Under the pieces are notes generated by a model. That model worked only from the letters and a program-made list of their open reading frames with translations, was not told the DNA's origin and did no database searches. From a virus (taxonomy: Duplodnaviria; Caudoviricetes): 30,091 bases of DNA. Both the position numbers and the translations under genes were made by a program. Every line of letters starts with the position of its first letter. Position 1 is the first letter of the stretch. Shown one piece after another: positions 1 to 30,091 of this stretch. The DNA lies in the IMG/VR virus record IMGVR_UViG_3300012664_000223, positions 1 through 30,091 of that record, one strand, 5' to 3'.

Positions 1-55
1 ACCTTGCCTGTGAAATCAGAAACACCGTAATCATATTCCATGACTGAGATGTAAA
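1..55. repeat. 55-bp terminal direct repeat (copy 1); circular assembly overlap
   Basis: 1-55 is identical to 30037-30091, and a reading frame continues in phase across the junction. Confidence 0.97.
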
Positions 56-2831
56 CTTTAACATTCCACACTGTCTCAGTAGGCATGGTTATTACACCAT
101 TATTAATGCCGTCTAAGAATAAATCTACATCAGTTGGATTGGATGCCATCTCACCTACTCCCATAAGCTGAATAAAGCCATGTTGGCTTCGCCCTGGTAT
201 AGTTGTTCCAAAGTCACTTGCTCCATCGTACCAAGTACCACCGCCAAAGTGCACACCTCTTACATCTGCCTCTGCCCATCTGCCCATCACTGTAGTGCCT
301 TCAAGATTAGGCCTGATAAAGTTGCGATAACCCATGGCTTGGCTGTAGTTATTGTTAGGACTAACGCCATGACCTAAGCCACTAACAAAAATGCGCTCGT
401 TATTATTCTCAATTTCTGCACGAACTACGTTACCCATTCCGGTAGCGCTCTTTTGATTACCACTTGTATTAGTGATATTGCTACCGCCTGAGTTATTTGG
501 TGAGCCGATTATACCGCCTGTGCCATTCGTTAAAGTAGATGCATAACATCTGCCTTTTACTCCGCTCCAAGTATAGCCGTAATATTCGCAGCATGTTTGT
601 GAGCCATAACTTGTATCTCCATCGTAATCTAAAAACTCTACTGCTCCTGTGCTTACGTTAATGGTAGATGGTGTAAACTCACATAGCGCTCCGATGTCAA
701 GTAAACGAATAAGCTTGCACTTTGTTACTTGCTCATCTGCTACAATATAATCGGTTAATTCTATTACTCTCCACCATGAATCTTTAACCCAAATCTTATC
801 GTTAAATTTTAAGCCAAATACATCGGTTACAGATAACTTAAAATAAGCTTCCATTATTTTCTGCTCTGAATCGTAAAGCTCTGCGATATAATCTCTCCAA
901 TATCTATCAAAGAGTGTGTGTAATGGCATCGTCTCTATTGGATGCGGAGGAATCTCCTGCCCGAAGTTTAGGTCATTTGTACCTATCTCCGTTGGAATAG
1001 ATTCGTAATGGCTAAGTAGTGGGATGATAGTAAAGCTCGCCTCTTCTGCTACCTCATCATAGACCATAACTACAGCACTCTCTTCGTTAGCTCTTCTATA
1101 AAGTATGCGAGGCCCAGGTGTCATGAACTCACCTTTCTCGTTGAAGTATTTAGGGATGATGTAGTTAGTATTAGGAATAAGGTCACAAGGTGAAGCGCCA
1201 AAGGTTAACTCCACTGTATAATCACTTGTGCTGAAATCATTGCCTGGATCAGTTAATCTTAACTCACCATAGATGCGCTGTGCTCCTGTCTTATACTTAG
1301 CATTGAAGAAATCTCCCTGCTCTTTGTAGCTCCACTTCAATAATCTCTTTCTGATATCTGAAGCAGGAGTAAGTACGATGTCTTTAGATAGATCAAGCTT
1401 GCCTGTCCAATCGTAATCCTCACCGCTGCCTAAATATTCTACCATTGGAATAATCTCAACAGCGTTAGGCATGTTAGGATTAGGCACAAGCACTGCGTTA
1501 AACATCTTGAGAATGTCGCGCAAGTAATCTACTTGTTTCATTTCAGGTGCGTTGAGTGCTATCTGAACTGGATAGGCATAGTTTAAGCCTGTAACATAAT
1601 AGAATGAAGCAAAGCTATCTGCTTTAATTTCTACGCTTTGAGAGCTTCCTTGATGAGCAAAAATATAAAGCGTGTATACATCACCATCTTGTACATCTAA
1701 TTGAAAATTAGAATATACATGAAATGGATTAACAGGAGTAGTAGGCTGCCATCCTATACCTTGCGTGTATTGCAATGATGTAGGGCCTACTCCCATAGAT
1801 AGTGGGAATGGTATAAATAATTCAGTTCCACCCCTCACCCTCTTGCACATAATATCATACACGTGCTGAGTATCGGCAGAATATCCTGTAGTGTCTACTT
1901 CAATAGTTAAGTCAATTTCAAAAGATGCTTGAAAACTTCCTTGAGCAGTATAAGCATTAGATGCCCAGCTGTTTGATGGATCACTTATTTCAGTCCATCC
2001 TGTAAGCTGCTTGAAATAATTACTTTGGTCACCTTGAACATTGATATTAAATGCTGTATCTGTAGCAAATTCTACCTTAAACTTTGCCTCATCATTGCTT
2101 AATCCTTCTGTTCGTGGCCCTGTTATGTAAGGCACGTACATCCTTTCTAACTCAGCGTCTAATGTATCTCCGCTATAGGTAAAGCCTGCCTCTGTGATAA
2201 TCTTATTCAAAAGCCATTTAGCCTGAAGCGCTAAAGTTAATTCACCGGTATAGATAGGATTAACTGAACTAAAGATTCTTCTGCTACCTATTGCGCTATC
2301 TTCACTCCAATTCTGCCCACGATCAGTAAGCGTATAGCATGCTGCTCCATCGAATAGGCTGCTATCATTTATAGCATTAACATTCTCAAATGTATTATCG
2401 TGCTCTAAATCTGTGTAATCTAATTCTTTTAATAACTTATCTCCAATGCTGCGAGCTAAGTCAACAGTCTCTCCAAAGAATGCTATAACAAATTCATGTA
2501 TTTGCCCCTGGTGCGTAACAGCTTGCTTAAATTGTATGTGCCCCTCAGCTATTGGTAAGGTATCTACTGAAAGAGTTGCCTCTATCTTGCGAAGTACATT
2601 AATCTGAGTAGTGTCATCATTAAGTAAGTTAGCGTTATACTGCTGACCGAAGAAATCTACATTTGCTTTCGTTGCAGGTATTCTAAACTCACGCGAGAAA
2701 GCGCCCCTGGTAGTAAACTCAGAGATGCTGTTAAAATTAGATGAGTAACTGATGCTCTCATTCTCGTATAAGTCTACTACTACAGCAGCTCCATTGCTTG
2801 CCTTAACTGTTAGAATTACTGATGGCTTCAT
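1..2831 (-). CDS. Large tail-tip/baseplate structural protein, 5' part (~1023 aa total; continues across the circular junction to 29796)
   Basis: Not in the ORF track because it runs off the edge. ATG at 2831 overlaps the upstream TGA (ATGA) and reads MKPSVILTVKASNGAAVVVDLYENESISY...FSREFRIPATK. Same frame as ORF 29796-30077 after circularisation (2831-41 is divisible by 3). I checked the frame at both ends, not codon by codon. Product call is from position and recalled motifs. Confidence 0.85.
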   Translation of the reverse strand, partial: MKPSVILTVKASNGAAVVVDLYENESISYSSNFNSISEFTTRGAFSREFRIPATKANVDFFGQQYNANLLNDDTTQINVLRKIEATLSVDTLPIAEGHIQFKQAVTHQGQIHEFVIAFFGETVDLARSIGDKLLKELDYTDLEHDNTFENVNAINDSSLFDGAACYTLTDRGQNWSEDSAIGSRRIFSSVNPIYTGELTLALQAKWLLNKIITEAGFTYSGDTLDAELERMYVPYITGPRTEGLSNDEAKFKVEFATDTAFNINVQGDQSNYFKQLTGWTEISDPSNSWASNAYTAQGSFQASFEIDLTIEVDTTGYSADTQHVYDIMCKRVRGGTELFIPFPLSMGVGPTSLQYTQGIGWQPTTPVNPFHVYSNFQLDVQDGDVYTLYIFAHQGSSQSVEIKADSFASFYYVTGLNYAYPVQIALNAPEMKQVDYLRDILKMFNAVLVPNPNMPNAVEIIPMVEYLGSGEDYDWTGKLDLSKDIVLTPASDIRKRLLKWSYKEQGDFFNAKYKTGAQRIYGELRLTDPGNDFSTSDYTVELTFGASPCDLIPNTNYIIPKYFNEKGEFMTPGPRILYRRANEESAVVMVYDEVAEEASFTIIPLLSHYESIPTEIGTNDLNFGQEIPPHPIETMPLHTLFDRYWRDYIAELYDSEQKIMEAYFKLSVTDVFGLKFNDKIWVKDSWWRVIELTDYIVADEQVTKCKLIRLLDIGALCEFTPSTINVSTGAVEFLDYDGDTSYGSQTCCEYYGYTWSGVKGRCYASTLTNGTGGIIGSPNNSGGSNITNTSGNQKSATGMGNVVRAEIENNNERIFVSGLGHGVSPNNNYSQAMGYRNFIRPNLEGTTVMGRWAEADVRGVHFGGGTWYDGASDFGTTIPGRSQHGFIQLMGVGEMASNPTDVDLFLDGINNGVITMPTETVWNVKVYISVMEYDYGVSDFTGK

Positions 2832-4108
2832 GCTGTGTAATCGTTGCTAAATTTCAATGTTAATTCTAAGTCTGTTTTCGCGTAGCTGCGAGTTTTAATT
2901 GCAGTGTAGTTATTGCTATCTATTAGCACAGGTGTAGCTGAGCCATTTGGATTAATGATGTATACTGATTCAGAGTAAATAAGATTCTTAAGGTATTCGA
3001 ATTGTCCCTCTGTTAAGAAGTCAGTTCTAATACGTAGCATCTTTTCAACGAATGGACTGCGCTCAGTCATGCCTCTATCATAAGTGTTAAAGCCAAACGC
3101 TTCGCCTGCATCTGCAGTACCGTAGTTACCTATTACCTTTCTGTAGCGCTTGCGCTCCACTGAGTAACTTTCCTCACTACGTTTAGTAAAATTAAAATAG
3201 TCCCATCCACCTCTGCTGTTAGTCCATCCTAATCTTATCTTCTCGAATCTACATTCGTCTGCTGCCTTGAATATTGCTAATGATCGTGCAGCTGGGTTGC
3301 CTCCTGACTTTCTAAAGTTAAGTAGGTAGTGATGCCAGTTAGCATCTAATGCAAACATCTCATTAATGTTAGCAGGTAATAGTGGTAGATGGTTAATCCA
3401 CCCTTCAGCTATCGTGCAAGCTAAAACATCAGTTTGCACTGGTGAGCCTGCTGCATTGAATTGAACTATCTGCACATCAAAAATATCATTGCCTATTAAG
3501 CTTGCGCCATCATCAGCAGGAATAGTTAGCACTCCATAATCATCTGCAAAAGATGTTATGCCTATCGTGTTAGCGCCTAAAGAATACTTGTTGAGCATGT
3601 CATCTAACGCATAAGTGCTACGTACTAAATCACTCATGATATAGCTTGTTCCTGAGCTAAGTGCAAAGTGTGTAGCAGGATTAGGATTAAAGCCATCACT
3701 AATCTGAAACGCTGCATTGATTAAAGCGCTGCCATCCAATGTATATTCAGTAGCCTGCACAGTGAACACGCCAAGCACCTCATAGCCTTCTTGTATAATT
3801 GTGCTAATGCCTAAAACATTACGCGATGTATCCGCATCTTGCACCGTTATAGATGCAAATAATGAAGGAACTGAGTCAGTGCTATTTACTCCCAAATCCA
3901 TTGCAGAACTTACTACAGGGTTAAGGTCAAACACTAAAGCGCCATTGATGTTAGGCTGCACGTAAAAGACATTAGAAGTAGTGCCATTGCTAACAGTTAT
4001 CACATAGCGAAAGCCAGGCTGTCCTATGTTTGAAGATGTAGCCACTACGATAAGCTTTTGCTTAAGTGCTGTAAAGACGTATGGCTGCTGATGTATTGTA
4101 ATTGCCAT
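2828..4108 (-). CDS. Tail structural protein (distal-tail-like)
   Basis: 426-aa ORF; C-terminal W-x-N-x-x-GG-x-DY-F motif recalled from Bacteroidota siphovirus tail proteins; directly upstream of the large tail protein. Confidence 0.65.
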   Translation of the reverse strand: MAITIHQQPYVFTALKQKLIVVATSSNIGQPGFRYVITVSNGTTSNVFYVQPNINGALVFDLNPVVSSAMDLGVNSTDSVPSLFASITVQDADTSRNVLGISTIIQEGYEVLGVFTVQATEYTLDGSALINAAFQISDGFNPNPATHFALSSGTSYIMSDLVRSTYALDDMLNKYSLGANTIGITSFADDYGVLTIPADDGASLIGNDIFDVQIVQFNAAGSPVQTDVLACTIAEGWINHLPLLPANINEMFALDANWHHYLLNFRKSGGNPAARSLAIFKAADECRFEKIRLGWTNSRGGWDYFNFTKRSEESYSVERKRYRKVIGNYGTADAGEAFGFNTYDRGMTERSPFVEKMLRIRTDFLTEGQFEYLKNLIYSESVYIINPNGSATPVLIDSNNYTAIKTRSYAKTDLELTLKFSNDYTA

Positions 4109-4731
4109 TATGCAGGTTTAATATTAGTTAGTTTTCTTGTTTGGTTTAAGATATAGATGTAGACAGCTTCGCCCATTGCCTCGTTAAGCTGTGCTCCATA
4201 TTCAGGCAGTGTCTCTAAGTAAGCTTCTCTCCAATAGTATAGTGGTGCTATACCTTTCTTCTCAATGCTTTTCGCCATTGCATTAGCTACTCTTCTGCGC
4301 TGGTCTTCATCTTTGTTTATTGCTGACTTAGCGAATTTAGTTCTTCTGCCTGTCTCACCTATTGAACGTAGCTTAATCTTCTTTAAGTTCATCCAATTAA
4401 GAATGGCATCTACCGGAGGCTTAGCTGCTCCTGCTGCGAAGCGTGTATCTATTCCCTTGTAATTGCTCTCCTTACCTTGCCTTCCATATTCCACCCACTT
4501 AGCATAGTCTGCTGATGAGTTGAATGATATAGATGGAGTAGTACCGGTTACATCCATGTCATAGTAGAGCGAAGCTGCGAGTGTGCCTGTTGTGTTAGCT
4601 CTTCGTTTCTTGCCATACCTCGTTTGCTGAATTCTAATGTTAGAGCGTGCGCGATCCGTAACGGTCTCACCGAAATCTAAAAGCACATCGTATAGTGCTC
4701 CCTGCTCAAATAGCTCAGCAAGTATGCTCAT
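4108..4731 (-). CDS. HK97 gp10-like neck/tail-completion protein
   Basis: Basic 207-aa ORF with TGTLAAS, YAKWVEYGR and PP-x3-I-x2-W motifs. Confidence 0.6.
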   Translation of the reverse strand: MSILAELFEQGALYDVLLDFGETVTDRARSNIRIQQTRYGKKRRANTTGTLAASLYYDMDVTGTTPSISFNSSADYAKWVEYGRQGKESNYKGIDTRFAAGAAKPPVDAILNWMNLKKIKLRSIGETGRRTKFAKSAINKDEDQRRRVANAMAKSIEKKGIAPLYYWREAYLETLPEYGAQLNEAMGEAVYIYILNQTRKLTNIKPA

Positions 4732-4850
4732 TCTTTATCTGCTTCCTCTTTTATCTTGTTGAAGAATTGAATCAATGGTAAGCCAAACTTTGTAGGCATC
4801 TCTTGAATGAAAGCGTCAAGTTGCTTCAAGTGTTCCTCTGTTAAGTTCAT
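4728..4850 (-). CDS. Small hypothetical protein (40 aa), possibly fibre-associated
   Basis: MNLTEEHLKQLDAFIQEMPTKFGLPLIQFFNKIKEEADKE; fills the gap exactly and has an ATGA overlap with the next gene. Confidence 0.8.
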   Translation of the reverse strand: MNLTEEHLKQLDAFIQEMPTKFGLPLIQFFNKIKEEADKE

Positions 4851-4851
4851 A

Positions 4852-5121
4852 TTAGAAAGATAAAATTGTTACTCCTATTGCGTTTGCAACGCATTGCTCT
4901 ACCCACGTGTTGTCTTCACCCCACGCTGCGAACTCTTGCTCGGTCAATGTGTAGTTACCATTGCTTAAAACCTTTGAAGGCACTTCTTCAGTTGCTTCAG
5001 ATTTTAACTCGTAGTAAGTAGTGCAAGTTGTTGCAGATGTTTCGAAGTTGAGAATGAGAACACTCATCTCTGTTGCCGTTCCCTGATTCAAAGGGAATAC
5101 GATTGGTTGAATTTTAGCCAT
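4852..5121 (-). CDS. Hypothetical protein downstream of the fibre gene (possible fibre assembly protein)
   Basis: 89-aa ORF with A-rich leader, directly after the fibre gene. Confidence 0.7.
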   Translation of the reverse strand: MAKIQPIVFPLNQGTATEMSVLILNFETSATTCTTYYELKSEATEEVPSKVLSNGNYTLTEQEFAAWGEDNTWVEQCVANAIGVTILSF

Positions 5122-5133
5122 TGTTTATATTAT

Positions 5134-7119
5134 TTATATTACGAAAGTCCACCCTGTTGATTTGTTCACATAAAGTCCTTCTACTGCATCGGTGCAATAA
5201 ACTATTAAACCAACCGCAGGAGATGCTATTGCTAACCTTTGAGCGTTAGTCATTCGCGGAGGAAGGAAGCCTTTTGTAGTTGATGCAAGAGTTAAAATAG
5301 AAGATGCGACGTTTGTAGTTGTGCCTATTAACACATTTCCAAGATAATTAACACGCATTGCTTCCGTTGGTGAAGAACCTTGAGAAACTCTAAAAACTAA
5401 ATCTGCACTTCTAAAAGTTTGAGTGTTTAAAGCATCTATGTAAGCCACATCTTCAACAGCACCACTTCCTATCTTTAAACCGAAATTTATCCCTGTTCCA
5501 AAACCTGCTATAACCGTAGGCCCTGAATTTGCTTTTAAATTTAAAACTCTACCAATTCCTGTATTAAAAGTGAAGTTCGCGTTTAAATCTAAAGTCACAG
5601 CAGGTGAAGATGTACCAACCCCTAATCTATTGTTTGTGTTATCCCAATAAAACCCTGTTCCAAATTGAGCATTTCCCTGCACCCTCGCCGTTCCATTCAC
5701 ATCGAGCTTGTAACCTGTGTCTGTTGTTGTGCCGATTAACACGTTGCCGTTTGTTCCAATTCTCATTCTTTCGACTCCATTTGAAGCCAAATAAATCCCA
5801 ACTGCACTACTGAATTTTATCCATTCACGCGAAATGCTATTTGTGTTTCCTATACCACCACCGTCTTCAATGGTTATATTTCCATTGACATATAATCTTT
5901 GATTATAAACACCATCTGCTCCATTGATATGAACTCTACTTGGTAATAACCTTGCGTTAGTATTGTCCCAAAATAGATTAGCTGATTCCTGCAACACATT
6001 GCCTGTTCCTTCAAACAACACGCGACCAACAGTTCCACTTGCTATGGCTGTTGTGCCAACCGTTAAGCCTGTGGCAATTGTGAATGTTCTATCTGCGCTT
6101 AAATCTTGAGTAGTGCCGTTAATCGTGAGCGTTCGCGTTTCGGGAACTAACCCTGCAATAGATGGAATGGTAGGCTTATTCAATATCTGCGCTACTCCGC
6201 TCGTTGCGTTCCAATCTGAGTTAACCTGAGCAGCTGGTATAGTTGGCTTGTTTAAAATCTGAGCATCTCCACTTACTGCATTCCAATCTGCATTAACATT
6301 CACCTCTGCGCCTGCTTCAATGCCTGCGAGCTTGCTCTTTTCTGCTGTTGTATAATCTTCAGTAGATAGCCCTTTACCTGCTACCTTATCCACCTTATCA
6401 GATTGAAGCGCTGCTATATCATCTACTATAGAAATAATAGTAGCGCAATCAGGTAAAGTCTCACAAGTGAGGCCGACATTATCTACAATAGCATACCATC
6501 CCTTAACTCCACTGCTATTAGTACCATAGTAGTAAGAGTTACCTGGTGCTTCTTCGTCATTAAGCAAGCTAACAAAAGCACCGTTCTGATCTAAGCTCTC
6601 AATAAATTGAAGTGCTCCCCATCCATCACTTCCTGAATCAGTTGGAGTGTTATAGTTCCAGCTTGCAGGAATAGAGCATGCGCTCCAATCGTAATCTAAC
6701 TGCAGCTCAATAGTACCGGTCACACCTGTTAAAGTGTGAGTGTATTGCTCAACGAATGGCTCAGAGTTTACAGGGCGAGTGAGCACCACATCAGAGCCGA
6801 ACATATTACCTAAGTAAATCTCGTTAATTAAGTCTTGAAAGATAAGTGAGCAGTCAGTAATTGATTCTGCCTGATATCCTGTCTTATCTTCCTTATCTCT
6901 TGGAAGGTCAGATATGAATATCTCAAACTGAAATGAACGAGTTCCAGGTGAGTAGTTAATAGCGCGAGGCTTAACGTGCAGCCATGGCCACTCTGCCTCT
7001 TTCTCTAAATCGGCTTGGCTAATCTCACCATGCGTAAACCTGCGCAGTTGGAAATGCCCTGCTGCGAACTGTCTAAACCTATCTACAATGACGTTATAAG
7101 TATAATTGATTGTGCTCAT
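5134..7119 (-). CDS. Tail-terminator-like N-terminal domain fused to a fibre/receptor-binding region
   Basis: N-terminal ~150 aa resembles tail-completion/terminator proteins. Then DKVDKVAGKGLSTEDYT, tandem DWNA-x-SG-x-AQILNKPTIP repeats, GNVLIGTTT beta repeats and an STTKGFLPPRMT motif. Confidence 0.6.
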   Translation of the reverse strand: MSTINYTYNVIVDRFRQFAAGHFQLRRFTHGEISQADLEKEAEWPWLHVKPRAINYSPGTRSFQFEIFISDLPRDKEDKTGYQAESITDCSLIFQDLINEIYLGNMFGSDVVLTRPVNSEPFVEQYTHTLTGVTGTIELQLDYDWSACSIPASWNYNTPTDSGSDGWGALQFIESLDQNGAFVSLLNDEEAPGNSYYYGTNSSGVKGWYAIVDNVGLTCETLPDCATIISIVDDIAALQSDKVDKVAGKGLSTEDYTTAEKSKLAGIEAGAEVNVNADWNAVSGDAQILNKPTIPAAQVNSDWNATSGVAQILNKPTIPSIAGLVPETRTLTINGTTQDLSADRTFTIATGLTVGTTAIASGTVGRVLFEGTGNVLQESANLFWDNTNARLLPSRVHINGADGVYNQRLYVNGNITIEDGGGIGNTNSISREWIKFSSAVGIYLASNGVERMRIGTNGNVLIGTTTDTGYKLDVNGTARVQGNAQFGTGFYWDNTNNRLGVGTSSPAVTLDLNANFTFNTGIGRVLNLKANSGPTVIAGFGTGINFGLKIGSGAVEDVAYIDALNTQTFRSADLVFRVSQGSSPTEAMRVNYLGNVLIGTTTNVASSILTLASTTKGFLPPRMTNAQRLAIASPAVGLIVYCTDAVEGLYVNKSTGWTFVI

Positions 7120-7125
7120 ATCTTA

Positions 7126-7134
7126 TAGTGGAAA
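7126..7134 (-). promoter_or_regulatory. TTTCCACTA motif; putative late promoter element
   Basis: The same TTCCACTA 8-mer recurs at 14218, 26882 and 27624, all at gene boundaries. Confidence 0.5.
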
Positions 7135-7405
7135 TTAAGTTAGCTTTTGTTGCATGCTGTTAGCGTAGTCCATCGCGTAGGTCAAATGGGTGAATATTGT
7201 TGAAGCTCTTGTTTTAGTGATTGCATCGAACTTAGTTACATCTCTCTCTGCCATCTCCTCTATGACGTGCCACCATTGGTAGACTGAAGCTAATGTTTCA
7301 CCTCTTCGGCTAACTGACTGATCTCCTTCTTCAGCCTCTCCAGCTCCTGCTCTAAATATTCGGGTGTATTGCTCACTAAATCGTTTCTGAGTGTCGAAAA
7401 AAAAA
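7135..7405 (-). CDS. -1 frameshift extension of the tail assembly chaperone (gpGT-like)
   Basis: Slippery C TTT TTT TTT C (A9 at 7397-7405 on +). The -1 frame is open: FDTQKRFSEQYTRIF...YQWWHVIEEMAERDVTKFDAIT...QQKLT, stop at 7135-7137; it fills the 7135-7290 gap. Confidence 0.8.
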
Positions 7406-7874
7406 GCAGCGCAGCATTTACATTGGCTAAGTTTAGCTTGCGCATTTGAGGCGCATACTTAAGATGCACATCACTGTCATACTCCTCTATTTTGTACTGC
7501 ATATTAATCTCAGCTGTTACCGGTCTATAGAGAATACACATTAGTTCAGGTAGCTGATGGGGGAAGTTCTTACTCAGCTCAGACAAATCTAACCACTCTC
7601 CAAACGTCATAGATTTAAGGTTAGGATGAAAGCCGAACTTAATACCATCTATCTCTATAAATTGCTTAAATACCTTCTCATCATTCTTTAAACCATTAGC
7701 GTAAGCTGTCACAATTTTTTCAATTTGTGTGACATCAATCTTCCTGATGTCATCGCGCTTAAGCCCTGTGATGGCTTGAATCTGACTAACAGTATCTTCC
7801 CCCGCAGCCATGAAATCTACGTACGTGCCGAGCGTTTGGTCACTGTACTTAGTGCTTATTATCTTGTCGCTCAT
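7290..7874 (-). CDS. Tail assembly chaperone (gpG-like)
   Basis: Likely start MSDKIIST at 7874 (TAATG overlap with the upstream stop); FGFHPNL-x2-MTFGEWLDL and ILYRP motifs; slippery site at LLFF. Confidence 0.75.
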   Translation of the reverse strand: MSDKIISTKYSDQTLGTYVDFMAAGEDTVSQIQAITGLKRDDIRKIDVTQIEKIVTAYANGLKNDEKVFKQFIEIDGIKFGFHPNLKSMTFGEWLDLSELSKNFPHQLPELMCILYRPVTAEINMQYKIEEYDSDVHLKYAPQMRKLNLANVNAALLFFSTLRNDLVSNTPEYLEQELERLKKEISQLAEEVKH

Positions 7875-8194
7875 TAGTCTCTTCTTTTTAATCCTATTGA
7901 CCACAAGTAAGAATCTACTTCTTCAGGCATGCTTTCCATTTTATTCTTTAATTCTGTAAAATATTCGACATCATCGGCATCACACTTCTCTAAAATTTTA
8001 CCGCTCAATATTTCAAGAACAATAAATTCTTTAGATCCAGTCTCAAATTTCTCAAGTGTTATCAAATTATTTTTATCTAACAATTGAAATACAACATATT
8101 TTTTTAATGTTGCTTCATAAACATAACTTTCTAAGTCTTTCTTTTTTTCAATCTTGACCTTGTCAAATTGAATTAAGTCAATTATTTTGCTCAT
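7874..8194 (-). CDS. Hypothetical protein (AT-rich, moron-like)
   Basis: 106-aa ORF, visibly more AT-rich than its neighbours, between TerS and the chaperone. Confidence 0.7.
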   Translation of the reverse strand: MSKIIDLIQFDKVKIEKKKDLESYVYEATLKKYVVFQLLDKNNLITLEKFETGSKEFIVLEILSGKILEKCDADDVEYFTELKNKMESMPEEVDSYLWSIGLKRRD

Positions 8195-8598
8195 ATGTTT
8201 GTACCGTCTATAGTTATGTTAATGCTCTTAATCTCTGTGCTCAGCTCTTGTCTCTCAATATACCCTCTCTGCTTGCCTTGAGTCTTTAGGTAGAATATAA
8301 CAGCAGATGTGTTAGGTGCATCCTTAATTGTTACTACCTCTCCATCATGAGTTAATGCCTGGCGCTCTGCTCCCTCCATTAGCTTCTTAAGCTGCGACTC
8401 TGCGAAGTCTAAAGCTACATTCTTAAGCGAAGCTACAGCAGCTGCATATTCAGCATCATCTTTGAGCCACTCATAGTGAGTCTTTCTATTCATGCCTATC
8501 TTCTCAGCTGCCTCAGTTACGTTACCAAGCGAAGCCGTAAGTGCCTGAAGCATAGCATCTTTTTTGATAGTTACATTTTGTCCTTTGTCTTCCTCCAT
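8191..8598 (-). CDS. Terminase small subunit (HTH type)
   Basis: LGNVTEAAEKIGMNRKTHYEW HTH and C-terminal AVIFYLKTQGKQRGYIE motif. Confidence 0.75.
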   Translation of the reverse strand: MEEDKGQNVTIKKDAMLQALTASLGNVTEAAEKIGMNRKTHYEWLKDDAEYAAAVASLKNVALDFAESQLKKLMEGAERQALTHDGEVVTIKDAPNTSAVIFYLKTQGKQRGYIERQELSTEIKSINITIDGTNI

Positions 8599-8951
8599 TA
8601 CGCTAACTTATTCTTGAAATGTGTTATTAACTGCTCCATCTTAGAGTCGTAGTATTTAGCAAATGTAGTAAATCCTTCACTATCAGCTTCATAAACTCTA
8701 AACATTATACCTCTCAAGCGTTGAGATGGTTTCTTAAGTGTATCTTCTAACTCTGATTTAAGTGATTCTACAGCATCTAACTCTTCTCTCCTAAAGCTCT
8801 CATCTTTGAATGCAAGATAACCGAACTGATTGGCTGTGCCAAATAGCTCAGCTGCTTGTGCCGGTGAAAGCTCGTTAGTGCCAAAGGTAAGCTTGAGAGT
8901 CTTATCCTTTCTTGTGCCTACTGCTTCAAGCTGTGCTGGTATTAATATCAT
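8598..8951 (-). CDS. Conserved hypothetical phage protein
   Basis: 117 aa with TRKDKTLK and KPSQRLR motifs; TAATG coupling to TerS. Confidence 0.75.
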   Translation of the reverse strand: MILIPAQLEAVGTRKDKTLKLTFGTNELSPAQAAELFGTANQFGYLAFKDESFRREELDAVESLKSELEDTLKKPSQRLRGIMFRVYEADSEGFTTFAKYYDSKMEQLITHFKNKLA

Positions 8952-9126
8952 ATTTTTGGATTACAATCGAAAAAAACTATAATAATTTTAGATTTAACAC
9001 TCGACTTTAGCTTAGTGTGTTTGTGTTAGCAGTTCCTAAGTATCTAACACAGCTAATTGGAATAGTGTAGCTCTCACCTCCAATGGGCTCTCCTGTGGCG
9101 CTCATTTCTGAGTAGGAGGCACAATA

Positions 9127-9276
9127 TCATGATCCACAATAAAGGCAGCCCTCATCTTCACCACCCTCACCTGCATTTAATATTCTTTCGCACTCCTTAT
9201 CTACTTGTGCCTCACTCCAGTTAGGATTAAACATCTTTACTTGAGCCTTCAAAAAGTTATAGTTATTATCACTCAT
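9127..9276 (-). CDS. Small acidic protein (49 aa) ending in CxxCGS
   Basis: MSDNNYNFLKAQVKMFNPNWSEAQVDKECERILNAGEGGEDEGCLYCGS; below the ORF-track cutoff; A/T-rich leader. Confidence 0.75.
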   Translation of the reverse strand: MSDNNYNFLKAQVKMFNPNWSEAQVDKECERILNAGEGGEDEGCLYCGS

Positions 9277-9377
9277 TTATAATTAAGATTAGTAATATTA
9301 GTAATAGTTTAGTAAGATTCTACTATTAGTTAGTGTAATTAACTTTACTTATTTGCTGTAGTTAATTAACTATCAAC

Positions 9378-9431
9378 AAAAGAAAAGAAAGAAAAAGAAA
9401 AAAGGTAAAAAGAAAAAGAAAGAAAAGAAAA
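9378..9431. repeat. Perfect homopurine mirror repeat (H-DNA/triplex-type), 25-bp arms and 4-nt loop
   Basis: A4GA4GA3GA5GA5 (9378-9402), AGGT, A5GA5GA3GA4GA4 (9407-9431): exact mirror symmetry. Confidence 0.92.
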
Positions 9432-9561
9432 AGCTCCCCCAAGAAAAACAAACGTTCACGCTCAATAAGAGCAGTTGCTCGTTCCAAGCATTGATGTGAT
9501 GCAAGTGTAGTCATTGGTTACTGAGCTTTGACTTACTCAGGTAATGGATGTTACTCATCTA

Positions 9562-9607
9562 TTAAAACAATAAAACCCCAAAGAACGTATGCGCCCGTTC
9601 AGAGGGG
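9562..9607 (-). terminator. Intrinsic terminator/attenuator hairpin
   Basis: Minus strand CCCC-TCT-GAACG-GGCGCATA-CGTTC-TTT-GGGG followed by TTTTATTGTTTT. Confidence 0.7.
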
Positions 9608-9660
9608 AATTATTAAACCTTAAATCAATCTTATGTCTAACAGTAATCTTGCGCATGAGA

Positions 9661-9668
9661 CAAATATA
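9661..9668 (-). promoter_or_regulatory. Bacteroidota sigma-A -7 element TATATTTG
   Basis: Matches TAnnTTTG in an intergenic region; no clean -33 element at canonical spacing. Confidence 0.6.
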
Positions 9669-9704
9669 AAAATGTAAATTAATTACACGTACTATTGTGC
9701 AAAA

Positions 9705-9896
9705 CTATTTAGGCTGTTTAAAACGTAGCACTGTGATGTATATCCAAAAAGGTAGCCATACAAGGCCTGTAAAAGCTATGCCCACATAAGCATACCAATG
9801 ATAAGAAGATAAGTGCCTCTGATGTCTGTAAATGTTAGTGCTGAGGATTGCAAAGTGCAGTAGGAAGCCTACTAAGTAAATTAGTAATAGTGTCAT
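9705..9896 (-). CDS. Small membrane protein (two hydrophobic segments)
   Basis: 63 aa, two hydrophobic stretches, ATGA overlap with the upstream gene. Confidence 0.7.
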   Translation of the reverse strand: MTLLLIYLVGFLLHFAILSTNIYRHQRHLSSYHWYAYVGIAFTGLVWLPFWIYITVLRFKQPK

Positions 9897-10444
9897 AGTT
9901 TTTTTCTTTTAGCTCTACGTTTTTTTATTGGTGTATTAGTTACCTCTGTAATTGGATTGGGAGTAAGGTCTACCTGTGTTAATTCAATAAGCGCTTCAGC
10001 TTGTTCTACTTTAGCCAAGTCTCCTTCTAATTGCTTCTCTAACTTATTTAGTAACTCATTCATACAGGGAGTGCAAGATGTAAAGCTCTTGCCGTCTCTA
10101 ATGCCAAGATATTCTCTTCTAAGTTTAAACAGCTTAGCCATCTCACCAGGTGCTAATCTTCCGCGCTTTCTGATTTCTCTGATGTGTTCAAGTGTTGGCA
10201 TCTTCCAATCCTTCTCCTCCAAGATGGGCCATAGTTTAGCTGGGCAGTCAGTAGCTGCATAACTTGCCAAGTGATCCACAGGGCAGCCACAAGGCTTAAA
10301 GGTTACCTCTCCAATAGTGTGAGGCTTCTTGAATGGATTAATTGCATTTACAGGAGGCCCACAAGTACCAAACTGCTTGTTATAGACAGGGCACTCTTTG
10401 CATACCTTAACTCTCGCTTCGAAGTCTGTGCTATTTATCATCAT
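9893..10444 (-). CDS. Cys-rich, putative zinc-binding protein
   Basis: R-x3-C-x2-CP, TCG, CGC, CP-x3-W and SC-x2-C motifs; basic C-terminus. Confidence 0.7.
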   Translation of the reverse strand: MMINSTDFEARVKVCKECPVYNKQFGTCGPPVNAINPFKKPHTIGEVTFKPCGCPVDHLASYAATDCPAKLWPILEEKDWKMPTLEHIREIRKRGRLAPGEMAKLFKLRREYLGIRDGKSFTSCTPCMNELLNKLEKQLEGDLAKVEQAEALIELTQVDLTPNPITEVTNTPIKKRRAKRKKL

Positions 10445-10941
10445 ATCTGTAGTGAATTACGTAGTGTTGTTTTCGCTTTCTTAATAGTTCTGTAAAGATA
10501 GTTCAAAGGTATACCAGTCTCTTTAGCTAACTCCTGATAGCTGAAGTCATCCAATGCGTATAAGAAGAATAGCTCACGCTCAAAGTAGGGAAGTCTGCTG
10601 ATGAAGATATCTAACTGCTCATTCTCAAGTCTCATTCCTACACTCTTGTTAACATCATCTATAATATCATCTTTCAAATCATTGCGTATCTTTTCAAATC
10701 TTAACCTGGTATAGTTGAATGAGCTATTGCTACAGCGTGCAGATAAGCGAATGGCATTACTCACGTAGTTATTAAGCTTACCTCTATCATGGATATCTTG
10801 TAACTTATCTTTGTCTGATTCCAATATCTTAAGCAGCGTATCGTGCAGAAGCTCATCGGCTAAATCTTGGCGAGTAACAGTTGCTGCTACTCTGCGCCAT
10901 TCGTTATAGCACTTATTTATTTCTGAGTGATAGGTACTCAT
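10441..10941 (-). CDS. ECF-type (sigma-70 family) RNA polymerase sigma factor
   Basis: Region 2-like ADELLHDTLLKI and region 4 HTH LPYFERELFFLY...SYQELAKETGIPLNYLYRTIKKAK. Confidence 0.85.
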   Translation of the reverse strand: MSTYHSEINKCYNEWRRVAATVTRQDLADELLHDTLLKILESDKDKLQDIHDRGKLNNYVSNAIRLSARCSNSSFNYTRLRFEKIRNDLKDDIIDDVNKSVGMRLENEQLDIFISRLPYFERELFFLYALDDFSYQELAKETGIPLNYLYRTIKKAKTTLRNSLQI

Positions 10942-11266
10942 CTATAACTTGTTTGGCTTCATCAAAGCTCTTGCATGTAACTGCATGATAGCCGTTGTTA
11001 ATAAGCTTTGCTTGCCAATCTTTTTGGCTCTGACTCATTACACCCTTAGCTGTTTTCATCTCTATAGCTAAGCCAAAGAATGGGCCCTTAGCGTTGTAGA
11101 TAAATATGTCAGGGAAGCCTTTAACATACCCTGTTTTCTTCATCTTAACTGCCTGCTTCATGGAAGTTCTAACACCACCAGCAGAGGCACAATAAAGAAG
11201 TCTCGGATACTGAGCGTTAATATAGTTAATAACAGCCTCTTGTATTAAGGCTTCCTCGTTCTTCAT
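10913..11266 (-). CDS. VRR-NUC domain nuclease (putative Holliday junction resolvase)
   Basis: E-x3-Q, GFPDI, IEMK and SQSQKDWQ PD-(D/E)xK motifs. Confidence 0.88.
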   Translation of the reverse strand: MKNEEALIQEAVINYINAQYPRLLYCASAGGVRTSMKQAVKMKKTGYVKGFPDIFIYNAKGPFFGLAIEMKTAKGVMSQSQKDWQAKLINNGYHAVTCKSFDEAKQVIDEYLSLRNK

Positions 11267-11270
11267 GATT

Positions 11271-11302
11271 CAAAATTAGTCTATTAACTTAATCTAAATC
11301 AA
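11271..11302 (-). promoter_or_regulatory. Bacteroidota sigma-A promoter for the VRR-NUC/sigma operon
   Basis: TTG-N21-TAATTTTG; the -7 element ends 4 nt before the ATG at 11266, implying a (near-)leaderless mRNA. Confidence 0.7.
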
Positions 11303-11342
11303 CATCTTGTTAACATACTTATTCACATAGCATTTAGCGCTA

Positions 11343-11350
11343 TATCTTTG
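11343..11350 (+). promoter_or_regulatory. Divergent plus-strand -7 element TATCTTTG
   Basis: Matches TAnnTTTG and lies about 50 nt upstream of a plus-oriented terminator. Confidence 0.6.
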
Positions 11351-11354
11351 GCTC

Positions 11355-11431
11355 ATTAATTTGCTTTTGGTTTAGCACATTGATTATTGATTTTCTATTA
11401 GAGCTTCACAACGGTGAGGCTCTTTTAGTTT
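11355..11431 (+). ncRNA. Putative ~75-nt antisense small RNA
   Basis: Bounded by a promoter element and an intrinsic terminator, with no ORF; its U-rich body is complementary to early-gene start regions; the 5' end is approximate. Confidence 0.6.
11400..11431 (+). terminator. Intrinsic terminator
   Basis: AGAGCTTCAC-AACG-GTGAGGCTCT (10-bp stem, one G-U) followed by TTTAGTTT. Confidence 0.75.
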
Positions 11432-11636
11432 ATACCCTGTAGGGATAGAAAACATAGGGAGTACTCCCTAATTGCCCTTAATTGCCCCTTTAGGGTATAG
11501 TTTTTATAAAAATTCATGCAAGTAATTCGGCTGTGCTTCGAATTGATGTAGATTATTTTACACAAAATGCACATTAAAGTGTGCAATATCCCTCATAAAG
11601 GACATTTTAGTAGAATAAAGTGTGTTTTACAACACA
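11431..11636. repeat. Cluster of about 9 distinct short inverted repeats
   Basis: For example TAGGGAGTACTCCCTA (11455-70), AATTCG-N9-CGAATT (11524-44), TGCACA-N6-TGTGCA (11568-85), TGTGTT-N4-AACACA (11621-36). Confidence 0.75.
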
Positions 11637-11640
11637 TTAC

Positions 11641-12960
11641 TCAAATGAATGCGTATTTAGTATAGTTGCGATTCAGCTCAAAGAATGCTCTCATCATGAT
11701 AGCATCTGCTATATCGGGAGAGATTCCACCGGTGCGCTGGCTTATGGTATCCTTAGATGTAACGCGAAGCTTTCCCTCTTTATCAGGATCTACTCGTCGA
11801 ATCAATTCTAATTCTTTAACTATGTCCTCCTGCCATTTAATAGGCAGCGTTATCTCATTCTTATCTATCAACTCGCCTAACCTAAAGTAGCAGTCTGCTT
11901 TTAAGTTCATGTATTGAGTGCCTCTCACTGCTTTACTACCATTCATAAATTCCCTGCAGCGAAGGCTATCTACAAGACCTCCCCCCACCCCATCAGCATC
12001 TGCAAGCACGTTGCTTAGCCTAACTTGATATTGATTCATTAACCGCTGTATTTCTGCCTTAACTTCATCTTGGCGCTTTTGTCTTAGGACCACAATATCA
12101 ATACAGCTCAATCCCTTCCACACACAAAGCACTGTTCTATCTTTACCAAGCCGAGCTATATCGGCAGTGATATATCCCTCACCTACGTTCATTGGCTCAC
12201 GAAAGCAGCGCATAAGCTCATCATAAAGATAAAGTCTATCTGAGCTGTTATCAAATTCCCAGTCTCCCTCAAGCAAGCGCTTCCTATCTGCTTCGGGTAA
12301 ACGTGTTAAGCTTGTTACATAAGCATCGGGCAAGTGTATATTATCACCTGGTAGCGCTTGAATAAAAGCAAGGTGATTAGGTAAGTTTTGATTTTTATAA
12401 GGCAGATAGAACTGATTATAAATCCATCCCTTAGATGGATTACATGTGAGTAATATTTTAGGCTTAAGCCCAAAGTCATTTAACTTATAACGAATACGTG
12501 AGCAAACTACGCTATAGGCTTTCTCGCTAATCTCGGTAGCCTCGTCTAAAAATACATCTGTGAGCTCGAGGCCGCCTAAATCCTGGTAATGTGGATCTGA
12601 GGGGTAAAATTGCAAGTCGGCTAATATAATCTCTGAGCCGTTACTAAACTTAATTATGTGAGATTGCTGATTGTAAATGAAATCTTCGCCTGCTTTTAAG
12701 CCTACATCATTTGCTACCTGAAAAAATGTATTCATGGTAGTCTTTTTAAGCGTGTCTAACTTAGCTCTGCCAATAAGTGAACGTGTGCCTGGGTATTTTA
12801 AGCGCCTAAGAATCTGCCACATGCAGCCGAGCATAGTCTTTCCGCCACCTGCAGCTCCTCCGTAGAGAATTGTTTCAACGTCTGAATCTACTGATAAGAA
12901 TTTAAGTGCCTCGCTTTGTCTTGTAAGAGGCTTGAAATTGTATTCTATTTGTCCCGCCAT
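11641..12960 (-). CDS. terL: Terminase large subunit
   Basis: Walker A GGAAGGGKT, Walker B VFLDE, coupling motif TCNP, RNase H-like nuclease motifs DIARLGKD, DADGVG and SPDIADA. Confidence 0.95.
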   Translation of the reverse strand: MAGQIEYNFKPLTRQSEALKFLSVDSDVETILYGGAAGGGKTMLGCMWQILRRLKYPGTRSLIGRAKLDTLKKTTMNTFFQVANDVGLKAGEDFIYNQQSHIIKFSNGSEIILADLQFYPSDPHYQDLGGLELTDVFLDEATEISEKAYSVVCSRIRYKLNDFGLKPKILLTCNPSKGWIYNQFYLPYKNQNLPNHLAFIQALPGDNIHLPDAYVTSLTRLPEADRKRLLEGDWEFDNSSDRLYLYDELMRCFREPMNVGEGYITADIARLGKDRTVLCVWKGLSCIDIVVLRQKRQDEVKAEIQRLMNQYQVRLSNVLADADGVGGGLVDSLRCREFMNGSKAVRGTQYMNLKADCYFRLGELIDKNEITLPIKWQEDIVKELELIRRVDPDKEGKLRVTSKDTISQRTGGISPDIADAIMMRAFFELNRNYTKYAFI

Positions 12961-13823
12961 TGTACAAAAGTAGGTATTACTAATGTAGTGTCAACGGGTT
13001 TAGTTATTCTTTCTAAATCTAACTGTAACAAATATGCGCCCAAAGGTTTAGGAGGCCTCATGCGCTCAACATGAAAGCCCATGTAGCCCTCATCATATTC
13101 TTCTTTATAACTTGCAGTTCTAATGTGATGAACATATCTCATATTAATTCTATAACCTCCATTAGCAGCATAGCATAACTCCTCTACCATATCTGAGTGA
13201 TGGTAAAGTTCATGCACGTGCCCTGCCCAAATGCAATCAGCTCCATCTATCATAACACCCATTCGGTTATTTTGGATAACGCCCTTTGTAACTACTCCTC
13301 CTCCACCTGATCCATGATAGTATTTTGTTTTAAATACTGATGCAGAATTTTTATTCTTCATCACTCTATGAATCCACCATCCGCCATAGCCACCTACTAA
13401 TACATTGCTGCCAGCTTCTCGGTTAAGGCCACTAACAAAGCGCTCTATTAAGTCAGTTTCACAGTTCTTTATTATAGCAGTCTCATGATTACCATAACCT
13501 ACAAATACCATTAAATGAGCATAAGGTTTAAACCAATCTATAGCAGTATTAACAAGAGCATCTAAGTAGTTAGCTACGTTGTGCTCCGGTAAGATGTCCT
13601 GCTTACTGCGCCTTGGATCATACTTGCCCTGCATAGCGCAGAATAAATCTCCATTTACAGCAAAGTAGATGTTTTCTTCTAAGCATTTATCTAAGTGAGC
13701 TTTGAGCAGCTTTCTATCACAGTGAGGATTGTCCCAGTGCAAATCTGACATCATTAAGAATTTATCTCCACTTTTGCAAGTAGTAATAATGACGTTTCTA
13801 CCCTCTCGATATGATGTAATCAT
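12945..13823 (-). CDS. Calcineurin-like metallophosphoesterase
   Basis: All five motifs present: SDLH, GDL, GNHE, HG, GHVH. Confidence 0.9.
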   Translation of the reverse strand: MITSYREGRNVIITTCKSGDKFLMMSDLHWDNPHCDRKLLKAHLDKCLEENIYFAVNGDLFCAMQGKYDPRRSKQDILPEHNVANYLDALVNTAIDWFKPYAHLMVFVGYGNHETAIIKNCETDLIERFVSGLNREAGSNVLVGGYGGWWIHRVMKNKNSASVFKTKYYHGSGGGGVVTKGVIQNNRMGVMIDGADCIWAGHVHELYHHSDMVEELCYAANGGYRINMRYVHHIRTASYKEEYDEGYMGFHVERMRPPKPLGAYLLQLDLERITKPVDTTLVIPTFVQWRDK

Positions 13824-14148
13824 TTGTGATTATGTTAGATTTTAACTCCTGAAAATGCTTTTTAAATTCGTTGTAAGGTACATCTATTACTATTGCATTA
13901 TCTATGCCTTGCATTAGTGCTAATGTGCGCTCTCCTACGTAGTATGTACCGTCTTTTCTAAACTCTACTTCTGCCTGTATACCTACGCACTTTCTCGCGT
14001 CAAACATAAAAGGAATATCCTCTGCATAAGTAGACTCTAAGCCTATATCTTCAGAGTAATTCCACTGTATAATAGTGCAGCTGCACAGCTCAGGTAACAG
14101 CTTCGCATTTAAATCTATCTGCTCCTTCTTCTTTCTAAATAGATTCAT
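13798..14148 (-). CDS. Hypothetical protein
   Basis: 116-aa ORF tiling with the downstream gene. Confidence 0.7.
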   Translation of the reverse strand: MNLFRKKKEQIDLNAKLLPELCSCTIIQWNYSEDIGLESTYAEDIPFMFDARKCVGIQAEVEFRKDGTYYVGERTLALMQGIDNAIVIDVPYNEFKKHFQELKSNIITNDYIISRG

Positions 14149-14160
14149 AAGTAAAGGTTA

Positions 14161-14191
14161 ATAAAAAAGCCGAGCAAACGGCTCAGCTTTT
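14161..14191 (-). terminator. Intrinsic terminator ending the early operon (potentially bidirectional)
   Basis: AAAA-GCTGAGC-CGTTT-GCTCGGC-TTTTTTAT on the minus strand. Confidence 0.8.
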
Positions 14192-14217
14192 AAAGTTAGT
14201 TACTAACACCTATTTGT

Positions 14218-14225
14218 TAGTGGAA
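14218..14225 (-). promoter_or_regulatory. TTCCACTA motif copy
   Basis: Intergenic copy of the recurrent 8-mer. Confidence 0.4.
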
Positions 14226-14232
14226 GAAATTG

Positions 14233-14400
14233 CTATTCTATTCTTATCATAGCCCATGACATGGGAATTAAAGCTACAGTTTTTTCATCTACTGTGCAGT
14301 TATGGTAGAACTCACCTCTCTGCTCATAACCTTCAACCTTTTCGCATAAAAGCCTATGCACTGCTCCTGTAATTGGATGAATGAATTTTACTTTTTTCAT
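14233..14400 (-). CDS. Hypothetical protein (55 aa; likely start MKKVKF)
   Basis: ATG at 14400 follows the upstream stop (14402-14404). Confidence 0.65.
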   Translation of the reverse strand: MKKVKFIHPITGAVHRLLCEKVEGYEQRGEFYHNCTVDEKTVALIPMSWAMIRIE

Positions 14401-14401
14401 A

Positions 14402-14758
14402 TCAAAATAGTAATAGTTGCTTTTCAGTTTTGACTTCTTTACTTGGTATTGGTATCTCACCCATTGCCATAAGAATGCCATCAAACCTACCATTGTAGTT
14501 AGCTGCTATTAAAGCTTGCTTCATCTCTGATTTAACCAATGCTGCAGCCTCTTCTTTTGATGCGCTTACATCTTCCTCTTCCCAAGATAAAGGCTTACTA
14601 ATAGTTGTGCTTATACCTTGTATGTGATATGTGCGAGCATAGCCATTTTTATTCTTAGCTATTTCATACTTAGCCAAAACTCCATCAGCTTTATACCACA
14701 TTGTATCTCCATTAGTACAGTTACCATCTTCATCATAGATATACTTACTCATCTTCAC
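14402..14758 (-). CDS. Hypothetical protein
   Basis: 118-aa ORF in the tiled early operon. Confidence 0.7.
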   Translation of the reverse strand: MKMSKYIYDEDGNCTNGDTMWYKADGVLAKYEIAKNKNGYARTYHIQGISTTISKPLSWEEEDVSASKEEAAALVKSEMKQALIAANYNGRFDGILMAMGEIPIPSKEVKTEKQLLLF

Positions 14759-14996
14759 CTCCTAAAGTTAGCTGCTTAGCAGTCTCATAGCTGCCTCGGT
14801 TATCCAATGGAATAAATCCACTACCATTACCGTGTACTACCTTCATGAAATCGACTTCTACTTTAGCGCTGTTCACAATTACTTGCGCTACATCTGCTAT
14901 AGTCTTTGCTTTATCCATCTCAATATCGCCATCTTTAAGCGCTTCTATTACTTCAAAGAGGTGATTTCTTAAATCTTCAATTTTGTTCCTGGCCAT
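14745..14996 (-). CDS. Conserved small helical phage protein (HNH partner)
   Basis: N-x3-DL-x-NHLF motif, recalled as a family usually adjacent to HNH_3-type genes. Confidence 0.7.
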   Translation of the reverse strand: MARNKIEDLRNHLFEVIEALKDGDIEMDKAKTIADVAQVIVNSAKVEVDFMKVVHGNGSGFIPLDNRGSYETAKQLTLGGEDE

Positions 14997-15606
14997 TGTT
15001 TATTTGTTTTTTAAGTTTTTTAAGTGTTTTCATTGCAAATCTTAGATCTGCAGGATATCTAACTATGCTATTTCTTCTCATCACATCAGCATAAGAAAGG
15101 CATTCAAGATTACTTAGCTCATAATTTAGCTGATTGTTATCCTTAAATACTACTTTGTGCTTTGCTGGAACAGGACCATTAGCCTCTTCCCATACTAAGA
15201 TATGAACTCCTCGCCAAGTTTTAGGCTCTGCTACTTTGCGCTCTAAGTATCCATCTTTAGTAATACGTTCACTTCCTACAGGCTTAAAGTTGTGAGGTTT
15301 ATTACCTTTCTTAAACATTGTTGGAGCACATTTGTTATAGGTAGTAACTGCTACTTTCTTTCCTTTGTTAGCAGGCACATGGCCCTTAGCGTAACGGTGT
15401 ATCTTAGAATTTTCTCTTAGCTTAATTGAAGTCTTAGCCATTACCTTCTCATGATGCAGCTTGCTCTTTTTAATGTCAAGAAAATAAGCCTTACCATAGA
15501 CTCCGCTAACAGTTCTATTCAAAGCCTTAGCTACATCCTCAGTAAAGTTATCAGCGTAGTGATTAACCAGGTACTGCATTTCTTCTATGGTCCAATCTTT
15601 AGCCAT
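14977..15606 (-). CDS. HNH_3-like protein with N-terminal helical and NUMOD3-like repeats
   Basis: YAKGHVPANKG and FKKGNKPHN repeats, PVGSERI-x2-DGY, H-x2-VWE-x3-G-x-VP, D-x-N-x2-N-x4-NL. Confidence 0.8.
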   Translation of the reverse strand: MAKDWTIEEMQYLVNHYADNFTEDVAKALNRTVSGVYGKAYFLDIKKSKLHHEKVMAKTSIKLRENSKIHRYAKGHVPANKGKKVAVTTYNKCAPTMFKKGNKPHNFKPVGSERITKDGYLERKVAEPKTWRGVHILVWEEANGPVPAKHKVVFKDNNQLNYELSNLECLSYADVMRRNSIVRYPADLRFAMKTLKKLKKQINNGQEQN

Positions 15607-16339
15607 TGTTAATTTGTTTAATAATGTCTATGTAAATAAGTCTACTGAGCTCTATCTTTTGCAAGCCATCAAATTCAGCTTGTGCAGATTCACCTAAGAT
15701 AACTTTGTTAGACGCCTTGAATTTAGCCTCTACTTTTTGCTTAGCTATATCTTCAAACCTTGCCCATACTTCGGGCTCCCACATAGATTTTTTATAGATG
15801 CCTTGCTTAAATAGACGCTGGCAGTTGTAAGGTGCAGATATCTCTACCCAAGTCTCCTTACCATTCTTATAGCGCTCCGCATCAGCGTGCAGAGCATCTA
15901 TAGGATTAGTAGGTTCAGCTCTTACAATTTCAGCTTCAGGTAAGATAAGAGCCTTATTTAACTCTCTCCATACCTTAGCTTTGTATTCCTCATAGCGCTT
16001 AAGCACATCGGCCATAAAGCTTATGCTGAATAGGTTAAAAGCTTCTACTCTTTCAAAGTCTTTACCTATCGCGTTATAAAGAAATGCATTCTGCCAATCC
16101 TTAATACTTGTACTCCGATACGTATTTTGCGTAAGTTGCTGAAGTAGAGTTACTTCTATGTCTGAAGGTAAAGCTTTAATTGAATTGATTACAGCAGCCT
16201 GAGCAATTAACTCTCTGAACTCCTGCTCAGATAAAGAGTGTAACTTAGGTGAGCTAATGCACTCAGCTATAGCTCTCTCCTCAGCGCTTAGTGAACGATT
16301 GAAGCTCTGCTGTACTGATGCGGCCAATTCTTTGCTCAT
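15599..16339 (-). CDS. Putative replication protein (helicase-loader position)
   Basis: Directly follows the initiator-like C-terminal domain; likely start MSKELAAS; function inferred from synteny only. Confidence 0.45.
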   Translation of the reverse strand: MSKELAASVQQSFNRSLSAEERAIAECISSPKLHSLSEQEFRELIAQAAVINSIKALPSDIEVTLLQQLTQNTYRSTSIKDWQNAFLYNAIGKDFERVEAFNLFSISFMADVLKRYEEYKAKVWRELNKALILPEAEIVRAEPTNPIDALHADAERYKNGKETWVEISAPYNCQRLFKQGIYKKSMWEPEVWARFEDIAKQKVEAKFKASNKVILGESAQAEFDGLQKIELSRLIYIDIIKQINNG

Positions 16340-16604
16340 CTTGTATTGTTTTAGTTTGGTTAATCTCACGTGCTCTCCACTGATCTGCAGCTGCTCGCCA
16401 GCTCTTCATACTGTTCTTACCTACTTTCCACCCATTGCTTTCATAGTGGCAATAGAATTTCTTAGCTAAGACTAAATCTTCTAAGTAGGTTACTACATCT
16501 GAGAGTGATGGGGGTGTGAATTTGGTAGAGGTAGAGCGCTTAGATTCAAGCGCTTTTACCCTCTCTTCAAGCGCCTCTATGCGCTTTAATAAGATTGTCA
16601 TCAT
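16281..16604 (-). CDS. Stand-alone replication-initiator C-terminal-like domain with coiled coil
   Basis: F-x-PP-x3-DV-x2-Y...KF-x3-YESNGWKVGKNSMKSWRAA-x3-W motif, recalled from the C-termini of phage replication proteins. Confidence 0.7.
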   Translation of the reverse strand: MMTILLKRIEALEERVKALESKRSTSTKFTPPSLSDVVTYLEDLVLAKKFYCHYESNGWKVGKNSMKSWRAAADQWRAREINQTKTIQDEQRIGRISTAELQSFTKR

Positions 16605-16616
16605 TTGGTTTATTGA

Positions 16617-17066
16617 TTAGTGATTGGCCAAATATAGTAAAATTCTTTTCCACCAAGGCAGTGCTACAGCTTTTTTTACTCTTGGCTTATAGCTACGCTT
16701 AGATTCAATCTTAGGCATATTGACTAATCCAAGCATGTCAGTATCAGCTTTAGGTAACTGGTTGTAACCGGTTACTTCATTTCTTCTGCTATAAAATTTC
16801 TGCAGGTGTTTAGTCTGAATATCTTTTACTCTATAAAAATCTTTACGCTCTAAAACAGGCTTAATAACTTCTACTTTATGGCCATTTATCCTTACTAAAA
16901 TTCGAGCCTTGACTAAATATTGTATGTAAGATCCTGATAGCCCTACTTGCCTTAAAGATTTAGTTGCGTTATTTGTCTTAGCAATTAAATCTATACCAGC
17001 TTGTAATCTTTCTAATGTCAAAGGCTGCTTTGTTTTTTTCTCGAATTGCATTGTGGTTTGTTTCAT
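16617..17066 (-). CDS. Hypothetical basic protein
   Basis: 149-aa ORF ending PWWKRIL. Confidence 0.7.
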   Translation of the reverse strand: MKQTTMQFEKKTKQPLTLERLQAGIDLIAKTNNATKSLRQVGLSGSYIQYLVKARILVRINGHKVEVIKPVLERKDFYRVKDIQTKHLQKFYSRRNEVTGYNQLPKADTDMLGLVNMPKIESKRSYKPRVKKAVALPWWKRILLYLANH

Positions 17067-17087
17067 GATTATTTGATTTGTGATTAT

Positions 17088-17279
17088 TTATTTATGCTTG
17101 TGAAAATTCTTGTTATACAAGTTCATTAATTTTGTTTCTTGCTCTATGTAATCAATTCCAGTTAGACCTTTTAAAATCTTTTCTTTTAAATCATTTTCAA
17201 AATGTCTTTCAAGACATAGTGATAAAAGTCTTACAATGATATCATCGTTTTCTTCCTCTGTTAATTTTAAATTGCTCAT
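17088..17279 (-). CDS. Hypothetical protein (AT-rich)
   Basis: 63-aa ORF with A-rich leader. Confidence 0.6.
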   Translation of the reverse strand: MSNLKLTEEENDDIIVRLLSLCLERHFENDLKEKILKGLTGIDYIEQETKLMNLYNKNFHKHK

Positions 17280-17283
17280 TTTT

Positions 17284-17772
17284 TTATTGAGTTAATTTAT
17301 TATACACTCTCTGCAAATTAGCATCTTGTAGCTTATCTAAAATAGACTGTACACATGCCCGATATAATGGATCAGTCTGCAGCATTGCCTCTACGTGATT
17401 AATAGCGTGCAGGATAGTAGCGTGATGCCTTACAAATATTAGCCCTACATTTTGAAAGCTCATGCTGGTCCCGTTGCGAACTACCCACATACATATCTGC
17501 CTGATATCATTCACCTCTCTATGCCTGCTCCTGCCTTTAAGCTGTTCCCAAGTGCAGTAGCCATGCTCAAATATAATCTGTAACATCTCCTTAGCCTTGG
17601 CTTCATTAAGTGATTCTGCTATACCGTTAATTGATTTCCACTTAAGCTCCGGTATATCACTCTCATTTACAGCTCGCACTAAGTTATCTAATCTTTGACG
17701 TGCGAACTGCTGCCCATCTGCAGGTATTAGCAGCAATATATCTGCTATCTTTCTATCTATTACTTTACTCAT
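17284..17772 (-). CDS. DnaA C-terminal (domain IV) HTH-containing protein
   Basis: LKGRSRHREVNDIRQICMW...SFQNVGLIFVRHHATILHAI matches the DnaA domain IV signature; no AAA+ domain. Confidence 0.85.
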   Translation of the reverse strand: MSKVIDRKIADILLLIPADGQQFARQRLDNLVRAVNESDIPELKWKSINGIAESLNEAKAKEMLQIIFEHGYCTWEQLKGRSRHREVNDIRQICMWVVRNGTSMSFQNVGLIFVRHHATILHAINHVEAMLQTDPLYRACVQSILDKLQDANLQRVYNKLTQ

Positions 17773-18002
17773 TTGCTATCCTTCATTAGTTCGATTATGT
17801 ATGGTATCTCCTCCTCAGTTATTGTAGCAAGCTTACCTATGTGCGTTACCTTCATAGTGAATGGCTGCTTAATAAACTTTTGAGCTGTTGGGTAACTTAC
17901 CTCCAGCACTTCCGCAAAGGCTGCGACAGTCATAAAATGACTGCGCACCCATGCGTGAAATGGAGTAAGCTTAGAATGGCATTTCATCGTCTGCACTTTC
18001 AT
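17769..18002 (-). CDS. Cro/XRE-like HTH protein (start uncertain)
   Basis: TVAAFAEVLEVSYPTAQKFIKQP HTH pattern. Confidence 0.6.
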   Translation of the reverse strand: MKVQTMKCHSKLTPFHAWVRSHFMTVAAFAEVLEVSYPTAQKFIKQPFTMKVTHIGKLATITEEEIPYIIELMKDSK

Positions 18003-18600
18003 TTGTTATAGCTAATTTAGTTTCAATTACTGACTCACCTTTAAGCCATGCTAAAAATATCTCAGCTGTATCTAACACATCACCTGGCTTACTACCTTTC
18101 TGCTCTTTGCAGAATAGAACAGCATTGTTTAGAGCTACTGATTTAGAAATAGAGTTCTGCACATCAGGGGATTCTTTGCGGTAATTAGAACTGCTATTCA
18201 CCGCACCGCTTGGCGCAGATTGAGCTGTAGTACCTGGATACTGCATTGGATTCTGCATCTTAAAGTTAGTGCTCTTCTTACCCGTAGGGCCAGTGCGCTC
18301 TTCGGCAATGTAGTGAATAGTAGCGCCTACTGCAATCTTAGGACTCTGCATATCCTTTACACCTACCTGGCCTACCTCTCCATTTTCTAACACAAGATCA
18401 AAATAATAGATTGTACCTGATGGGCCATTCCAATCTCTAACGAATTTCTGTGATTTTACTACTGACTGATTCATAACTGTTTGTTTTATTTTGTTTTGAT
18501 TAATATACGTACTTAATTTATCTGCTAACTTTTCTTCCATCTCATCCCAATCTATCTCAGGCTTGAGTTTGTTCCAATCAGGCTCTCTATTGTAGCTCAT
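17971..18600 (-). CDS. Putative single-stranded DNA-binding/annealing protein
   Basis: Beta-rich core, low-complexity linker and SSB-type acidic tail ADDEMPF; start at 18600 or 18473. Confidence 0.6.
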   Translation of the reverse strand: MSYNREPDWNKLKPEIDWDEMEEKLADKLSTYINQNKIKQTVMNQSVVKSQKFVRDWNGPSGTIYYFDLVLENGEVGQVGVKDMQSPKIAVGATIHYIAEERTGPTGKKSTNFKMQNPMQYPGTTAQSAPSGAVNSSSNYRKESPDVQNSISKSVALNNAVLFCKEQKGSKPGDVLDTAEIFLAWLKGESVIETKLAITNESADDEMPF

Positions 18601-18754
18601 GTGGATTATTGATGAAGTGCGCTCTCCAATTTTCGTAGGCCGTTGTGCCTTTAGCATATTGAAGATGCTGTACTATTTCATTGTAATTCAGTTGCTCTCC
18701 CGCTACTGAACTCTGCACGCAGATGAAGCGGCTCTTTGCGCGATCAGATAACAT
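18587..18754 (-). CDS. Hypothetical protein (55 aa; likely start MLSDRAK)
   Basis: Trimmed start removes most of the overlap with 18744-18977. Confidence 0.55.
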   Translation of the reverse strand: MLSDRAKSRFICVQSSVAGEQLNYNEIVQHLQYAKGTTAYENWRAHFINNPHELQ

Positions 18755-18977
18755 AGCGGTCAGACATAAAATAGTCATGCACATTATTCTCATCTTCGCT
18801 CTCAAACTGGTATAAGAATGTCCCATCTTCAGGGAATACCTCACCATGCTTCTTGGCAATTGAGAAATCATTTAAAGAATAGGAGTGTGCTGATGTGTAC
18901 AGTCTCCATGTGCAAGCCTCGGCATCCCACCGACTTACAATAACCCTACCGGTTAGATTGTTGTTTGGTTTATTCAT
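18744..18977 (-). CDS. Hypothetical early protein
   Basis: 77-aa ORF with A-rich leader. Confidence 0.7.
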   Translation of the reverse strand: MNKPNNNLTGRVIVSRWDAEACTWRLYTSAHSYSLNDFSIAKKHGEVFPEDGTFLYQFESEDENNVHDYFMSDRYVI

Positions 18978-18998
18978 GATATTGATTATTTTGCTAAT

Positions 18999-19229
18999 TT
19001 AAGAAAGTTTTTCTATTTCGATTAAGAATCCTTCACCTTCAATAGAATATTCTGTGAACTCTTCCTGGAAGGGCAGAGTCTCTTTGAAGTTGTAAAGGTC
19101 GAATAGCATTAGTGCCATCTGCTGAGCTATTTCAAAAGTCTCAGCTTCGAAGCGTGTAGGAATCTTTAAGCGGCTGTATAAGCTAATTGTATCCTCGCGT
19201 AGTGGAGTTACTTTAAGTACGAAGCTCAT
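18999..19229 (-). CDS. Hypothetical early protein
   Basis: 76-aa ORF with ATGA coupling. Confidence 0.7.
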   Translation of the reverse strand: MSFVLKVTPLREDTISLYSRLKIPTRFEAETFEIAQQMALMLFDLYNFKETLPFQEEFTEYSIEGEGFLIEIEKLS

Positions 19230-19408
19230 AACTCTACCTCCTTACTTAATAAGATAGTTTTAGTAGGCACCCAGGTAATAGCTTGCTCATACTCAGCCTT
19301 AGCCTCTTCAAAGGTTTCAAATGATTTAATGTAGCTGCCATCAATTTTTAAGTAGTAGCGTGTGCCATCGTACTTAGCTTGCTCTTCAATTTCAAATAGT
19401 TTTTTCAT
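19226..19408 (-). CDS. Hypothetical early protein
   Basis: 60-aa ORF in the tiled operon. Confidence 0.7.
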   Translation of the reverse strand: MKKLFEIEEQAKYDGTRYYLKIDGSYIKSFETFEEAKAEYEQAITWVPTKTILLSKEVEL

Positions 19409-19713
19409 TTATTTAAGGTATTTGGGGTTGGTAATTCTTTCCATGATGTTTTTTCAAGATCGTTTATTACTTCTTGAATTTCTTGCAATCTTAAATCGCA
19501 GCCTTCATCCCATTCTGCATTGCCACATTTCATATCTTCCCAATGACATTTAGCCAGTTTAAGTGCTGAATTAATAGTCCTTACTTGCTCTTTAAAGAGA
19601 AGAGGAATTTTGCATATTGCTATTTCTTCGCTCATATTATTTTGATTTACGTTTAAAAAATTATCGTTAATGTTTGCAAGGTCATTGCAAAACTCATCTA
19701 TCCATTGACTCAT
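19405..19713 (-). CDS. Hypothetical early protein
   Basis: 102-aa ORF; alternative internal start MSEEIA. Confidence 0.65.
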   Translation of the reverse strand: MSQWIDEFCNDLANINDNFLNVNQNNMSEEIAICKIPLLFKEQVRTINSALKLAKCHWEDMKCGNAEWDEGCDLRLQEIQEVINDLEKTSWKELPTPNTLNK

Positions 19714-19823
19714 TTGCTGATGTGATTAGGTTGTGATTCTAATTTAGCTGTGTCTGCATCGAATGATCCTCCGATGAGTAGGCCTGCTATTAGCATGGCG
19801 AGAAAGAGTAGTGCTTTTTTCAT
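19710..19823 (-). CDS. Small hydrophobic peptide (37 aa), first gene of the early operon
   Basis: MKKALLFLAMLIAGLLIGGSFDADTAKLESQPNHISK; about 20 nt after the promoter; ATGA coupling to the next gene. Confidence 0.75.
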   Translation of the reverse strand: MKKALLFLAMLIAGLLIGGSFDADTAKLESQPNHISK

Positions 19824-19845
19824 TTGCTTATTGATTTAATTTTAG

Positions 19846-19876
19846 CAAATGTACTACTATATTTTAGAAAAGCAAA
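19846..19876 (-). promoter_or_regulatory. Consensus Bacteroidota sigma-A early promoter
   Basis: TTTG-N19-TACATTTG. Confidence 0.85.
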
Positions 19877-19896
19877 AGAAACCTTACTAATTATAG

Positions 19897-19904
19897 CAAA
19901 GTTA
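19897..19904 (-). promoter_or_regulatory. Second tandem -7 element TAACTTTG
   Basis: Matches TAnnTTTG; both tandem elements are followed by CTA. Confidence 0.55.
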
Positions 19905-19923
19905 TTAACAAAGATTTGTTAGC

Positions 19924-20322
19924 TTAGAAAAATATAGTGAAGATAATACCCCCTATAAATGAGATGGGAATACCTATTAGCGCTGTGCTGCGCCAAGATT
20001 CTTTACGTGCAGCTTCTTTGTATAGCTGCTCCTGTGATTTGATTAATTGCTGTGATGTCTTTTCGTTGGTTAGCGCCCATGCATCTATAGACTTCTGCTG
20101 ATCCTTAATAACAATGGCTGAAATGCTATCCGATTTAGATAGCGTGATGAACTGAGTCTTAAGATAATCTCTCTCTGCCTTTAACTTAAGTAATGCTCTT
20201 ACTTGCTCACTCGTTAAGCTGACCAGGGTATCTCTCTTCGGTAAGGCTTGAGAGTAGATTGTGCATGGCTCTGCGCAGCCCATGCTTATCAAGAGAATCA
20301 ATAGCATTAATATTCGCTTCAT
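19924..20322 (-). CDS. Spanin-like protein (signal peptide/lipobox, coiled coil, C-terminal TM)
   Basis: MKRILMLLILLISMGC N-terminus, helical middle and hydrophobic C-terminus; overlaps the upstream gene by 116 bp. Confidence 0.55.
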   Translation of the reverse strand: MKRILMLLILLISMGCAEPCTIYSQALPKRDTLVSLTSEQVRALLKLKAERDYLKTQFITLSKSDSISAIVIKDQQKSIDAWALTNEKTSQQLIKSQEQLYKEAARKESWRSTALIGIPISFIGGIIFTIFF

Positions 20323-20563
20323 AGATTTGTGTGTTACGTTCTAACTGCTGATTAAGCTCTTCTATTTGTAGCATGCGCTGGGCATTTGTAGCTTCTAAAG
20401 AATCAATAACGTGCGTAGCTCTATCAGCTCTGCGCTCATAGCCTTCAATAGCCTTCTTGCTGTCTTTTAAAGCAATATACATTATTTGCATAGTGGCGCA
20501 GATGGTAATAGCTACCACTATAACTACAGCTGCTTTAATTTGATTCTGAGCTTGTTGAGTCAT
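20207..20563 (-). CDS. i-spanin-like protein
   Basis: N-terminal TM followed by a coiled coil, within the lysis cassette. Confidence 0.55.
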   Translation of the reverse strand: MTQQAQNQIKAAVVIVVAITICATMQIMYIALKDSKKAIEGYERRADRATHVIDSLEATNAQRMLQIEELNQQLERNTQIYEANINAIDSLDKHGLRRAMHNLLSSLTEERYPGQLNE

Positions 20564-20780
20564 TTGATTTCTTTTTGGTAAAGATAGATTCTATAACTGT
20601 TAACCCCATACCTCCACCTGCTAAAATCAGCAAGCCATCGAACATGTATTCAGGAGTCTTATACTCTGTGAATGTTCCAATGTAAGATAGGTTAATGCAG
20701 ACTAATAACGCAAGTATAGACGCTACTCTTTTATGGCTTGCATCTTTATCGTTACTGAATATGCTTTTAATCCAGCTCAT
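20535..20780 (-). CDS. Putative holin (2 TM)
   Basis: S-x-KR followed by two hydrophobic helices and a basic C-terminus. Confidence 0.65.
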   Translation of the reverse strand: MSWIKSIFSNDKDASHKRVASILALLVCINLSYIGTFTEYKTPEYMFDGLLILAGGGMGLTVIESIFTKKKSNDSTSSESN

Positions 20781-20953
20781 CTCTTTTTCTTACTCATCTT
20801 GTAGATGGTGAATATTGAAGCTACAGCTGATAGCAATAGACAAAATATCTTAAGTGCAAATTCTACATCTAACATCCATGCAGGCACGGATAAAAGAATG
20901 CTGCTAACTGTTCCTGTTACTCCTTCTGCTATCTGTTGTTGGTTAGTGCTCAT
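20777..20953 (-). CDS. Small membrane protein (58 aa), holin/antiholin-like
   Basis: MSTNQQQIAEGVTGTVSSILLSVPAWMLDVEFALKIFCLLLSAVASIFTIYKMSKKKR; ATGA overlaps at both ends. Confidence 0.75.
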   Translation of the reverse strand: MSTNQQQIAEGVTGTVSSILLSVPAWMLDVEFALKIFCLLLSAVASIFTIYKMSKKKR

Positions 20954-21495
20954 GCCTCGTGAAGTAGTGTATAAGTGAATGACTTTTTACCTGACTTAAT
21001 ACAAGCTTGAATAAGCTCTTTGAATTGTGTTGGATTATTCAACACTTGGCAACCTGCGCTCCACTTATCAATGTTGCGAGATTCTGTTAATTCATTAGCA
21101 CGATGAATGTTAATTCCAAATAGGCCTGTATCTTCCTTGCCTTGCTCCTCAGCTACTGAATCTTTATCAGCATCTCTGAATACGGTTACCTTCTTAGACT
21201 GCACTAAAGCGCTATACTTGCCCTGATGTAAGCCTATTACCCAAGTGTCTACATATTGTCCTGCTTTCAAAACTGCTGTGCCTAACTTATTGATTGGATT
21301 ATTGAGCCAAAAAGTACCTGGATTAGTTGTGCCGGTGTACCACTTCACCTCGTTACCTTGCACCAATCCTATTAGATCGTCAAATTTATTAGGCTCATTA
21401 GCCTTGCTGCGGATACCTACGATATGAATTGTCGGCCACTTATAGCCAAGCTCTGTGAACTGAGTCTTAAGCTCTTCTATTGTTGGTGCTTTCAT
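20950..21495 (-). CDS. Putative endolysin (YkuD/L,D-peptidase-like His-Cys motif)
   Basis: GINIH-x14-SAGCQV; lies upstream of the holin and spanin genes. Confidence 0.6.
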   Translation of the reverse strand: MKAPTIEELKTQFTELGYKWPTIHIVGIRSKANEPNKFDDLIGLVQGNEVKWYTGTTNPGTFWLNNPINKLGTAVLKAGQYVDTWVIGLHQGKYSALVQSKKVTVFRDADKDSVAEEQGKEDTGLFGINIHRANELTESRNIDKWSAGCQVLNNPTQFKELIQACIKSGKKSFTYTLLHEA

Positions 21496-21580
21496 GCTTT
21501 CTAAGTTCTTTATCTCGTTTGTTTAAATAGACTTTGAGCTTTTTCTCATAGTCTTTACGTGTTTTTTCTTCCTTTGTCAT
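21467..21580 (-). CDS. Small basic peptide (37 aa)
   Basis: MTKEEKTRKDYEKKLKVYLNKRDKELRKHESTNNRRA; fills the gap between adaptor and lysin. Confidence 0.55.
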   Translation of the reverse strand: MTKEEKTRKDYEKKLKVYLNKRDKELRKHESTNNRRA

Positions 21581-21585
21581 GTATA

Positions 21586-22158
21586 TTAGTTAGTGAAATC
21601 TCTCACGTTGAATCTGCTCCAAGCGCTATCATAATTTCTTCCCTCACTAAAAGCTACAGTGCTCTGCCTGTTCACTTTGCGCAATGGGTGAATATCAGGG
21701 AAGTTATTAGAGCTGTATTCAGGGTAGCTGCTGCTATTGTCGCAAAGATAATCTACTAATCTCTGAGTGTACCACTGTGCATTTTCACGCGCTTTCTCTA
21801 CCAATGAATCCATCTCACCCTTAGTGATGGCTGTAGTATTTTCAGATTGACGTGTAACTAAGTTACCATTATCATGCTTGTACATTAAGAATGGGTAAAG
21901 CTCTACCATTGTCCACCATGCTGTAGGCTTTACAATGTATTCGTTTAATAAAGTCTCATAGACTCCACTCAAAGTGCCATTCTCTATCTCAGATTTAATC
22001 TTGTTAGTTAAATCAGTTCCAAGGTACAAAGTCATGTATTTATCTTGAGCCAAATACATGGCAGGGCGAATAAGGTTAGTATCTACAGCTTCATTAAGCT
22101 GAGTGTATTTCTTAAGAAACTCTTCGTTAATGAATAATATTTCGGGTGCTATTGCCAT
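21586..22158 (-). CDS. Head-tail adaptor/connector
   Basis: Directly follows the portal; AQD-x5-YLGTDL and L-x-DYL-x6-YPEY motifs. Confidence 0.7.
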   Translation of the reverse strand: MAIAPEILFINEEFLKKYTQLNEAVDTNLIRPAMYLAQDKYMTLYLGTDLTNKIKSEIENGTLSGVYETLLNEYIVKPTAWWTMVELYPFLMYKHDNGNLVTRQSENTTAITKGEMDSLVEKARENAQWYTQRLVDYLCDNSSSYPEYSSNNFPDIHPLRKVNRQSTVAFSEGRNYDSAWSRFNVRDFTN

Positions 22159-22176
22159 TGTGTGTTAGTTTAATTG

Positions 22177-24276
22177 TTATGCTGGATATCTACCATGAAG
22201 AGAGGACTGATCATAGGTTGCTGTATTAGCTTGGCCGAAGCCTTTAGCTATATCTTTCAAAGGCATTCCTGCTCTGATTGCTTTCGCTACTGAAATAGGA
22301 TTACTTGAATCTAATCCGTTATCTGCAATGAATCTTCCTTTCTCTCTCTTGCGGAAATATACTCTGCGTTCCCAATAGTGTTTACAATTTACTCCACCAT
22401 GATAAAGCCATATCGAGTAAGTACCACCTAAATGGCCCATGTTAGGATTAACGCTATTGCTATCCGTTTCCATTTTAGTTAAATCTTCGTATCGGTAAAC
22501 AAAGCCTGCCTTAGCAGCGCTCACCATTTGTCTACAAAACTTGCGACTGTTTTTACTTAGATTCTTAGAGTAAGAATATCTGATTTTATAAAGTCCACTA
22601 TCCATTTCGGATGGCTTATCAGGATCTGCATAGCTTCTAACTGAGGCAAGATTAACAGGCTCAGCTTCGATTAATTCCCATTCCTCTTCATCTACTATCT
22701 CGCCCTTATCTGCTAAGAATTCACACCACCAATTCTCATCATCTTCTGTAAAGATTGGTTTCTCTTGCGGATCGGCAGATAGCTCAGTTTTATATCTGTT
22801 GTAAATTGCAGTAGCCCAGTCTCTCCCTGCATCTCCACCCCATAACTGCCATGCTACTCGGCCTGCTGTTGGAAAGCCTTCCTCTCCCTGATTCCATCCT
22901 GTAGCTTCCTTATCTACAGCGTGTCTTTCAAAGTAGCTGTACATGCGCGTGATAGTTTCAAAAGATAGGTTACGCTTATTGCTAATGTCGCGAGCGCGAG
23001 CTACTCCTACCTCAGTGCCACCTCTGTTATATTCATCTCGCCATTTTAAACCTAACTCAGCCTCTGCGGCCATCTCGTTAGTGGGCTCAAAAGATTCAGG
23101 AATCTCTAAATTAGTCTTTTTTTTTTCAGCGCTTAGATGAGTTGTTGCAGTTTGCGCAACAGGTGCAGCAGTGATTTCTTCACCGAAAATATCATTAGAC
23201 TCAATGTATAAATCAGCCACAATGCCCATACCTTTAAATATCTCTTCAAGTGAATCAGTTATAATCTTTTGATATGGCTCAATGATGTTACGGTTAAAGA
23301 TGCGATAAGCGCTCTTCATCTCATCAGCGTTACTACCTAATCCACCTGCATCTCTGATACCGAAAAGTAGGGGTGAAGTAACTCTGTGAGCTGCTAAGAT
23401 ATTCTCTCTTGACTGTACACTTAATTCCTGCCACTGCTTATCAGCATCACTCATAGGAACTAAGTCTAAGCGCGGAGCTCTATCAGCTGATTCGTTGAAA
23501 GTGAATACTACTTTACCTGCTTTCTTAGCGCCAACCATTGTTTCCCAGTTCCTACGAATAGCCATTTGCTCTTCGGGATCAGGAATACCGTTATTCATAT
23601 GAAGGAAGTAGCTCGGTGCCATTCCGTTGCTTAAGAAAGCTCTATAAAATTCGCTAATATCGCGAGTGATTTCAATATAGTTAATAGCACTGTAATAATC
23701 AGGCTTAGGGTAGTAAGCGCTGCCAGGTGTCATAACTCCAACGAACAACACTTGCGAAGGCTCTTCAGCTTTCGTTGTTGGGTTATACATTGGAATAAAC
23801 ACAGGAATATTTTTCTTTTTGCGAGTGTCGCTCCAATCTTTCGAGTAATAGATACCCGGTATAATATCTTCATCATTCGCCACAGCTAATCTACAATTCT
23901 CGTATGGCAAGTGATTAATCTTAGCAATGGCGCTTCTATCTACGCTCCAAATTACCTCTAAATAATACCCGCCTTGCATCTTTGCATCTAAAGCTATTGG
24001 CCTGCGAATGGTATTTAATTTAAGTCTATCAATCTCACGCTGAGCAGCAGGATTATTACTCTTAATTTCCTTTCCTGCAATCATAAAAGATATGCTCATA
24101 GTAAGAGCAGAGTGCACAGGAGAGGCGTAGTACAGATCAATGAGATAATTGCTAAACAAGTTAGCCTCGCCAAGCGTTACCCACCCTTTAGGAGTCTCTT
24201 TCTCGGTAGCTTCCTGAGGCATTGCTGCGCCAAGATTCACTAACATTGGTGCTGAGGTCTGTGCTATATTATCCAT
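22177..24276 (-). CDS. Portal protein with ~310-aa C-terminal extension
   Basis: N-x-F-x-NYLIDLY-x2-SPVH, YYPKPDY, NGMAPS and I-x2-AHRVTSPLLFGI motifs; the extension carries GRVAWQLWGG and GGVNCKH domains. Confidence 0.88.
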   Translation of the reverse strand: MDNIAQTSAPMLVNLGAAMPQEATEKETPKGWVTLGEANLFSNYLIDLYYASPVHSALTMSISFMIAGKEIKSNNPAAQREIDRLKLNTIRRPIALDAKMQGGYYLEVIWSVDRSAIAKINHLPYENCRLAVANDEDIIPGIYYSKDWSDTRKKKNIPVFIPMYNPTTKAEEPSQVLFVGVMTPGSAYYPKPDYYSAINYIEITRDISEFYRAFLSNGMAPSYFLHMNNGIPDPEEQMAIRRNWETMVGAKKAGKVVFTFNESADRAPRLDLVPMSDADKQWQELSVQSRENILAAHRVTSPLLFGIRDAGGLGSNADEMKSAYRIFNRNIIEPYQKIITDSLEEIFKGMGIVADLYIESNDIFGEEITAAPVAQTATTHLSAEKKKTNLEIPESFEPTNEMAAEAELGLKWRDEYNRGGTEVGVARARDISNKRNLSFETITRMYSYFERHAVDKEATGWNQGEEGFPTAGRVAWQLWGGDAGRDWATAIYNRYKTELSADPQEKPIFTEDDENWWCEFLADKGEIVDEEEWELIEAEPVNLASVRSYADPDKPSEMDSGLYKIRYSYSKNLSKNSRKFCRQMVSAAKAGFVYRYEDLTKMETDSNSVNPNMGHLGGTYSIWLYHGGVNCKHYWERRVYFRKREKGRFIADNGLDSSNPISVAKAIRAGMPLKDIAKGFGQANTATYDQSSLHGRYPA
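23111..23126 (-). other. Slippery A10G (A AAA AAG) with -1 frame GAC TAA
   Basis: GAA AAA AAA AAG ACT AAT in frame 0; the -1 frame gives AAA GAC TAA. Confidence 0.6.
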
Positions 24277-24679
24277 TGTAAGTAATATCGTTATCTATTG
24301 TTAAATTCGGCTCAGTAAAACGTGGAGTAGTAATATCTTCTACTATCAAATAACCTTTCTCAATTACTCCCTCTACAGCCGCGTTGGTAGGATCTAAATT
24401 AGTGCTGCTATTTTGCCCATAAACAATATAACTAAACCTAGCAGGGTAGTTAATTAGTAGGCTTGCAGCTGTTGGTGTGTTGGCGTTTGTGCCGATTTGA
24501 ATGGTAGTATATCTATCATTCTCTGCTATCTTAGTAGGAATAGCATAAAGCTTTTGAAGTGTCTGCTCATTAGTTAATTCGAGCAGATAATGAGTGTATG
24601 TATTAGCAAGCAAAAGCTCCCCTTCCTTTAAACTAAGGTAGAGGAGCTGTGCTGCTGTATTTTTGAGTAAATAAATCAT
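24269..24679 (-). CDS. Virion structural protein (head-closure-like)
   Basis: 136-aa beta-rich ORF between tail tube and portal; call is from synteny. Confidence 0.5.
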   Translation of the reverse strand: MIYLLKNTAAQLLYLSLKEGELLLANTYTHYLLELTNEQTLQKLYAIPTKIAENDRYTTIQIGTNANTPTAASLLINYPARFSYIVYGQNSSTNLDPTNAAVEGVIEKGYLIVEDITTPRFTEPNLTIDNDITYNG

Positions 24680-24703
24680 GCCTTAAATATAGCACAATTT
24701 AGT

Positions 24704-25246
24704 TTACAATGTACCTGCTACTACAGTAACTGTAGGGTAATCTCCAAATACATCTAAAGGACTGTCAACAGTGCAAAAATATGCTTTGTCTTTTTCCTCT
24801 CCTGTAAATGTAACGGTAAATCCTGACATATCTCCTTTAGCTGTGCCGGTAGCTGTAGTGAATGCAGTAATTTGCACTCCATCTTTATAGCCACACATCC
24901 ACAAATTATCGTTATTATCCAATACCCAAAGTACATTGCGACCTTTAGCAATGTTTTGAAGTTGTAGTGCACGCTCCGCTGTCATGCCATGAAACATAGC
25001 CACAACAGTTTGTGTGTAGAATACAGTACCATTTTCAACGCTAATAGCAGCCTCTTCTGTAAATGATCCTGTATGCTTAGGTAATGCAAATTCGTAAACG
25101 CTACCAGTCTCTAAAGCCGTAACTTCGTTATCGGTAAGAGTAGCTGAGTTAGCAAATGTATCATAGGCACCAAGGTAGATTGCTTTAATCCCCCCGATCG
25201 CCTCGCGGCACTGTATACCAAATCCGCTTGTAGTTAGACAGCTCAT
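24704..25246 (-). CDS. Major tail tube protein
   Basis: C-x10-C-x4-GGIK-x2-Y, ENGTVFYTQ and TGTAKGDMSGFTVTF motifs; directly after the capsid gene. Confidence 0.75.
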   Translation of the reverse strand: MSCLTTSGFGIQCREAIGGIKAIYLGAYDTFANSATLTDNEVTALETGSVYEFALPKHTGSFTEEAAISVENGTVFYTQTVVAMFHGMTAERALQLQNIAKGRNVLWVLDNNDNLWMCGYKDGVQITAFTTATGTAKGDMSGFTVTFTGEEKDKAYFCTVDSPLDVFGDYPTVTVVAGTL

Positions 25247-25283
25247 ATCTTTTTTATTATTTAATTAGTTAAATATTCTTTGC

Positions 25284-25317
25284 AAAGAATGGGCAGCTAT
25301 TAGCTAACCCACTCTTT
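25284..25317 (-). terminator. Hairpin after the major capsid gene (terminator or stabiliser)
   Basis: AAAGAGTGGGT-TAGCT-AAT-AGCTG-CCCATTCTTT; weak U tract. Confidence 0.55.
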
Positions 25318-25334
25318 TAACAAAGGAGTATTAA

Positions 25335-26264
25335 TTAGGGATTCATGAATCCTAAGATAGCCTCAGCAGGCACTGCTACTTGTGTGCCAGCGCGGAACTT
25401 CATAACCATTCTCACGTTATCTGATCCATCAGTTACGCTCATATCTACTACCTTAACTTCGTTGAAATCAGATACAGTGTCAGTACCGAAGAACAAGTTT
25501 TCAGGCTTAGCGAAAAGAGCCACGTTATCAGGAATACCTGGGCATACATAGATTTCGTATCCGTCAAACATCAATGGGTAGTTAGAAGCAGCGTTGAACT
25601 GTTGTAAGTAACCCAAAGCTGATAAAGCTTGGCGGTAAAGTTGAGCAGTCTTTCTGTTTACATAAAGCTTAACAGAAGCGTCTCCGATCAATGTTGCAGG
25701 AAGTGCAGCCATCAAAGTCTCTAAAGACGCGATAACGTTAGATGAAGTGAATGCGTTAGCGAAGTCTACATCAGGAGTACCACTCTTAGCAGTATCTAAC
25801 ACTTTCAAAATTCCGTTGAAAGAAGTGTAAGAAGAGCTCTCAAAGTTACCTTGCCACAAAGTGTATTCGATGTTCTCAGCTACTTTACCTGAAAGGTGAG
25901 CAATCAAGAAATCAGCGAAGTTAGCAGGGATAGTATCGTTAGCAAACCCACGTCCTGTTTGAGCCGCTTCCCAATCTTTTGCAAATTGGTCCTTACAAAC
26001 TTGCACATTTACCTTAAGGTCAGTAACGGTAAGAACGCGCTCAGCCAAAGTCAATGCAGAGTCAGCGTTATCAAAATCGCAACCCCACGCTTTAACGATG
26101 TCAGTAGAAGCAAGAGTCTTAAGTACCATTTTGTACTTTACGTTCTCTTTAACTGTGATGTAGTTGTTAGCAATAGTGTCTCCTGACAATACTGCTGCGC
26201 TGATATACGGCAGAGCTAACTCGCCAGCATATGAGCTTGAAGAAATGGTTAAATTAGATGCCAT
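25335..26264 (-). CDS. Major capsid protein
   Basis: 309 aa after protease and scaffold; SYAGE-x-A-x-PYI, WQG-x8-FNG and NLFFGT motifs; strongly A-rich leader. Confidence 0.85.
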   Translation of the reverse strand: MASNLTISSSSYAGELALPYISAAVLSGDTIANNYITVKENVKYKMVLKTLASTDIVKAWGCDFDNADSALTLAERVLTVTDLKVNVQVCKDQFAKDWEAAQTGRGFANDTIPANFADFLIAHLSGKVAENIEYTLWQGNFESSSYTSFNGILKVLDTAKSGTPDVDFANAFTSSNVIASLETLMAALPATLIGDASVKLYVNRKTAQLYRQALSALGYLQQFNAASNYPLMFDGYEIYVCPGIPDNVALFAKPENLFFGTDTVSDFNEVKVVDMSVTDGSDNVRMVMKFRAGTQVAVPAEAILGFMNP

Positions 26265-26291
26265 TTTTTTTGTTTGTTTTTATGTTTGTTT

Positions 26292-26867
26292 TTATTTGAG
26301 TTTAGTGATCATAGCGTAGGCTCTTTGTTGAGCAGTCATGCGAGACATATCTACGTGTTGTGTTGGTGCTGTTTGGCGAGCTTGCTTAACAGTTACTGCT
26401 GCAGGTGCTTGTGAAAGCTCTACAATTTTCTTTTCAGCAGCGCTAAGCTTAGCCTCGAATTCAGCAATTACGTTTTTAAGTAAGCCTTCTACTTGCTCTT
26501 TAGAGTAAGTCTCAGCTACTTCTTGCTCTACCGTTACCTCTACTTCAGCAGTAGGCTCTTCAGTAATAGCTTCAGCAATAGATGCAATTTTACCTTCAGT
26601 AACTACGATAACTTTACCGTTGTCCAAAGTGTATTCGCCATCTGCTAAAGGTGAAGGATTGCCGTCTTTATCCATTACGAATATCTCTACTCCCTCTGCC
26701 CATTCAGCAGCAGGTGAATAGATCATAGTACCATCAGCCAAAGCACCCTCAGCCATCATCTTCACCTCAAAGGTTTCAACGGCAGGAGTCTCTTCTACTG
26801 ATAATTTTACCCCATGCTTCGAAAGCGCTGGAGCAAACTTTTCTAAAATTTCAGAAATCATGTTCAT
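26292..26867 (-). CDS. Capsid scaffolding protein
   Basis: Acidic, with PLADGEY-x-L-x2-G motif and a C-terminal coiled coil; between protease and capsid. Confidence 0.7.
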   Translation of the reverse strand: MNMISEILEKFAPALSKHGVKLSVEETPAVETFEVKMMAEGALADGTMIYSPAAEWAEGVEIFVMDKDGNPSPLADGEYTLDNGKVIVVTEGKIASIAEAITEEPTAEVEVTVEQEVAETYSKEQVEGLLKNVIAEFEAKLSAAEKKIVELSQAPAAVTVKQARQTAPTQHVDMSRMTAQQRAYAMITKLK

Positions 26868-26881
26868 AGTTGTATAATTAT

Positions 26882-26890
26882 TAGTGGAAA
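26882..26890 (-). promoter_or_regulatory. TTTCCACTA motif upstream of scaffold/capsid
   Basis: Intergenic, 14 nt before the ATG at 26867. Confidence 0.55.
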
Positions 26891-26893
26891 AAA

Positions 26894-27490
26894 TTAAGAA
26901 TTCATTTCAAGCGCTGCGCTCAATTCAGCTAATAGCTTCTCTAAGTCTTTCTCAGATACATTCTCTTCGCTCATTGGAGTAAACCACCCCTCTATTGAGA
27001 AGCCTTTAACCTCACCGTTCTTAACAGCCTGCCATGTGTTATCATCATCTACCTTAACCCCTATCATCCAAGTTCCATCCGGTACCTCAAAGCCGTAGTT
27101 CATACCTTTGTCATGAGCTCCCATAGTAATCCATGACTCAACAACAGTTAAGTTGTTGACAGGCATCTGATGCTGTATGGTGTGATTGTGGTGTAAGTTG
27201 CGTTTTAAGAATTCTTGCGCAGTTTGCTCAACAGTTTCTTTAGAGTAAGTGATAAAGTATTTCTCACCATTGCCATCGTAACGCACTATAGGCTGATTAG
27301 GAATCAATGCAGGGCCATACAGCATGCGCTTCTCTCCATCTTCCACGCGAGCAAGCATTAAATTCTGCTTACTAAGCGCCACGAAGTCTACCATTATGGC
27401 AGGTTCAGAGACTAAACTTACGGCATACACCCCCATGTTAGAATCATCTTCTCCTAATCCGTATTCAATTAACTTCAATTTATCATTCAT
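26894..27490 (-). CDS. Prohead maturation protease (XkdF-like)
   Basis: AVSLVSEPAI, GPALIPN, VVESW, GTWM and VKGFSIEG motifs; likely start MNDKLK at 27490. Confidence 0.85.
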   Translation of the reverse strand: MNDKLKLIEYGLGEDDSNMGVYAVSLVSEPAIMVDFVALSKQNLMLARVEDGEKRMLYGPALIPNQPIVRYDGNGEKYFITYSKETVEQTAQEFLKRNLHHNHTIQHQMPVNNLTVVESWITMGAHDKGMNYGFEVPDGTWMIGVKVDDDNTWQAVKNGEVKGFSIEGWFTPMSEENVSEKDLEKLLAELSAALEMNS

Positions 27491-27641
27491 TATCGTATGT
27501 TTCAGATATTTCAAAAAGTATAGCGTTAATCACTTCATCTATTATGAGCTCGGTATCCTCAAGCTCAGTCTTATCAATTTCAGATAGTGCATTTCGAACT
27601 CCTCTCTCTACGCACTTTTTTAATAGTGGAAAGTTTGCCAT
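27483..27641 (-). CDS. Small acidic hypothetical protein (52 aa)
   Basis: MANFPLLKKCVERGVRNALSEIDKTELEDTELIIDEVINAILFEISETYDNE; fills the gap between tape measure and protease. Confidence 0.65.
   Translation of the reverse strand: MANFPLLKKCVERGVRNALSEIDKTELEDTELIIDEVINAILFEISETYDNE
27624..27632 (-). promoter_or_regulatory. TTTCCACTA motif upstream of the head module
   Basis: Fourth copy, just past the tape measure stop (inside the first codons of the 52-aa ORF). Confidence 0.4.
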
Positions 27642-27646
27642 ATTTG

Positions 27647-29602
27647 TTATAGGTAAGATTGATCAATAATCTTTTGACGTGCTTCTAATGCGTTGGCTAC
27701 GTTGCCTGCAAGTACATAAGTTTCAACAATACCTGGGCCATTAGGATTAAACTGCCCACCGCTGAAATCAATAGCCGGAGCATTGCCCATTGCTGATGGC
27801 GCATTTAGGTTACCCCCATTAGGTGAAGGCACACTGCCGTTGAATTGAGTTTGATTAATCTTAACAATGTTAGCCACCCCTGCTGCTGCTAATGCTGCTG
27901 CCTTAACAAAGTTCATCCCTGTTAACTGATCTTGTGGAACGGCTAACTGTTGTACAATACCTGAAGCCATAGCTATAGTAGCCTGCGCTTTCTGAATCAT
28001 CTTGTTACGTTCAAACACTTTGCGCTGGCTTGCCTCATCTCCTTTAGCCGATGCCTCGTTAAGTGAACTTAATGTATCTAATGCAAGTGAAGCCATTTCG
28101 AAGTTAGACTGAATGTTAGCCATTCGCATCTCTTGCTTTTTCTTGTTTTTTTCGTCTTCTATTTTAAGTTCTTCATCAGCATATTTCTTAACTATTTCAG
28201 CCTCGGCTTTAGCCTGCGCTTCTTTAAGTGATGTAGAATCTTCTCCATAAAATTCAGCAAGTGTGATTAACTCAAAATATTTATTTCTTACTTCATTTAT
28301 TTCTTTTTGTTGAGCGCTTAATGATGCCTGATAAATCTCTTCCGCTATTCTTTCTTCATCATTTAATCTATCTTCACGTGCAGTTTTTTGATATGCTGCA
28401 AGTTCAGCCTCCATTGCTAATCTTTCCTCTTCCCATTTAGCTAAGATGGCAGTTATCTCTTCTTGTGATTTGTTATATTCCTCCAATTCTTTAGCTGCTA
28501 AATCAGCTTTATCCTTAGCAGCATCACTATCTATCTTCTCAATAGAATATTTAAATCCTTTATAATCATTTTCCATCTGCGCGATTTGAAAGCGCTGTGC
28601 TTCGAATGATTCCTTGAGTTGTTTTTCCTGATCCGCAGGACTAACCACTAATTCTGCTGCTAAGTCTACTAATCCTTCAGCAAGATTAGAACTCTGACCT
28701 ACAAATGCTGCAATCTTATCAATAGAAGCCAATAACAAATAAAGAGGAGCGTTAATCCATCGAATAATTCCTTCTAATATTTCCCTATTTCTAACGCTTG
28801 CATCTATCTGCGCTTGAGCTGTCTGTTCTTGTGTAGCTAAACTAATTTTTGCCTCTTCAATAGATGCTTCAAGTTTTTTCATTTTATACTGCAATATCTC
28901 CTTTTCGCTCTTGCCTTGCAGTCTTAATTCATTCTCTTGCAGTACTGCCATATCGTAACTCTTCTTAGCAGCTTCAGCATTTAATTGAGCATTCTTGGTA
29001 ACAGCGCGCTGGTAGTTATCTATGCCACTTAAAGCATTTTCAAGGTCAGGAAATAACTTAACTATCTTATCAAAATTCATAGCTATGGCAGCCACTACTG
29101 CTGCTATTGCTAAATAAGGATTAGCCATTATAGCTTTGCCTATTGCCTTGAATGCATTAACTCCAGCATCTGCCATAGACTTAAATCCTTTACCTAAATC
29201 TTCAGGCTTTAATCTCGCTAAGTTTCCACTTATAAGATTCATAGACTGACTAACTCCCTCAAAGTCTAAGTTCAGTAACTGCTCACCTAATAAGCCAAAT
29301 GAAGCACGCGCCCCCTCAATAGCAGGTCCTGTATTACCTCTTACTGCATCGGCAGCATCATTCATTCTATCTTTAAGCTCACCCATCTTAATGGATAGCT
29401 CATTGAATTTTTCAGTACCTGGATCGTACTTATCCTGCTCTTTTCTTAACTCTGCATATTGCTGCTTTAAGCCTTTAGTAGACTCTTCTACTTTAGTGGT
29501 AGAATCATCTACTTTTTTAAGCTCTTTATTAATCTCTTCTAATCCTACAAAAGTTCCATCATCATTGAAGAGGAGCTTTAATATCATTTCTTGTGTTGCC
29601 AT
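27647..29602 (-). CDS. Tail tape measure protein
   Basis: 651 aa, Ala/Glu/Lys-rich coiled coil with hydrophobic segments (ANPYLAIAAVVAAIA) and C-terminal YVLAGNV motif. Confidence 0.8.
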   Translation of the reverse strand: MATQEMILKLLFNDDGTFVGLEEINKELKKVDDSTTKVEESTKGLKQQYAELRKEQDKYDPGTEKFNELSIKMGELKDRMNDAADAVRGNTGPAIEGARASFGLLGEQLLNLDFEGVSQSMNLISGNLARLKPEDLGKGFKSMADAGVNAFKAIGKAIMANPYLAIAAVVAAIAMNFDKIVKLFPDLENALSGIDNYQRAVTKNAQLNAEAAKKSYDMAVLQENELRLQGKSEKEILQYKMKKLEASIEEAKISLATQEQTAQAQIDASVRNREILEGIIRWINAPLYLLLASIDKIAAFVGQSSNLAEGLVDLAAELVVSPADQEKQLKESFEAQRFQIAQMENDYKGFKYSIEKIDSDAAKDKADLAAKELEEYNKSQEEITAILAKWEEERLAMEAELAAYQKTAREDRLNDEERIAEEIYQASLSAQQKEINEVRNKYFELITLAEFYGEDSTSLKEAQAKAEAEIVKKYADEELKIEDEKNKKKQEMRMANIQSNFEMASLALDTLSSLNEASAKGDEASQRKVFERNKMIQKAQATIAMASGIVQQLAVPQDQLTGMNFVKAAALAAAGVANIVKINQTQFNGSVPSPNGGNLNAPSAMGNAPAIDFSGGQFNPNGPGIVETYVLAGNVANALEARQKIIDQSYL

Positions 29603-29799
29603 TATAGTGCGCTATAAATTGTTAATCCGATTAAGCTTACCCCTGTTATTAAGATAGTGTAATTAATAGCTCTTATTTGCCACACCTTTAGCCTCGCGTG
29701 ATGGATGCCACTTGCGTGCTGAAAAGTCTTAGTCTTACCTTGCGCTCCTGATCGCAATAAAGTCATACTAAGTATGATGTTTTCGTGAGGATTTGTCAT
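29602..29799 (-). CDS. Small protein with C-terminal TM
   Basis: 65 aa; overlaps the stop/start of both neighbours. Confidence 0.65.
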   Translation of the reverse strand: MTNPHENIILSMTLLRSGAQGKTKTFQHASGIHHARLKVWQIRAINYTILITGVSLIGLTIYSAL

Positions 29800-30091
29800 A
29801 TTATAGGTGTACGTTGAAACTTAGATTGTGTGTATTGAAACGTTGCGCTGATTACTGCTGTTTTACCTACGTGCTTGCACTCTAAATACGGTGCTATCTT
29901 ATTGCTTACTATTGGTAAATGCAGCACAAATGTGTTAGATGAAAAGCCGCTTGTAAATTCATGTATTTTATGAGGTGTAGCGCTGTAGTGTGTTACCTTA
30001 TCGCGCCAAACCATGCAGCTATATTCAACAGATGCAACCTTGCCTGTGAAATCAGAAACACCGTAATCATATTCCATGACTGAGATGTAAA
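29796..30091 (-). CDS. C-terminal part of the large tail protein starting at 2831
   Basis: In frame with 1-2831 across the terminal overlap; not an independent 93-aa gene. Confidence 0.85.
   Translation of the reverse strand, partial: YISVMEYDYGVSDFTGKVASVEYSCMVWRDKVTHYSATPHKIHEFTSGFSSNTFVLHLPIVSNKIAPYLECKHVGKTAVISATFQYTQSKFQRTPII
30037..30091. repeat. 55-bp terminal direct repeat (copy 2)
   Basis: Identical to 1-55. Confidence 0.97.

Follow-up and report, generated by a model that had tools for sequence, protein, structure and literature searches.

The 30,091-base virus record analysed here (hereafter the window) probably carries a phage small-RNA gene, the predicted transcript of which, about 75 nt long, would bind the starts of at least three early mRNAs and block their translation, most plausibly as a delayed brake between early and late expression. 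All 49 annotated ORFs lie on the minus strand, in gene blocks that include portal, capsid and tape measure genes and an early block running from 19823 to 13823. The proposed RNA gene is on the opposite strand, between terL (11641-12960, minus) and a VRR-NUC gene (10913-11266, minus), which starts 77 nt before the -7 box of the RNA and is oriented away from it. Beside VRR-NUC lies a gene for an ECF-type sigma factor (10441-10941, minus; PF08281, with TIGR02937 above cut-off), which we infer to be the late activator, and the early block encodes a stand-alone DnaA domain IV (17284-17772, minus; PF08299, with matches to DnaA in the PDB). The closest terL sequences from cultured phages are those of Flavobacterium phage 11b (46%) and Cellulophaga phi10:1 (42%), and these matches, together with the TAnnTTTG boxes described below, point to a host within the Bacteroidota. 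Eighty relatives share terL at 92-97% identity, while among the matches listed by the homolog search all were 94% or closer; relatives at 60%-85% terL identity fall outside this sample, and a sister clade is found at 59%. In L219 (8236-9660) the terL alignment spans 475 positions, about 36 codons more than the window terL, possibly reflecting an insertion.

The conserved unit between terL and VRR-NUC

An initial sequence-only reading had described a promoter element, a U-rich body and a terminator on an otherwise gene-free strand, and each of these elements was recovered. The unit begins with a sigmaA -7 box of the type TAnnTTTG (TATCTTTG, 11343-11350, plus), the six consensus positions of which are invariant and the two n positions variable across 51 aligned units. 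Since the -7 box of Flavobacterium promoters is described as lying at -12 to -5 (PMC9723704), the RNA is predicted to start at about 11355 and to extend to 11431. The box is followed by the UUUGGUUU loop, a UGAUUA box and the terminator. Stem 1 (11362-11377) displays an 8-nt loop (11366-11373) that holds the first putative seed, UGGUUU (11368-11373); the second seed, UGAUUA followed by UUGAUU or UUUGAUU, occupies invariant columns at 11381-11392; and the intrinsic terminator (11400-11431, with the hairpin at 11400-11423) consists of a 10-bp stem, an AACG loop and a U tail. The unit was found in 75 of 82 terL–VRR-NUC spacers, and the seven spacers lacking it comprise six contig ends and one sequence with a TAnnTTTA box.

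Units were extracted by the patterns TAnnTT(T/A)G and TnTGGTTT, so that the invariance of the box and of the loop core is partly built in. UGGUUU and UGAUUA are invariant in the aligned units while the spacers vary. The loop of stem 1 is the same in 49 of 50 distinct variants, with the inner two pairs of the stem present in all 50 and the third in 48, and the pair swaps seen there (U-A/C-G and C-G/G-C) are compensatory. Pairing in the terminator is complete, with 500 of 500 cells paired across the 50 variants (450 Watson-Crick, 50 G-U and no A-C) and compensatory swaps at most positions. The plus strand folds better than the minus strand in 50/50 variants (in the window, -23.3 versus -15.4 kcal/mol), and it is taken as the RNA strand because of the G-U pairs and the T tail. 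A frame of 20 codons does start within the window unit on the minus strand; as a minus-strand peptide it was rejected, given that 12 of the 50 variants have no minus-strand ATG and no start codon on that strand is conserved among them. At the level of sequence the unit thus has its own promoter and intrinsic terminator and no conserved ORF, and we consider it very likely to be a real, conserved RNA gene.

Two observations concern the surroundings of the unit. From the terminator to the terL stop (11431-11640), relatives hold short self-complementary cassettes, 0 to about 340 bases in total, that change order among relatives and contain no conserved ORF. A second stretch running from a -7 box to a terminator is present at 9668-9575 (minus) in the window; it is U-poor and overlaps a 33-codon ORF present in 5 of 17 genomes.

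Predicted pairing with early gene starts

The sequence-only reading had proposed that segments of the RNA body are antisense to several early gene starts, and the matches it listed all exist: ATTTGCTT at 19822, TTATTGATTT at 19828, TTTGGTTTA at 18964 and 16604, ATTGATTATT at 18981, ATTGATTA at 16612, TGATTATT at 17066 and 17081, and ATTTGCT at 19712. Chance has to be reckoned with for the shorter ones, since ATTTGCT occurs nine times and ATTTGCTT four times on the plus strand of the window, and the ATTTGCT(T) segment, on which the matches at 19822 and 19712 draw, belongs to a variable 5' part of the RNA and is found in 19 of 50 variants. Within the window alone, the duplex energies against 49-50 start regions gave a top-8 mean equalled by 10 of 300 dinucleotide shuffles, and the difference between early and late starts was equalled by 59/300. 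When accessibility was included, the top-4 mean was equalled by 9 and the early-minus-late difference by 14 of 44 shuffles, and perfect matches of at least 10 nt were equalled by 46/200. Aggregate pairing in this single genome is therefore marginal, and the enrichment of early over late starts expected by the sequence-only reading is not significant there. The strongest single match in the window, at gene 20780 in the lysis region, was discarded as a target because it ranks in the top 5 in only 2 of 17 genomes.

The matches become clearly non-random only once the genomes of relatives are added. In 17 complete genomes, each scored with its own RNA against 39 families of start regions, three families stood out: g18977 (median rank 1; top 5 in 17/17 genomes), g17066 (median rank 2; 15/15) and g16604 (median rank 3; 17/17), with mean net duplex energies of -14 to -17 kcal/mol as against -8.8 for the next family. 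When the window RNA was tested against clade-averaged starts of the 39 families, z reached -6.4 for g17066, -5.5 for g16604 and -4.8 for g18977, followed by -2.1, and the values of these three families were reached by none of 66 shuffles. The concern that the matches are no better than those of any U-rich sequence thus holds some force for the window by itself, where the result is marginal, but not across the 17 genomes. The ssb-like gene (18474) was left out of the family tests.

Support independent of energy calculations comes from a count blind to the RNA. AAACCA and TAATCA, each complementary to one of the two invariant boxes, are the one pair of 6-mers that reaches conservation in three families at a 60% cut, both among 304,480 composition-matched pairs and among 7.37 million pairs; the cut was picked after seeing a value of 0.65 for g16604. 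At 50%, five pairs qualify, four of which are built from AAACCA, AATCAA, TAATCA or CAATAA words in the target families; at 70% the pair is conserved in two families, as are 21 pairs in all, and at 80% in one. Starts holding both words number 38 of 279 in the early class, 0 of 139 in the middle class and 3 of 449 in the late class; among starts from other Bacteroidota phages the count is 1 of 1,077. Their order and spacing in the targets fit an antiparallel duplex.

The individual sites (all on the minus strand) differ in layout. At g18977 (18964-18990) seed 2 would pair upstream of the ATG and seed 1 within codons 3-5, and the AAA CCA codons (3-4) show no synonymous change in 34/34 sequences, compared with 32/146 fixed Lys columns and 11/73 fixed Pro columns in core genes. 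The site of g17066 lies at 17054-17079, while the leader site of g16604 (16602-16624, about 20 nt) stands behind its own -7 box (16629-16636); two of the firm targets are placed directly behind TAnnTTTG-like boxes. The first early gene, g19823, is a weaker candidate (19822-19841), with a seed-2-type word in 17/17 genomes and a median energy rank of 15 among the families. As for the products, g16604 resembles the C-terminal domain of replication initiators, longer homologs of which carry PF09681, PF14297 or PF13730; domain scans found no family for g18977 or g17066, and the ESM Atlas none for g16604 or g18977. Of the multi-target proposal, then, the sites at 18977, 17066 and 16604 are firm and 19823 is weaker, whereas 19712, which relies on the variable part of the RNA, finds no support. 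The seeds are conserved and accessible, and several unlinked mRNAs of the same phage hold conserved sites complementary to them, which makes it likely, judged from the sequences, that the RNA pairs with these three early starts. The early gene starting at 19229 has in most relatives a Shine-Dalgarno-like word, AAGGAGG, upstream of it and within the last codons of the preceding gene, which is unusual for the Bacteroidota.

Variation within the clade bears on the same sites. An insertion of one base in seed 2 has its counterpart in the leader of g17066 (10/11 versus 1/24; phi 0.87, counted without L046 and L059, which have mis-assigned starts), and linkage as tight is seen at 1 of 1,988 background sites. 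The insertion is likewise mirrored in the leader of g19823 (4/8 versus 0/24). This covariation should be read with the long form being largely one lineage, with 3-5 changes on the trees. The window itself is mismatched, combining an RNA of the short form with a g17066 leader of the long form, and is apparently a recombinant of the two.

The sister clade was at first read as having no such RNA; this was overturned by weak matches to the covariance model at 33.8 and 30.1 bits (rough E-values 0.008 and 0.04). The units found there have the same terminator loop and no canonical -7 box, and are located at the end of the VRR-NUC/sigma operon, on the strand of the operon. In perfect pairing, their body covers 14-16 bases of one early leader of their own genome and 12 bases of their own first early leader. 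Against their own starts these units beat 299-300 of 300 shuffles, and against the starts of the window phage they show no match (127 and 245 of 300 shuffles reach the score). Given the weak homology match, this switch would count as a second event, beside the seed-2 insertion, in which seed and target change together.

Promoter context and the proposed early-to-late brake

Two tandem 9-mers at 11307-11327 (plus) precede the -7 box of the RNA by 14-15 nt in 75/75 units; by the TTATNCACA consensus they resemble DnaA boxes. They lie between this -7 box and a divergent one (11271-11278, minus) directly before VRR-NUC, from which a near-leaderless VRR-NUC and sigma transcript is predicted, and the position of the divergent box relative to the RNA promoter is constant within 1 nt in 75/75. 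In the sister clade the same pair, with the same spacing, precedes the VRR-NUC/sigma promoter. Taken singly, DnaA-like boxes show no enrichment in the window (9 versus 5.9 expected). Given the location of the pair between both promoters, and an RNA-like unit at the end of the same-promoter operon in the sister clade, we infer that the RNA and the sigma factor may be switched on together. The DnaA domain IV homolog encoded in the early block of both clades is a candidate binder of the boxes. Its helix motif reads RHHAT in 14 of 17 genomes, RHHST in one and RDHST in two, compared with RDHTT in the PDB match, and it differs from DnaA at base-contacting positions, which weakens the case for its binding to the boxes. 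Whether the pair is bound by this phage protein or by host DnaA, activating the RNA along with the VRR-NUC/sigma transcript, we regard as evenly balanced between true and false. A literature search, in the part of the literature it reached, returned nothing on DnaA-box promoters of such a kind in phages.

Three further sequence features were seen in this context. A third DnaA-box-like 9-mer at 19902-19910 in the window, present in 14/17 genomes, overlaps an upstream early -7 box and could be a repression site of the early promoter. In the sister genomes (G001/G002) the block from the early genes to terL is inverted relative to the window, so that, where the window has its RNA gene, the sister clade has its early promoter pointing away from the box-pair promoter. 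The word TTTCCACTA occurs on the minus strand at 26889-26881 and 7133-7125, just before the late genes 26867 and 7119, and at 27632-27624, early in gene 27641; it recurs in the three relatives inspected, is also present on the plus strand in the variable cassettes, and may be a promoter at which the phage sigma factor acts.

In the mechanism we propose, the loop with seed 1 would nucleate pairing with an early mRNA, and seed 2 would then zip over the A-rich leader or the AUG. The resulting duplex, at about -14 to -17 kcal/mol net, would mask upstream adenines, which ribosomes of the Bacteroidota use in place of a Shine-Dalgarno sequence (PMC6847099), so that early and replication genes would be damped while late genes turn on. 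That the RNA represses its early targets seems reasonably likely; that this shut-off is timed by the boxes is somewhat harder to maintain, falling just short of an even chance. What favours the early-to-late reading is the promoter context, the DnaA-box-like pair being found also before the sister clade's sigma-factor promoter.

A sustained rather than timed action, in which the RNA would hold early and replication genes down continuously and so keep a carrier or pseudolysogenic state or confer superinfection immunity in the manner of c4, is an unlikely alternative, yet one with several points to its credit. The sequence-only reading had remarked on the lack of an obvious CI or integrase, and this was borne out (no tyrosine integrase in 20 relatives, no HTH_3 repressor of the CI type in 18 records), which would leave the role of repressor free for the RNA; its promoter is of the host sigmaA type, one target is initiator-like, and seed and leader alleles are linked to lineage, as expected of immunity groups. 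Against this, the scan of the 49 ORFs matched no antirepressor, CI, integrase, partition or other maintenance gene, a search of 185,579 bacterial genomes (sensitive to close relatives only) found no close terL, and the position of the sister-clade RNA at the end of a sigma-factor operon points to expression in the lytic phase. Quite improbable is an action in cis, as described for lambda aQ at the late activator (PMC12197685), by which convergent transcription or antisense pairing would cut terL read-through into VRR-NUC and sigma, the shared words being relics of an inverted leader. The unit does lie precisely in the gap between terL and VRR-NUC/sigma, and on the other strand, but cis pairing requires no fixed sequence while both seeds are invariant among varying spacers; the RNA is directed away from VRR-NUC without overlapping it, distant leaders track the seed, and the sister unit lies on the operon's own strand.

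Less credible still is the notion that the shared words are protein sites, either DNA operators located downstream of early promoters or sites of an RNA-binding protein, with the unit serving as a decoy. It would account for the two firm targets right behind TAnnTTTG-like boxes, and sRNAs of the Bacteroidota are known to bind RbpB sequence-specifically (PMC11697453). What the RNA holds, however, is complementary to the mRNA words and does not repeat them, seed 1 is exposed in a covarying loop, and word order and spacing fit an antiparallel duplex. To a similarly small degree we credit the possibility that the RNA pairs as predicted but mainly hits host mRNAs, or stabilises or activates its phage targets: leaders in the Bacteroidota are generally A-rich and phage sRNAs with host mRNA targets are known (PreS, DicF), but the two-word address is found in just one of the 1,077 starts from other Bacteroidota phages, and the predicted duplex spans leader and AUG, where pairing by FopS/GibS represses (PMC11697453). 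That a U-rich stretch before a terminator resembles common A-rich leaders by chance, or that the unit is the leader of a small ORF on the minus strand, seems to us the least probable account. Marginal single-genome shuffles and the 20-codon frame speak for it; the clade-wide shuffles (0/66), the 6-mer pair, the ranks of the targets and the sister-clade match speak against chance, and the 12/50 variants without a minus-strand ATG, together with the G-U pairs and T tail that fix the plus strand, against an ORF leader. The early-to-late brake stays our preferred reading.

Known regulators and similar units in other phages

The closest parallels are the host RNAs FopS and GibS of Bacteroides thetaiotaomicron (PMC11697453), in which a Bacteroidota sigmaA promoter (FopS) and single-stranded seeds followed by an intrinsic terminator resemble the predicted unit, as do the two seeds R1 and R2 of GibS. 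FopS and GibS repress by pairing with the initiation regions of the first genes of several operons, as we propose here; in contrast, they are host-encoded with targets in polysaccharide loci (PMC11697453), whereas the unit and its putative targets reside in one phage genome and the targets have an address in common. Their family is stated to be deposited in Rfam (PMC11697453). The unit matched no Rfam family above its gathering score or at E<=10, the best being PsrR1 with 21 bits against a cut-off of 42.

Among phage regulators, the c4 RNA of P1 and P7 is processed from its own target transcript. It is an antisense RNA with complementary segments that are likely to lie in loops and that block a ribosome-binding region, as proposed here, and its pairing is allele-specific (PMC12197685), as the pairing of the window-clade RNA may be. 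However, the target of c4 is an antirepressor mRNA within the immunity system of a temperate phage (PMC12197685), while here at least three unlinked early genes 5-8 kb away would be addressed, in a phage that has no integrase or CI that we could find and an RNA without an Rfam C4 match. The unit therefore belongs to neither the FopS/GibS nor the c4 family. Lambda aQ, lambda OOP and P22 sar are likewise small phage RNAs that run against the main direction of transcription and tune developmental timing, but each of them is encoded in cis and has full complementarity to a single target (PMC12197685), unlike the two short seeds acting in trans suggested here; the unit overlaps no conserved ORF, and cis-antisense overlap is thus absent. 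The phage sRNAs considered here from this review have a single phage mRNA or host genes as their targets, and its main text does not contain the words Bacteroid, Flavobacter or crAss (PMC12197685). Our literature search, which covered few subscription papers, returned no description of anti-leader RNAs in phages of the Bacteroidota.

An intergenic scan for a TAnnTTTG box, a body and a terminator detected U-rich units in 6 of 15 cultured Bacteroidota phages (phi10:1 being scanned over its first 50 kb only), with eight control 8-mers giving 0-1 each. The units are those of phage 11b (L468, 30326, plus), phi10:1 (L469, 20044, minus), phi19:1 (W01, 20985, minus), P12002L (W04, 14222, plus), phi18:1 (W07, 39116, plus) and P12024L (W12, 9826, plus). 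All six are unannotated, five hold an anti-start CAU, and the distance of 77 bases between the -7 box and the start of the divergent gene in the window is also seen in phi10:1 and phi19:1. Across seven independent phages the units scored better against their own than against foreign starts (mean z 1.05 versus 0.15; 11/5,040 permutations), with individual scores being modest and the window, at rank 11 of 17 for its own genome, not contributing. Since the covariance model of the window-clade unit gave no match in these phages, their units are to be regarded as analogues for which homology is not shown, and some may be ordinary 3' ends, as several follow a gene on the same strand. A looser pattern scan returned mostly chance matches. 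Among 132 further matches examined, the 52 with both promoter and terminator all belong to the window clade and none of the other 80 has both. The one pattern match in GTDB (L558) has neither promoter nor terminator and was taken as chance. For phi38:1, in which six ncRNAs have been reported (PMC5335546), the unit scan found none.

These similarities invite a broader and more tentative proposal, which we hold to be rather doubtful as yet: that Bacteroidota phages widely combine addressed early leaders with one anti-leader RNA, the two together replacing a protein repressor as a translational off switch for the whole class, with 11b, phi10:1, phi19:1, P12002L, phi18:1 and P12024L carrying unrecognised members. 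In the window clade the DnaA-box promoter, read by the phage's own DnaA domain IV or by host DnaA, would link the end of early expression to the sigma-driven onset of late expression. The presence of similar units in six cultured phages makes the idea directly testable, and the seeds could provide a design rule for synthetic knockdown in the Bacteroidota. If true, it would show phages of this phylum timing their gene expression without a recognisable repressor, with one short RNA addressing a phage's own set of early mRNAs through the A-rich leader that takes the place of the Shine-Dalgarno sequence.
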